Shown in pieces: positions 1 through 64,000 of a stretch of DNA of 64,000 nt (its first letter is position 1; every line of letters starts with the position of its first letter). Under the pieces are notes generated by a model. That model searched no databases, was not told the origin of the DNA, and saw nothing but the letters and a program-made list of their open reading frames with translations. This DNA is from Methanotrichaceae archaeon. GTDB taxonomy: Archaea > Halobacteriota > Methanosarcinia > Methanotrichales > Methanotrichaceae. The translations under genes were made by a program, and so were the position numbers. The stretch lies in assembly GCA_963813075.1 (NCBI GenBank), contig CAWEXU010000004.1, positions 96,001 to 160,000 on the forward strand, read 5' to 3'.

Positions 1-109
1 CCAGGCCCGCCTTCTTGAAGACCTCCTGAGCTTTATGGATGCACTGGCATATGGTTTCCGACTCGTTTCTGGTGGGGATGATCAGGCTTATCCGGGGCAC
101 AATTTCCAT
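1..109 (-). CDS. Glycosyltransferase family 2 protein, N-terminal part (runs off window)
   Basis: Manual translation from ATG at 109: MEIVPRISLIIPTRNESETICQCIHKAQEVFKKAGL, matching the GT2 N-terminal 'SLIIPxxNE' motif. Confidence 0.75.
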   Translation of the reverse strand, partial: MEIVPRISLIIPTRNESETICQCIHKAQEVFKKAGL

Positions 110-173
110 TACTTTGGTTTAGCTGTTAAGCCTTTCCTTGCACAGACCAGCTACTGGAGCCGGGGGGGATTGC

Positions 174-410
174 TCAGAGCGTCTCGGGCTCGACCTCGTG
201 CTTGAAGGAGAGGGTCACCCTTGCCCTGTACTCCATTATCCCTCCCTCTCTGAGCCTCGTGTCCATTCTTGAAACCCTGGCCACCCTCATGTTTGAAAGA
301 TTTCGGTTCGCAGTATTGATTGCAGATTGGACTGCGTCCTCCCAGCTTTCAGTTGAGGTTCCCACGAGATCGATATAATTGTACACGCTCTTGCCAATTG
401 GCTCTTCCAT
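174..410 (-). CDS. Dodecin family flavin-binding protein
   Basis: 78 aa; 'VYNYIDLVGTSTESWEDAVQSAI...EYRARVTLSF' dodecin pattern. Confidence 0.9.
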   Translation of the reverse strand: MEEPIGKSVYNYIDLVGTSTESWEDAVQSAINTANRNLSNMRVARVSRMDTRLREGGIMEYRARVTLSFKHEVEPETL

Positions 411-487
411 AACAGATTATACGCTTTTATGATTGATATATCTTGTCAAAGAACAATCAAAGTCCAAGAGAAAAGAAATTCGCAGAT

Positions 488-1147
488 CTATTCTGCGCTC
501 TTCTCTTCGCTCTTCTCAGCCTCTTTGTCCCCTGCCTCGGGGGCATCTGCAGAAGGCTGATCCGCAGGTGGCTGATCCGCGAGAGGCTGATCCGCGGGTG
601 GCTTAACCTCGGGCTTCTTGGGTCCCTTGCCCATGGCCACCAAAGAGGCCTTGGCCTGGATCCTGGCCAGGGGATAGTCGTCCTTAGCCACCTTCTCCAG
701 GGCAGTTATCGCCCGGTTCTCCTTCAATTCGCCGACCACCCAGGCCGCTCCCGCACGCACATCCTTGTCCTGGTCTTCCAGGGCCTCAATCATGCGATCG
801 GACACCTGCTTTCCATAACCAGCAATGGCCACCATGGCATTGCTCTTGACCAGATACTCCTCGTCTTTGAGAGCCTCAATCAAAGCCTCAAGGGACTCAG
901 TCATATCCCGTTTGGAGAGGAGCATGATGGCATTGGAGCGCACAAGCATGTGCTTATCCTTGGTGGCGGCGATCAGCTTCTCCGTAGACCAGCTCATGTC
1001 TGGCAGGACGGCAGGCATGGTGGGCTCTGCTGCCCCGCAGGTTGGGCAGGCCTCATCAATCATGGAACGGGTGATTATGGGCTCTGCCTTCTCCTCTGTT
1101 TTGTTCTCTTCTGGCGTATTCTCAACCATTTTGTTCTCTTCTTCCAT
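488..1147 (-). CDS. HEAT repeat protein
   Basis: Repeated 'LIEALKDEEYLVKSNA / MIEALEDQDKDVRAGAA' HEAT-like units, N-terminal CPTC, Pro/Ala/Asp-rich tail. Confidence 0.85.
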   Translation of the reverse strand: MEEENKMVENTPEENKTEEKAEPIITRSMIDEACPTCGAAEPTMPAVLPDMSWSTEKLIAATKDKHMLVRSNAIMLLSKRDMTESLEALIEALKDEEYLVKSNAMVAIAGYGKQVSDRMIEALEDQDKDVRAGAAWVVGELKENRAITALEKVAKDDYPLARIQAKASLVAMGKGPKKPEVKPPADQPLADQPPADQPSADAPEAGDKEAEKSEEKSAE

Positions 1148-1164
1148 GCACTAGACTTTTGCCC

Positions 1165-1752
1165 CTATTCTACTTCAGCTTTTCCCAAAAGGAATGCCCT
1201 CTTGTTGGCCTCCAAATGCCTGGCGGGCACAACCTCGACCAGTGCCTGGATGATATGCTCCTCGGAGAGGGGAATATATTGGGAAAGGGCACCGAGCATC
1301 ACCACGTTCATGGCCTGTCGGGTTCCCGCCTTCCCCGCCAGTGCGACGGCATCCAGGGCCAGCACCCTCTGGCATTGGCTGCGCAGGGGGCTGATCAGCT
1401 CATCTATAGAGGGATAGCGGGCCCTTCCGGTGGTGACTGTGACCGGCAGGACCGGCTGGGTGTTGACCAGAGCGATCCCCTCCGGGGAGAGGAAATGGCC
1501 AAACCGCAGGGCTTCAGCCGGCTCCAGAGCGATCAGGAGATCGGCGCTTCCCGGGGAGACCATGGGGCTAAAGCGGCATCCTATGCGGGTGTGATTGATC
1601 ACGCTCCCACCTCTCTGGGCCATGCCGTGGGTCTCTGCACCCCGGACCGGCTTTCCCGCCAGGACTCCTGCCCTGCCGATCACGTCCGATATCAATATCA
1701 CTCCCTGGCCGCCAACGCCGACGATCACCATATCGCATTCTGAGGTCCTCAT
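1165..1752 (-). CDS. iorB: Indolepyruvate:ferredoxin oxidoreductase beta subunit
   Basis: 'IVGVGGQGVIL', 'ETHGMAQRGGSV' motifs; likely start MRTSECD at 1752, overlapping iorA stop. Confidence 0.93.
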   Translation of the reverse strand: MRTSECDMVIVGVGGQGVILISDVIGRAGVLAGKPVRGAETHGMAQRGGSVINHTRIGCRFSPMVSPGSADLLIALEPAEALRFGHFLSPEGIALVNTQPVLPVTVTTGRARYPSIDELISPLRSQCQRVLALDAVALAGKAGTRQAMNVVMLGALSQYIPLSEEHIIQALVEVVPARHLEANKRAFLLGKAEVE

Positions 1753-3534
1753 CTTCTCACCTCCAATATGGCAGAGCTGGGGCAGAGCTGGGCACAGATC
1801 CCGCAGCCGGTGCATAGATCGTTAATCCTCGCCACCTCGCCCTCAAACTCAATTGCCGGGCAGCCATACTCCACACAGATCCTGCATCCCTGACACTCTT
1901 CGCTCACCTGGAAGGCCCGTAGCCTGGCCCCGCTTCGGCGGGCCTTGATCACACAGGGCTGCCTGGCGATGACCACCGACAGGCCGGGATAATCCCGCGC
2001 CCTCTGGAATCCCTCTATCGTCCCCTCAAGGTCGTTGGGGTCCACAGTCTCGACCTGCCCTGCCCCCAGAGCCCTGGCCAGGGCCTCCAGCGAGACCTGG
2101 ACTGTGGGCTCGCCGGTGGCAGTTACCCCGGTTCCCGGATGGGGCTGATGGCCGGTCATGGCGGTGGTGGAGTTGTCAAGAATTGTCACTGTGATCCTGG
2201 CCTTATTGTAGGCGGCATTCAACAGGCCGGTCATGCCCCCGTGCAGGAAGGTGGAGTCTCCGAGGCTGGCGCAGATCCCCTCCGTCTCCCCGCCGAATCT
2301 TATGCCGCTGGCCAGAGTGATGCTCGCCCCCATGCATAGACAGGTGTCCACCGTCCCCATGCCCACCGCCATGGTATAGCAGCCTATGTCGCTGGGATAG
2401 ATCGCCTTCTTGCCATAGACCCGTCTCATGGCATAGTAGGTGGCACGGTGGCTGCAGCCCGGACATAAAGCAGGGGGCCGGGGCGGGACTATTTCTGCAG
2501 CAGTGAAGGTTTTTTTCTCCTTCACCTCCAGGCCGTTCATCCTGGCCAGGGCATCTCTCACCAAGAGGAAGTCCAGCTCACCCTCGCGAGGGATCCATTC
2601 TTCCTTGCCCAGAATCTCGACGGATGGATTTGCATCCTTTGCCAGCATCACCACCTGCTCTTCGGTCGACCGGCTCCAGCTCCTCGATCACCAGCACCCG
2701 CGAGACATGCTCGAGCATACGAGATATCAGCTTCTTTGGGGCAGGATAAGCGCCCACCCTGAGCAAAGAGTGGTCGAGGTCCAGATCCATGAGGGCCTCT
2801 TCGGCATACAGACCGGCAATCCCCGAGGCGATCACTCCCGTCTCCCCCCGGAGGGTGAGCCTGTTCCAGGGGCACCCCTCCAGCGCCTCTTCTATTGCCG
2901 GCTGCTTTGCCAATAGCTCGCTATGAAGCGGCCGGGCATGGCTGGGCAGGGCCACCCGTCGCGCAGGATTCTTGACGAAATGGCGCTCGCCGGAAGATGG
3001 CCGGTCCCCGCTCACCTCCACGTCCGCCCGGGCGTGAGAGACGCGGGTGGTGGGCCGGAGCATGACCGGGATGTTGAACCTCTCAGACAGCTCCAGGCCA
3101 TAGACTGCCATATCCCGCGCCTCCTGGGGGTCGGCGGGGTCCAGGCAGGGAATGGAGGCGAACTGGGAGTAGCGCCGGGAGTCCTGCTCATTCTGGGAGG
3201 AATGGCAGAAGGGGTCGTCGGCACAGATCAGCAGCAGTCCTGCTCCCACCCCCAGGTAGGCCAGGGTCATGAAGGGGTCGGCGGCCACGTTCAGGCCCAC
3301 ATGCTTCATGGTGGCCACTGAGCGGCAGCCGGTCCAGGAGGCACCTGCCGCCACCTCCAGTGCCACCTTCTCGTTCACAGACCATTCGATATGCAGGGGC
3401 AGATCGCCTTTCAGCTCCACCAGGGTCTCTATGATCTCTGAGGAGGGAGTTCCCGGGTAGCCGGCGGCAAGCCCCGTCCCCGCCTCCAGAAGGCCTTTGG
3501 CAATAGCTGCATTTCCGAGGAGATATTCTCTCAC
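1749..3534 (-). CDS. iorA: Indolepyruvate:ferredoxin oxidoreductase alpha subunit (1-nt frameshift near 2665, probably sequence error)
   Basis: 'LLGNAAIA..YPGTPSSEI', 'RPPALCPGCSHR', 'GDSTFLHGG', C-terminal 2x[4Fe-4S]; ORFs 2578..3534 and 1749..2654 join at IEELEPV/EEQVVMLAK. Confidence 0.92.
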
Positions 3535-3684
3535 AAAGAACCATCCTTTTAATATATTTCAATTATATTCTGTCTCTGAGAGGGTCAATGCCCTTCTCTC
3601 TGATAACCGTTTTGATGCCGCTGACCGGCACACTGCCCTCCTATTCCACAAAATTGATAATCCCCCCCACCGTCCCTGCTAATT

Positions 3685-4734
3685 ATGCTCCCCTGGCAAT
3701 CCGATTCTGTGGGTTCGATCTACAACTATCTCTCTCCTGGCTGCCTGATCTGCCGGCAGGGGGCGGGCCTGGTCCTCTTCGTCACCGGCAGGTGCGAAAG
3801 GAATTGCTTTTACTGCCCCATCTCCGAGGAGCGGAGGGGTAAGGATGGAGTTTATGCCGATGAGCAGCCAGTACAAGAGCTGGCTGACATCCTGAATGAG
3901 GGCCGGGCCATCGGCGCTCTGGGCACGGGCATCACCGGTGGAGAGCCCCTCTTAAGGCTGGACTACGTCTTGAAGTGCATCCGGGCATTGAAAGAGGAGT
4001 TCGGAAGCGAGCACCACATCCACCTCTACACCGGCATTCTGCCCAATAGATCTGTCCTGGAGAGGCTGGCCGGGGCCGGCCTGGACGAGATCCGCTTCCA
4101 TCCCCCGGACGAGGAATGGTCCAATCCCACCGGTCTGAAAAAAGCATTGCAGGAGGCGAAATCATTGGGATTGGAAGCGGGAGTGGAGATCCCGGCGTAC
4201 AGGCCCGCGCCCCAGATCGTTCAGGCGGTCAGGGAGGCAGATGCCTTTCTGAATCTCAATGAGCTTGAGTTCTCGGAGACCAACTTCTCCCGCCTCAGGG
4301 ATGAGGGCTTTGCTCCCATCGACCTTGGCTGCGGTGCAGAGGGCAGCGAAGATCTGGCGCGGGATTGCTATCTGGTGGATGACATCAAGGTGCATTACTG
4401 TCCCTCTCGCTTCAAGGACGCGGTGCAACTGAGAGAGAGGCTGCGACGCCGGGCGGAGAGAACATCCAGGCCGCTGGATCAGGTCACCGATGAGGGGACC
4501 ATAATCCATGGCATAATCGAGGGGGAGAAAGATAGCCTCAAGTCCGCTCTTGGGATCATCAGAGAGCTACAGGTGCCTGATGATATGTACTCCTGCCTGA
4601 CAGGAAGGATAGATATCGCCGCCTGGATCCTGGAGGAGATATGTCCGGATCTCGAGGGCAGCAAATGCATTCTTTCTATAATTGAGAAATATCCTCTGAA
4701 GGACGGTCCGGTCGTGGAGAGAATACCTTTATAA
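3685..4734 (+). CDS. Radical SAM protein (archaeal PFL-activase-like family)
   Basis: CxxxCxxC motif 'CERNCFYC', 'GITGGEPL'. Confidence 0.88.
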   Translation: MLPWQSDSVGSIYNYLSPGCLICRQGAGLVLFVTGRCERNCFYCPISEERRGKDGVYADEQPVQELADILNEGRAIGALGTGITGGEPLLRLDYVLKCIRALKEEFGSEHHIHLYTGILPNRSVLERLAGAGLDEIRFHPPDEEWSNPTGLKKALQEAKSLGLEAGVEIPAYRPAPQIVQAVREADAFLNLNELEFSETNFSRLRDEGFAPIDLGCGAEGSEDLARDCYLVDDIKVHYCPSRFKDAVQLRERLRRRAERTSRPLDQVTDEGTIIHGIIEGEKDSLKSALGIIRELQVPDDMYSCLTGRIDIAAWILEEICPDLEGSKCILSIIEKYPLKDGPVVERIPL

Positions 4735-4772
4735 TCCTTAAATTCATTCTTTCGGGGCGGTGATTTTGCCGG

Positions 4773-5075
4773 ATGGAGAGCGCGGAAGAACGGATCCAGG
4801 AGAGACTGAGGAATTATCTTAAGCGGGATGGTGTGGGAATCCGGAAGGCAGTCTTAAAGCTTTTCCTGAGTGATGGTGCCTATACCACGGAGGACGTTTT
4901 TACCTATCTCGCGAAGGAGGGTTTCGACGTCAGCTACCGGGGGGTTTCGGCGATGGTCGGGCTCATGAACACTCGCCTGGGCATTTTGAGCATTGATGTC
5001 TCGGGGGATCACAACGTCTACTCCCTTAAGGGGGACCACAAAGGAGTGGTGAGGTCCGTTTTGGAGAATTATTGA
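4773..5075 (+). CDS. Conserved methanogen winged-helix-like protein (DUF2551-like)
   Basis: 100 aa; 'RLRNYLKRDGVGIRKAVLKLFL...VSAMVGLMNTRLGIL' recalled as DUF2551. Confidence 0.7.
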   Translation: MESAEERIQERLRNYLKRDGVGIRKAVLKLFLSDGAYTTEDVFTYLAKEGFDVSYRGVSAMVGLMNTRLGILSIDVSGDHNVYSLKGDHKGVVRSVLENY

Positions 5076-5216
5076 TCTTAATGTACGCTCGGCAATTCTT
5101 ACATGTCAACGGCATTATATTTGTATTTGCATAAAATTGACGTTAATACTATAATGATAGTATGATGCTGGTGCCTGAACATCTCTTTCGCCCTTCTGTC
5201 CCTTTTAGCCATGAGC

Positions 5217-6720
5217 TTAGTTGGGCGGCTCTCCCCTTTTCATTCTTTTTAGATATTTATTAAGGGCTACATCTGCGATCAGATTCACTCCGGTCAGGGC
5301 AGCATGAACCAGCGGTCCTGCGGTCATCCTCTCCCGATAGAGGTGATGCAGTCTCTTCAAATGTTTGAGGTTGTACTCCAGGCATAACCCCACCAGATGC
5401 CAGTGCTCAGGCAATGCATCAGCCTTTGAAAATCCTCTGGTGCCGCCCAGCTTCGTCTCGGCGATGGTGGTGAAAAAGAGGGGCAGCATGAGGCCGGTGT
5501 AGTCCATAAGAGACTCCACCAACTCCGTGGTCCGGATGACATCCTCCGCCGTCTCCCCAGGCAGGCCCAAAACCAGGCTGGCCACAGGAAGCCAGGATTC
5601 CTGGTCAAAGAGTCGGTAGCAGTCCCTTACGATCTGGGGCCAGTTCTCGATCTCTCCCGGAAGCGCCTTTTGGGGCATATGCATCTTCAGGATGCGGCAG
5701 CTTCCCGTCTCTATCCCGATCCACGCGGACATATGGTTCTGATCCGAGCCTATGCCCACGATCTGGGAGATCTCTCTTAAGAGTTCCTGGTTCTGGTGGA
5801 CCGAGGCCAGGCTGAGGTGGGAGAAGTCCAGTGTCTTGGGCCCCAGCTTTTTGACCTTTGTCACGAGCTCAGTCATCTTCTCTTCATTCGGCCTCATCCC
5901 TTTGGAGCCGTAGGAGAAAACGTCCTCGCTGTGAAGGATGATATCCCTCTGGCCGCAGTCCAGGTTCACCTGCACGTCTTTCAGGATATTCTCCACCGGC
6001 CGGTGGCGCACAGAACGCATGGCGGGAGAGCAGAAGGCGCATCCTCTCCAGCAGCCCCTGCCGATCTCCACAATCCCGCCGATGCTCGCCCCTCTGTTTA
6101 CCGGTATCTTCTCCCCGGGCACCGCTGATCCCCGCAACACCTTAGGAACGGCCTCTCCTCTCAGTATCTGCCGGCAGATCTCAGGAAAATCGCTCTCGCC
6201 CTCTCCCAGGTAAACGTGGTCGACATCCACCTTCTCTCCCATGACCTCCCAGGAGCCGTTTCCACCCAGAACCACTCGTCGGACGGTGCTCTCTTATCAG
6301 GGGGTGGCTCAAAAGCTCGAGGAACCGGGAGCGATTGAATGGGGGGCCGCGGCGGATGATATCCTCTATCTGCCGGAAGGCGATCTTCCCCATGGGGTCG
6401 TCATGGGTTATCCCCACGATCCTGGTCTCCGGTCCTATGGCCCGGTCCAGGTGAAGGGGATGGGCCACCATCACCTCATCGCGAGAGAATCCTGACTCCA
6501 GGAGGGCTGCTTCCACCTTTCTCATGCCGCAGGGGGCAATTGCCGCCGATCCGTCCTCCAGCGACGGCACCGGCGGACAGAAGAAATTACCGAAGACCCG
6601 GTCGGGCAGGGTTGCCCGGGGCATGATGGCAGCAAAGCCGAGCATCACCCCACCGTGATAGCTGCTCATCATGGTGGTATCGCTGGTGAGGACAATTTTC
6701 TTGCCTGGAAATTGGGCCAT
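5217..6720 (-). CDS. B12-binding-domain radical SAM protein (frameshift near 6277)
   Basis: ORFs 6181..6720 and 5217..6275 join at HRP/VVLGGNGSW; 'VEIGRGCWRGCAFC' radical SAM motif. Confidence 0.85.
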
Positions 6721-6811
6721 CTATCGACCTCTGATTCTCTTTTGGCAGATAACGTTATTGGACAGTACTGGCCCCAATAAGTTTTTATCAGATCGTCGTC
6801 CCCTAATCGCT

Positions 6812-8314
6812 GTGCAAGAGAAGTCGTTATCGGAGATCAACGAACGCATTCGCAACGGCTCTGCCCGCGTGGTTACGGCAGAGGAGATGCCAGATCTCGT
6901 AGATGAGCTGGGCACGGCAGGAGCGGTGCGTGAGGTGGATGTAGTCACCACTGGTACCTTCGGCGCCATGTGCTCTTCTGGGGTTTTTCTCAATTTGGGC
7001 CATAGCGATCCGCCCATAAAGATCGCCCGCGCCTATCTGAACAAGGTGGAGGCCTATGGCGGAGTCGCCGCTGTCGACCTGTTCCTGGGGGCGACTCAGC
7101 CCTCCGAGGACCGGGGGATCGAGTATGGTGGGGCGCATGTTATGGAGGACCTGGTTACGGGAAAGCAGATTGAGGTTGAGGCTCAGGGCGCTCCCTCGGA
7201 CTGCTACCCCCAGATGGAGCTGGAGACCAGCCTCAGGCTGGAGGACTTCAACCAGGCCACCATGGTCAATCCCCGCAATGCCTATCAGCGTTACAATGCC
7301 GCTACCAACTCCTCGGACCGGACTATGCACACCTATATGGGAACGCTCCTCCCGGGCTTCGGCAATGTCCATTACAGCGGGGCCGGGGTGCTCTCTCCTC
7401 TCTCCAACGATCCGGGCTTCGAGTACATCGGGGTAGGGACGCGCATCTTCCTGGCGGGAGCTCAGGGCTATGTCATGGGTGCGGGAACCCAGCATAATCC
7501 GGAGAATGACTTCTCCACTCTGATGGTCACCGGCGACCTGAAGAGGATGAACAACAGTTTCCTGCGGGCGGCCACATTTCATCGATATGGGCCCAGCCTC
7601 TACCTGGGGATAGGAATCCCCATACCGATGCTCAATGAGAGGCTCGCCAGGAGCACTGCGGTGCGGGACAGCGATATAACTGTCCCGGTGCAGGACTATG
7701 GCATCCAGCGCCGGGATAAGCCCTCGGTGAGGATGGTCAGCTACGAGGAGCTGAAGTCTGGTTTTATCGACCTGGGGGGAAAGGAGGTCTCCTGCTCATC
7801 TCTCTCCAGCTTCCAGATGGCAAGAGAGGTTGCCCGAACACTAAAAGAGCAGGTGGAACGGGGCGAGTTTTTGCTCAGCCAGACGGCAGAACCCTTACCC
7901 CGGGTGGGAAGCTCCCGGCCCATGAAGCAGACCAAGGAGTCGCCCAATGTGGGTGATGTCATGAGCCGGGATGTGGTCACCGTCTTTGAGGACATACCGG
8001 TGGAGAAGGCGGCTAAATTGATTGTCAGCGGCAGCTTCGACCATCTGCCGGTGGTCTCCAGGGATGGGAGGCTGATCGGCATCATCACCGCCTGGGATAT
8101 ATCCAAAGCGGTGGCCAGCGGAAAGCCATCCCGGATAACGGAGATCATGACCCGCCGGGTCCATTCCGTCCGGCTGGACGAGCCCATTGAGCTTGCTGCC
8201 CGCACCCTGGATACGCATAGCATCTCTGCTCTGCCGGTGGTGGACAGAAAGGATAAGGTGATAGGAATGATTACCAGCAACCATATCTCTCGCCTCTTGG
8301 CCCGGAGGCGATAG
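6812..8314 (+). CDS. L-aspartate semialdehyde sulfurtransferase (DUF39 + CBS; homocysteine biosynthesis)
   Basis: 'KSLSEINERI..VVTAEEM..VDVVTTGTFGAMCSSG' DUF39 N-terminus, two C-terminal CBS domains; GTG start at 6812 preferred over 6671. Confidence 0.9.
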   Translation: MQEKSLSEINERIRNGSARVVTAEEMPDLVDELGTAGAVREVDVVTTGTFGAMCSSGVFLNLGHSDPPIKIARAYLNKVEAYGGVAAVDLFLGATQPSEDRGIEYGGAHVMEDLVTGKQIEVEAQGAPSDCYPQMELETSLRLEDFNQATMVNPRNAYQRYNAATNSSDRTMHTYMGTLLPGFGNVHYSGAGVLSPLSNDPGFEYIGVGTRIFLAGAQGYVMGAGTQHNPENDFSTLMVTGDLKRMNNSFLRAATFHRYGPSLYLGIGIPIPMLNERLARSTAVRDSDITVPVQDYGIQRRDKPSVRMVSYEELKSGFIDLGGKEVSCSSLSSFQMAREVARTLKEQVERGEFLLSQTAEPLPRVGSSRPMKQTKESPNVGDVMSRDVVTVFEDIPVEKAAKLIVSGSFDHLPVVSRDGRLIGIITAWDISKAVASGKPSRITEIMTRRVHSVRLDEPIELAARTLDTHSISALPVVDRKDKVIGMITSNHISRLLARRR

Positions 8315-8316
8315 CC

Positions 8317-8703
8317 TTGAAGCTGATGCTTCATGTGGCTCCGGGCATTGTCCGCCATCCCATCGTCGCCTCGGTGATTCTGGAGACCAAAGCCCTGGTG
8401 AACATCGAGAGGGCGAGCATCAATGCGGTGAGCGGCGAGATCGTCCTGGAGGTCCCGCCTGAAAAGTGCCGGGAGGTAATGGAGGCCTTCGAGAGGCGAG
8501 GGGTGAGGGTCGTGCCCCTGGAGATACCGGTGATCAGGGATGAGGCCGAATGCGTGAACTGCGGGGCATGCGTCTCCATATGCCCCACCGGGACATTTCG
8601 CTTTGATGACTGGCGAGTGGTTGCCGACTCGGGAAAGTGCATTCAATGCGGAGCCTGCGTTGTGGGCTGTCCGCAGAGGGCCTTGAAGCTGGTCTTAAAG
8701 TAG
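8317..8703 (+). CDS. NIL-domain 2x[4Fe-4S] ferredoxin, partner of the DUF39 sulfurtransferase
   Basis: N-terminal NIL-like domain plus 'CVNCGACVSICP' and 'CIQCGACVVGCP'; adjacent to DUF39 gene. Confidence 0.88.
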   Translation: MKLMLHVAPGIVRHPIVASVILETKALVNIERASINAVSGEIVLEVPPEKCREVMEAFERRGVRVVPLEIPVIRDEAECVNCGACVSICPTGTFRFDDWRVVADSGKCIQCGACVVGCPQRALKLVLK

Positions 8704-9041
8704 CTCCCTTTGGAGGAAAGCTTCGGTCTTCTTTATTTTTTCACCTTAGATTGTATTTATTTATTCTGTTAATCTTCATATCAATATTAAGGCACGCATA
8801 TTATACCATTAACATTCTAAAGAAATAGAAGAATTTATATGGCCGGACAGTTTATAGTGATGTAGTATGTTGCAGCAGAACGAACGGTTGCAAGGATGAC
8901 ATGATATGTTGTTTGATGCCGATCTTATGGCAGGCGAGAATATAGCATTCCTCAAAGAGATGGCATTATTCAAACATGTCACCCATCTTGAGCCCGGCAT
9001 AAGATTCCTTGTTCGTTTGCATCCTGGGGGGGGAGGTCGAT

Positions 9042-12000
9042 ATGGATTCAAGCTCTGAGAGCGTCGTCTCCTCCCTTGGCTCTTTCGCTGAGATGCTCTC
9101 AGACCCGGAGGGGTACGATCCGGAGAGGCTGAAGAGCCTATCGTTTGCCGTTCCATCTCTCCTGTCCTCTTTCATCGAGGCCATGCTCTCCTCCGATGAG
9201 GATGTCATGAAAGAGCGGCTCGGAGACCTGGAGGATTATGCCACCCAGGTCAACAGCGTCCAGGCCTGGTTCAATCTGGGAAGGCTTGCTCATCGTCTAT
9301 TCTTTCATCAGGCGGCCATTGAATACTATCGCAATGCTTTCGATCTGGCCGAAATCCAGGGAGATGATTCCCTGGCCAGGATCCTATTATGTCAGGGGAA
9401 CCTGTACGGAGAGGAGGAGGACTGGCCACGGGCCTGCCAGTGCTATGAGTTGGCCCTGACGGCCATAGATGCGATCAAGAGGCCAGTTCTATTGCCAACA
9501 GTTCTGGATAGCCTGGGTCGAGCCTACCGGCAGCAGGGTGATTACCATCAAGCCCGGATGTGCTATGCCCGCATCCTGGAGATCCTGGACTCAAAGGACA
9601 GAGAGGGAAGGATAGAGGCCACAGGCAACCTGGCAGAGCTGTGTCAGATCCAGGGCGATATGGAACGGGCAGAGGAACTTTATCAGATATGCCTGAAGGA
9701 GAGGGAGCGGTCGCACGACCCGGCGGGAGCGGCATCCGCTCTTGCCTCCCTCGCCACCATCTACTGGCAGACCGGCAAGGGCAAGAGGGCCGAGATTTGC
9801 CTCCAATCCGCCAGCCATATGCTGATTGATCTGGGAGAGCACACCGGGGCAGCGGAGATGCAGAGCCGGCTTGCGGATATATATTTTCAGGAAGGCAGAT
9901 TCAAGGACGCTCTGGAGCTCTATTCTAAGAGCATCGCCGTTTTGCGGAAAGGCAATCCTCCTCTGGCCTCTCAGGTCCTCTGCCATATGAGTCAATGCTT
10001 CCTGGAAGAAGGGGATTGGATCCAGGCCGAAGACCATCTGCAAAGGGCAATAGCTCTCATGGAGGAGCATGGCGATTCCCCCTCTCGCGGCCGGGCTCTT
10101 ATCCTCCTGGCGGGCATTCACCATAAGCAGGGGCTGCTGGAAGAGGCCCTGCAGTGCTCCTGTGAGAGCCTGAAGATCAGGGAGAGAGCCAGGGATTGGA
10201 GCGGATCTGCCGAAGCCCTGAACCGCATGGCCAGGATCTGCAGCGACCGCTCAGACTGGCCGGAGGCGATCGAGTATTACCAGAGGGCAGCAGACCTTTT
10301 TATGGAAAACGGGGAGGACGCCTCCGCCGCCGAGGCCCTGTCCAATCTGGGGGGAGTGTATCAGCTGAAAGGAGATCTGGACGTGGCCCTGGAGCTGCAC
10401 TGCCAGGCCATTGAGATCTTCTGCCGGCTGGGAGAGAGACAGGGGGCCTCCGTGGCCCAGTCAAACATCGGCCTGGTCTATCAGAGCAAGGGAGATCTGT
10501 GCCTTGCCCAGGAGTTCTTCGAGAAGAGCATCGCCACCAAAGAGGAGCTGGGAGACGATCTGGGCATTGCTGGCACCAGGCTGAATCTAGGCCAGGTCCT
10601 TCAGCTCCGGGGAGATTGGGACCGGGCCCAATCCTGTTTTGAGGAATCGGCCAGGGCATTTGAGAATCATGGAGACCTGCAGGGTCTGGCGGCAGCAGAG
10701 AACAACCTGGGAAACCTCTGCCTGGACCGGTCCGATCCCATGCATGCCATCTTATGGTACCGTCTGAGCCTGGAGGCCAGGGTTGCCCTGGATGACAAGC
10801 ACGGCATGGCCACGACCCTGGGAAACCTGGCAGGGGTCTATCTCCAGACCAAAGACGGGGAGAGGGCGGCGGAGCTGTACCGGCAAAGCCTGGAGTCATT
10901 CAGAGAGGTGGGGGATGCTTATGGTGAGGCCAGATCGCTCTACGGCCTGGGAAGATGTCTGGCCGAAATAGGCGATCTGGAGGGGGCCGGAGAATGCTAC
11001 CGGGACTGTCTGGAGCAGCAGATCGAGAGGGAGGATTCCCGTTCTATGATCGAGGTGCTCGAGTCACTGGTGCAGCTGATACTGCGAAAAGGGGGATGGC
11101 AGGAGGCCCAGGCCAGGTACACTCAGGTGCTGGAGGCATTTCGCTCCAGGGATGACCCTCAGGCCGTGGCTGCGGTCCTGTGCTCTCTGGGAAATCTTCA
11201 TGCCGATCTCGGCCAGTGGGATGAGGCCACAAAGGACTACAATGAGAGCCTGGCGATCATGGAGGGGCTGGGGGACCAATACTCCGTTTCCGTAGCCAGG
11301 AACAACCTGGGCAATATCTGCTACCGTCGAGGTGACTGGGCTGCTGCCCTGGAGAATTATCGCCTGAGCCTGGAGGGCTTCGGCAGAGCAGGTGACCTGA
11401 TGAGCGAGGCCTCGGTTCTGAGCAATATGGCCAGCCTCTGCTATAAGAGAGGCCAGTGGCCCGAGGCTCGGGATAGCTATAACAAGAGCCTGAGCCTCTT
11501 TGAAAAACTGGAGGACTCAGCCGGCGTGGCCCGAGTGCTGGAAAATCTGGGAAACCTCTACCACCGCCAAGGAGAGCGCGATCTTGCGGCAGAGCACTTC
11601 CAAAGGGGCCTGAAGATCTGCAGACGCCTGGGTGACCAGGAGGGAGCAGCACAGATGCAGTCCAGCTTGGATATGATCCGGGAAAGCCTGGGCATATCTC
11701 CCGATATCGAGGATTACAGGAGCCAGCTGAAAGAGCTCGAGCAGGAAGGCGATATCTCCGGCCAGGGGGAGGTCCTCTCTGCTCTCGCCGGCTGTTATGC
11801 AGATCAGGGACTGTGGAACGAGGCCATCTCCTGCTACCAGAAGAGTCTGGAGCGGTTTGATGAGTGCGGAGAGATCTATAACTCCGGCCAGGTCCTCTTC
11901 AATACCGCCCTGGTCAATAAAGATATGGGTGACCTTGGCCGGGCCAAGTCCCTGCTTGAGGGGGCCTTAAACATTTTCCAGATGCTGGGTGCCCTGCCCT

Positions 12001-12897
12001 GCATCGCTTCCGCCAAATTGAATATGGGAATCGTCTCTGGCCAGATGGGAAGATCTCAGGATGCAATTGAGCTATTCTCCCAGTCGATAGGAATGCTGGA
12101 GGGCCTGGGTGCACTGCCCGACCTATGCGAGGGCTATATCGCCGTCGCTTTGTTCAATATCCGGGAGGGGCAGACTATGCAGTCCCGATTCTATCTCTCC
12201 CGGGCGGAGACTCTGATCTCACGCACCGACTATCAGCCCCTGAAGATTCAGCTATACAGTGCCCAGGGCGAGCGCTTTCAGAGGGATTCGCTCTATTCCG
12301 AGGCTAAAAGCTGCTATGAGTCGGCACTGGCTCTCTCCCGCAGGCTATCTATTGCCCTACGAGGAGGCAAAGGCCATATCCAATCTCGGCCGTCTGGCCC
12401 TGGACAGGGGGGATTATGAGGATGCTCTAACCAGGATGAAGCAGGCTCTGGCGATATTCCGCCGCCTGGGGGCGTTGCTGGACATCGTTGCCGTCTACCG
12501 GGATATGACCCTCCTCTTCCTGGCCCGGGGGGACTATTCCCGGGCAGAGGAGATGGCCCTATTGAGGCAGCGGCAGGCCAGGGTCCTGGGACATGCTGAT
12601 TTGAACCTCCTGGCCCTGGCTGACCTGGCAGAGTGCGAGGCCCGAACCGGCAGGAAGGAGGAGGCCAGGGCGGACTATGCCCATGCATTGCAGCAGGTCC
12701 AAAAGGAGGGAGATAGGATTCCGTCATCCACCCTCCGTCAAATCTCCGAAAAGGCTATTGTGTTCCTCCAGGCCGATGCCGGCCTGCCGGATGGCGTCGA
12801 TCAGCTCCGCCTCTTGCGGGAGAGGCTGAGCGAAGGGAATTATGAGATGCTGACTGAGGAGCTTTTCCGCCGGCTGGAATGCAAGAGGATGGGCTAG
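9042..12897 (+). CDS. Very large tetratricopeptide-repeat protein (~1280 aa; frameshift near 12350)
   Basis: Continuous TPR units ('A..L.NLG..Y...GD...A...Y..SL'); ORFs 9009..12419 and 12259..12897 join at RRLS/LPYEEAKA; RBS GGAGGT before ATG 9042. Confidence 0.85.
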
Positions 12898-13544
12898 AGG
12901 CCTGAGCCCATCATGGAGGGTAGAAGGCTGAGCTGGAAGTCTACCTTGGCCAGATCCTGCCTTATATTGGGGTCCTTGAGGAGCAGGTCCAGCTCAGTCA
13001 GCCTGCCGATCACTTCTCCCAGCCGGACTCCCTTGTGCTCGCTCCGGGAGCGAACAGGTGCATAATATATCTCTGCTCCCGAGCTATTCACATCCACTCC
13101 AAAGAAATCCTTGTCATAGAAGCCCTTAAACTGCTGGATTACCGGTTTGTAGACATTCTTTATAGCCGGGGCGTAGAACTCCGCCAGCATCACCTGCTGC
13201 ATTCTGTTCTTGCTATCGGCGATCCGCAGGCGGACGTATCCCTGGCCATGAATATAATTCCCGTAATGGACTCCATACTTGATGCGGGAGGTCAGATCCG
13301 TCTTCAGGCCGAATACGAACTCGCAGGTATCATCCGTCTCCGCAGGGTCAAGGTTGAGAAAGTACTTGATTAGGAGATTATAGCCGTTTTCAAAGGCGAT
13401 CCGGATATTGGACTCATCATTCTTTGAGCCGCTGACCAGAAAGCCGGAAACATCCCAGCCAAACATATTTCTGGCCTCTTCCTTTGTAAAAGAGTGCGAT
13501 GCAAACTCTTGAACCTTTTCCAGGAGATCTTGCATGGTTTCCAT
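12894..13544 (-). CDS. Hypothetical protein
   Basis: 216-aa ORF with protein-like composition at the end of the cob gene run; no recognised motif. Confidence 0.75.
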   Translation of the reverse strand: METMQDLLEKVQEFASHSFTKEEARNMFGWDVSGFLVSGSKNDESNIRIAFENGYNLLIKYFLNLDPAETDDTCEFVFGLKTDLTSRIKYGVHYGNYIHGQGYVRLRIADSKNRMQQVMLAEFYAPAIKNVYKPVIQQFKGFYDKDFFGVDVNSSGAEIYYAPVRSRSEHKGVRLGEVIGRLTELDLLLKDPNIRQDLAKVDFQLSLLPSMMGSGL

Positions 13545-13577
13545 TTTTATTCACTCAGTCCTTGAATCGGATAAACA

Positions 13578-14507
13578 TTATGGTAAGAGACCTCTGAGAA
13601 CCAGAGGGATGATCGCCGCCAACACAGTCAGAGCGATGGCGGATTGCATGAGCCTCACCGCCCGGAAGATATCCTGGGTCTTGGGATCGGACTTCTCTTC
13701 CAGCAATATATACTGGCCGGGCTTCTCCAGGCGGATGGCCAGGCTCCCGGCGGCTGCGGCCATAGGCCAGCCGGAGTTGGGGCTGGGGGTGGCGCGGTGA
13801 TATTTTAGAGCTGCTCTTATGGCCGCGCGGGCCCCGCCCGGCCGGGCCAGGGCGATCAATATGATGCTCAGCCGGGCTGGAATCCAGTTCGTCAGGTCGT
13901 CCAGCCTCGCTCCTGCATATCCCAGTTCCCGCAATCCGGGTTTCTTGTAGCCGATCATCGAGTCCATGGTGCTGATGGCCTTGAAGGCCACGGCCGCCTC
14001 CAGGCCCAGGCCGACGGGTGTGAAGAGAATATAATAGAATATTGGAGATAAAATGGAATCCACATAGTTCTCAGAGAGCGATTCTATCACCGCTGAGCTG
14101 GCCTGGGCCGGGCTGAGGGAGGCAGTGTCCCTTCCTACCAGGGCGGGCAGCATCTTTTTTGCCTGGTCGATATCCTGCTCTATCATCCGGCCGATGCTGC
14201 TTGAGGTCTCCAATAGGCATCTGATGGCGAATGTGGACTTCAAGAGATATGCCCCCACCAGGAGGGGCAGCACGGGCAGAAGATGCGCCGCCCTGACCAG
14301 CAGATGAGCGCCCAGGACGGAGGCTGAAATCACGATCATGGCCAGCAGGATGCCCTGCAGCTTCGAGGGGCCAGCCCGGGAACGCAGAAAGGAGATCAGC
14401 CTGCCGATCCAGACCACAGGATGAATGCGAACCGGCGGCTCACCGAGCAGGATGTCATAGGCTATGGCTAATAGAAATACCGCCAGAGCCTCTTCGATAG
14501 CAGTCAT
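13578..14507 (-). CDS. cbiB: Adenosylcobinamide-phosphate synthase CbiB
   Basis: 'GEPP..IHPVVWIG', 'IESLSENYVD', 'DSMIGYK', 'SPNSGWP' motifs; hydrophobic. Confidence 0.93.
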   Translation of the reverse strand: MTAIEEALAVFLLAIAYDILLGEPPVRIHPVVWIGRLISFLRSRAGPSKLQGILLAMIVISASVLGAHLLVRAAHLLPVLPLLVGAYLLKSTFAIRCLLETSSSIGRMIEQDIDQAKKMLPALVGRDTASLSPAQASSAVIESLSENYVDSILSPIFYYILFTPVGLGLEAAVAFKAISTMDSMIGYKKPGLRELGYAGARLDDLTNWIPARLSIILIALARPGGARAAIRAALKYHRATPSPNSGWPMAAAAGSLAIRLEKPGQYILLEEKSDPKTQDIFRAVRLMQSAIALTVLAAIIPLVLRGLLP

Positions 14508-14746
14508 AGCCGCTCCGCCAGGCTCTTCCAGACCTGGGTGATGGGCTGGCCCTGCATCAGCCCGTCGAGCACCATCTCCGCCACCTCATTTTGGTGGACG
14601 ATCTGGCAATTCTCACAGCACCAGGAGCCATCTTTATCTCTGCCTCCCGTTCTCACATCCCGGCAGGGGTAAAAGGGGCAGAAGCATAAGGAGCAGTCCT
14701 GCTCGGAGTAGTGGCAGGGAAACCTCTCGCAGCTCAGTCTTTGCAT
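14504..14746 (-). CDS. Cysteine-rich small domain protein (cobalamin cluster)
   Basis: 'CERFPCH..QDCSLCFCPFYPC....GG....WCCENC' zinc-finger-like Cys-rich domain. Confidence 0.85.
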   Translation of the reverse strand: MQRLSCERFPCHYSEQDCSLCFCPFYPCRDVRTGGRDKDGSWCCENCQIVHQNEVAEMVLDGLMQGQPITQVWKSLAERL

Positions 14747-15828
14747 TTCAATGCCTGCTCCAGAACACTGACCAGTCGCTCGTTCTCCTCGTGGCCTCTC
14801 ACCGCCACCCGGATGTAGCTCTTATTCAGGCCGAAGGACTGGCAGTCCCTTATCAGCACACCTTGGGCCATGGTGCGCTCCGCCAGGAGATCAGAATCAA
14901 TTCCCGAGGACTTGATGTTCACCAGGATGAAGTTCACCCGGCTGGGCAGTGGATCCAGGCCCAGCTCCTTCAGGGCGGGGATGAGATAATTCAGCTCCTC
15001 TGCGATCAACTCCCTTGATTGGTGCAGGTGGTCCTCACACCCCAGGAGATATTCTGCCGCAGCAGCAGCGATGGAGCCGATGGACCAGGGTATTCTCGCC
15101 CGGTTCATGATCTGGGCAAAGAGGGGGTTGGTCACCCCAAAGCCCAGCCGCAGCCCTGGCACTCCAAAGGACTTGGTCAGGGATCTCATCACAAAGAGGT
15201 ACTCCCTGCCAGGGGCATAGCGAGCCACGCTCTCCTCCGGGCAGGAGAGCTCTATGAAGGCCTCATCCACCAGCATGAAGACCTGGGCCTCTTCGCATCT
15301 GTCCGCCAGATCCAGAACCTGATTTTGGGAGAGCAGCCATCCGGTGGGGTTATTGGGATTGCAGAGAAACAGGGCCTTGGCCCGTTCCAGGTCGGAGTGG
15401 CTAAGGCGAGGAAGGCCGTCTCCGCCGATCGCCAGCCTTTCGGTCCTCCCTCCGGCGAGTTGTGACTGATTCTCATACTCTCCAAAGGTGGGTGCGGGAA
15501 TTAGAGCCCGGTCTCCATCCTCCAGCACTGCCTCCGCGAAGAGCCTGATCAGCTCGGACGAGCCGTTGCCGGGAACGATGCATTCCGGGTCGACCTGGAC
15601 AAAGCGGGCCGCTGCGCGACAGAATCCCCGGTAGCTGCTGTCCGGATAATTTCCGATCTGTTTGAGCTCTCCTGCCACCAGCTCCTCCAGGGGAGGCGAT
15701 CCCAGGGGATTGATATTGGCGGAGAAGTCCAGCGGCTCAGCTCCCAGTTTCAACCTCGCTTCCTGCACCTTGCCACCGTGCTTGCACTCCCCGGCAGTGG
15801 CAAAGCTCTTCCGCAATCGATTTTTCAT
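14734..15828 (-). CDS. cobD: L-threonine-O-3-phosphate decarboxylase (CobD-like PLP enzyme)
   Basis: 'HGG..LDFSANINPLG', 'CNPNNPTG', 'RSLTKSFGVPGLRLG'; clustered with cbiB. Confidence 0.88.
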   Translation of the reverse strand: MKNRLRKSFATAGECKHGGKVQEARLKLGAEPLDFSANINPLGSPPLEELVAGELKQIGNYPDSSYRGFCRAAARFVQVDPECIVPGNGSSELIRLFAEAVLEDGDRALIPAPTFGEYENQSQLAGGRTERLAIGGDGLPRLSHSDLERAKALFLCNPNNPTGWLLSQNQVLDLADRCEEAQVFMLVDEAFIELSCPEESVARYAPGREYLFVMRSLTKSFGVPGLRLGFGVTNPLFAQIMNRARIPWSIGSIAAAAAEYLLGCEDHLHQSRELIAEELNYLIPALKELGLDPLPSRVNFILVNIKSSGIDSDLLAERTMAQGVLIRDCQSFGLNKSYIRVAVRGHEENERLVSVLEQALKCKD

Positions 15829-15991
15829 AAGTCGTTGTGGCCTTCAATGTACTGGCATTTCAAGCTTGTGGGCAGAGCACCCTCTATTAACAATAGTGAT
15901 TTGATAGGGCGCTGTTAGCCGATAATTTATATATAAAATTAATATTATGTTTAAGAATTAAAATTATTAAAATTCTATATTAATCTGTATC

Positions 15992-16008
15992 CGAAAGGGT
16001 TTTATCTA
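15992..16008 (+). promoter_or_regulatory. Putative BRE/TATA promoter of the cdh operon
   Basis: CGAAAGGG-TTTTATCTA about 55 nt upstream of the cdhA ATG, after an AT-rich tract; GAGGAGG RBS follows. Confidence 0.55.
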
Positions 16009-16061
16009 CTCTATGCGAACTCAAGCGGCGTATATCAAAGGAAGAGGAGGCTAAGATTCCG

Positions 16062-18479
16062 ATGGCAACAAGAGAAGGCAGCTTTTCGGTTGAGGACATG
16101 AAGAACGTCCAGATCAACATAGGAGCTGTCGTTAAAGAGGCAGAGGAATGGGACCAGGAGATGGGTCCAGTTCCTAAGCCCGGTGTGGCGACGCTGCGCA
16201 GCTGGGATCACATACTTGCTAACCGATACAGGATCATGTATGCCCCGGCGGATGATACATGCACCCTTTGTACCTACGGCCCGTGCGACCTGACCGGAAA
16301 CAAGAAGGGCGCCTGCGGTATTGATCAGGCCGGCGCCTGCGGCAAGATCGTTTTAATTGCCTGTCTGATGGGCTGCTGTGCACATGCCGCTCATGGCAGG
16401 CATCTCTATCACTGGTGTGTGGACAAGTTCGGCGATATGAAGTTCGATATGGGCGACGAAATTTTGGTGGACTCTCCCATATATCAGACCATTGTGGGAA
16501 CCAAGCCAAAGAGCTTCAAGGACTTCGAGGAAGGGCTCTACTATCTTGAGGAGCAGGTCGTACAGCTTCTTGCGGCTACCCATACCGGCCAGGAGGGTGC
16601 TTACATAGACTTCGAGTCCAAGGCTCTTCATGCGGGCAGACTGGACCTCCTGGGCATGGAGATCTGCGATATGCTGCAGATCGTGGCCTATGACATGCCT
16701 CGCGGGAATGCAGATGCTCCAATCATCGAGATCGGCATGGGCACCATGGATCAGAATAAGGGCGTTCTCATCGCCTACGGCCACAACCTGGCAGCCGGTG
16801 CTGAGGCCATGATCTATGCTGAGAACAACAACCTCTGGGACAAAGTGGATATCGGCGGCGTCTGCTGCACAGCGCACGACCTGAACAGGATCGGCACTGG
16901 AACGGGCGAGTTGAGGGTGCCCAAGGATATAGGAAAGAAGCCCAAGGTAGCAGGAGCGATGGGCTGGTGGAGAAAGATGATCCGCTCCGGTGTCATGGAC
17001 TGCGTGATGGTGGACGAGCAGTGCGTCTTCTGCGATGTCCTCGGCGACGCCGAGAAGCGCAAGATCCCGGTCATTGCCACCACCGATAAGATCATGCTCG
17101 GCCTGCCGGACAGGACCAATGATTCCGTTGATGCCATAGTTGACGACCTGGTGAGCTTTAAGGTTCCAGGCGTTGCAGTCCTCGACCCGGTTAAGGCAGG
17201 AGAGATCGGCATCAGAGTAGCCATTGCGGTTAAACCCAAGAGGGCTGAGGCCAAGATCCAGAACCTGATCACAGAAGAGCAGTTCCAGGAAGGCCTCAAG
17301 AAATGCACCCAGTGCAATGAGTGCGCCTTCGTCTGTCCGCCACATATCAGAATCAGCAAGCTCATCGCTGAAGCGCTCAAGGGCAACAATCAGGAGTTCT
17401 CCAACTTCTATGAGATCTGCGTTGGCTGCGGAAGATGCGAACAGACTTGCCCCCAGGGCATAAACATCCTGGACCTTTTCGAGTATGCCAACCGCCAGGC
17501 AGTAAAGGATCAGAAGTTCAAGATGAGGTCCGGACGGGGACCTGCCCGCGACACTGAGATCAGGGCGGTGGGCGCTCCGCTCGTGCTGGGCACCATCCCT
17601 GGCGTTATCGCTCTGGTGGGATGCAGCAACTATCCCAACGGCACCAAGGAGTGCTACGACATTGCCAAGGAGTTCGTGGACCGGGGCTACATCGTCGTCA
17701 CCTCCGGCTGTATGGCCATGGATATGTCCCTTTACACCGATGAAGACGGCAAGACCATCTGGGAGCAGTTTGGCGGGGCCTTCGACGGCAGAAACATCTG
17801 CAACACCGGCTCATGCGTATCCAATGCCAACATCGGCGACGCAGCCATCAAGGTGGCCACCATATTCGCCCACAGAAACCACAGAGGCAACTTCGACGAT
17901 GTAGCTGACTACATCCTGAACAAGGTTGGTGCCTGCGGTGTGGCCTGGGGAGCATACTCTCAGAAGGCGGCATCAATCGCCACCGGTTGCAACGCACTGG
18001 GCATCCCGGTAGTCGTTCAGCCTCATTCGGTCATGTACCGCCGCTCATTCATGGGCAGGACGGACAATCCCGAGGACTGGATGGTAATCGATGCTCGTGA
18101 TGGCTCCATGCAGCAGATCGAGCCAGCACCCGAGGCCTTACTTTACGTTGCCGAGACCAAGGAAGAAGCAATGATGGAGATGGCCAAGCTCTGCTTCAGA
18201 CCATCGGACAACAGCATTGGCAGGGCAATCAAGCTGACCCACTACTGCGATATCTCCATGAAGTACTGCGGCAAGCTGCCCGATGACTGGCACATCTTCG
18301 TCCGCGACACCAAGGACCTTCCTCTGACCTACAAGGAACAGATGATGAAGGAGCTGGAGTCCAAGCACGGCTGGCAGGTTGACTGGAAGGCGAAGAAGTT
18401 CATCTCCGGGCCGATGAGACCTGCGGATGTTAGCTTTGATCCGACCAACCTGGCAAGGAAGATCAGGGCTAAAAAGTGA
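16062..18479 (+). CDS. cdhA: ACDS complex alpha subunit (CO dehydrogenase)
   Basis: 'CTLCTYGPCDL', C-cluster ligand contexts GHN, GGVCCT, DEQC, VGC, SGC, GSC; two extra [4Fe-4S] motifs. Confidence 0.97.
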   Translation: MATREGSFSVEDMKNVQINIGAVVKEAEEWDQEMGPVPKPGVATLRSWDHILANRYRIMYAPADDTCTLCTYGPCDLTGNKKGACGIDQAGACGKIVLIACLMGCCAHAAHGRHLYHWCVDKFGDMKFDMGDEILVDSPIYQTIVGTKPKSFKDFEEGLYYLEEQVVQLLAATHTGQEGAYIDFESKALHAGRLDLLGMEICDMLQIVAYDMPRGNADAPIIEIGMGTMDQNKGVLIAYGHNLAAGAEAMIYAENNNLWDKVDIGGVCCTAHDLNRIGTGTGELRVPKDIGKKPKVAGAMGWWRKMIRSGVMDCVMVDEQCVFCDVLGDAEKRKIPVIATTDKIMLGLPDRTNDSVDAIVDDLVSFKVPGVAVLDPVKAGEIGIRVAIAVKPKRAEAKIQNLITEEQFQEGLKKCTQCNECAFVCPPHIRISKLIAEALKGNNQEFSNFYEICVGCGRCEQTCPQGINILDLFEYANRQAVKDQKFKMRSGRGPARDTEIRAVGAPLVLGTIPGVIALVGCSNYPNGTKECYDIAKEFVDRGYIVVTSGCMAMDMSLYTDEDGKTIWEQFGGAFDGRNICNTGSCVSNANIGDAAIKVATIFAHRNHRGNFDDVADYILNKVGACGVAWGAYSQKAASIATGCNALGIPVVVQPHSVMYRRSFMGRTDNPEDWMVIDARDGSMQQIEPAPEALLYVAETKEEAMMEMAKLCFRPSDNSIGRAIKLTHYCDISMKYCGKLPDDWHIFVRDTKDLPLTYKEQMMKELESKHGWQVDWKAKKFISGPMRPADVSFDPTNLARKIRAKK

Positions 18480-18499
18480 GGGAGAAGGAGGATATAAAA

Positions 18500-19063
18500 A
18501 TGGCAGGAGAAGTTAAAAAGGGAATTGACACCACCAGAAACCCAATTCCCTTTGAGATGGCCCAGATACCAGGGCCAGAGATGGCCAAGACCTACATGCC
18601 CAAGGTCATAGGCGCTATAATCAAGAAGGCGAAGAGGCCACTCCTCGTAGTAGGAGCAGAGCTTTTCGATGACCCCATCATGTTCGATAAGATGATCGAG
18701 ATCGGCAAGATGGGCATACCGATTGCCGCCACAGCGCATTCCGTTAAGGGCTTTGTGGATAGAGGCTACCTGGATAACGTCTATCAGATCGGCCTGCACC
18801 CTCTGACCGCCAACCTGCGCTTCCCAGATTGGAAGGGCCTGGATGGACAGGGGCAGTACGATGTGGTCATATTCATGGGCATCTTCTACAAGTTCGCCAA
18901 TGCGATGTTCTCGACCCTGAAGAACTTCAACCGGGACATCAAGCGCGTCTCCATTGACCGCTACTATCATGTCAATGCCAATATGACCTTTGGCAACATG
19001 GCCTTCAATCCGGACGACTATCACGCCGCTGTGGACGAAATAATCGCAGCGATGAAGAAATAA
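18500..19063 (+). CDS. cdhB: ACDS complex epsilon subunit
   Basis: 'IIKKAKRPLLVVG', 'WKGLDGQGQYDVVIFMG', 'SIDRYYHVNA'; ATG at 18500 with GGAGG RBS. Confidence 0.95.
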   Translation: MAGEVKKGIDTTRNPIPFEMAQIPGPEMAKTYMPKVIGAIIKKAKRPLLVVGAELFDDPIMFDKMIEIGKMGIPIAATAHSVKGFVDRGYLDNVYQIGLHPLTANLRFPDWKGLDGQGQYDVVIFMGIFYKFANAMFSTLKNFNRDIKRVSIDRYYHVNANMTFGNMAFNPDDYHAAVDEIIAAMKK

Positions 19064-19102
19064 AATTTATCTCATAACAATAGAAACAGAAGAGGTGTAT
19101 TA

Positions 19103-20509
19103 ATGGCAGATATAAAGTTGGACATATCCCCTATGTATGAGGGCGAGAGAATCAGAAAGGACGATCTATGGGTAGAGCTGGGCGGCCCCAAGGCAGACGG
19201 ATTCGAGCTGTCCCTGGCCACTCCCATGGACCAGATTGAGGATGGAAAGGTAACAGTTATCGGCCCCGACCTCGGAGAGACCCCTGAGGGCACCACCATG
19301 CCCTTTGGCATGATCTTCAGAGTTGCCGGCGAGAAGATCGAGAAGGACCTGGAGTCCATCATCGAGAGGCGCAACCATGCCCTTCTCTCCTACATAAGTG
19401 GCCTCATGCACCTCAACCAGAGATACGATATCTGGATGAGAATAGGCAAGAGCCTCAAGAAGAAGGGAGTCACCTCCTGGAAGGAGATCTACGGCCCGGT
19501 CATTGACCTGTACAAGGCCGAGATGCCATTCATTGAGAAGATGGACATCACCATCGTCACCGATCCAGCAAAGGTCAAAGAAGAGCTGGCCAAGGCCATG
19601 GCCGTATACAAGACCCGCGATGAGCGCGCCAAGGGACTGCACGATGAGGATGTCGATGTATTCTACGGCTGCACTCTCTGCCAGGCATTCGCACCCACCA
19701 GCGCCTGCGTGGTAACCCCGGACAGGCCATCACTGTGCGGAGCTATCACCTGGTTCGACGGCAGGGCTGCCGCCAAGGTGGACCCAGAGGGCCCCCAGTT
19801 CCCCATAGAGAAGGGAAACGCAGTTGACGCAGTTGCCGGCGAGTATGCTGCCATCAATGAGATGGCCGAGAAGAGGTCCGGCGGCGAGTACAGCAGCATG
19901 AAGCTGTACACATTCTTCGATGCTCCCCACACCTCCTGCGGCTGCTTCGAGACCATTGGCTTCTACATGCCTGAGGTTGACGGCATCGGCCTTGCCGACC
20001 GTGACTTCAAGGGCGCAACCCCCAACGGACTGCCCTTCTCCACCATGGCTGGACAGACCGGCGGCGGCAAGCAGGTCGTAGGCTTCCTGGGCATGGGCAT
20101 TCTCTACTACTTCTCCCCCAAGTTCCTCCAGGCCGATGGCGGCTGGAGAAGGATCGTCTGGATGTCCAAGGGCCTCAAGGAGAGGGTAAAGGAAGGCATC
20201 GATGCTGACATGATGGACAAGATCGCCACCGAGGACGATGCCAAGGACATCGCCGCCCTCAAGGCATTCCTGCTCAAGGTCAACCATCCGGTAGTCGATG
20301 GTGTCACCAGAAAGGTGGACGGCCAGAAGGTCACCGAGGGCTGGAAGCTTGAAGAGATTGATGATGACATCAAGGCGAAGGTCATGGCCTATATCGAGAA
20401 GACCGGCGGAGACATCAACATGGATACCGTCAAGTCCGAGCTTGCTCTGACCGAAGGCCAGTTCATGCAGGTCGTCGAGGCCTTGCAGGAAGACGGCGTG
20501 CTCGAGTGA
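19103..20509 (+). CDS. cdhC: ACDS complex beta subunit (acetyl-CoA synthase)
   Basis: 'FYGCTLCQAFAP', 'PHTSCGCFE' A-cluster motifs; atypical helical C-terminal domain. Confidence 0.97.
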   Translation: MADIKLDISPMYEGERIRKDDLWVELGGPKADGFELSLATPMDQIEDGKVTVIGPDLGETPEGTTMPFGMIFRVAGEKIEKDLESIIERRNHALLSYISGLMHLNQRYDIWMRIGKSLKKKGVTSWKEIYGPVIDLYKAEMPFIEKMDITIVTDPAKVKEELAKAMAVYKTRDERAKGLHDEDVDVFYGCTLCQAFAPTSACVVTPDRPSLCGAITWFDGRAAAKVDPEGPQFPIEKGNAVDAVAGEYAAINEMAEKRSGGEYSSMKLYTFFDAPHTSCGCFETIGFYMPEVDGIGLADRDFKGATPNGLPFSTMAGQTGGGKQVVGFLGMGILYYFSPKFLQADGGWRRIVWMSKGLKERVKEGIDADMMDKIATEDDAKDIAALKAFLLKVNHPVVDGVTRKVDGQKVTEGWKLEEIDDDIKAKVMAYIEKTGGDINMDTVKSELALTEGQFMQVVEALQEDGVLE

Positions 20510-20541
20510 GCAGATCCAAATCTATGAGAGGGTGTTAAACT

Positions 20542-20712
20542 ATGCAGCTAAAACTTAAACCAAAGGCACCTGCAGCCGCGGCTCCAGCAGCCGCACCTGC
20601 AGCAGCAGGCGCAGCAGCACCAGCCATAAGCATGTCCGGCAGCGCCGGCGGCATAAAGCTGATCCTGAAGGATGCCAAGATAAGCATAGATAAGGTAGTA
20701 CTCGCCAAGTAG
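20542..20712 (+). CDS. 56-aa ACDS-operon microprotein 1 (resembles the CdhC C-terminal tail)
   Basis: Manual translation MQLKLKPKAPAAAAPAAAPAAAGAAAPAISMSGSAGGIKLILKDAKISIDKVVLAK*; own RBS GAGAGGGTG; below the 60-aa ORF cut-off. Confidence 0.85.
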   Translation: MQLKLKPKAPAAAAPAAAPAAAGAAAPAISMSGSAGGIKLILKDAKISIDKVVLAK

Positions 20713-20715
20713 AGT

Positions 20716-20754
20716 ACCGCCTTTTTCTCCCTTTTTTGGGAGATGCGGTTTTCT
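20716..20754 (+). terminator. Stem-loop with T tracts between the two microprotein genes
   Basis: ACCGC..TCTCCC-TTTTTT-GGGAGA-TGCGGT-TTTCT inverted repeat. Confidence 0.5.
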
Positions 20755-20795
20755 GCGAGTACAGTTATCTGATCAAAAAGTGAGGGAGAGATATT

Positions 20796-20972
20796 ATGCA
20801 GCTTAAGCTTAAGAAAAAGGAAGCGGCTCCGGCCGCAGCAGCAGCAGCACCTGCAGCAGGCGCAGCAGCTCCGGCTTTCGCTATGCCAGCAGCAGCATCG
20901 GGTGGGATGACCATTGAACTGAGGGGCGCATCCATCCACGTAGCAGAAGTCGTAATAAGACCGAAAAAATAA
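20796..20972 (+). CDS. 58-aa ACDS-operon microprotein 2 (paralogue of microprotein 1)
   Basis: Manual translation MQLKLKKKEAAPAAAAAAPAAGAAAPAFAMPAAASGGMTIELRGASIHVAEVVIRPKK*; RBS GAGGGAG. Confidence 0.85.
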   Translation: MQLKLKKKEAAPAAAAAAPAAGAAAPAFAMPAAASGGMTIELRGASIHVAEVVIRPKK

Positions 20973-20985
20973 GGAAGGCTAGACT

Positions 20986-21747
20986 TTGGGGAAAGTAATA
21001 GCGATAACTGGCAAAGGCGGCACCGGCAAGACCGCAGTGACCGCGATGCTCATCAGACATATTGTGAAAAGCACCGGGAAAAAGTATCAGGTCCTTGTTA
21101 TCGACGCCGATTCGGACGCCAACCTGGCGGACGCACTGGGCGTAAAGGTGGGAAAGACCATCGGCGACATGAGGGAATTCATGCAGCAATCCCGGTTCAC
21201 AACCTCTCCAGACACAGATAAACAGGTTCTTTTCGAGTCAAAGCTCTTCGAGATCCTCCTTGAGGAGGAGGGCTACGATCTTCTTGTGATGGGCAAGCCG
21301 GAAGGATCCGGATGCTACTGTTTTGTCAACAATCTTCTCCGCGGCATCATGGATAAGACCACGGCAAACTACGATCTGATCATCATCGACACCCCTGCGG
21401 GTCTCGAACACTTCAGCCGGAAGACAATTCCTGATCTGAACGATCTGATTTTGGTGACAGACGAATCCCGTCGGGGTCTTACCACGGGCGAGCGGATAAG
21501 AGACACCGCCCGGGAGATAGATCTGAAGTACGAGCATCTCTATGTGATCGTGAACAAGGTCACCGCAGGAAGGAAAGAGAAGGTCCTGGAGAACGCTAAG
21601 AGTATAGGCCTGGATGTTATCGGCACTGTCCCCTATGATGAGAGCTTAGCCAAATTCGATTTAGTGGGAGATCCATTGATGGGCCTTCCCGATGATTCGC
21701 CTGCAGTGCAAGAGATGGCGAATGTCGTCGGGAAACTGGGCCTGTGA
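20986..21747 (+). CDS. cooC: CooC/AcsF-type nickel-insertion ATPase
   Basis: '[12 protein letters not shown]', 'IDADSDANL', 'GSGCYCFVN', '[11 protein letters not shown]'. Confidence 0.93.
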
Positions 21748-21758
21748 GGGTGATTCGA

Positions 21759-23111
21759 ATGGCAGACAAGATCACTTTATCTGACCTGAATAAGACATTA
21801 ACAGAGATGAATGTTCAATCCCTCGAGGGACTGAAGATCGAGGGAGATGTTGAGATAGACCTGGACGTGGGTGCAGGTGGCGTAGGTCCGCTCTTTGCTT
21901 ACTACTTTGGAGAGCAGGCAGCCAAGATCGCCATGCAGCTCATGGAGTTCGCCAAGGCAGTGGGATATCCAGTACAGAACCTGATGCAGCCGGTGGCTGT
22001 CGCTCAGGCATTATCCCCGGCGCCCAAGGACATAGCAGCAGCCGCTGCCGGAGTCCCTGCCTTTAAGGTGGCAAGCGCCCTGGCCAGTGCCAAGTTTTCC
22101 GTCGGCGTTGACAAGACCTGGAAGCATCCCATCCAGGAGGTAACCCTGGGAGCTACCAAGGCAGACGGCGGAAGCCGCGGCCATGTGGTAAAGCTGGGTG
22201 GCGAGAAGGCCATGCCCTTCTTCCCGGATGCAGCAATGCCCCATGCCCCCAAGATCACCATGGATGTCTTCGACATGCCCATCGGCATGGCCAAGGCAGT
22301 CAAGATGCATTATGAGGATGTAATCAACTCCCCAGGCGAGTGGGCCAAGAAGGCAGTCAAGGAGTTCGGCGCCGATATGGTCACCGTTCACCTGATCAGC
22401 ACTGATCCCCTCCTGAAGGATACTTCCGCCCAGGATGCAGTCAAGACAGTAGAAGAGGTTCTGCAGGCTGTGGACGTGCCCATCTGCATCGGCGGATCAG
22501 GCAACCCGGACAAGGATCCAATAGTGCTCTCCAAGGCAGCTGAAGTAGCCCAGGGCGAGCGCGTTCTTATCGCTTCCGCCAACCTGAACATGGACTGGGA
22601 GAAGATCGGCAAGGCCTGTGTGGACAACGGACATGTATGCCTCGCCTGGACCCAGCTGGAGATCAACTCCCAGAAGGAGCTGAACAGAAAGCTGATGAAG
22701 GTCGCCGGCGTCCCGCGCGAGTCCATCGTCATGGACCCGACAACCGCAGCTCTCGCTTACGGCCTGGACTTCGCCTACTCCAACATGGAGAGAATCAGGC
22801 TCGGCGCTCTGAAGGGCGACGATGAGCTGACATTCCCCATGTCCTCCGGCACCACCAACGCCTGGGGTGTCAGAGAGTCCTGGATGGTTCGCTCACCAAA
22901 CAAGGACGACTCCGACTGGGGAGACAGAATGCTCAGAGGCCCGATCTGGGAGATTCTGACCGGCTACTCTCTGGCTATGGCCGGAGTGGACATCTTCATG
23001 ATGATGCATCCAACCGCGGTTGCATATCTGCATGAGATCACCCAGTCTCTGATGGGAAGAATAGACGCCAAGACGCCTGATGCCAATGCCTGGCTCAAGA
23101 TGGGGGTGTGA
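21759..23111 (+). CDS. cdhD: ACDS complex delta subunit (corrinoid Fe-S protein small subunit)
   Basis: '[20 protein letters not shown]', '[11 protein letters not shown]', '[13 protein letters not shown]'; ATG at 21759 after GGTGA RBS. Confidence 0.96.
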
Positions 23112-23116
23112 GGAAA

Positions 23117-24532
23117 ATGAAGGAAACAAGCCCGCTTAACCTTTACAAGCAGCTTCCACAGACTAACTGCAAGAAGTGCGGAGAGGAGACCTGTATGGCC
23201 TTTGCCGCCGGCCTGATCGCCAGAACCCGGAAGGTAGAGGAGTGCACTCCGTTAATTGAAGAGAAGAAGTACGCCAAGAAGCTTGCTACCCTCAGAAGCA
23301 CCGTCGCTCCCGAGCTGAAGATGGTCTATGTGGGTGTCGGAGACAAGCAGGCCAAGGTAGGTGGCGAGGACGTCATGTACCGCCATCAGATGACCTTCTT
23401 CAACAAGCCGCCATTTGCCTATGATGTTGCCGACAACATGGAAGAGGCAAAGCTCATCGAGCGCGTAAAGAAGATCACCACCTGGCGAAAGTTCTACATC
23501 GGCAAGTGGCAGGGCGTGGAGATGATTGCCGTCCGGTCTGTGACCGACGATCCGGCCAAGTTCGCCGCCTGCGTCAAGACCGTCATGGCCAATGGCAATG
23601 GCTTCCCCCTCATCCTCTGCTCCTTCAACCCGGCAGTTCTCAAGGCCGGCCTGGAGGTCGCAGCCAAGGAGAAGCCACTCATCTATGCCGCAACCAAGGA
23701 CAACTGGAAGGAGGTCGCTCAGCTGGCCAATGACTACAAGGTCCCAGTCACATTGAGCGTTCCCTTCGACCTGGATGGACTCAAGTCCATGGCCGTCACC
23801 TTCGCCGAAATGGGACTGACCGACCTGGTCCTTGACCCCGGAACGGCACCCAACGGCAAGATGCTGCAGCAGACCCTCACCAACTTCATCAACCTGAGGA
23901 GAGCAGCGGTAGAAGAGGCCCAGAGGGATATCGCTTACCCGGTCATGGTTCTGCCCATCAACGCCTGGCTGACCACCGAAGACCCGGTTCGTGCTTCTTA
24001 CTGGGAGTCTGTGCTCACCGCAGCCTTCGTCATTCGCGGCGGTGCAATCATGATCAAGCACTCCCTTGAGCCGCACAGCATGATGCCCGATATGCATCTG
24101 CGCTTCAACATCTACACCGATCCCAGGACGCCTGTGCAGGTCAAGCCCGGCATCTACAAGGTCGGCAATCCAGGACCGGAGTCGCCAGTCTTCCTGACCA
24201 CCAACTTCGCCCTGACCTACTACACCGTAGAGTCGGACGTAGCCTCAAACGGCATCGATGCTTACATCATCGCCATCAACACCGATGGTATCGGAGTGCA
24301 GGCATCTGTCGCTGGTGGACAGCTGAGCCCGGTCAAGATCCAGGACTCCTTCAACGAGGCAGCCTTCGACTGGGCCGGTCAAAAGTACCCGGCCATGGTC
24401 CTGCCCGGAATGGCAGCCAAGTTCTCAGGCGAGCTGGAGGACCTCTTTGCAGGCAAGGCCAAGATCATGGTCGGCCCAGAGGACTCCGGACGCATCATCG
24501 GCTGGATGAAGGACTACTGGCCACCCAAGTAA
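23117..24532 (+). CDS. cdhE: ACDS complex gamma subunit (corrinoid Fe-S protein large subunit)
   Basis: 'LPQTNCKKCGEETCMAFA', 'NIYTDPRTP', 'TTNFALTY'. Confidence 0.96.
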   Translation: MKETSPLNLYKQLPQTNCKKCGEETCMAFAAGLIARTRKVEECTPLIEEKKYAKKLATLRSTVAPELKMVYVGVGDKQAKVGGEDVMYRHQMTFFNKPPFAYDVADNMEEAKLIERVKKITTWRKFYIGKWQGVEMIAVRSVTDDPAKFAACVKTVMANGNGFPLILCSFNPAVLKAGLEVAAKEKPLIYAATKDNWKEVAQLANDYKVPVTLSVPFDLDGLKSMAVTFAEMGLTDLVLDPGTAPNGKMLQQTLTNFINLRRAAVEEAQRDIAYPVMVLPINAWLTTEDPVRASYWESVLTAAFVIRGGAIMIKHSLEPHSMMPDMHLRFNIYTDPRTPVQVKPGIYKVGNPGPESPVFLTTNFALTYYTVESDVASNGIDAYIIAINTDGIGVQASVAGGQLSPVKIQDSFNEAAFDWAGQKYPAMVLPGMAAKFSGELEDLFAGKAKIMVGPEDSGRIIGWMKDYWPPK

Positions 24533-24555
24533 GACGGACTGAAAAAGGGTATTGC

Positions 24556-24590
24556 ATGTGCCCCATAGCGGGCACATACTCTAATTTTAT
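24556..24590 (+). terminator. Hairpin after cdhE
   Basis: ATGTGCCC-CATAGC-GGGCACAT 8-bp stem followed by a T-rich tract. Confidence 0.55.
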
Positions 24591-24635
24591 AGCTCCTTGA
24601 TCTTAGAATCGATTTCAGGAGGAAAACGATTATCT

Positions 24636-25061
24636 ATGTTATCCCTAAAATATTCCGCTTTGGGCCTGGCCCTGATCCTCTTCATTCTGGCAGGAAGCGC
24701 CCTGGCCCAGTCGTCAGTGGAACCGGTCTATTTGGGTGAATTTGATCTGCTGGCAAATAACAGCTCCGTGAATTCCAGCTCGATAAACAACAGCTCGATA
24801 AACAGCAGCATTAACAGCACCCTGATAAATAGCACAGCGGCCACCAATTCCACATCGATCGATACCGATCTTGTCAAGCCCCAAAATCTGGCTGCCTCTT
24901 CCGGCAAGGAGGTCCTTGACCTATCCGGCTATGCAAGAGACAGAGCAAACAAGAGCCTGGCCGGTTACACAAATGTCATGTATCCCATCACCGGCTCGCG
25001 GGGGACCACCACCTCTACCTCAGGAGGAGGCGGCGGTGGAGGCGGATGCGGCTGCGGATAA
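24636..25061 (+). CDS. Secreted Asn/Ser-rich protein ending in poly-Gly-CGCG
   Basis: Signal peptide ('...AGSALA-QS'), dense N-x-S/T sequons, C-terminus TSTSGGGGGGGGCGCG. Confidence 0.75.
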   Translation: MLSLKYSALGLALILFILAGSALAQSSVEPVYLGEFDLLANNSSVNSSSINNSSINSSINSTLINSTAATNSTSIDTDLVKPQNLAASSGKEVLDLSGYARDRANKSLAGYTNVMYPITGSRGTTTSTSGGGGGGGGCGCG

Positions 25062-25138
25062 AAAAAGAAATAATAAAAATTTTTTTAAACAAGGAAAGAT
25101 CTATAAACGATTAACAGGATTGGTCTATTGACTGCAAC

Positions 25139-26005
25139 ATGATACTCCCCTGCAAACACGAAACCCAGGTGACCGACCAGGTACCTAGAGCGATAGATCT
25201 TTTAATAAATATGGATAAGTCTCATCCGAATCTGCTGCTTGAACATAATATCCAGCCGATCGACTACAGGCAGGGCCTTGTTTTCAGATCAGCTGTTGAA
25301 AGCATTCGCGGCACATTTATTGCCTCTTCCACTACGAGAAGAGAAGGATTAATCGGCGACGTTTTAGAGAACATGCTTCAAAAGGGCATAGTTGTAGATT
25401 ACGAACAAACGGGCAACAGTCGAAGATACGACTTTGTAGTTATCGTCGAAAATGATCCAGACTACATCGCAGCTATAGAGGTAAAAGGCGGGGAAGGAAA
25501 TAGCATAAACATCTCAGAGCGTCCTCTCTGGGCAAAAGAGTTTTGTGTTTGGTCCCATCTGGATGGAGCTATTGTGAATCAGCCCGGACATGGTGCACAC
25601 TCCATAATAAACCGTTTAACTAATGAGCTTGTTAGACGTCATAAATTAGTTGACGCCCTATTTTTCAAAGACATCTTATGTGGGACGAGGACGAGGCCAT
25701 GTCCTAAATATTCCGATAGAATGGAGACAATTGGGCTAAACGCAGCTCCTGATGTTTTTTTGTTTCCTCAGCGTGTACCAACTCTCGAAGATCCTATGCC
25801 ACCGATTCATTCTCTTGAGACGCTAAAGCTGCCTGGGAAGATTCTAGATTTATTTGATGTAAATCCGAGTGCGAGAGAAGAGCATCTTTGGGAGGTGCAT
25901 GTTGGAGTTGAAAGAGTCTCAAATGATCGAATTCAAAGAAGGGTGACAATTTTGCATAAAGGAGAAATAATCGATGAGAGTCGATCCCGAGCATGGCGGC
26001 CTTAG
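25139..26005 (+). CDS. Putative type II restriction endonuclease (PD-(D/E)xK)
   Basis: 'RRYDFVV...IAAIEVKGG' catalytic-like motif; lower GC; directly upstream of a DNA methyltransferase. Confidence 0.65.
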   Translation: MILPCKHETQVTDQVPRAIDLLINMDKSHPNLLLEHNIQPIDYRQGLVFRSAVESIRGTFIASSTTRREGLIGDVLENMLQKGIVVDYEQTGNSRRYDFVVIVENDPDYIAAIEVKGGEGNSINISERPLWAKEFCVWSHLDGAIVNQPGHGAHSIINRLTNELVRRHKLVDALFFKDILCGTRTRPCPKYSDRMETIGLNAAPDVFLFPQRVPTLEDPMPPIHSLETLKLPGKILDLFDVNPSAREEHLWEVHVGVERVSNDRIQRRVTILHKGEIIDESRSRAWRP

Positions 26006-26015
26006 GAGGTAAACA

Positions 26016-27191
26016 GTGGCAAATAGTGCCGGGGACACAAGGCAGATAACACTGTTCGACGATGTGGAATCTTTCACTTGCTTGAATTCTCAACTGTGGA
26101 GAGGATCTTATCAGTCGCGAGAGAGCACCTTTCAGCAACTATCTCCCTATGTTGGCAAAATGAAATCAGGTATGGCAAAGGTTCTCGTTAATCTCTATTC
26201 AAAACGTGGGGATACTGTGCTTGATCCATTTTCTGGTTCAGGTGTTGTCCCTTTTGAGGCGGTTATATCCGATCGAGTTGCTTGGGCAAATGATCTTAGT
26301 CCTTATGCATATGCCATCACTCGTGGGAAGCTTGATGCTCCTGCAAGCGAGAAAAAAGCCCTTGAGAGAGTGGCGATACTTACGAGTGCGATTGAAAGCC
26401 AAGCTCCTTCGGTAGACCTTTCTTTAACCCCTCAATGGGTTAGAGAATTCTTTCATCCTGAAACTTTAAAAGAAATTTTATTGGCCTTTCGAATTTTAAA
26501 AGAAGAAAATGACTTTTTCTTGACTGCTTGTTTGCTAGGCATTTTGCATCACGTTAGGCCAGGTTTTCTTTCGTATCCTGCTAGCCATCTCGTTCCGTAT
26601 CTTAGGAAGTCAATGTACCCTCCAGAAGATTTTCCTCATATGTATTCCTATAGAGACCTTGGTTCTCGCCTGGCTGCAAAGGTAAAACGTGCCTACAGTC
26701 GATCTTTTCTTCCACTTGATTGGGAGAATAGGAAATACAAAGTCTGGAGAGTTAACTCCATGAATCTGCCCATCGATGATGAAGTGGTCGATACAATCAT
26801 ATCAAGCCCTCCTTATTTCGGAGCTCTTGATTACGCTCGCGATAATCGTCTTAGATTATGGTTTTTGGGATGCGAAGACTGGAAGGAACTGGATGCCTCG
26901 ATGACAGCAAAAACCCGAGTCTATTTGCCGCAAATGTCAAAATGCATTTCTGAGATGCACCGTGTTCTTAAGCCCGAGGGATATTGCGTGCTAGTTCTCG
27001 GCGATGTGGAGCGCGACGGGCAAATCAGGCGTACAGCAGAGATTTTGGCAGATTTAGCGAGACAGATTTGCGATGATGGTTTTTTTGTTGAGACAATTTA
27101 CGATGATATAATTCCTGACGAAAGGAGATCACGAAGGAGAACGTGCACGACAAAGTTCGAGAGAATATTGGTGATGAAAAAAGTTGGATGA
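26016..27191 (+). CDS. DNA methyltransferase, probably N4-cytosine, alpha-type motif order
   Basis: Motif I 'VLDPFSGSG' N-terminal, motif IV 'ISSPPY' C-terminal; GGAGGT RBS. Confidence 0.9.
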   Translation: MANSAGDTRQITLFDDVESFTCLNSQLWRGSYQSRESTFQQLSPYVGKMKSGMAKVLVNLYSKRGDTVLDPFSGSGVVPFEAVISDRVAWANDLSPYAYAITRGKLDAPASEKKALERVAILTSAIESQAPSVDLSLTPQWVREFFHPETLKEILLAFRILKEENDFFLTACLLGILHHVRPGFLSYPASHLVPYLRKSMYPPEDFPHMYSYRDLGSRLAAKVKRAYSRSFLPLDWENRKYKVWRVNSMNLPIDDEVVDTIISSPPYFGALDYARDNRLRLWFLGCEDWKELDASMTAKTRVYLPQMSKCISEMHRVLKPEGYCVLVLGDVERDGQIRRTAEILADLARQICDDGFFVETIYDDIIPDERRSRRRTCTTKFERILVMKKVG

Positions 27192-27197
27192 TGGCAT

Positions 27198-27896
27198 TCA
27201 GATCTTTCTGCATAAATAAAGGCCCAGAAATTCCTCTTTATGCTCCTCCCTTTCGATCACAAAGCCCGCCCTCTCGATCAGGCCGCGCATGATCCAGTCC
27301 ATGGTGGAGAATTCCTTGTTGATGTGGCTGGTCATCCTCTGGACAAATCCGGGACCTGCCTTCTCCCCGGTGCTGGTGACGAACCTCTCTATCTGCCTCT
27401 CATAGTCGCGCGGATCAAAGGAGTAGACTATGTCTCTGATGCAGAGCTTTCCTCCCGGTCGCAGCATCTCGGCCATGTTCAACAGGGCGATCTGCTTCCA
27501 GAAGTCGGGCAGGTGGTGCAGGGCTATCTGGCTGACGATGGCGTCGGGCGGCTCATTCTGGTGGTGGTAGGAGAGAAAGCCGCCGGGAAGAAAGCGGATG
27601 TTTTCGATCCCTTGCTCATGCGCTTTATTTTGGGCATAATTGAGCATCCCTGGGGATATATCGATGGCAAAAACCCGCGCGCAGCGGCGGGCGGCGGCCA
27701 GGGCAAACTCGCCCGTGCCCGTGCCCATCTCCAGCAATGTCTGGTCAGGCTCAAGGCTCAGGAAGGATAAGATCTCCTCGATCTCCCCCTGAATGTCTCT
27801 GAATCTTTGCATATTGCGGTCGTAGGATGGTGCGACGGCATCGAAATCCATGCCGGGATGGTCAGGCTCGTGATACTGCCAGGCTGGTGTGAGCAT
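27198..27896 (-). CDS. Class I SAM-dependent methyltransferase
   Basis: 'LLEMGTGTGEFA', 'ALHHLPDFWK', 'LRPGGKL'. Confidence 0.9.
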   Translation of the reverse strand: MLTPAWQYHEPDHPGMDFDAVAPSYDRNMQRFRDIQGEIEEILSFLSLEPDQTLLEMGTGTGEFALAAARRCARVFAIDISPGMLNYAQNKAHEQGIENIRFLPGGFLSYHHQNEPPDAIVSQIALHHLPDFWKQIALLNMAEMLRPGGKLCIRDIVYSFDPRDYERQIERFVTSTGEKAGPGFVQRMTSHINKEFSTMDWIMRGLIERAGFVIEREEHKEEFLGLYLCRKI

Positions 27897-28049
27897 TCTC
27901 TATAATCTCCTTTAATTAATAGTGCTCAGGCAATTATATATTTTGCGATCTTGATTGATATAACCTCTTGATCTTCAGGCTGAATCTCTGCTAAAAAAGG
28001 AGGAAATCTGTTATCCACCTATCTAATATCTCCTGACTTATTTGGATAG

Positions 28050-29543
28050 CTAAGGCCAAGTGGGACTGCTGTTGCTTGCAGGCCATATATCATTGGGGCT
28101 GTTATTGTGCACCATTTCTGTATTGCCGTTTATTGTGCCTGTATTGTATATGCCGCCTCCATTCTCATAGGCAATGTTGTGGTCTATGGAGCCGCTGATC
28201 AAATTCACAACGCCGGGATAGTGATTGTAAATGCCGCCACCTTTGCCAGAATTATCATGGATCCATCCCACGGTATTTTCTGTTATTGTGCTGTCCACTA
28301 TGGTTACTGTCCCTTCATTGAATATCCCGCCCCCAAAAGTTGGGGTGTTGCCAGATTCGCCGCCAGTTATGACGCAATCATCTATCACTATTGTCCCCTG
28401 ATTGAAAATGCCGCCGCCAGATGGGTAGATGTATCTATCGCCAAATATTTCGTAATAATAGCCACTCCCACCTATTATGGTCATGCCCGAAATGCTGGCA
28501 TTGACATCCGGGCTTACGCGAAATGTACTTCCTTCCCAATAATCCGGATGCCAATCAATATAGCTTCCGTCAATGATAGTCGCATCTTTTCCCTCTCCTG
28601 CAAAGCTCAGATCTCTGTCCACATAGATCTGTTCATGGTATATTCCTTCACCGATGCTGATTGAATCTCCGGAATCAGCGAACTTCAGCATATCGTTGAT
28701 GATGGATCTGGTGTCTCGGGATACAACTTGCCCGATTAAGGGTCCGCTCCCGGCGAGGGTGACTTTCTGACTATCTCCTGGCTTATATCTAAGATCCTCG
28801 ATTTTGGTACTATCCCCCTGTGCATTATTTATATATTGCACAGTCTCGCCAAAATGACCTTCCGTTCTACCTGAGAATTGGGCGGGAGTGGATCCCTCCT
28901 GAGTCAATGTCGTGGTTAGCCGGTATAGCCTATCGTCATCACGTCCATAGCTGGAAACTACAATATTTTCACCCGTTGCCTGAAAGACCGGGTCTTCTCC
29001 TACAGGACCAAACTGGCTTGCCTGGACGGCATTTCCATCCGTATAGGCCAGACTATGATAGCCTGTCAGCGATCCGGATACGACCTCTGTGCTTCCCCCC
29101 GCAGATAGAGCGCCGAAAGAGGCCATCGCCGAGGCTTTGATATAATCTGCACTGCCGACATCCAGCCATTCCTCTGCCAGGACCCATTCAGAGAGTTTAT
29201 TTGATGTTCCCTCTTTGGGATAAACCTGCGACTTATAGCTGATGTCAGTGCCATTGACCACCCTGGCATAAACCTCGGCATGCTTGCCGCTGTTTGTCAC
29301 CTGATGGGTCTGCTCAAAGCTTTTCACAGAGCCCTTTGATTTTACATTGGGTTTTACCTTGGCACCATCTATCGCAACAGTTCCCTGCAGGGAGGTATCC
29401 TGCGCCACATTCATGTCGATATTTACAGTCTGTGCGCTGCTGCCGTCGTCGCCTGTCACGCTCACCTCAATAGAGGCAGCGGGAATGCAGGCAGCGATAA
29501 GTGCGATTATTCCCAGTATGATCACCATATCAGATGAATTCAT
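28050..29543 (-). CDS. Secreted protein with C-terminal pectin-lyase-like beta-helix
   Basis: Signal peptide; 'GDSISIGEGIYHEQI', repeated 'GGGIFN/GGGIYN' units. Confidence 0.8.
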   Translation of the reverse strand: MNSSDMVIILGIIALIAACIPAASIEVSVTGDDGSSAQTVNIDMNVAQDTSLQGTVAIDGAKVKPNVKSKGSVKSFEQTHQVTNSGKHAEVYARVVNGTDISYKSQVYPKEGTSNKLSEWVLAEEWLDVGSADYIKASAMASFGALSAGGSTEVVSGSLTGYHSLAYTDGNAVQASQFGPVGEDPVFQATGENIVVSSYGRDDDRLYRLTTTLTQEGSTPAQFSGRTEGHFGETVQYINNAQGDSTKIEDLRYKPGDSQKVTLAGSGPLIGQVVSRDTRSIINDMLKFADSGDSISIGEGIYHEQIYVDRDLSFAGEGKDATIIDGSYIDWHPDYWEGSTFRVSPDVNASISGMTIIGGSGYYYEIFGDRYIYPSGGGIFNQGTIVIDDCVITGGESGNTPTFGGGIFNEGTVTIVDSTITENTVGWIHDNSGKGGGIYNHYPGVVNLISGSIDHNIAYENGGGIYNTGTINGNTEMVHNNSPNDIWPASNSSPTWP

Positions 29544-29811
29544 TAAGATCCCTCCAATATGCTTACTTCAATATGCTTAAAATATTATAAGATATAATCA
29601 TTATTGATATAAAAACCTTATGCTGTAAATGATTGACATCCAAAATATAGATCACAAACATCCCCTGGGAATGTATATCGCTTGTTACCGCAGTGTTACC
29701 GCAGGTTCTCTGGTTAATCCGCCAACCAGCAGATCTCAAAATGCATACAAAAATGCCGCTCAACAAAAATTAGTTATAAAATGCAGGATAGAATGTCTAA
29801 GGGGATCGAAA

Positions 29812-30246
29812 ATGCCGAAGATAGCAGTAATCTACGCCTCAGGCTTGGGAAGGACAAAGAAGATGGCAGAGGCCATTGCCAGTGGAGCCATGACCATCGA
29901 AGGAACTGATGTATTGCTGAAGGATGCCTATGATGCATCAACAGATGATATAGCTGACGCAGATGCAATCGTTCTTGGTGGCTCGACATACAACTATAAG
30001 CTGATCAAGGCGATGGATCCATTGTTAAAAGAGATGGCAAAGCTGGATTTGAAGGAGAAGGTGGGAGTGGCTTTTGGCTCGCATGGGTGGAGCGGAGAGG
30101 GAGTTGTGACCTTGATCGCGCGCATGAAATCCTTTGGGATGAAAGTCGTGGAACCAGGAACGACCGCCATACAGGTTCCCAGCAAGGAGGACATTGAGAA
30201 GTGCTTCCACCTGGGAAGGACGATCGCGACTGGACTGGCAAGCTAG
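29812..30246 (+). CDS. Flavodoxin-domain protein
   Basis: 'IYASGLGRTKKMAEAIA', 'LGGSTY', 'AFGSHGWSGEG'; ATG at 29812. Confidence 0.9.
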   Translation: MPKIAVIYASGLGRTKKMAEAIASGAMTIEGTDVLLKDAYDASTDDIADADAIVLGGSTYNYKLIKAMDPLLKEMAKLDLKEKVGVAFGSHGWSGEGVVTLIARMKSFGMKVVEPGTTAIQVPSKEDIEKCFHLGRTIATGLAS

Positions 30247-30332
30247 ACCATTAGTGGATGGGCCTTAAAAGAAAAATGAGGATTTACTGAGGCTTGGGAA
30301 AATAATCCAAAATTCCTATACTTTTTCTTCAA

Positions 30333-30587
30333 TCAGGCCTCAGGACATCCTCCTTCAATCCATTTTCCATAAAGGGGTTCGGGCACATTCTCTGCCGGGT
30401 CCTGGCAGCGATATACATAGCCGCACCATCGATGTACCTTCTTGTCAGACCCAGCCACGATCTGCTCCTGGCACCATAGCTTCAGGCCGCATCCTTCCGC
30501 CAGGCTGAGCTTCTTTATCATCTCTTCCTGGCTTGCTCCCTGGCCGAGCAGCTCTTTGAGCCTCTTCTCTGTCTCCTCCAGTGTCAT
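30333..30587 (-). CDS. Small hypothetical protein
   Basis: 84-aa ORF with plausible composition and several Cys/Trp; no recognised family. Confidence 0.6.
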   Translation of the reverse strand: MTLEETEKRLKELLGQGASQEEMIKKLSLAEGCGLKLWCQEQIVAGSDKKVHRWCGYVYRCQDPAENVPEPLYGKWIEGGCPEA

Positions 30588-30656
30588 GTCTAATAGGTAT
30601 AGGTATTATTAGATTTAAGCTTTGAGCTTCGTTGAGGATCATGGCTTTTTCAAGCA

Positions 30657-30835
30657 TCAGCATTCATCCTGGCGACATATCTCCATCATCCTCTCCAACT
30701 CCCGCGCCACCGTCGCCCCACCATCCTGCTCTGCACGGTCACCGCCAGCATCCGGCCCGCCCGCGCTCTGGAGTATTCGTCCACCTGCCAGTCCAGCCCC
30801 TGGTAGCCCACGTCCATGAGGATGAGGCCCTGGCA
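30657..30835 (-). pseudogene. Orphan diverged copy of the truA 3' end
   Basis: Encodes GLILMDVGYQGLDWQVDEYSRARAGRMLAVTVQSRM vs tru[37 protein letters not shown]. Confidence 0.9.
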
Positions 30836-30940
30836 GGCTACCGAAATCCTAGGTTCAGATGGCAAGGCTTCCGGTGCCCGCTCCACGTTGTGTGATACAA
30901 ATGGGAAATTATATCATCCATAAGCCTCAGAGATACATCT

Positions 30941-31147
30941 ATGGAGCAGATCCGCGAACTTATGGCCAAACTTTCCTCCCAACACCAGCAAGAGGTTCTG
31001 GATTTCGCCCAATACCTCGCTGAAAAAAAGAGCAGACCCAAGCGCAAAAAACTGCGGTTTGACTGGGCGGGCGGATTGGCCGAGTTCAAAGAAAATTATA
31101 CTTCTCTTGAATTGCAGAAGAAGTCCCTGGATTGGTGGGGCGATTGA
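30941..31147 (+). CDS. DUF2281-like antitoxin
   Basis: 'LSSQHQQEVLDFAQYL...KLRFDWAGGL...TSLELQKKSLDWW'; followed by a PIN-domain start. Confidence 0.8.
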   Translation: MEQIRELMAKLSSQHQQEVLDFAQYLAEKKSRPKRKKLRFDWAGGLAEFKENYTSLELQKKSLDWWGD

Positions 31148-31280
31148 GCTACCTCATCGACTCGAACGTCTGGCTGGAATTGCTTTTAAGGCAGCAGCAT
31201 GCCGATGAGGTCCACCAGTTTTGCAGATGGTTCAGTTGGACGAAATATATCTAACGGAATTCACGCTCTATTCAAAGAAA
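31144..31280 (+). pseudogene. Truncated PIN-domain (VapC-like) toxin
   Basis: TTG start overlapping the antitoxin stop: MSYLIDSNVWLELLLRQQHADEV, then frameshifted 'LDEIYLTEFTLYS' and loss of similarity. Confidence 0.75.
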
Positions 31281-31353
31281 AACGCCGGCAATGATCATGG
31301 CCGAAAAAGCAGATTATAATTGAACACGACACCCTGTTCTCCTAGCCTCGCTA

Positions 31354-32154
31354 TCACGGCGGCTTCATCGCCTTCTCCATCTCCCTGGCCACGCTCGCCC
31401 CCGCCATCCTGCTCTGCACCGTCCCTGCAATCATCCGCCCCGCCCGGGCGCAAGAATACCGGTCCACCTGCCAGTCCAAGCCCTCGTAGCCCACTTCCAT
31501 CAGGATCAGCCCCTCAGCCGGAGCAGTGGGAGCGCCGTGGTTCAATTCCGGCCGGAGCAGATCTCTAAACCAAAGCATATCCTTCTGGCCTGAGCCCACC
31601 TTTTCTGTGGCCCCCACGATCTTTCGCACCATATTCCACAGAAAGCCGTCTGCCCGGATGTCAAAGGTGAATAGGCCGTTCTTCTCAGCTATCTTTAGCT
31701 TTTGGACCGTCTTTACCGTCCCCACCTTGGCAGAGGAGAAGTTCCGAAAATCGTGCTCCCCTATGAGCATCTCCGCTGCTTCTTCCATCAGATCCATGTC
31801 CAGGTTCGGATGCCAGAGAAGATAGCGGTACTCCCGCCAGAGGGCATTCCAGCGGGCGGAAAAGCCTATGGGCGCAATGGACCAGGCCCAGGTCCAGATA
31901 TCGCGCGGCAGCCTGCCATTCACGCACCGCGGCCTGGTCAGATCGACTTTATCCTCATCTATCCAGAAGTCAATCACCTGGCCGAGAGCAGATACCCCCC
32001 GGTCCGTCCGGCCGGCATAGCAGAAGTCGCCGTGGATGACGCCTATTTGGGTCAACGCCCGCCGGACCTGGCTGTCAACAGTCACCCGGTCGGGCTGCTT
32101 TTGAAACCCATAGTAGTTGTCTCCCAGGTAGGCGAGCTTGAGGGCAACCTTCAA
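31354..32154 (-). CDS. truA: tRNA pseudouridine(38-40) synthase
   Basis: '[13 protein letters not shown]', '[13 protein letters not shown]', 'GEHDFRNF', '[11 protein letters not shown]'. Confidence 0.95.
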
Positions 32155-33424
32155 TCAGATCTCCCTGGGATCGGTGATATAGCCGGTGATGGCGCTCGCT
32201 CCTGCAGTGGCGGGAGAAGAGAGGTAGACGAATGCCTGGGGGCTTCCCTGCCTGCCCACGAAGTTCCGGTTGGAGGTGGCCAGACAGCGCTCTCCCGCTC
32301 CCAGGAGGCCGAAGCTCCCACCCATGCAGGGGCCGCAGCAGGGCGACTCCACCATCGCCCCCGCTTCCATAAACTTCTCCACCAGGCCGGCATCGCAGGC
32401 ATTTCATGTACTCATCCCGGCTGGCGGGGACCACGATCATCCTCACCCCTTTTGCCAGGGGCTCATTCTTCATCATCTCGCAGGCAAGCTGCAGGTCCTC
32501 GAAGCGGCCGTTGGTGCAGGAGCCTAAGAATACCTGATCGATCCGGATCTCGGGCACCTGGCTGATGGGCAGGACGTTGTCCACATTATGGGGCATGGCG
32601 ATCTGCGGCTCCAGATCAGATACATTCCACTCCCTCCGGGAGAACGTTGCATCCTCGTCTCCCCTGAGATTTCCGGCCTCTATTGCCTCCCGATCCGGGA
32701 CCCGTCCCTGCAGGTAATTATTCGTCGTCCCGTCCGCCGGGAAGATGCCCACCTTGGCCCCCATTTCGATGGCCATGTTGGAGACCGTCATCCTCTCAGG
32801 AATGCTCATCCTCTCCGCGGCCTCACCCCGAAACTCGCAGGCCAGATAGTTGGCCCCATCGGCACCGATATCGCCGATGATGCGCAGGACTGCGTCCTTT
32901 GATGTAACTCGAGAGGGCAGCTGTCCCTCGATCATGATCTGCAGCGTCTTTGGCACCATAAACCAGAGCTTGCCGGTGGCGAAGACAGAGGCCATGTCTG
33001 TGGACCCGACGCCGGTGGCAAAGGAGCCAAGCGCTCCATAGGTGCAGGTATGCGAGTCCGTGCCCACAATCACGCTGCCAGGAAGCACATGCCCCTTCTC
33101 GGGCATCACCTGATGGCATACGCCGCAGAAGATATCGTAATTGAGAATGCCCTGCTCTTCGGCGAACTTTCGGAGTTGGATGTGATTTTCCGCGGCCTTC
33201 AGGCTGTCTGCCGGGACCTGATGGTCGAAGAGAAGAACGATCCTGGAGGGGTCCCAGACCCGGGCATCCCGGCCTGCGATCTCATAGAATCCCTTCACTG
33301 CCAGGGGGCCAGTGATATCGTGAATCATGGCACCATCTATATTCGCCATGACGAACTCGCCCGCCTTTACCTCTTTTTTTGCCGCTCTGGATAAAATCTT
33401 CTCAGACAGGGTTTGGCCGCTCAT
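32155..33424 (-). CDS. leuC: 3-isopropylmalate dehydratase/homoaconitase large subunit (frameshift near 32395)
   Basis: 'TLSEKIL', 'DSHTCTYG', 'GSCTNGR', 'CGPCMG', '[11 protein letters not shown]'; leuC vs hacA cannot be separated from sequence alone. Confidence 0.85.
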
Positions 33425-34013
33425 GAGATCCTGTTGCCCTCCATGATAATAAATCTTGACCTTCCTGGCTCAGCATCTTTGCTTTCCTGAGGTCGGAGAC
33501 GAAATCAGCCATCAGATTTCTATTCCGCAGGACGGCTGCCGGATGATAGGTAACCAAAAAGCGATCGCTCAGAATCTGGCCGCGCAGAACCGTCACGCCC
33601 TGAACTCCCAGGACGGCTTGAATGGCAGTGTTGCCCATCAGGCAGATAATCTTAGGCCGGATGGCATTCATCTGCGCCTCCAGATAGGGCAGGCACCGCT
33701 CGATCTCATTTCGCTTCGGTTTTCTGTTCAGAGGCGGGCGGCATTTGATGACGCTGGTTATGAAGACATCCTCTCTTTTCAGGCCGGCCTCATCCAGTGC
33801 TTTGTCCAGCAGCCTTCCCGCCCGGCCCACGAATGGCAGCCCTTTGAGGTCCTCCTCCCGGCCGGGTGCCTCTCCTACCAGCATAATACCGGCTTGTGCG
33901 GGGCCAGATCCTGGCACAGTCAGGTTTCGGCTGAGTGATAGTGAACAGAGCTCGCAGGAGGCAATCTTCTCCTGCAACTGGATCAGGTCTGGCGGGCACA
34001 TGCTGGCAGCCAT
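33402..34013 (-). CDS. udg: Uracil-DNA glycosylase family 4
   Basis: 'CELCSL', 'VGEAPG..ED..G.PFVG.AG', 'KCRPP.NR.P', 'YHPAA.LR'. Confidence 0.93.
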
Positions 34014-34109
34014 TGATGCTCGTTATTGATAATACTTGTCTATTGATCCCTGCCCTGGGAAAAATCAATCGCAACGAAAGGTTCTTATTTATTCAAACCC
34101 TCTAGCCAG

Positions 34110-34361
34110 GTGAGGAGGGTACTGATGCAGTTCGCAGAGTGGACATATCCCCTGAGGAAGTTTGACGATATATATTATACTATTGAGCGGATAGTTTATG
34201 GCAAAGGGGAGCTGAAGGGCTTCACCACCGAAGATATCTACAACAACCTGCGAGATAAGCGCTTTTTCAACGATGTGCAGGATCTGAATCGCTATTTGCT
34301 GGAGAACGGGCAGAAATACAAGATAAGAAAGATTGATGAGGCCTGGGAGCGCTATTACTAG
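34110..34361 (+). CDS. Small hypothetical protein
   Basis: 83-aa ORF (ATG at 34125 possible, GAGGAGG RBS), upstream TATA-like TTATTTATT. Confidence 0.7.
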   Translation: MRRVLMQFAEWTYPLRKFDDIYYTIERIVYGKGELKGFTTEDIYNNLRDKRFFNDVQDLNRYLLENGQKYKIRKIDEAWERYY

Positions 34362-34365
34362 CGCT

Positions 34366-35632
34366 TCATCTTATCTTTTCTTTGAAGTAAATATTTCTCT
34401 CATCTATTCCCAACTCAATGAACCTGCCCGTAGCCAGGATGTTATGGCTGTGTTTGAGCAGAGCCACTCTTACCCCCGGTGCCACCACCGACTCCGATGG
34501 TAAGACCACATTCTCGCCGATCACCGGGACGCCTCCATCCCCTCCGCCGTTCAATCCCAGATCAATATGCTCCTCTAAGGTGGAGTGGCGGCCCACTATT
34601 GCCCTGCTGATACTGACGGAATGCTTGACGTGAGCGAAGCTCATAACCATGCTGTCCCTTATCTCGACGTCGCGGTCGATGAGGCTGGTATGGCCGATAT
34701 GGGAGTTCTCTATGACCACGTCCTTTTCTATGCGGCAGTTCCTGCCTATGGAGACGTTTCCCTTCAGCACGATCTCCCCGGAGGCGAGCATCGGCTCTAT
34801 CCTGGCCAGGGTGCTGGGATGGATCCACTGATTGGTCTTGTAGCTGTATTTGCGGTCGAAGTGCCTGACCCGGCCGGAGAGGCAATCCATGGCTGCTTGA
34901 TGCAGCCTTTCCGGCGTGCCGATATCTATCCAGTATCCAGATACCGGGAAGCCGTAGACTGGATAGCCGTTCTGAGTAAGGTAAGGGATCAGGTCGCCGC
35001 CTATGTCCCTGGCCTTATCACCCATCTTCGCCAGGACATCCCGGACCTCGGGGCTGAAAAGATAAAAGGCGGTGTTGATCATCCGGCTGGGCTCGCTGCC
35101 CGGCTTTGGCTTCTCCACGAAACCGCTGATGCGCATATCCTCGTCCACCCGGGCTACGCCGTAGGACGAGATGTTCTCCTCAGGACCGATCTCCTTTAGA
35201 GCTACGGTTAAGAACCGGCTTATGCTCCTGATGGAACTGGACAATCTTCGACAGGTCGATATCGATCAGGTTGTCTCCCGAGACCACCAGGAGGTCATCG
35301 TTTATGTCATAGTAGTTCATGCAGTAGCGCAGAGAATCGGCGCTGCCCATATCATCATAGAGCGGCTGATAGCTGAAATCCTGGTGGTCGGCGATCCCCA
35401 GACGCTTGAAGAAGCCCTCACCGGCCTTGAAATAGTTGCTCAGGTCGAGGGTATTGTTCGCTCCCTTGCTGCCTAAAATGAACCGGCGACATCCCTGGGT
35501 GGCCAAAACCCGGAAGATATTGGCAATTATGGCCGTATCGCACAACTCCACCAACGGCTTGGGCTGATCCAGGGTCAAAGGATAAAGGCGCGTTCCCGAG
35601 CCGCCAACCGTTGCTAAGACCTGGGGAAACAT
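34366..35632 (-). CDS. Sugar-phosphate nucleotidyltransferase with left-handed beta-helix (frameshift near 35210)
   Basis: 'GGSGTRLYPLT..PKPL', 'FVEKP', 'YWIDIGTP', hexapeptide repeats; ORFs 35180..35632 and 34366..35244. Confidence 0.88.
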
Positions 35633-35718
35633 GCTCTATAATTGAAGCAGGCAAGAATATTAAAGCTATCCCTGCAGATCATACCTATCGTCTATGTTCT
35701 ATCTCTTCCATTCTATAT

Positions 35719-35811
35719 TCAGTACCCTCTCATTATCTTCAAAATGATGCGGGCGATCATAAAGGCGAGCAGGAACAGAATAGCGTAGAAGGCAATCGTA
35801 ATTATATCCAT
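35719..35811 (-). CDS. Putative 30-aa single-pass membrane microprotein
   Basis: MDIITIAFYAILFLLAFMIARIILKIMRGY*; TATAAA about 25 nt upstream of ATG. Confidence 0.5.
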   Translation of the reverse strand: MDIITIAFYAILFLLAFMIARIILKIMRGY

Positions 35812-35912
35812 GGCAGGTATTCAGTCTTTTCTGGTTTATAGATTTGATTGCCCTGCAAATTGCCCTACAAAAAGATTGATCAGCCATAAGGGTCCCAATC
35901 CAGGGCAATCAG

Positions 35913-37139
35913 GTGCTATTCATGAATCATACCGGGGCCATAGAGAGGGCGAAGGAGCACTTCGCCGCACTGCTCAATGAGCAGCTCAAGCGCGTTGATC
36001 AGATGAAAGCAGGAGAGGACTGGGCGGACTACAGCCGGCTTATGCCGATAATAATCGGGGTGGTAGGAGGAGACGGTATAGGCCCATTCATCACCAAAGA
36101 GGCAGTACGGGTGCTCGAGCACATTCTGGCAGAAGAGATTCAGTCGGGAAAGGTCGAGCTGAGGTGGATCTCGGGCCTCTCCATCGAGGAGAGGGTTAAG
36201 GTGATGAAGGCCCTGCCCGAGGAGACCCTGGCGGCGCTGAAGGAGTGCCATGTGATACTTAAGGGTCCCCTCACCACCCCCAAGAAAGGGGACAAATGGC
36301 CGAACCTGGAGAGCGCCAACGTCTCCATGCGCCGGGAGCTGGACCTCTTCGCCAATGTCCGGCCGGTCAAGGTTCCGGAGAAGGGCATCGACTGGATATT
36401 CTACCGGGAGAATACCGAGGGCGAGTACGTCCTGGGCAGCTCGGGATTCAATGTCACCGAGGACCTGGCAGTGGACTTCAAGGTGATCACCACCCAGGGA
36501 GCGGAGAGAATCGTGCGCCTGGCATTCGAGTACGCCAAAAAGAATGGCATCAAAAGAGTCTCTGCGGTCACCAAGGCCAATGTGATCAAGACCACTGACG
36601 GCAAGTTCCTGGAGGTAGCCCGGCGGGTAGCGGCGGAGTACCCGGACATCCAGTTCGACGACTGGTTCGTGGACATAATGGCGGCAAAGCTGGTGGACGA
36701 GAAGCGGAGGCGCGACTTCAAGGTGATCGTTTTGCCTAACCTGTACGGGGACATCCTCACCGATGAGGCGGCGGAGTTCCAGGGCGGGGTGGGCACTGCC
36801 GGGAGCGCCAATATCGGCAAGAGGTATGCCATGTTCGAGGCCATTCACGGCTCAGCTCCGCGCATGGTCGACGAGGGCCGAGCGCAGTATGCCGATCCGG
36901 CGAGCATGATGCGGGCCTGTGTGATGATGCTGCGCCACATCGGCTTCGCCCTTCAGGCCAGCCGGATGGAGATGGCGCTGGATATCTGCGGCCAGTTCGA
37001 AAAGGGTGTATGCCTCACCGGCCGGCCGGATGGTGCCACTGGGGCTCAGTTCGCAGACTATGTGCTCGGGACTGTTCAAGATCCCAATCTACTCAGCCGC
37101 TGGCAGAAGTATCAGGCTTCTGGAGAGGTAAAGCTTTAG
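35913..37139 (+). CDS. Isocitrate/isopropylmalate dehydrogenase family protein
   Basis: 'GDGIGP', 'LKGPLTTP', 'RENTEGEY', 'PNLYGDILTDEAA', 'FEAIHGSAP'. Confidence 0.92.
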   Translation: MLFMNHTGAIERAKEHFAALLNEQLKRVDQMKAGEDWADYSRLMPIIIGVVGGDGIGPFITKEAVRVLEHILAEEIQSGKVELRWISGLSIEERVKVMKALPEETLAALKECHVILKGPLTTPKKGDKWPNLESANVSMRRELDLFANVRPVKVPEKGIDWIFYRENTEGEYVLGSSGFNVTEDLAVDFKVITTQGAERIVRLAFEYAKKNGIKRVSAVTKANVIKTTDGKFLEVARRVAAEYPDIQFDDWFVDIMAAKLVDEKRRRDFKVIVLPNLYGDILTDEAAEFQGGVGTAGSANIGKRYAMFEAIHGSAPRMVDEGRAQYADPASMMRACVMMLRHIGFALQASRMEMALDICGQFEKGVCLTGRPDGATGAQFADYVLGTVQDPNLLSRWQKYQASGEVKL

Positions 37140-37157
37140 CTGAAATGATCCCATATA

Positions 37158-38033
37158 TTGCTCGTGGAAAACCTTGCGGAAGCATTTCTGGGCCTGAGCC
37201 GAGAGGATCTCTCTCTGCTGGGCGCAATTGAAAGCGGGATGAAGACCCACGAGTGGGTCCCCTCTTTTTTGATAACCAAGATTGCCGGCCTCTCCGCCAG
37301 CAAATCAGAGTACCGCCTGCAGCATCTTTTTGAGAAGAAGCTGGTGGTAAGGGAGGCTCAGCACTACCTGGGCTATCAGATAAACTTCGATTCCTACGAT
37401 CTTTTGGCGCTCTCGGACTTCGTCCGGCGCGATCAGGTGAGAAGCATCGGAGAAGAGATCGGGGTGGGCAAGGAGTCTATCGTCCGCGAGGCCCAGGGAG
37501 ATGGCCCACTGGCCATCAAGTTCCACCGCCAGGGCCGGACCAGCTTCAAGCATGTCCGCCGCCTGCGCGACCACCTTACAGATAAACCAAAGGTTCCGTG
37601 GCTTTATGCCGCCGCCCTGGCAGCCAAACGGGAGTTTGGAGTGATGGAAAAGCTCCACCCATTGGTCTCCATTCCCCGGCCGGTAGCCATAAGCCGGCAT
37701 GCTCTGGCAATGGAGCAGATCCCAGGCCCACTTCTGAACAGGATCACTCTGGAAGATCCCGAGGAGGGCCTGAGGCTGATCCTGGTTGAGGTGGGACGGG
37801 CCCTGAGCCAGGGCATCATCCATGCCGACCTGAGCGAGTTCAATATCATGATAGCTGATTCCGGGCCGGTGATCATCGACTGGCCTCAGGCGGTGGATGC
37901 CACTCACCCCAATGCGGATGAACTCCTGAAGAGGGATCTGGGCAATGTGCTGCGTTTCTTCCAGAGAAAATACCATATCGAAATGCCGCTGGAAGAGGCG
38001 CTCTCGCTGGTTGAGGAGGCAAAGAGGATTTGA
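37158..38033 (+). CDS. RIO2-type serine/threonine kinase
   Basis: N-terminal wHTH, 'IGVGKES', 'IKFHR.GRTSF', 'IIHADLSEFNI', 'IIDWPQ'. Confidence 0.93.
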   Translation: MLVENLAEAFLGLSREDLSLLGAIESGMKTHEWVPSFLITKIAGLSASKSEYRLQHLFEKKLVVREAQHYLGYQINFDSYDLLALSDFVRRDQVRSIGEEIGVGKESIVREAQGDGPLAIKFHRQGRTSFKHVRRLRDHLTDKPKVPWLYAAALAAKREFGVMEKLHPLVSIPRPVAISRHALAMEQIPGPLLNRITLEDPEEGLRLILVEVGRALSQGIIHADLSEFNIMIADSGPVIIDWPQAVDATHPNADELLKRDLGNVLRFFQRKYHIEMPLEEALSLVEEAKRI

Positions 38034-40030
38034 GCATCTTCGGGGTGGATATCGCCAGCGGATCACCGGGCAGCCGAAGGGCCCCCAGCTATTCTATGGT
38101 CGTCCTGGAAGGAGACTCTACCACGGCTCACCATATGATCAGCAGGCATAAGCTGATCCGGATGATCAGGGAGCGGCAGCCGGAGATGGTGGCCATGGAT
38201 AACGTCCATGAGCTGGCGGAAAGCCACCGGGAATTGGTCAACCTCCTGCGCCGTCTCCCCTCCTTCGACCAAACTGGTGCAGGTGACGGGCGGGGAGAGG
38301 CCGGAGTCTTTAGTCCGTCTGGCCCGCTGGAATGGCATCACCTTCGACCGCACCAAGCCCCTGGAGGAGGCGGAGGCCTCGGCCAGGCTGGCGGCCAAGG
38401 GCGTTGGCGCGATCGTCTCCGCCTTTGAGGATAAGACATTGATCAAGGTGAGCCGGAGGCGGTCCCTGGGTCGGGGCGGCTGGAGCCAGAACCGCTATAC
38501 CAGAAAGATCCACGGAGCGGTGATGGCCATGGCGCGTGAGGTGGAAAAGCAACTGCGCGAAGCCGGTTTGGAGTACTCTCTGCGGACGGTGGAGGGGTTG
38601 GGCGGCTTCACCCGGGCGGAGTTCGTGGTGGAGGCCTCCCGGGATAAGGTGCACATCAACCCCGGCTATTCGGTCGATGCCCAGCTGAAGGTGCAGAGCA
38701 TCGAGAGGCCTGCTCTGCAGTACAAGCCGCTGCTGCACCGCAGAGGCTACATCATCGTGGGCCTGGACCCAGGCACCACCACCGGCATTGCCGCCCTGAA
38801 CCTGCGGGGTGAATTGGTCGACCTGATCAGCTCCCGCGCCATGTCCTCTTCCGACGTGATCGAGTGGATCGCCGCCCGGGGAAGGCCGCTGATTGTGGCC
38901 ACGGACGTCTCGCCCACGCCGGGAGCGGTGGAGAAGACCAAGAGGGCCTTTAATGCCGTCTTATTCAGTCCGGGGGCGGATATGGCCGGGGAGGAGAAGA
39001 TCGCCCTCGGACGGGAGCTGGGCTACAAGAACGACCACGAGAGGGATGCTCTGGCTGCCGCTCTGTCCGCCTTCCGGAAGTACAAGAACAAGTTCATGCA
39101 GGTGGAGAAGAAGGCGCCGGCGGAGGTTGATCCAGATGAGATCAAGGCCCTGGTGGTCAGGGGCTTCTCCATTGAGAACGCCATTGCCGAGTTCACCCAG
39201 CCAACTCCGGCGGAGGGCAGGCCGGCGGCCCCGGCCCCAGCGACCGTTGCCCCAGATCCGGATACCGCCGGCCTGCGGCAGCATATCCAGCAGCTTTCCG
39301 AGCAGGTGAAGACCCTGCGCACTTACGTGGATGAGCTGCAGGCCCAGATGGCGGTGAAGGATGCCGATCTGCAAAAGGCTATCGAGAAGCTGGACCGGCG
39401 AAGGACAAGACCTCCAGGGAGATCAAACGTGACCATGAGATCAGGATCCGGGACAAGGAGATCGGACGGCTGCGCTCCATCCTGCGCTCGGAGAGAAAGT
39501 ACACCAAGAAGCTGAAGAGGACGGTGGCTGCCCGGAAGAAGGCGGAGAGGATTGAGGAGGTGAAAGGGCTGCGCCGTCTGAAGCCGGTGGCCGCATTCTC
39601 CAAAGAGGCGGTGCTGGCCGCGGCGGAGCGCTACGCTCTGGCCGAGGGGGACCTGGTCCTCTTAGAGGATGCCAGCGGCGGGGGAAAGAGCACGGCGGAG
39701 CTGTTCCGGGAGAGGGGGGTTGCCGCCATAGTGGCAGAGGGGGAGATGGCCCAGGCGATGCAGGAGTATTTCCTGGACCTGGGACTGCCCGTATTCACCT
39801 CCTCGGAGATTGCGGTGCAGAGGATCGACAGCCTGCCCTTCATCCGGCCGGAGGAGCTGGAGGCGGCGCGGGAGAGGTGGGAGGTGCAGCAGAAGGCCCG
39901 GCAGGCGAGGCTGGAGGCGGAGAAGCTGGAGAGCTTATTCCAGGATTATAAGGTGGAGAGGATGAAGGAGGAGAAGAGGAAGAAGAGGATGAAGATGGCT
40001 GAGAAGATGGGGGAGGAGGGGTATGATTGA
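38030..40030 (+). CDS. DUF460 family protein (RNase H-like + coiled coil; frameshifts near 38260 and 39400)
   Basis: 'IFGVDI', 'RSLGRGGWSQNRY.RKIH', 'IVGLDPGTTTGIA', 'NDHERDALAAA'; three consecutive ORFs. Confidence 0.88.
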
Positions 40031-40149
40031 TAGGTAATTCTTCTCCAAGACGATATTGAGGAGGGCGGGGAAAGGGATATCCGCGCGTTTTTACCAGTAA
40101 TATCCCTCCCACCCATCCAAAACGGTTGAGGGTGAGACTTCAGCTGGTA

Positions 40150-40705
40150 TCCCTACGTATAAAGCTCCATGTCATCTGGCATCCTTGAACACGGAAGCAA
40201 TCTCATTCCACAAACGTCCTTACGTCTGCATCCCTTTAGTCGCTCATGTATTCGCGAATACTTTTGACATCGGCTTCAAAACCACGAATCTCTCCGATAC
40301 GAGCGCGCATATTCCACAACTCTCTGACCCTGGCGCTGGGCAACCAGCATGGGCTCGATCGGCTTCGCTCACTGCCACCAGGGCTACCTCGTGAGAGAAG
40401 CCTCATGCGTTCTCTGGCTCCAGGCATCTTCGCCTCCCTTGCGCAAACTGCTCACTGTAGATGTAGAACACCCGGTCGGCAAGCTCGGTCAGCTTCTGCA
40501 GGTGGTGGTCCAGCGTCGGCAGAGGAGAGCAGGACGGTCATGAGCAGGAAGACTGTGAAGGCGCGACGCACATACAGCACCGTGACGTTTCAGTTCAGTC
40601 GACTGAGGATGCGGGAGTGGTTGCCGCTGATGAATAGGATCTTGTAGTGCTGCAATTCCGGGTGGCTGTTGATGGGGCGGGCCATTACCTCCACCTGGTG
40701 CGACC
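40150..40705 (-). pseudogene. Decayed fragments, possibly of a PolB2-operon-associated gene
   Basis: Minus strand reads 'NSHPELQHYKILFISGNHSRILSRLN*NVTVLYVRRAFTVF' and 'LDHHLQKLTELADRVFYI', recalled as resembling the inactive RadA-like protein next to PolB2 in Methanomicrobia; not verified. Confidence 0.3.
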
Positions 40706-41242
40706 ATGACTTTGGAGGTTTCAGGAAGCAGGGAGACAGTCAGGAGGAGTTAGATTTCCATGATAGAAAGATCGGTCGGCTCTGGAGATATGAGGGGGAG
40801 GTCCGCTTCATCCGCTGCATCAAATGCAACAGAACCTGGCGAGAGTGCGACTAGAGCAGCCGACTTATATTAAATATTAAATTGCATCAACAAGTAGAAG
40901 CTTTACCAAGAGGTGAGGCAATCTTTAAAATGATTTCGAGTCAGTTTGGAGCGTAAATTCAATAAACAAAGAACAACCTGTGGCATATGGATTAAATTAA
41001 TATATCCAGTGTGCACAATATAGGAATGATCTCCCCTTAGCTCTCGTCCAAGGGCAGAAATGAAGGGGGACGGAGATAAAATGAAAACCCAACGACCGTG
41101 CAGGTCAATTCAACGTAGCCTAGCGGCTGCAATACGTAGCTATCGCTATCAAATTGAAATTTGGGAGGTTGTCCAGACCTACCCTGAAAACCCTCAGACC
41201 AGCTCTCAATCTCTTCCTGTTCAAAAAAGAGCGTGATCCTAG

Positions 41243-41892
41243 ATGATAAAAGACATAACAAGATATATCAACTTTGCTGGAGACAACCCAGTAGTAAAAG
41301 AGCCTAGTATCGGCCTATCGATGCCGATTATCGGCAAGCAAAACGCTGAGCATGCAAAGTGGGCGATCAATGCACTTGCCCGGACTTCGAGCCTCAGCTG
41401 TAAAGGAATACGATATACCGGCAACCGTAGGACATTTTCTGAGTCCACGATACCCTTATGATCTGATAATCAGACCTTTGCCACGGCGCGATATTCAAGC
41501 CAGCTGGGATCAGCAGTGTATTTTGGACAAACACAGCAAGCCGCAAGGATGCTCTTTACTGGAGCAGTGAGTTCAACGGATGGCGGTCATGGCCCAAGAA
41601 AAATCCCGATAGGGTTATGAGCTTAGATAAGTGGATAGATCTGCAACGCCCATGTGGACAGGCTCAGGCGTGGCTGGCTGTCACGACAAGGGCAATAAGT
41701 GAGGATGGCAGCTTATTCTGTTGCTGGGCACCCATGTCAGAAGTGATACAACTACATGCCCTGCTGCCTAAATTGCCGGCAACATATCTGGCAACGTGCC
41801 CAACAATGGCCTACGACACTAAGACTGAAAGCTTTGACATTAGCCATGAGTTGCTAGGGATGATCCTGGGGGTTAAGGGGTGGGCAGCATAG
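41243..41892 (+). pseudogene. Fragmented hypothetical gene
   Basis: Three overlapping + strand frames (41243, 41352, ~41470-41892) with protein-like composition; no family recognised. Confidence 0.3.
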
Positions 41893-42188
41893 CTACCCCA
41901 TTCTTTTTGGATATTTTCAAGGCTGAATCCTTCTGGGATATATTTGCATCTTTAACGTCATTATGGAATCAATCGTTGTTATCTACAAAATATTCAGCAA
42001 TGCCAGCGGGAAAGTTTGGATTCAAGGATGAAAAAGGCAATCTAAGTTTCTTTATGTCTTCCACCTTTTCCAGAAAGTGGTCTAGAGAAAGATAACCAAA
42101 GACATTCCTCAAGGGCTTTGGTCTTCCTCTGGCATAACTGATATAAGCTTAGCTGAAGTTGAGTATCACGTTAGTATGCTGAGGTATA

Positions 42189-42637
42189 ATGGAAACATTA
42201 TGTATTGTTCATGTGGAAAGAGAAAGATATGGGATAAAAATCCCAATGCGGGTTTTGTAAAAGCAAAGGATGTTTACATAGGTCCTTTTTCTATAAAATG
42301 CAAAGAATATGCAGAAAAATTCTATGCAAATTCATGGTGCATTTTATCTGCAAAGTATGGATTTATATTCCCAGAAGAAAAACTTCCAGGGACTTATAAT
42401 GTAAGCTTTAAAGATAGAACACATCCGATAGGCATAGACGATCTTATATTGCAGTTAGAGCAGAAAAGATTGAATAATTATGACAGGATAGTAGTTCTGG
42501 GTGGCAAATCATATGTAAAGGTAATAAATAAGGCATTCGAAGGCAAAATTATTTCTAATCCATTAGCTAATTGTGAAGGATTAGGTTATATGATGCATCA
42601 TCTGAATGAGTCTATAAAAAAAGGGTTCGAACTATAA
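42189..42637 (+). CDS. DUF6884-like protein (1-nt deletion near 42210)
   Basis: METLCIV(P)CGKRKIWDKNP..AKDVYIGPF...WCILSAKYGF pattern; GAGGT RBS before ATG 42189; low GC. Confidence 0.7.
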
Positions 42638-43393
42638 TCCAGCTAATTAAATGTTTTTTAGGACAATACTCATCTAGATAACAGATGTTGCAATTAGGAT
42701 CCTCCGGTCTGCACCAATTCCTGCCGATCTCCCAGGCTGAAGAGTCAAAGATTCCTGGGTATTCTGGATACCATTCTTTCGCACAATATACTAATTCATC
42801 AATATTCCTGGTATCGGATATAAATCCCAATCTCTTAAAGACTCTTCTAACATGAACATCTGGTGAAATGTCAATACGAATTTTATCTTGCATAGGGATT
42901 TTAAAATCTCTAGCTAAGATATTTGTTGTTACCATACTCGCTATTTTAACACCTACGCCCTCAAATTCAAGAAATCTCCTAACAACTGTTGCACTTCTTG
43001 GATTATTGCTCCAAATCGTTGAGGCATTATTATCATATTCCTTGTGAATACGTTGTATACCTAAATAAAAATATTTTGCTGAATCTTTATTAAATCTATG
43101 CAGTCGCTCTTCTTCGAAAATGGTATTAATATAATCTTCGCTGCAGCTTAATAATCTGCTAAATTCAAATCCACCTATTTTCTTGAGACATTATATGGAA
43201 TTAGCCAAGCTCTTTCAGCTTTAATCTGTTTATTCATTATGGAAGCTAGCACGAAAGCATGAGGAAATTGATCCAAATCATTTAAGAGATGATCTGCTTC
43301 AGGATTTTGTGTGAATTTGCCTCTTTGATAAGGTTATCTGAATACTTCATTTCGTCTATTTATTAATGTACTTAATACTTGATCCTGATCCAT
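42612..43393 (-). pseudogene. HhH-GPD/endonuclease III-like Fe-S protein, disrupted
   Basis: 'FLEFEGVGVKIASM', 'DISPDVHVRRVFKRLG', 'WCRPEDPNCNICYLDEYCP'; in-frame TAA at codon 20 and a frameshift near 43185. Confidence 0.8.
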
Positions 43394-43639
43394 ATCTTAT
43401 GGTTAACCAAGCAATCTACTTGTCAATGGTTGAGATCATAAAACAATATATTATAGGGATTATTATTCTATTATTTCTTAACATTTTCTCCCTAGATTGG
43501 CCCCACATGCAGCCCTAGCTCTGGAGATTACTCTGGTGAAGAGGTCCAGAGCATAATGGCTTAAAAGATCCATTTCCTACTTTTCTCTTTCATTATTTAA
43601 CCCACAAGCTTTTTAGTTCATAATTCTATTTAGATTTAT

Positions 43640-44222
43640 AGCAAAGGTCAAAGATTACAGGGTCTCCATAGATTCAAAGGTCCCCTGCTGGAGGTGCTGG
43701 CTGCTCAGAAGCATGCACGCATGAAAGCGGAGTGAACCCCGCGAGCACGGCATCCATTCAAGTATTCCCTGTCGGTGGCACGATGAACTAGCCTAGAATC
43801 CCGAAAGATCGAACAGCTTCAATGTCGACCGGAGCAAATTGAGGGCCAGGATTACCCTGCTTGAGAGGCTGCTTGGTCAGGGCTCATGCCAAATGGGCTT
43901 TTAAAAAAATGCGTTCGCCATGACCCAGAAGAAGGTCAACAAGACAATGCATTTGCTGAGAGCTTTATTTTTAAATGAATACCCCGCAGCATGCAGCGGG
44001 CTGCGCTGTTTGACTTAGACCCCAAAGGTCGAGGAGGTATATATTAATGAGTACGGAACATTTGAAAATGCTTATGAAACATCTAGCACTTCATTGAGGA
44101 TAATTTACACCAAGAAGAGACGGCACTCGGCACTGGATTATAAATCTTCGGATCATTTCGAATTGGAGGTTGCTTTAAATATAGTTGCTTAACTACCTGT
44201 CTACTATCAGGGGTTCAGTCCA
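43640..44222 (+). mobile_element. Internally deleted IS3-family remnant with right inverted repeat
   Basis: orfA traces 'AREHGIHSSIPCRW', 'LRARITLLERLLGQ'; orfB end 'DNAFAESFI..KVEEVYINEY..KRRHSALDYKS'; terminus TGTCTACTATCAGGGGTTCAGTCCA ending at 44222. Confidence 0.8.
43970..44016. mobile_element. Tiny palindromic IS200/IS605-derived insertion within the IS3 remnant
   Basis: AATGAATACCCCGCAGCATGCAGCGGGCTGCGCTGTTTGAC interrupts the ESFI/KTLK codons; hairpin plus TTGAC end. Confidence 0.5.
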
Positions 44223-45934
44223 ATGAATACCATTAAGAAAGGCCAAATAGACAGCGCTAAGGTGGCTATTCGCGAAGTGTTTGCGAATATTTGGTTCGCA
44301 TGCCAGCATCTCAGCGACCCTACGTGTGGGGTAAGGATGAAATTACAGAACTTATCGATGATGTTAAGTATGCCAGTGAACATAATCCAGAAGGGCAATA
44401 TTTCCTTGGATCAATGGTTTTGCGAAAAGCTCCGATGGAGACCGATGCAGTTAGGTTCGAGGAGTATGAAATTCTCGATGGCCAGCAACGCTTAACCACA
44501 CTCTATCTATTATTAGCGAGTATCCGAGATGGGGCTAATGATGAAAAGTTAAAAGAAGCTTGTCGCAAGATGTTATACCAAGAAGAAAATACATGGGAAA
44601 ATATTCCTGGTCGTACTCGTATTATATATAAAGTTCGTGATAATGTAGATAATTTTGTTAAGCGCTTTATTGAATCTGAGTGTGGAACGCAAAGCTCTGA
44701 CCTAGAAGAGTTCGAGAAAAGCAAAATTTTATCACTTGCAAATATGGCCCAGGGTTTGCGCACTATTAGAGAGTGCTTTAGTGACTCAGAGCGCTTTAAA
44801 GATGAAGCATCGTTGGGCCGCTTTGTCAAATACTTGTTAAATAATGCATTATTTATCTATGTTGTTACCCAAAGACCTACGATAATACTTTCCGACTCTT
44901 TACTATCCTTAATGACGGGGTATTCCTTTGTCAAGCAGCGACATTCTTAAAGCCCGCAATTTGGGAGCACTGAATAATCCAAAAGAGAAATACAAATGGG
45001 CTGAATATTGGGAGGAGATAGGAGAATCTTGGTCGAGTTGAGATTGATAAGGCTTTTAGCTTTAGTACGTACCATTTATGTTAAAGACAAAGCCCGCGAG
45101 AGTTTGCTCAAGGAGTTCAATGAGCGAATATAGTTGGCCAAGCCGCCATTGCTATCACTTGGGGAAGAAACATTTAAGGCTGTAAAGGAGTACAAGACAT
45201 CCTACGATGAGGCTATTCTGCTGAATTCAACTTTTTCAGCCTCTCTAGGCCATGAATATAATAATCGCATTAGCATTATGCGGCATGGCTTGCCTTCTAC
45301 TGACTGGATTCCTCCTGTGCTAGCCTGGTATCGTAAGTTCAAGATAAATGGTTTGCTGAGACTAGTAAAGCGCCTTGATAATAAGTTTTCTGCTGATTGG
45401 ATATTGCAGCTTACGCCAACACAGCGCATTCAGAATATGAACGATGTTCTGAAAATAATCGAGCAGGCGAAAATCCCGAATGATGTGCTAAATGCACCGG
45501 TTTTTTTATATGATCGTGATCAATTGATTGCTTCGCTAGATGGTGCCATTTATGGGAGGCGCTTCGCTAAGTATACGCTACTAAGGCTAGAAAATCTGAA
45601 TTGGGATCAGCTACCATCAGATCTTAATCTACCAGATGAGTTAAGCGTAGAGCACATCATGCCTCAAAATCCGGCCGAAAAAAGCCAATGGGTGAATGAT
45701 TTCAAAGGAGAGCAGGAGCGTTGGTTACATCGCCTGGGAAATCTCATGCTATTATCTCGTCGCAAAATCACTCGCTGAGCAATCTCGTTTCAGAAAAGAA
45801 GGATCAGCTATTTCAAGGATCATGTGGACCCTTTGCCAAATTCAGTTCGTGTAATGAACCTTCAATGTTTGATCCCATCAACGCTCAGAGCAAGACATCA
45901 TGACCTTTTGGAGAGATTGCATAACTCGTATTGA
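44223..45934 (+). pseudogene. DUF262-DUF1524 (GmrSD-like type IV restriction) gene, multiply frameshifted
   Basis: 'QRPYVW', 'YFLGSMV', 'ILDGQQRLTT', 'SVEHIMPQNP', 'LGNLMLL'; several frame changes. Confidence 0.85.
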
Positions 45935-46339
45935 TTGCCTCGCAAAAATATCGGAATAATCTTTGAATACCATTTGCCTTGTAGATTGTTCCAAGCCTAG
46001 GCTAAGTTTAGGGGCCGGAGAGGCAATCACAACATAAAGCAAGCCTCTTAGGAGCCCAATGATTCAGGCAGATCCAGTGGTGTTAGCTGAAGATCCTCGT
46101 TCCTGCGACATCGTCGAACTCCTTAATCCCCTGGCCCGCAGATTTGGCAGACCTCGCAATCTAGGACATTGATCTTTACATCATTTGCGCAGCACTATTT
46201 ACATAATCTGGCTCTGTATCGATCTTCCAAGGGCCACGAAGCTTTATGACGGCTCTGAGGCCCGGAGCATTGTTCTTTAAGAATCCATACGGTTATGGCT
46301 GACCTCGGCAGCAACTGGCAAAATGAAGCATCCGCAGTC

Positions 46340-47433
46340 TCAATATAGCGCGTGATCTCATGCAGGTAATGGCGGTGCGAATCGATTATCGCGGCCCAAT
46401 TAGCGCATAGCTGATTGGAGCAACGATTGCTTCATGCTTTCTCAGTATCCATGACTGAAACAGACCATGGGCCTCAGGACAGCGGCTCATCGTGGCAGAT
46501 GAATCGAAATGTATCGACGTCATCATCTCGACCCACATGCGAAAAATCGTGATCCAGTTGAGACTGAGGCTGCTGCACTTCTGGCAACCAACCGGAATTT
46601 TATCAATGACTAAAAAGTCGTGGCCCCAGCCCGCCTGGCGAATACTATAATAATTATAAATCCGTGGGCAATCTCGTTTAAAATATGAATATCATGCTGC
46701 CTTTTCGTTCTGCATCCGAGAAGATTCATATCATTACCACCCAGACCCTTCAACGGCTTGCCTCCAATTGTATCCAAGCCACCCCGGCGTTGAGGGGACC
46801 AGGGCATTAGCGCGGGAGGCCGCAGGCCGACTCGCGGCGTGCACAAAAAAAACAGTCTGTGTAGATCAATCCTAGCCTTGATAACAGCCCTGGATTCGAG
46901 AACTCAACTATGCAGGCAGTCGAGATCTTTCGAGCCTCATAAAGCAGTTCAAGACTTTGGCCAGGCCCACCCGGAGAATTTTCGCTTTAATATATCACAA
47001 TCCAAAACCACCGACGGCTTATTCTTACCTCTCTGATTTAAGGGGCCCCCTTTGCCTGCCACCCGAAAGGCCGACTCGCGGCGTGCACACAAAAAAACAG
47101 TCTGTATAGATCAATCCTAGCCTTGATAACAGCCCTGGATTCGAGAACTCAACTATGCAGACAGTCGAGATCTTTCGAGCCTCATAAAAGCAGTTCAAAC
47201 TTCTGGCCAGGCCCGCCTGGAGAATTTTTCCTTTAATATATCACAATCAAAAACCATCGACTGCTTATTCTGATCTCCCTGGCTTTGAGGGACCCTATTT
47301 GCCTGCGTCCCGGAAGGCCGGCTCGCGGCGACCCGTAAGAATTTGCAGCCGCTTTCCATGCAAGCACAGTCCAGGGCGCCGGCTATGCCCTTCAAGCCGG
47401 TTCGTTGGATGTCAATTTTTGTCCATAATTCTT
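46340..47433. repeat. Modular non-coding repeat, copy 1 (block A, two ~245-bp X units, blocks B and D)
   Basis: Aligns by eye to 51670-52455 and 49477-49615/50000-50049; internal tandem duplication 46825-47068 / 47069-47315. Confidence 0.92.
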
Positions 47434-47671
47434 TTACAGATCGCTTCACCATCCCCACAGCCTCTTGGCCTTCCCATCAGCTCCGTTCCCCCAAGCAGCG
47501 CATCCGCCCCCTCCTGCACCATCCGCTGGCATCCTCCGGGCTATGCACTCCGCTCTCCGCCACCAGGAACATCCCGCCTCTCGTGCCCGCGTCGCCAGCC
47601 GCTCGAAGGTCTCCAGGTCTACATCCAATGTCTACAGGTTGCGATTGTTGATGCCGATGATACGGGCATCT
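47434..47671 (-). pseudogene. Orphan trpC 3'-end copy 1
   Basis: Matches trpC 53706-53941 (ARIIGINNRNL..DVDLETFERLA..AESGVHSPEDA..) with indels. Confidence 0.92.
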
Positions 47672-47764
47672 AAGCCAATGACATTCGGTCCAGTCTGATT
47701 TTGCGAAAGTTACATGTAGAAAAAGCAATATAGCTCAATTCTGAGAAGTTATGGTGGATTTGCT

Positions 47765-47992
47765 TTGAGCATAATGAGAGGCGTAAGCGGCAAAGATGCC
47801 ATTAAAGTCTTCATTAAAGCGGGCGGAATTATGCGTCAGGGCAAAGGCGACCACGTCAACATCAAGATGCCTAACGGCCAAATCATAACTGTTCCTGTCT
47901 CCGGGGATCTCAAGATAGGTCTTCTTAAATCGGCAATAAGAAAAGCAGGCCTCGATGATGAGGATTTCCTCAAGCTCTTGAAGGGTGATTGA
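47765..47992 (+). CDS. hicA: HicA family toxin
   Basis: 'VSGKDAIKVF..RQGKGDHV..ITVPV..DLKIGLLKSAIRKAGL'. Confidence 0.9.
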   Translation: MSIMRGVSGKDAIKVFIKAGGIMRQGKGDHVNIKMPNGQIITVPVSGDLKIGLLKSAIRKAGLDDEDFLKLLKGD

Positions 47993-47994
47993 TT

Positions 47995-48216
47995 ATGGAT
48001 TATACGATTCTGATACATCAAGCAGAGGAAGGCGGCTTTTGGTCCGAGGTTCCAGTTCTGCCAGGCTGTTACTCTCAAGGTGAGAGCATCGATGAAACCC
48101 TGAAAAATACCAAAGAGGCGATTGAAGCCCATCTGTTGGCTTTGAGGGAGGACCAGGTTGCAGCCCCGATCGAAGAGGGCCTTTTCATAGGCAGGATCCA
48201 GGTAGAGGTAGCATAG
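47995..48216 (+). CDS. hicB: HicB family antitoxin
   Basis: 'YTILIHQAEEGGFWSEVPVLPGCYSQGESIDETLKNTKEAI'. Confidence 0.9.
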   Translation: MDYTILIHQAEEGGFWSEVPVLPGCYSQGESIDETLKNTKEAIEAHLLALREDQVAAPIEEGLFIGRIQVEVA

Positions 48217-48228
48217 AGGATATCTTGG

Positions 48229-48444
48229 ATGGCTAAATACACGATAATCATTGAGAAGGGCGAGGGTAATTACTCCGCATACTGCCCGGATCTCCCTGGC
48301 GTGGTTTCAGCAGGCATTACCGAGGAGGAGACGGCAGAACTGATGAAAGAGGCGATACAGGTGCATCTGGAAGGGCTGAAGGAGGATAGGATACCGATTC
48401 CAAAGCCAACGATCTCTGCAAGATACGTAGAGGTCGTGATATGA
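48229..48444 (+). CDS. hicB: Second HicB family antitoxin
   Basis: 'YTIIIEKGEGNYSAYCPDLPGVVSAGITEEETAELMKEAI'. Confidence 0.88.
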   Translation: MAKYTIIIEKGEGNYSAYCPDLPGVVSAGITEEETAELMKEAIQVHLEGLKEDRIPIPKPTISARYVEVVI

Positions 48445-48563
48445 AGGGCGTCGTTGCGCCCTGTGCTTGCCAAAACAGCCAGCTCATAACCATTCCTGTC
48501 TCCGGGGACCTCAATATAGGTCTCCTCGAATCGGCAATAAGAGACTTTGAGGACGCTCTATAA
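48441..48563 (+). pseudogene. Degenerate partial hicA copy
   Basis: 'NSQLITIPVSGDLNIGLLESAIR' vs hicA 'NGQIITVPVSGDLKIGLLKSAIR'; N-terminal half with the conserved His absent. Confidence 0.8.
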
Positions 48564-48619
48564 GTCTGCAGCTTAACCGCCATCATTCTGCAGGCCGCGA
48601 CCATAAGCCGCGCCCCCAA

Positions 48620-48685
48620 ACATAGCGCAGGAGGTCAGCAGGACAACTCGCGGCGTGCACTTAAAAAAAGCCTGCATGGATTAGT
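48620..48685. repeat. Short fragment of the modular repeat around the junction motif
   Basis: CATAGCGCAGGAGGTCAGCAGGACAACTCGCGGCGTGCACTTAAAAAAAG vs CATTAGCGCGGGAGGCCAGCAGGCCGACTCGCGGCGTGCACAAAAAAAAC at ~52134. Confidence 0.8.
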
Positions 48686-48746
48686 ATTTCCATTGATCTC
48701 ATTCTTTCATAAGTCTTATATGTCTCCTGAGCAATCTATTATTATA

Positions 48747-49019
48747 ATGAGCGCAAGAGCAGTTGACGATGCACAACTCATCATTAAGAGATCCCTGGAA
48801 AGAGAAATAAGCCTCCTTGATATGAAGATGAGGTTATCCGAGAATGAAATTCGAGAGTTCGAAGAGCGATATGGGATGGACTCTCATAAATTCTTGTCTA
48901 AATTCGAAAGCGGAGAGATGGGCGATTCTCAAGACTTCTTTGAGTGGTGGGGTCTATTGAGGGGCAGGGATGCAATTGCACATGAGATACAAAAGGCAAA
49001 AGCGGTGCTCTCCCTTTGA
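48747..49019 (+). CDS. Putative antitoxin paired with DUF6516
   Basis: 'EIREFEERYGMDSHKFLSKFESGEMGDSQDFFEW' motif; overlaps next gene by 4 nt. Confidence 0.75.
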   Translation: MSARAVDDAQLIIKRSLEREISLLDMKMRLSENEIREFEERYGMDSHKFLSKFESGEMGDSQDFFEWWGLLRGRDAIAHEIQKAKAVLSL

Positions 49020-49381
49020 TCTCTGATTATTTTAGAATAGTTGAGTTCAGATTAATAGATGCAGAAATAATTGCGGATAAAAAGGTCAGTTACAGCGAAT
49101 TCAGTCCTGATCAAGGCATGCTGCGCGGAAGGTTGCTCTTTGTCGACGGATCAACTCTGGAGTTCATGGAGTATCTTCACAGAGACCAGCGGCTAAAATA
49201 TAGATTTCACTTAATAGATAAGAAAGGGCAGATGGTATTTCGATATGATAATGCCCCACATCACGAGAACTCCACCTTTCCCCATCACAAGCATATTGCC
49301 AATGATATTTTGGAATCCGAAGAGAGAGGAATTTTGGATATACTCAGGGAAATAGAACATCTGATATGTAAGAGTGTTTGA
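49016..49381 (+). CDS. DUF6516 (TumE-like) TA-associated protein
   Basis: 'GRLLFVDGSTLEFMEY..KYRFH..VFRYDNAPHH..STFPHHKH'. Confidence 0.8.
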   Translation: MISDYFRIVEFRLIDAEIIADKKVSYSEFSPDQGMLRGRLLFVDGSTLEFMEYLHRDQRLKYRFHLIDKKGQMVFRYDNAPHHENSTFPHHKHIANDILESEERGILDILREIEHLICKSV

Positions 49382-49476
49382 GTATATGCTCCCTGCCTAA
49401 GCACATAATCATGGATTATAGGGGACATAAGGCCGTATGGATGCCAGAATGAGAATATCGACTTAGGATTAATTAC

Positions 49477-50049
49477 ACCCTAAACGGCTAGCCTCCAATT
49501 GTATCCAAGCCACCCCGGCGTTGAGGGGGCCTCGTTGGCCGCGGCCAGCAGGCCGACTCGCGGCGCCCCGTAAGAATGTGCAGCCGCGGTCCATGCAAGT
49601 ACAGGCCAGGCGCTATGTTTATTTTCTTCAATTCTATATAGTTTATTATACAGCTTATATATTTTTCTTTTTAGATCCCATATGGATGTTACACGCTATG
49701 AGCGAGGTGTTCCCACTCAGGCTTGCGGCCCGCCTAAATCAGAGGACTCGGGAAAAATCTATAAAAAACTCACTCCTATAGAAGGTGACTGGCCCATCCT
49801 TTGAAGATGATAGGCCGGGAAGGTTATTATATCCTTGATGAATCGATTATCCCTAGAGACGATGATTTCAAAAGTAGTTGCTGCAAAAAATTGCCCCACT
49901 GAATCGGATGATATAGCGCATGTCAATTCATTTATAGAAAGTCTTAACGATGATGATATAAAGGAATTGATCGGGGACGGCTTAAACAGGGCACCGACCA
50001 GCCCCTTCAAGCCGATTCGCTAGACATCAAATATTATGCCATAATTCTT
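49477..50049. repeat. Modular non-coding repeat, copy 2 (end of A, no X unit, blocks B, C, D)
   Basis: 49477-49615 matches 46745-46839 joined to 47330-47385; 49615-49920 matches 52455-52762; 50000-50049 matches 47385-47433. Confidence 0.9.
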
Positions 50050-50168
50050 TTACAGGTCGCTTCACGATCCCCCAACCTCTCGGGCCTCCCATCAGCTCCG
50101 TTCCCACCAGCAGGACATCCGCCCCCCCCGCTTGCACCATCCAATAAGTATCCTGCAGGCGGTGCATG
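50050..50168 (-). pseudogene. Orphan trpC 3'-end copy 2
   Basis: CCCATCAGCTCCGTTCCCACCAGCAG..ATCCGCCCC..GCACCATCC matches trpC 53745-53820. Confidence 0.88.
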
Positions 50169-50224
50169 CAGCCAAAGCTTAATTAATGATCTCCACCATT
50201 CTTAAGAGAAGAGGATGAATTAAA

Positions 50225-50485
50225 ATGGGTGCAAGAACCCTCAAGATCCCGGAAGAGATAGTAAATGCCCTCCGAATTCCTCCTGATGATGTGGAGGGGG
50301 AGCTTTACAAAGAGCTGGCTATTGCACTCTATCAGCGAGGGATGCTATCTTCTGGATATGCCTCTACCCTCTGCGGCTTGACCCGCTTTCAGTTTGAGGA
50401 TCTTTTAGGCAGGCGAAAAGCGCTGCGCCACTATGGAGACGCTGAACTGGAAGAGGATCTTGAATATGGCCGGCGCAGTGAGTGA
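50225..50485 (+). CDS. UPF0175 family antitoxin; cognate toxin truncated after a few codons
   Basis: 'ELYKELAIALYQRGMLSSGYASTLCGLTRFQFEDLL..RHY..ELEEDL'; overlapping 'MAGAVSD' start at 50466 does not continue as a PIN protein. Confidence 0.85.
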   Translation: MGARTLKIPEEIVNALRIPPDDVEGELYKELAIALYQRGMLSSGYASTLCGLTRFQFEDLLGRRKALRHYGDAELEEDLEYGRRSE

Positions 50486-50606
50486 CTTTTTGACTCAGAT
50501 ATACCCGACAATGATTGGGCTCTTTAATCCTCCTGTGAATGGAGGTCGATCCCCATGCAAATCAGATTCTTCTCCATCCTCTGCACCAAAAAATGGTGCC
50601 GTGAAT

Positions 50607-50780
50607 CGTAATCGGTTGATCTCCCCCAGCCTCTGGGGCCCCGCCATCAGCTCCGTTCCCCCACCAGCAGTGCATCCGCCCCCGCCTGCACCATCCGCCT
50701 GGCGTCCTTCGGGCTGTGCACCCCGCACTCTGCTACCAGGAATACCCCGCCTCTGCCCTCGGCAGAGCAGTCGCCTAAGC
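50607..50780 (-). pseudogene. Orphan trpC 3'-end copy 3
   Basis: Encodes ..GTELMAGPQRLGEINRL vs trpC GTELMAGPERLGEINRL; upstream part frameshifted. Confidence 0.92.
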
Positions 50781-51074
50781 CAGGCATGGGATTTTCCGCA
50801 GAGACAGACAATTATATACGTGTTATATTTTAGATTGATGGCCAAGTCAAAAAATAGTATGTGTTTAGCTCCTGAGAATTGGTCCATGTAAGCTGATTTA
50901 TTGGTTAACAAGCATAATGAATCGATCTATCCGAGATTCAAAAAACGACATCTATCGACTAAATTACCTGAAATCAGCTCTCAGAAATCGGCTGCGCAGG
51001 AATCTAAAAAGGGGTTTATTGATATTGATTTCAATGAGGTAAACACATACAAAAAATATAATCTGGCCCAGCAT

Positions 51075-51572
51075 TCATCCGGGGCAGCTTACATCGACTG
51101 TGACCTCGGCCTCAGATGAGCACGCATTATCCGGACCGCACAAGGAGTACACGAAGGTGCATGTGCCGCAATAATTTGGGGCGGGGGTAAAAGTGCAGAT
51201 TCCTCCCAAGACCCCTGATTTCGAGACCACGCTACCGCATGATGGCTGATGAAAGGCCAAACCATAACCCAATTCGGTCTTGACCTGGTCGTTTAAAATC
51301 AAGTCAATGTCTACGGGTGTATTCATGGTTGTGGAGGCGACGTCGTCCACTGCAACGACAACTGGTGCATTTACACATTGTCCAGGTTTAGTGCTCATAT
51401 CACAAGTATCAATAGTACATGGATTACTATCATCACATTGTGCATCATTTCCGCATTGGCCAAAGATTCCCGTATTTGCGGCGTGGCCTTGGCGTTCGCC
51501 AGTAGGTTTTACAGCCATTACCACAGATGCAAGCAAGAGAACTGCAGCTAATATTATTAACAATTTCTTCAT
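51075..51572 (-). CDS. Secreted Cys-rich protein with Ig-like domain
   Basis: MKKLL signal peptide at 51572; 'CDDSNPCTIDTC' repeat; 'AVDDVASTTMNTPVDID..ND..FTPAPNYCG..F.Y' Ig-like signature. Confidence 0.8.
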   Translation of the reverse strand: MKKLLIILAAVLLLASVVMAVKPTGERQGHAANTGIFGQCGNDAQCDDSNPCTIDTCDMSTKPGQCVNAPVVVAVDDVASTTMNTPVDIDLILNDQVKTELGYGLAFHQPSCGSVVSKSGVLGGICTFTPAPNYCGTCTFVYSLCGPDNACSSEAEVTVDVSCPG

Positions 51573-51669
51573 GTTATTTCCTCTTGATTCGAAGATGTCA
51601 CTATTAGATATTAAGGATATTGGAGCAAAATAAGATCTTTTTCTCTCTTTATCTTTTTTATCCACTTCT

Positions 51670-52762
51670 CAAAATGGATGTGGGATCTCTTACAGGCAAT
51701 GGCAGTGTAAATTGATCACCCCGGCCCGATTGGGGCATCGTTGAGTGGAGCGACAATTGCTTCATGTTTTCTTAGTATCCAGACTTAAAAAGATCATGAG
51801 CCACAGGACAGCGGCTCATTTCTGGAAGATGAAATCGAAAAGCATCGACTTTATCATTTCAAACTGCATGGGAAAATCTTGTCTCAATTGAGATTGAAGC
51901 TGCCGCATTTCTGGTAAACGACAAGAATATTTCTCATTGGCAAAAAATTATGGCTCCTAGCCCGCCTGGCGAATACTATACTAAGTATAAATTCGGTATA
52001 ATCTCGTTCTAACTCGAATCTCATGCCGCTCTTTTCATTCTACATCCGAGAATACTCATATCATTACCTCCCAGAACCTTCAACCGCCAGAGCAAGTGTA
52101 TCCAAGCCACCCCGGCGTTGAGGGGGCCCAGGACATTAGCGCGGGAGGCCAGCAGGCCGACTCGCGGCGTGCACAAAAAAAACAGTCCGTGTAGATCAAT
52201 CCTAGTCTTGATAACAGCCTGGATTGGAGAACTCAACTATGCTGACAGTCGAGATCTTTCGGGCCTGATAAAGCAGTTAAAACTTCTGGCCAGGCCCACC
52301 TGCCGAATTTTTCCTTTAATATATCACAATCCAAAACCATCAACGTCTTATTCTGATCTTGCTTGAGGCCCCCTTTGCCTACCGCTCGAAGGACCGACTC
52401 GCGGCACCCCGTAAGAAAACGCAGCAGCTGTCTATGCAAGCACAGCCGAGGCGCTATATACATTTTTTAATTCTATATAATTTATAACAAAAAAGTATAT
52501 ACCGCTTTTTCCGGATCCCGTGGGGATGTTACATGCTATGAGCGACGTGTGCCCGCTCAAGGCTTGCGGCCCACCTAAAACCGCGGACGCTGGGAATAAT
52601 CATTAAAACCTTTCTCCTTATAGAAGGTGACTGGCTCAATCTTGAAGATGATCGACTTGAAAGGCTTTTATATCATTGATGCAATCACTATTCTTAGAGA
52701 TAATGATTTTAAAAACAGTATATCTAAAAAATTTGCTTCACTGGATCGGATGATATAGCGCA
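51670..52762. repeat. Modular non-coding repeat, copy 3 (block A, one X unit, blocks B and C)
   Basis: Colinear with 46340-47068, 47316-47385 and 49615-49920. Confidence 0.92.
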
Positions 52763-52921
52763 AGCCTATTTTCATGAGCAGCGGCTCGCCCTGGCCATAA
52801 ACCTTACAGTACATATCGATATCATCCACCTAATAGATCCAGATATCCTTAAAATTTTTCAGTATCATCACGAACAGATTCAGCACAATCTTATGAGAAA
52901 TCATTAATAAGACATATATCC

Positions 52922-53581
52922 ATGAAAATCCAATATTTGAGCATGAGAGCAATTTCTATAAATAGGATCGCCATTTTAGCGATATGCCTGGTTCTGCTGC
53001 CGGAATGCATATCCGCAAACGACCAATCATATTCATATCTGGCCGAAGGGGTGAGGCTGATGGATGCAGGATCGTATAGCGAGGCCGTGTCGCAATTTGA
53101 TCAGGCGATCTCGCTTGATCCTGGTGATCCATATGCCCACTACAACAAAGGGTATGCTCTAATGATGCGGGAAGATTATTGGAATGCGCTTTCCTCATTT
53201 AATGCCGCCCTTGAGATCAGTCCGGATATGGGCGACGCGCTGGTGAATAAGGCCGCCTGCCTGATAAGCCTGGCAGAGGCTGGTAAGGTCGAGGATAAAG
53301 TCGCCACATATGGCAAAGCAATTGAAGCCTGTAATGAGGCAATTCAGTTGGATAACAGCAACAAACGCGCCTGGTACAATAGAGGGATGGCATACTGGGG
53401 CCTGGGCGCTTCTAACCCGGATGCCCTGGACCAGGCCTGGGTGGATCTCAATTATGCATACCAGATCGATCCCTCATACTCCGTCGCCCTAAAGGCGCGT
53501 GATCAATTAAATGATTATATGCTTTCTACGGGACATCAGCCCTCGGATGATGGAGGTTTCCAGGGAGGCAAAGGAAACTGA
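52922..53581 (+). CDS. Secreted TPR protein
   Basis: Signal-peptide-like N-terminus, TPR units 'AHYNKGYAL', 'ALVNKAACL', 'AWYNRGMAY'. Confidence 0.85.
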   Translation: MKIQYLSMRAISINRIAILAICLVLLPECISANDQSYSYLAEGVRLMDAGSYSEAVSQFDQAISLDPGDPYAHYNKGYALMMREDYWNALSSFNAALEISPDMGDALVNKAACLISLAEAGKVEDKVATYGKAIEACNEAIQLDNSNKRAWYNRGMAYWGLGASNPDALDQAWVDLNYAYQIDPSYSVALKARDQLNDYMLSTGHQPSDDGGFQGGKGN

Positions 53582-53705
53582 GCACCGCAGAATAAAGTAC
53601 TGCAAAGAAAATGAACGGCAGCACCAGCGGTCTGGAGAGAGCAGTTCCGAAATGAAAGGAATGGCCGGGCTCATAAGAGCAAAAGTAAGGAAAAATGTCA
53701 AGGCA

Positions 53706-54437
53706 TCAGAGACGGTTTATCTCCCCCAGCCTTTCCGGCCCCGCCATCAGCTCCGTTCCCACCAGCAGCGCATCCGCCCCCGCCTGCACCATCCGCCTGG
53801 CGTCCTTCGGGCTGTGCACCCCGCTCTCCGCCACCAGGAACACCCCCGCCTCTCGCGCCAGAGGCGCTAGCCGCTCGAAGGTCTCTAGATCCACTTCCAG
53901 AGTCTTCAGGTTGCGATTGTTTATGCCGATGATACGGGCATCTGTCTCCAGAGCCCTTTTCATCTCCTCCTCCGAATGGACCTCCACCAGTGGCTCCATT
54001 CCCAGATCCCTGGCCGCGGCAATGAAGCGGTCCAAATCGATATCCAGGGCGGCGATGAGCAGCACCAGATCCGCCTGGACCTCCGAGAGCTGCTCCTTAC
54101 TGAATATGAAGTCCTTTCTCAGGACCGGCAGGCCCGCCCGGCGAGCGGTCCGCGCATTCTCCAGACTGCCTTTGAAGTGAGTGGGCTCGGTGAGAACGGA
54201 GATGGCGCAGGCACCGTACTCTGCATAAGCCCGAGCATAGGCCGCCACCTCCTCCTGACTGAGCGTCCTGCCCAGGGCCTTGGGCTTGATCTCGGCGATG
54301 ATGGGTATCAGCCCTTTGCTCTTCGCTGCCCTGGCAGAGGAAACCAGATCCCTCCTCTCCTCCGCCGGCCAGGCAACCGCTGTCGCCGGCCCGCGGGCGC
54401 GGGAGGCCTCCAGGATGCCGTCGATTAAGGAGTGCAT
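53706..54437 (-). CDS. trpC: Indole-3-glycerol phosphate synthase
   Basis: 'IIAEIKP', 'ISVLTEP.HFKGS', 'PVLRKDFI', 'IIGINNRNL', 'VAESGV'. Confidence 0.96.
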   Translation of the reverse strand: MHSLIDGILEASRARGPATAVAWPAEERRDLVSSARAAKSKGLIPIIAEIKPKALGRTLSQEEVAAYARAYAEYGACAISVLTEPTHFKGSLENARTARRAGLPVLRKDFIFSKEQLSEVQADLVLLIAALDIDLDRFIAAARDLGMEPLVEVHSEEEMKRALETDARIIGINNRNLKTLEVDLETFERLAPLAREAGVFLVAESGVHSPKDARRMVQAGADALLVGTELMAGPERLGEINRL

Positions 54438-55006
54438 TCTTCCATCTCCTCCACCCAGTTCTTGATGATCCTCTTTCCCGAGGGAGTGAGCACCGACTCC
54501 GGATGGAACTGCAGCCCGCAGTGAGGCCGATTCTTGTGGCGGATGGCCATCACCACCCCCTCCGCGCTCCGGGCACAGGCCACCACCTCCGGGCTGAGCC
54601 TTTCAATGGCCAGGGAGTGGTAGCGACCGCCCTGCAAGGGATTCTCCACTCCCCGGAATATCCCCCGGCCATCATGCTCGATCTGGGAGGTCTTGCCGTG
54701 CAGAGGCCTGGTATGAGATATGGTCCCCCCATAGGCCAGGTTCATCGCCTGGTGGCCCAGACACACCCCCAGGATGGGCGTCCTGGGAAAGCCCAGGATT
54801 ATCTCCAGGCAGCTGCCGATGTCCCTCGCCCTGGCCGGATGACCGGGACCCGGGGAGATCACAATCCCCCTGGGGTCCAGCCTCTCCACTTCCGCCACAG
54901 AGATGGTGTTGGGGCGGACGATGGTGTTATCGTAGTATATGGATACGTAGTCCACCAGGTTCCAGACGAAGGAGTCATGATTGTCCACAAAGAGAATCGG
55001 CCTCAT
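54425..55006 (-). CDS. trpG: Anthranilate synthase component II
   Basis: 'DNHDSFVWNL', 'ISPGPGHP', 'GVCLGHQ', 'RYHSL', 'QFHPES'. Confidence 0.96.
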   Translation of the reverse strand: MRPILFVDNHDSFVWNLVDYVSIYYDNTIVRPNTISVAEVERLDPRGIVISPGPGHPARARDIGSCLEIILGFPRTPILGVCLGHQAMNLAYGGTISHTRPLHGKTSQIEHDGRGIFRGVENPLQGGRYHSLAIERLSPEVVACARSAEGVVMAIRHKNRPHCGLQFHPESVLTPSGKRIIKNWVEEMEECTP

Positions 55007-56454
55007 GCCGCCACACCCAGGGCCCTTTTCATGGCTGCCATCTTCCTTTCCGTCTCCTGGTATTCCTTCTCCGGGTCCGAATCCGCCACGATCCCCGCCC
55101 CTGCCTGCACTGTGGCCACGCCGTCCTTGACCAGAACGCTTCTTATGGCTATGGCGAAGTCCGAACTCCCGTCTATGGAGAAGTATCCTATGCCCCCGCC
55201 ATAAATTCCCCGCGGAGCCCCCTCCAGCTCATCGATGATCTCCATCGCCCGCAGCTTGGGGGCGCCGGATAGTGTGCCCGCCGGAAATACCGACCGCGCG
55301 GCATCGAACTGGTCGCACTCCTCCCGCAATTCGCCAATCACTGTGGTCTCTATGTGCTGGACATGAGAGTATTGCAGAACGGACATGAAATCCTCTACCT
55401 GAACCGTTCCTGACCGGCACACGGATCGCACGTCATTACGGCCCAGGTCCACCAGCATCACATGCTCCGCCCTCTCCTTCTCATCATTGAGCATAATCCG
55501 GGCATACCGGTCGTCCTCGGATTTTGTCCTCCCGCGTGGACAGGTCCCGGCAATGGGGTTGACCTTCAACATGCGATTGTAGGTGTTGAAGAGGGTCTCG
55601 GGCGACGCTCCCACAATGGCCAGCTCCCCGAACTCGAATAGATAGGTGTAAGGGCTGGGATTGATGCTTCTCAGCTTCAAATAGAGCTTGACCGGATCCG
55701 GACACTCAATTCTGGTCGACCGGGCTAAGACGACCTGAAATATGTCCCCGTCGATGATATGCTCCTTGGCCTGGCAGACGGCATCCTTGTACTCCTCGGG
55801 CTCCCCAGCGGAGAGCACCCTGCCGGAAATATTCGGATCCTCGTCCGGATTGTAATGGGGATCAATTCCGGCAATGGTCTCAATCAGATTGACCTTGGGG
55901 CCGGGCAGAATGGGGGCGATGGAGAAGTAGACCTTGCGGTCCAGGTGATCGAAGATGAAGGTGCTCTCCGCCAGGCCGAACTGGGCGTCCGGAGTGTCAG
56001 AGGTCGAGCTCTTCCCCAGCCTCTCATTCACCAGGTCGTAAGCCAGATAGCCTATCCCTCCCCCGGTGAACACCTGCCTGGAGAAGCTGTTGGGCGCTCC
56101 ACGGCAGGAAGGTATGGCCGCCCTCAGCACATCGAAGAGGTCGTAGCCATCTTTGATCGGCCCCTGGAGAACTGAGCCCTTCTTTTCCACCTCCACGCAT
56201 ACGGAGAGCCTCTCGGACATCGGCTCCATTCCGCCGTTGAAAAACTCCATCTTAAGGAAGCGGTTCTTGACCGAGATCATGGCCGATGGATCGGCTCCCA
56301 CAAAAGAGAACCTGGCCTTCTGCCCGGACTTCTCCACCGACTCCAGGAGATAGGGGTACCGGCGATCGCGCAGAGCCATGTATAAAGACAGGGGCGCGTC
56401 CACGCTGACCTTATTGCTCACATCTATGAACACCGGAGCTACAGCGCTTGGCAT
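55003..56454 (-). CDS. trpE: Anthranilate synthase component I
   Basis: 'LLESVE', 'GDIFQVVLAR', 'NPSPY', 'PIAGT', 'EHVMLVDLGRND', 'PAGTLSGAPK'. Confidence 0.96.
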   Translation of the reverse strand: MPSAVAPVFIDVSNKVSVDAPLSLYMALRDRRYPYLLESVEKSGQKARFSFVGADPSAMISVKNRFLKMEFFNGGMEPMSERLSVCVEVEKKGSVLQGPIKDGYDLFDVLRAAIPSCRGAPNSFSRQVFTGGGIGYLAYDLVNERLGKSSTSDTPDAQFGLAESTFIFDHLDRKVYFSIAPILPGPKVNLIETIAGIDPHYNPDEDPNISGRVLSAGEPEEYKDAVCQAKEHIIDGDIFQVVLARSTRIECPDPVKLYLKLRSINPSPYTYLFEFGELAIVGASPETLFNTYNRMLKVNPIAGTCPRGRTKSEDDRYARIMLNDEKERAEHVMLVDLGRNDVRSVCRSGTVQVEDFMSVLQYSHVQHIETTVIGELREECDQFDAARSVFPAGTLSGAPKLRAMEIIDELEGAPRGIYGGGIGYFSIDGSSDFAIAIRSVLVKDGVATVQAGAGIVADSDPEKEYQETERKMAAMKRALGVAA

Positions 56455-57079
56455 CCTCTCACCTTCTCTACAAATGCTCGGACCTTAAAGGGGTCCTTTC
56501 TGCCCCCGGTCTCTGTGCCACTGGAGACATCCACCGCATAGGGCCTCACCTTCTCTATAGCCTGAACGACATTTTCCGGGTCAAGCCCCCCGGCCAGGAT
56601 CACCGGCACCTGAAGCGATCTGACGATCCCGGCGCTCTTATCCCAGTCGTGTACCCTTCCCGTCCCGCCCAGCTTTCCTTCGACCATGCTGTCTAAGAGT
56701 ATTGCATCCGCCACCGATTCGTATCTTTTTGCCTGCTTGTCGCCGTCATTTGCGGCCACGGCAACCACCAGCTTCTGGCGAAGCCGGCCCTTCAACTCCA
56801 TAATATCCGAAGGAGGCAGCATTGAATGCAGCTGGAGGACATCTGCCCGGGTGGTATCGGCCAGCCGCAGGGCATCATCCACATCCCTGGGGTGGATCAC
56901 CGCCACGCTCTTGGTGTAAACCGGCACCCTGCGGATCAGATCCGCAGCTTTTTGGGCAGAGATGCAGTGCCTGGACTCTTCGATCTCCACCACAAATCCC
57001 ACGGCATCCGCTCCTGCCTGAAGGGCAACTGGCTAGATTCGTCACTATTCATAATTCCGCAGATCTTGACCCTGGTCAT
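56439..57079 (-). CDS. trpF: Phosphoribosylanthranilate isomerase (indels near 57030)
   Basis: True start MTRVKICGIMN at 57079 (ATGA overlap with trpD); 'GGTGRVHDW', 'ILAGGLDPENV', 'VDVSSGTE'. Confidence 0.92.
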
Positions 57080-58109
57080 AAGAAGCGCTCCAGCTTCTCT
57101 GGCTCGCCGTTTGCCTTAACCATCCTCTTCAGAGTCTTCAAGGCCTCTCCGGAATCGATGGCCTCCTCGGCCATGCTCGCCCCCTTCTTCAGAGTGGAGG
57201 CCAGGCCCGATACATAGACCGCCGCCCCGGAGTTGATGACGATGATATCCCTGGCCGGGGAGATCTCGCCTCTCAATACCTCGACCAGCTTGCGGGCGTT
57301 CTCATCGGGCATCCCGCCGGCGATATCGGCGCTTTTGGCCTGGGGGTAGCCCAGATCCTCGGGCCGGAGGGTGTAGTTCTTCACCGATCCGTCCTTCAGC
57401 TCAGAGACGCGGGTCTCGCCGGTGTTGGTGATCTCGTCCATGCCCTCGCCGTTCACCACCATCGCCCTCTTCGCCCCCAGTATTTGCAGCACCTGGCCAG
57501 CGTCTCGCACAGGGCCGGATCGTAGACTCCCATCACCTGCGCCTTCGCCCCGGCGGGATTGGTGAGGGGGCCCAGGATATTGAAGACGGTGCGAATGCCC
57601 AATTCACGTCTCACCGGGCCCACCCGCTTCATGGCGGGGTGGAATGCCGGCGCCAGCATGAATCCTATTCCCACCTCCTGAATCAGAGACTGGACCTCTG
57701 CCGGGTCGGAGCTGATCCGCACCCCCAGAGCGTCCAGGACGTTGGCGCTGCCGCACTTCGAGCTGATGGCATAGTTGCCGTGCTTGGCCACGGGCACGCC
57801 GCAGGCGGCGGTGACTATGGCCGCTGCGGTGCTCACATTGATGGTGTTCGAGCCGTCCCCTCCTGTGCCGCAGGTATCGACCAGCGTGCCACTTACAGAG
57901 GGCTCTATGCGGATGGCGGACTCTCGCATCTTCCTGGCAAATCCAGCGATCTCTGATACCGATTCGCCCTTTCTTCGCAGTGCAACCAGAACCGCTCCGA
58001 TCATAGCATCGGATGCCTTATTGAAGATCTCGTCCATCAGGGCCTCAGACTCCTCCAGGGAGAGGTCCTGCCCTTCCATGATCTTTTGAAGATAACTCAA
58101 ATGAATCAC
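57076..58109 (-). CDS. trpD: Anthranilate phosphoribosyltransferase (frameshift near 57500)
   Basis: 'DTCGTGGDG..TINVST', 'KHGN..SSKCGSA', 'RTVFNILGPLTNP', 'GMDEI'. Confidence 0.94.
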
Positions 58110-58121
58110 CAGATTAGTTGA

Positions 58122-58168
58122 TGTACAACTTTGTACTATACTGAGTAAAAACGTACATTGTATTTATA
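58122..58168 (-). promoter_or_regulatory. trp operon promoter with TRP-box-like operators
   Basis: Minus strand: TATAAATA (58168-58161), TGTACG, then AGTACA-N4-TGTACA just upstream of the trpD start. Confidence 0.7.
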
Positions 58169-58274
58169 GATTATGCATTGCTGACCAGAAGATTCCATAG
58201 TGCAGGGGAGGCTGCCATAGACCTGATCGACCTCATATCGCATCGATCTCATCCCATGCGCCCTTCTCTGTCCG

Positions 58275-58375
58275 ATCGGCTATAGGGTCGACTACAGGGC
58301 CGGGGGCTTAGGGTCAGCGATAGTATCGGCTGTAGGGTCAGCCGACAGTATCGGCTATAGCGTCAGCTAGAGTCC
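58275..58375. repeat. Degenerate ~25-bp tandem repeat with hairpin
   Basis: ATCGGCT(A/G)TAG(G/C)GTC units; central copy TCGGCTG-TAGGGT-CAGCCGA is a perfect 7-bp stem. Confidence 0.55.
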
Positions 58376-58456
58376 TATATTTAGTCAGAAATCAGCGATC
58401 TCTGCCGCAAAGGGGATAATCCAGCAGGCCGTATTCAGGGATTCGAATGAGGGCAT

Positions 58457-59353
58457 GTGGGTGGATCTATGGTTGAAAGAAAGAATTCAATGATATTGGC
58501 GGCGGCGATATTGGCCTTGATGGTGCTGGCCGGGATGATGGCCGCGGTTGCCGTGGATCTCGGCACTCAGACCGATCCGGATGAGGAGCTGATAGTCTTT
58601 TGCGGTGCGGGATTCACCGGGGCCATAAGCGAGATCGGCGAGATCTATGAGAACATCAGCGGCCGGCGAGTGCGATTCAATTTCGATGGCCTTCCCTCTC
58701 TGCGGGTTCAGATCGCAGAGGGTGCCTATGCCGATCTTTTGATATCGCCGGATCAGAGGTACATGGATCCACTGGTCGATGAAGGCTTTATTGAGAAGGA
58801 CACAGTCGAGGTCTTTGCCGGGAATCTGGTGGCAGTGGTCGTACCGGCTAGTAACCCCGCCAATATCACCACCATCCGGGACCTGGCCGCTCCAGGGACC
58901 AAGATCGTGATGGGAATAAAGGAGCTTCCCATAGGAGACCATGCCCTGCAGGTCCTTGACCATCTGGCAGAGGATCCCGAATACGGACCGGCCTATAAAG
59001 AGGCGGTCCTCGCCAATGTGGTATCTTTAGAGACCCGGGTCACGGGCATTGTCTCCAAGGTCGCTTTGGGGGAGGCGGATGCCGGGTTTGCCTTCATGTC
59101 CGATGTCACCCCCCAGATGAAAGAGAAGATCAGAAAGATCTCCATTCCAGAGCGATACAATGTACGGGGAGACTGCAGTGCGGCTGTGTTATCACAATCC
59201 GATAATTCTGAGGCCGCAGAGGCATTCATCGATCTATTGATGTCAAATGATGCTCAGGCCATACTGGATGAATACGGATTTATTGCAGGACCCAATGGTG
59301 AAGGCTCAAAGATATTAAGAGGCCATGAGGTTATAAGGTACCACCAGCATTGA
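58457..59353 (+). CDS. modA: Molybdate ABC transporter substrate-binding protein
   Basis: Signal anchor; 'VRFNFDG..SLRVQIAEGAYADL', 'FAGN', 'KVALGEADAGF..SD'. Confidence 0.88.
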   Translation: MGGSMVERKNSMILAAAILALMVLAGMMAAVAVDLGTQTDPDEELIVFCGAGFTGAISEIGEIYENISGRRVRFNFDGLPSLRVQIAEGAYADLLISPDQRYMDPLVDEGFIEKDTVEVFAGNLVAVVVPASNPANITTIRDLAAPGTKIVMGIKELPIGDHALQVLDHLAEDPEYGPAYKEAVLANVVSLETRVTGIVSKVALGEADAGFAFMSDVTPQMKEKIRKISIPERYNVRGDCSAAVLSQSDNSEAAEAFIDLLMSNDAQAILDEYGFIAGPNGEGSKILRGHEVIRYHQH

Positions 59354-59365
59354 GAGGGAATTACT

Positions 59366-60145
59366 ATGACCAGCGGAGAATTGTTAGAGGAGACAAAGAG
59401 GCGTTTTATCCAGCTATTGCAGTCCCAGGAGGGCGAGGCCTATCGCCGGGAGATGGATGGTGAGGTGGTCATCAGCCGGCCGCTCAGCGCTCTGGAGGCC
59501 ATCGGAGATCCGGGAAGGGACGATTTTCCCATAATCAGAGGGAAGGAGGTTCTCATGCAGGCAACCTTCAAGGGAGTGGCCGGACAGGCGTTCACCGCTG
59601 CCAGGGGAGACTTCCGGGGAACATTAGGGGATGTCCTGGCTCTGCCTCTGAATGAGAACTTCGAGCGGGCGGTCTTTGTTGCCACCATGAATGCCGCACT
59701 CAGATATCTGGGCAAGATCGAGAATACCGTCCACTGCCGGGATGATGGCCCGAAAAAGTGCTCATCTTTGGCCGCGGACTGGCTGAGAGATCAGAAATGG
59801 GAGAAGGTGGGCCTGGTGGGCCTGCAGCCGGCCATTCTGGGAGCATTAGTTGAGGCCTTCGGCAGGGAAAGGGTGATGGTCTCGGACCTGGCAGAGGCGG
59901 GCAGCGAGCGCTGTGGGGTCCGGGTGCTGGACGGCCTGAATTCCGGTGAGATATTCGAGCAGTGTCAGATCATTTTGATCACCGGATCGACCATAGTTAA
60001 CGGCACCATCGACGGCCTCCTGGAGCAGGCAGCTGAGCACGACCGAAGGGTGGTGCTCTTCGGAGTGACCATAGCCGGAGCGGCATATCTCCTGGGAGCT
60101 GGAGAGCTGGTGCGCCTGCTCGACCTGAGAGCATTTGAGGGATGA
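59366..60145 (+). CDS. DUF364/Rossmann-like putative metal-binding protein
   Basis: 'DDFPIIRGKEVLMQA', 'ERAVFVATMNA', 'LITGSTIVNGTID', 'FGVTIAG'; C-terminus probably ..LESWCACST after a 1-nt error near 60097. Confidence 0.75.
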   Translation: MTSGELLEETKRRFIQLLQSQEGEAYRREMDGEVVISRPLSALEAIGDPGRDDFPIIRGKEVLMQATFKGVAGQAFTAARGDFRGTLGDVLALPLNENFERAVFVATMNAALRYLGKIENTVHCRDDGPKKCSSLAADWLRDQKWEKVGLVGLQPAILGALVEAFGRERVMVSDLAEAGSERCGVRVLDGLNSGEIFEQCQIILITGSTIVNGTIDGLLEQAAEHDRRVVLFGVTIAGAAYLLGAGELVRLLDLRAFEG

Positions 60146-60244
60146 TGAGCAGGATCATTGAGCATGGTCTTTAAAAACGCTGAACAAAAAAATATAAGAT
60201 TAAATATATAAGCAAAAATTATTTGCATTCAGGAGAGATCAGAC

Positions 60245-60532
60245 CTACCACTTGCCGCTCTCGATGACATTGAGCTTGTCCATTACCTGGGCTATGGCCT
60301 CTGGACTCAGATTATGCTTCCGGCAGATCTTAAGGACGCGCCCCAGCTCGGTATTCTGATCGGTTCCCGTGAGCTGGGCGGCATAGATCTCTGCTGCATC
60401 CAGGCCTTTCTCCATAACCACCCTCTTGGCCTCCTTCAGAACATCCCCGGTTATGCAACTCCTGGCAGCGCCGATCTCCTCAATTGCTTTTCCCATATCC
60501 TCCAATTCCTTTGAACTCAGCATCTCTTTCAC
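60245..60532 (-). CDS. Small hypothetical protein
   Basis: 95-aa helical-looking ORF, GTG start. Confidence 0.65.
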   Translation of the reverse strand: MKEMLSSKELEDMGKAIEEIGAARSCITGDVLKEAKRVVMEKGLDAAEIYAAQLTGTDQNTELGRVLKICRKHNLSPEAIAQVMDKLNVIESGKW

Positions 60533-60923
60533 CTCGCAGATTCTATATGAATAATGATAGGACTTAATATCATAAATATCTATTGAGAACGAATATCAAT
60601 ATGCAATGCACGCGATCCTGGGAAAAGATTTATGCCTGAAGATCGTCATTCAGGTCTTTTGCTCGCTCTTGTCCCCGGACATGCCCTTCGCAGGAGGGGA
60701 TGATTCACGGCTCATCTTTCGGGAATCGTTCTCTTCTTCCAGGTCGGACAAATCTGCTCCGCACATCGCTGGATCTCTTCATTGCCGCTATAAATAGTCG
60801 AGCAGATGCCAGCAACTGCCTTCCAAGGGCAGCAAAGCAAGCCATCGCCTGGCTGACAATGGCATAGCTGGGCTTATCCCGCCACCGCAAGACCTATTAT
60901 CCCAAGAATGGTTCTGGCAATAC

Positions 60924-61883
60924 ATGTCGAACCTGAATGTGGCGATCCTGGGCGCCTCTGACTACGGCAAGGAATTAGGAAAGAAGGGCACTGTCAGCGA
61001 TCTTACCTTTTATAATCTGAAGAAAGGGGAGAATACCGTCACCCTCATCGAGCCGAGCAGATACCCGGAGAGGATAGCCCCCCTATTTTACGCCGTCTCC
61101 ATGTCCCAGAAGACCCTGTTGATTGTGGATCAGATGGATCCCGCCTTTGGGGAGACGGTTCTCATGCTGGACTCTCTGGGCAAGAACGAAGGCATGGTGA
61201 TCTTGAGAAACTTCATCAGCAGAGACCAGATCAGCCCTTTCATCAAAGGCACAGTGGTTGATGGATACGAATTTCTGGATGATGATAAAAACGCCCTGCG
61301 TGAGAAGCTCCTGGACTATGCCGCGAAGCTTGAGACCCGCTACGACTCTCCAACCGGAACGATGCCTGTCGACCACTTCTTCAATGTGCGGGGCATAGGA
61401 ACAGTGGTCTTAGGATCGGTGGCTGAGGGGACCCTGAAAAAGCATGATGAGCTGATGGTCCTCCCCGGAGACAAGACCGCCCAGATCCGGTCAATTCAGA
61501 AGCATGATGAGGACTTCGATGTGGCCGGGGTGGGGGAAAGAACAGGGATAGCCCTCAAAGGAGTCGACGTCGAGGACCTGGATAGGGGGACAATCCTCAC
61601 CAACGACAAATCGATCAAGAAGGTCTCAGAAATCTCAGTAAAAGCCCAGATCGTCAAGTACTGGCCCAGCCCCCTCAAAGAGGGAATGGTGCTTCACATC
61701 GGCCACTGGATGCAGTTCGTCCCGGCCAGGGTGCAGGAGGTATTGCCGGAGGCAGACTGGCACCGAGCAGAGCTTAAACTGAAGCTGGACAAGATGCTCA
61801 TCTTCCGGCCAGGGGCAAAGGCGGTCCTGACCTATCCCGAGGGAGGAAAGCTCAGAGTGGTGGGGACAGTAGACCTTCCCTGA
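60924..61883 (+). CDS. SelB-like/EF-Tu domain 2 protein with degenerate GTPase domain
   Basis: 'LGKKGTVSDLTFYN', 'VDHFFNVRGIGTVVLG', 'IRSIQKHD'; no canonical G1 P-loop. Confidence 0.85.
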   Translation: MSNLNVAILGASDYGKELGKKGTVSDLTFYNLKKGENTVTLIEPSRYPERIAPLFYAVSMSQKTLLIVDQMDPAFGETVLMLDSLGKNEGMVILRNFISRDQISPFIKGTVVDGYEFLDDDKNALREKLLDYAAKLETRYDSPTGTMPVDHFFNVRGIGTVVLGSVAEGTLKKHDELMVLPGDKTAQIRSIQKHDEDFDVAGVGERTGIALKGVDVEDLDRGTILTNDKSIKKVSEISVKAQIVKYWPSPLKEGMVLHIGHWMQFVPARVQEVLPEADWHRAELKLKLDKMLIFRPGAKAVLTYPEGGKLRVVGTVDLP

Positions 61884-61893
61884 AGGCCGGAAG

Positions 61894-62157
61894 CTAGTCC
61901 TCTGAGGATGAAGAGCTGGTCTCCTGCCAGTGTTCTCCTCTGGAGGGAGCCGTCCTCAATGCCTCTTCGCGTTCGGCATTCAGCAGCCCATCCAGCCAGT
62001 CGTTGAGCTTTTTGCCGGTATTATGCTTTGCCCAGTACGACTGGAGCCTGACATGCTGGTCGCAGCGGTGGTTGAGGCTGATGCCGCGCTGGCAGATGGG
62101 CCCGCCGCACGGCCCGTGGCCCTTCAGGTCGCATTCTATTGCATTCATCTCATCCAT
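61894..62157 (-). CDS. Small Cys/His-rich hypothetical protein
   Basis: 'CDLKGHGPCGGPIC..HRCDQH' possible metal site. Confidence 0.6.
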   Translation of the reverse strand: MDEMNAIECDLKGHGPCGGPICQRGISLNHRCDQHVRLQSYWAKHNTGKKLNDWLDGLLNAEREEALRTAPSRGEHWQETSSSSSED

Positions 62158-62228
62158 CGGCTGCTCGAGAGTTTATCTAGATTATCCTGGATCTTTTCCG
62201 GATGAATTAATCCGGATGCTCATAAGAT

Positions 62229-63203
62229 CTAATCCAGATGTTCCAGATGGAACGACTCCGCCAGCACCTCATGATTGGTCTTGCCACAAACGAATGTCCT
62301 TCGCGATCGGACCTCATTCATCACCACTTTGGCCGGTGCGAAGACATTATGGTCCACCTTGAAGAAATCAAAGCCTGCGGCCTTGAAGGTCTGGTAGAAA
62401 GGCGCTCCCCAGTCCCGGGAAGCAGATGAGGGCATCTCCTTCAGGTATTTTTGCAGCTCCTCGATATCCTCATAGACCAGAGTGTAGTAGGTCTCTCCGC
62501 CATAGATAATAGCGTCATTGGATGAGCCCATGCAGTTGGTGGCGTCCCCGGTGATGGGCGAGATGGGCGCTCTCCCCCAGCCGCTCTTGACAGTGTTGAT
62601 GTCAAAGCCCATGGTAAAGAGCTTATGCAGGCCGGTCTCCACCACCCTTGCAGATACCTGCACCAGGCCGGCCACGGAGTCCGTGGGGGCAATGGCAATT
62701 CTCAGGTCAGCGGGATCGATTCCGCACTTCTGGGCAATCGATGCCGAGACCTTCTCATCCGGCAGCTTATTCGACTCCAGGACGATGACCCCGATATCAG
62801 AGAACTCCTCAAACCCGATCTTCTCATACAGGTCACGGGTCTTTCCCGCCAGCACCCTTGCCGGGCCGCTGCCCATGGCGAAGTACTTGTCCGCCTTGAT
62901 CTGCCACATGGCGCACTGGGAGGCCATACATGATACCGCCGGATAGTCCGTGGCCACCTGCACCCCCGGCAGGAGGACTCCGCCTATATCGCATGGACAG
63001 AGCTGAATGTCAGCCAGGTCGCTCATGCACAGGCGGGAGAGGTATATGCCCGCCCCTATCCCCCCCCGGGCCTTCACTCCCGCATCTATGATCACTGTGC
63101 CGTTTTCAAGCTCAGAGACCTCTATTTGCAGCTCATCTCCATAGTCGAGCATCTCCTCGAAGACCTCAAAACCCATCTCATTGATTCCCATCAAGGCGAA
63201 CAC
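62229..63203 (-). CDS. mch: Methenyltetrahydromethanopterin cyclohydrolase
   Basis: 'IDAGV', 'CMASQCAMW', 'MGSGPAR', 'VQVSARVVETG.HK', 'NDAIIYGG', 'FAPA'. Confidence 0.93.
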   Translation of the reverse strand: MFALMGINEMGFEVFEEMLDYGDELQIEVSELENGTVIIDAGVKARGGIGAGIYLSRLCMSDLADIQLCPCDIGGVLLPGVQVATDYPAVSCMASQCAMWQIKADKYFAMGSGPARVLAGKTRDLYEKIGFEEFSDIGVIVLESNKLPDEKVSASIAQKCGIDPADLRIAIAPTDSVAGLVQVSARVVETGLHKLFTMGFDINTVKSGWGRAPISPITGDATNCMGSSNDAIIYGGETYYTLVYEDIEELQKYLKEMPSSASRDWGAPFYQTFKAAGFDFFKVDHNVFAPAKVVMNEVRSRRTFVCGKTNHEVLAESFHLEHLD

Positions 63204-63333
63204 CTTTCCCCATCGAGAGGGCGATAGTCCATAAAAGTCTATCGAATGAGACCTCTTTCAAGAATTAATATTTTAAAAAAATGACGGACTGCTAGGCAGA
63301 TATTCTGCCTCTCCGGACGAGATTCCGTCCCAC

Positions 63334-63907
63334 TCAGACCGTGGACGGGGTAGCCGAGCCCACGGTATAGGTTGGCCTGGCTTTGGTGCTGCCTACCACA
63401 ACCGCGTCGCTGTTGCTAAGACCGCTGCCGACGACGAAGGTCGGTTTTACTGTCATTCCGAGCATTCTTGCCTCAGCCTGTCTGGTCTCCATCTTGCCAA
63501 GGATTCCAGCTGCCGGGATTATTGTCGGTACGACCTGGGTCTCAGCCCCCACAGATGCTACAGCCGTCTCATTGACCACGGGTGCAGCTTCAACTGCCGC
63601 GGGAATGATCTCTTCCACAGCCACGGTCTCATTCTGGACGGGTGCGGTCAGGTTTTCAGTCGCATTGATGCTCGCATTTTCTGCGGCAGGCACAGTGGCA
63701 TTCAATGTGGCATTGACCTGGGCAGGAGTGACATTGATGGTCTGGTTGGCGGAGAGATTTATGGTTCGTGTTATTCAATGTCGTGTTATTCAATGTCGTG
63801 TTGTTCAGAGCAGTGGCGTTCAGAGAGATATCCTGAGCGGAGACGGCCAGGACTGCGGCCATCATCAGTAGGAGAACGCCTGCGAAATATGTTAATTGTT
63901 TGCTCAT
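63334..63907 (-). CDS. Secreted N-glycosylation-rich low-complexity protein (frameshift near 63762)
   Basis: Signal peptide MSKQLTYF..AVSA-QD; LNNTT repeats; continues into ORF 63334..63705 (NAT/NET/NLT sequons). Confidence 0.75.
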
Positions 63908-64000
63908 ATAATACCTCGGCCTCCTTTCGAGCCTTTAAGCTTATCAATCTTGCCCATCCAAAGGGCATGGATGGCCATCAGCTCTCCAGGGTGCCCATAG

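Follow-up and report, generated by a model that had tools for sequence, protein, structure and literature searches.

The acetyl-CoA synthase (ACS) CdhC of a Methanotrichaceae archaeon, encoded in a 64,000-nucleotide stretch of its genome (the window), ends in a truncated winged-helix (wH) domain, and the tail that usually follows its core is found on separate microprotein genes downstream. By analogy with the CdvA-CdvB pair, the N-terminal strand of these microproteins probably completes the wH sheet in trans, rebuilding the ACS tether non-covalently. In the mechanism that we propose, the truncated wH would take the place of the tail on CdhC, the basic microprotein strand would occupy the position of the last strand that the acidic wH lacks, and the linker and hairpin that follow would keep ACS close to the ACDS core, as has been proposed for the covalent tail. 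The C-terminal hairpin would be anchored in that core, as suggested by the Methanosarcina CdhC tail proposal in the available sections of bioRxiv 10.64898/2026.07.07.736967. The enzyme would thereby stay in its very large complex through a non-covalent link that can be detached.

The features of the locus, all on the forward strand, are as follows.

16062..19063, +: cdhA and cdhB (CO dehydrogenase), same operon, upstream of cdhC; TIGR00314 and TIGR00315 above cut-off
19103..20509, +: cdhC, 468 aa, encoding acetyl-CoA synthase (ACDS beta subunit) that lacks the customary disordered tail; TIGR00316 match
20342..20506, +: truncated ('broken') wH domain, W414-E468, net charge -9, C-terminus of CdhC
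20528..20534, +: Shine-Dalgarno-like site of microprotein 1, from sequence, with purine-rich counterparts in relatives
20542..20712, +: microprotein 1, 56 aa, made of an N-terminal strand, an Ala/Pro linker and the CdhC-tail hairpin motif
20542..20565, +: predicted docking strand, microprotein 1 residues 1-8; invariant L3, L5, K6, K8
20796..20972, +: microprotein 2, 58 aa; N-terminal strand and linker as in microprotein 1, second hairpin type
20796..20819, +: predicted docking strand, microprotein 2 residues 1-8; invariant L3, L5, K6, K8
20986..24532, +: CooC/AcsF-like ATPase, cdhD and cdhE, same operon, downstream of the microproteins

The gene order is that of an archaeal ACDS operon: cdhA, cdhB, cdhC, two small ORFs, a CooC-like ATPase, cdhD, cdhE. 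The ATPase is presumably CooC/AcsF-like, a name given from its MinD/ParA-type matches and its position. CdhC scored 634 bits against TIGR00316 (curated cut-off 356), which identifies an ACS A2-A3 core. Contigs from RNA libraries covered 30/30 bins of the stretch in two of four runs, and one such contig spans cdhC into microprotein 1, both read without a silent-region control. Downstream of the operon, at 25139-27191 of the window, lie two ORFs that by eye resemble a restriction endonuclease and a DNA methyltransferase.

A truncated winged-helix domain at the end of CdhC

Three comparisons with known CdhC stop well before the end of the window CdhC. The alignment to TIGR00316 reaches position 420 of the 460 in the model, CdhC family models end at around residue 420-425, and Methanosarcina chain 9c0s_E aligned with residues 1-410. 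Among 150 listed matches for 201 class genomes, complete CdhC copies of family f1 align up to residue 467-468, and those of other families stop at 399-414. We took f1 to be Methanotrichaceae, since the relatives that the small ORFs have in databases carry the name Methanothrix sp. The disordered C-terminal extension is absent from the window CdhC chain, its homologue being a separate microprotein.

The sequence-only reading had proposed that CdhC ends not in a disordered tail but in a broken wH of the CdvB type, with a helix-strand-helix-helix-strand pattern. The C-terminus that it quoted is exact, corresponding to the last 46 residues of the 468-aa ORF, and position 20342 encodes W414. AlphaFold2 on the last 62 residues (27 sequences) predicted a folded three-helix domain with a mean pLDDT of 81.9 and helices at 421-434, 440-447 and 451-464. 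No strand was assigned in the model, so both strands of the domain derive from alignment. In winged-helix topology, one strand pairs the other two in the sheet, and a strandless model fits a sheet from which that strand is missing.

Profile comparison located the truncation. The CdhC domain matched five complete archaeal wH domains in hhalign with a probability of 97.3%, the match ending at column 54 of 68, which means that the wing and the last strand are missing from CdhC. The five are DUF7343-like domains (PF24034) of archaeal membrane proteins, which carry wing and last strand in cis, whereas the CdhC domain is without both. PF24034 was matched weakly by all 27 family members, the window domain staying below its gathering threshold (16.4 vs 27.6 bits). 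Homologous CdhC domains end at the same place or within 3 residues of it.

The CdvB broken wH (2xvc_A) was the best of 177,635 PDB sequences with a 34-sequence family profile (E 1.6e-4 over 44 columns); it came sixth, at E 0.58, with the narrower 27-sequence profile, and when the last 69 residues of CdhC were searched against the PDB as one sequence, there was no match. By VIA-align, 2xvc_A was found among many wH and HTH domains (Z 5.5, rmsd 2.4, 48 aligned), slightly below the leading Lrp/AsnC domains (Z 6.7); fold matches are middling. In Foldseek, the comparison that the earlier reading had itself suggested, 2xvc_A ranked second without significance, no match reaching E <= 0.001. An ESM Atlas search with the domain returned scores all under 0.9, to be taken as leads only. 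Taken together, sequence, profile and fold tests bear out the reading of the CdhC end as a broken wH of the CdvB type.

Resemblance to CdvB is confined to this domain. The CdvB (ESCRT-III) family model NF041008 matched over residues 214-256 only, with 15.2 bits against a cut-off of 370, and we found neither a Snf7/ESCRT-III core nor a MIM2 ahead of the wH, the remainder of the protein being CdhC. The fold neighbours also include Z-alpha, Lrp and MarR domains, raising the idea that the wH binds DNA or RNA and gives CdhC a moonlighting regulatory role. The domain shows no basic recognition surface of the kind that DNA-binding wHTH domains (Lrp/AsnC, Z-alpha, MarR) have; it is acidic, with a net charge of -9 here and of -5 to -20 in 22 of 23 homologues, and its wing is missing, so that binding of nucleic acid is very improbable.

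A self-contained module could also have replaced the tail, with the wH acting in oligomerisation or partner recognition (self-pairing of its terminal strand, or binding to CooC or CoFeSP) and the microproteins serving as independent scaffold fillers. The best fold matches, N-terminal domains of Lrp/AsnC proteins, are consistent with this, since such domains dimerise; the strongly acidic charge disfavours self-pairing of the wH, and we regard this alternative as improbable on grounds completed by the distribution of the domain below.

The microproteins as a detached CdhC tail

Microproteins 1 and 2 share the MQLKLK start that had been noticed from the sequence, although its first two residues did not hold up as a motif: within the family 'MQ' is not conserved, and the invariant positions are L3, L5, K6 and K8 (25 sequences for microprotein 1 and 14 for microprotein 2). 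Across families, K6 is the only invariant residue of the strand. In the whole genome, the motif at a start behind a ribosome-binding-like site occurred in both microproteins and in one unrelated weak match only. The motif is also present in 119 of 120 database microproteins, a count that is circular because the search profile itself holds the motif and that we did not use as support.

The remainder of microprotein 1 is homologous to the CdhC tail, matching CdhC model NF003379 at positions 423-458 and 9c0s_E at residues 417-466 (E 1.2e-5). The microproteins are the usual tail of CdhC, or a hairpin sister to it, encoded on separate genes and supplied with an N-terminal L-x-L-K strand. Most of the 87 matching genomes, among 105 genomes of the family, have two microprotein matches. 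The gap between cdhC and the microprotein falls in all three frames (17/15/16 of 48), indicating separate genes without conserved read-through; this rules out a read-through fusion of cdhC and microprotein 1. Modelled alone, microprotein 1 had a pLDDT of 60, a pTM of 0.20 and no secondary structure, a result uninformative beyond disorder.

Comparison of the strand with the last strand of complete wH domains revealed no direct sequence similarity (probability 0.2%). The strand does resemble the one that opens the tail hairpin. This resemblance is one ground for an alternative in which a different strand completes the wH (from the microprotein hairpin, or from the N-terminus of CdhA or CdhD) and the L-x-L-K strand is an extra scaffold strand of the ACDS core. 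Free hairpin and free CdhD-N-terminus peptides in other ACDS operons point the same way, as does a crosslink between CdhA E15 and CdhC K452 that joins the tails in Methanosarcina (bioRxiv 10.64898/2026.07.07.736967, available sections). We consider this alternative unlikely: the hairpin is present without any wH in 55 fused CdhCs, and the strand was found with the wH only.

By eye, an alternating hydrophobic two-strand pattern is common to the N-terminus of CdhA (16062-16140 of the window), the tail hairpin (20650-20709) and the N-terminus of CdhD (21762-21880), a hint that the three may join in one beta assembly within the ACDS core.

Co-occurrence of domain and strand

In fused CdhCs, an acidic linker starts directly after the conserved Trp, and the wH starts at the same place; the split form hence reads core, wH, stop, strand, linker, tail. 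Judged from sequence, this arrangement reads as a two-part insert placed where the chain was cut.

A census of all fetched loci yielded 124 distinct CdhC ends, 69 of the wH type and 55 fused. A strand-bearing microprotein follows 66 of the 69 wH-type ends (58 identified by script, 5 by eye, 2 with frameshifts and 1 via an identical locus), the remaining three being one end at a contig edge and two orphan second copies. Because 51 of the 69 are from family f1, the wH ends are not independent. Of the fused ends, 50 are without a free tail, one lies at an edge and four are accompanied by a hairpin-only peptide that lacks the linker. The strand motif was found in none of the 26 fused linkers examined, and docking is favoured by this co-occurrence of wH and strand (66/69 vs 0/26).

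The association spans seven families. Beyond f1, in 401 phylum genomes, wH-type CdhC was found in f9 (3/4), f11 (3/3, loci named Methanocellales MAGs), f12 (4/5), f22 (3/3), f25 (1/1) and f33 (2 genomes). Genomes of f22 and f33 hold both types of operon, and their fused operons are without a strand-bearing microprotein. The wH-type ends are scattered over the CdhC tree: a quick tree of 53 CdhC cores required 6 changes of the wH state, at least 3 of them forced by strong branches. Apparent strandless microproteins in four genomes (G142, G130, G537 and G233) were traced to scaffold gaps, a contig end or frameshifts, and 7 of 8 inspected weak wH matches in other families were complete wH domains of other proteins.

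The two orphan copies (L043 in G050 and L067 in G072) are second, stand-alone cdhC genes with a less acidic wH, followed by neither a microprotein nor operon genes. Such copies would suit a self-contained module, but both genomes encode microproteins at their main operon, and a module acting alone would leave unexplained why the strand accompanies only the wH and why their charges are reciprocally swapped in one lineage (see below). Conversely, at L108:1740-1895 (G016) a copy of microprotein 1 follows cdhA-cdhB and precedes membrane and Fe-S genes, and no cdhC was found between them.

Docking of the microprotein strand on the wH is also consistent with the mobility of that strand, which behaves like a portable tag. 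Tandem copies were found in three lineages. In five wH operons of f22/f33 the strand is on the N-terminus of CdhD, and it is absent in two fused operons for which the CdhD start was read.

In L096-L100, the CdhD that follows the microprotein shares with it the basic alternating strand at its start, which would allow direct docking of ACS on CoFeSP; the CdhCs of these loci have an N-terminal extension and a long branch. Stand-alone 39-71-aa copies of the CdhD N-terminus were observed in wH-type operons (L094:1859-1981, L095:1190-1309, L086:2689-2904 and L087:2645-2860), and L054, L089 and L092 hold further ORFs of a similar kind. In f8, a 27-29-aa hairpin-only ORF (L105:1998-2081, and in L106, L107, L120 and L167, the last named Archaeoglobus sp.) is flanked by an ordinary fused cdhC on one side and the CooC-like gene on the other; its sequence is similar to the microprotein 2 hairpin, and it is probably an overlooked ACDS micro-subunit. 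It seems that ACDS operons contain several scaffold peptides in free form.

Charge reversal and relation to known systems

An acidic wH end is paired with a basic microprotein start (first 15 residues) in 22 of 23 pairs. In the 23rd, L101 (G249, named Methanonatronarchaeales archaeon), both signs are reversed. Its first-strand segment has a charge of +2, where 33 others range from -1 to -3, and helix 3 with the second strand has +4, where they range from -2 to -6; the helix 1 and helix 2 segments are in range. The core of the same protein is acidic (-12 per 100 residues), and +4 was reached by 0/391 core windows. On the microprotein side, the strand keeps its alternating hydrophobic residues and has acidic residues between them, and the hairpin is still basic. 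That hairpin charge remained constant while strand charge changed argues against completion of the wH by the hairpin. If the two parts touch directly, a basic patch arising against the acidic bias is to be expected in just these segments, which should lie on either side of the missing strand.

A sister pair, P0122/P0143, repeats the swap more weakly, the P0122 end having a charge of +2 that was reached by 14/391 core windows. P0122 and P0143 each lie on a single 24,923-base contig and are therefore probably neighbours. No further charge-swapped lineage was found in the metagenome scan. No other genome of its order accompanies G249, and of the 5 in its class it alone had a CdhC found by the query used. 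The swap counts as a single event in evolution, and since the proteome is acidic, the acidic strand could be drift.

The docking predicted from the window is thus supported by comparison, through co-occurrence, tree scatter, portability and reciprocal charge swap. Against it stand the single swap event, the two orphan wH-CdhCs, L108, the likeness of strand and hairpin, and the middling fold scores. We infer physical binding and strand geometry from CdvA-CdvB. In that system, the CdvA E3B peptide completes the CdvB wH in trans (PMC5840170 and PMC12909875, available text), and the domain, known as BWH and paired with the E3B/BWI peptide (Sulfolobales, PDB 2xvc), is likewise a C-terminal three-helix wH core minus one strand. 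Co-occurrence of partner strand and domain, reported for BWI/BWH in the accessible part of PMC8970359, likewise holds for the CdhC wH. The two differ in that the CdvB domain sits on an ESCRT-III core and the CdhC domain on acetyl-CoA synthase, that the Cdv ligand is the CdvA C-terminus and the presumed CdhC ligand an N-terminal microprotein strand, and that CdvA-CdvB binding was measured (Kd 6 uM; PMC5840170, available text), whereas the CdhC pair is predicted. By this analogy, the CdhC-microprotein pair would work like CdvA-CdvB but is not CdvB.

Canonical ACDS (Methanosarcina; PDB 9c0s) has the same operon, catalytic subunits, linker and terminal motif. Its CdhC tail is covalent and disordered; here a folded domain stands where that tail starts, and separate genes encode two versions of the tail, each headed by a new strand. 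In its available sections, bioRxiv 10.64898/2026.07.07.736967 (2026) proposes that the CdhC tail tethers ACS to the CdhD scaffold in the 2-MDa ACDS and states that biochemical data on the tail are lacking; its main text mentions no Methanothrix, winged helices or small proteins, and its extended data may show such models. Beyond this preprint, a literature search that left most subscription papers outside its scope found no account of a wH-CdhC with strand microproteins, and the accessible part of 10.1101/2024.02.06.579148 held nothing further. The split CdhC is real and conserved, and represents a new form of ACDS architecture with a probable strand-complementation tether.

This natural split form makes the tether proposal testable, as the enzyme can be studied with or without its tail, supplied as a 56-aa peptide, and the charge-swapped natural pair offers a specificity control. 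A further prediction is that acetate-splitting methanogens of the Methanothrix type have two ACDS subunits that have been overlooked. More speculatively, the tether may be of a plug-and-socket kind, the wH forming the socket for a portable 7-residue strand carried by several scaffold parts, so that ACS could be moved or released, tuning acetyl-CoA cleavage. If so, the anchors would be the two microproteins here and tandem strands or CdhD itself elsewhere, and the acidic/basic and basic/acidic versions would be two orthogonal natural pairs.

Among Cdv proteins, the BWH/BWI pair is found only in Crenarchaeota according to the available text of PMC8970359, and the CdhC case would extend strand-completed winged helices from there to central carbon metabolism. 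Proteins other than CdhC may share such broken wH ends more widely, since a truncated wH also forms the C-terminus of P0141, a membrane protein of 218 aa that carries a zinc-ribbon motif.
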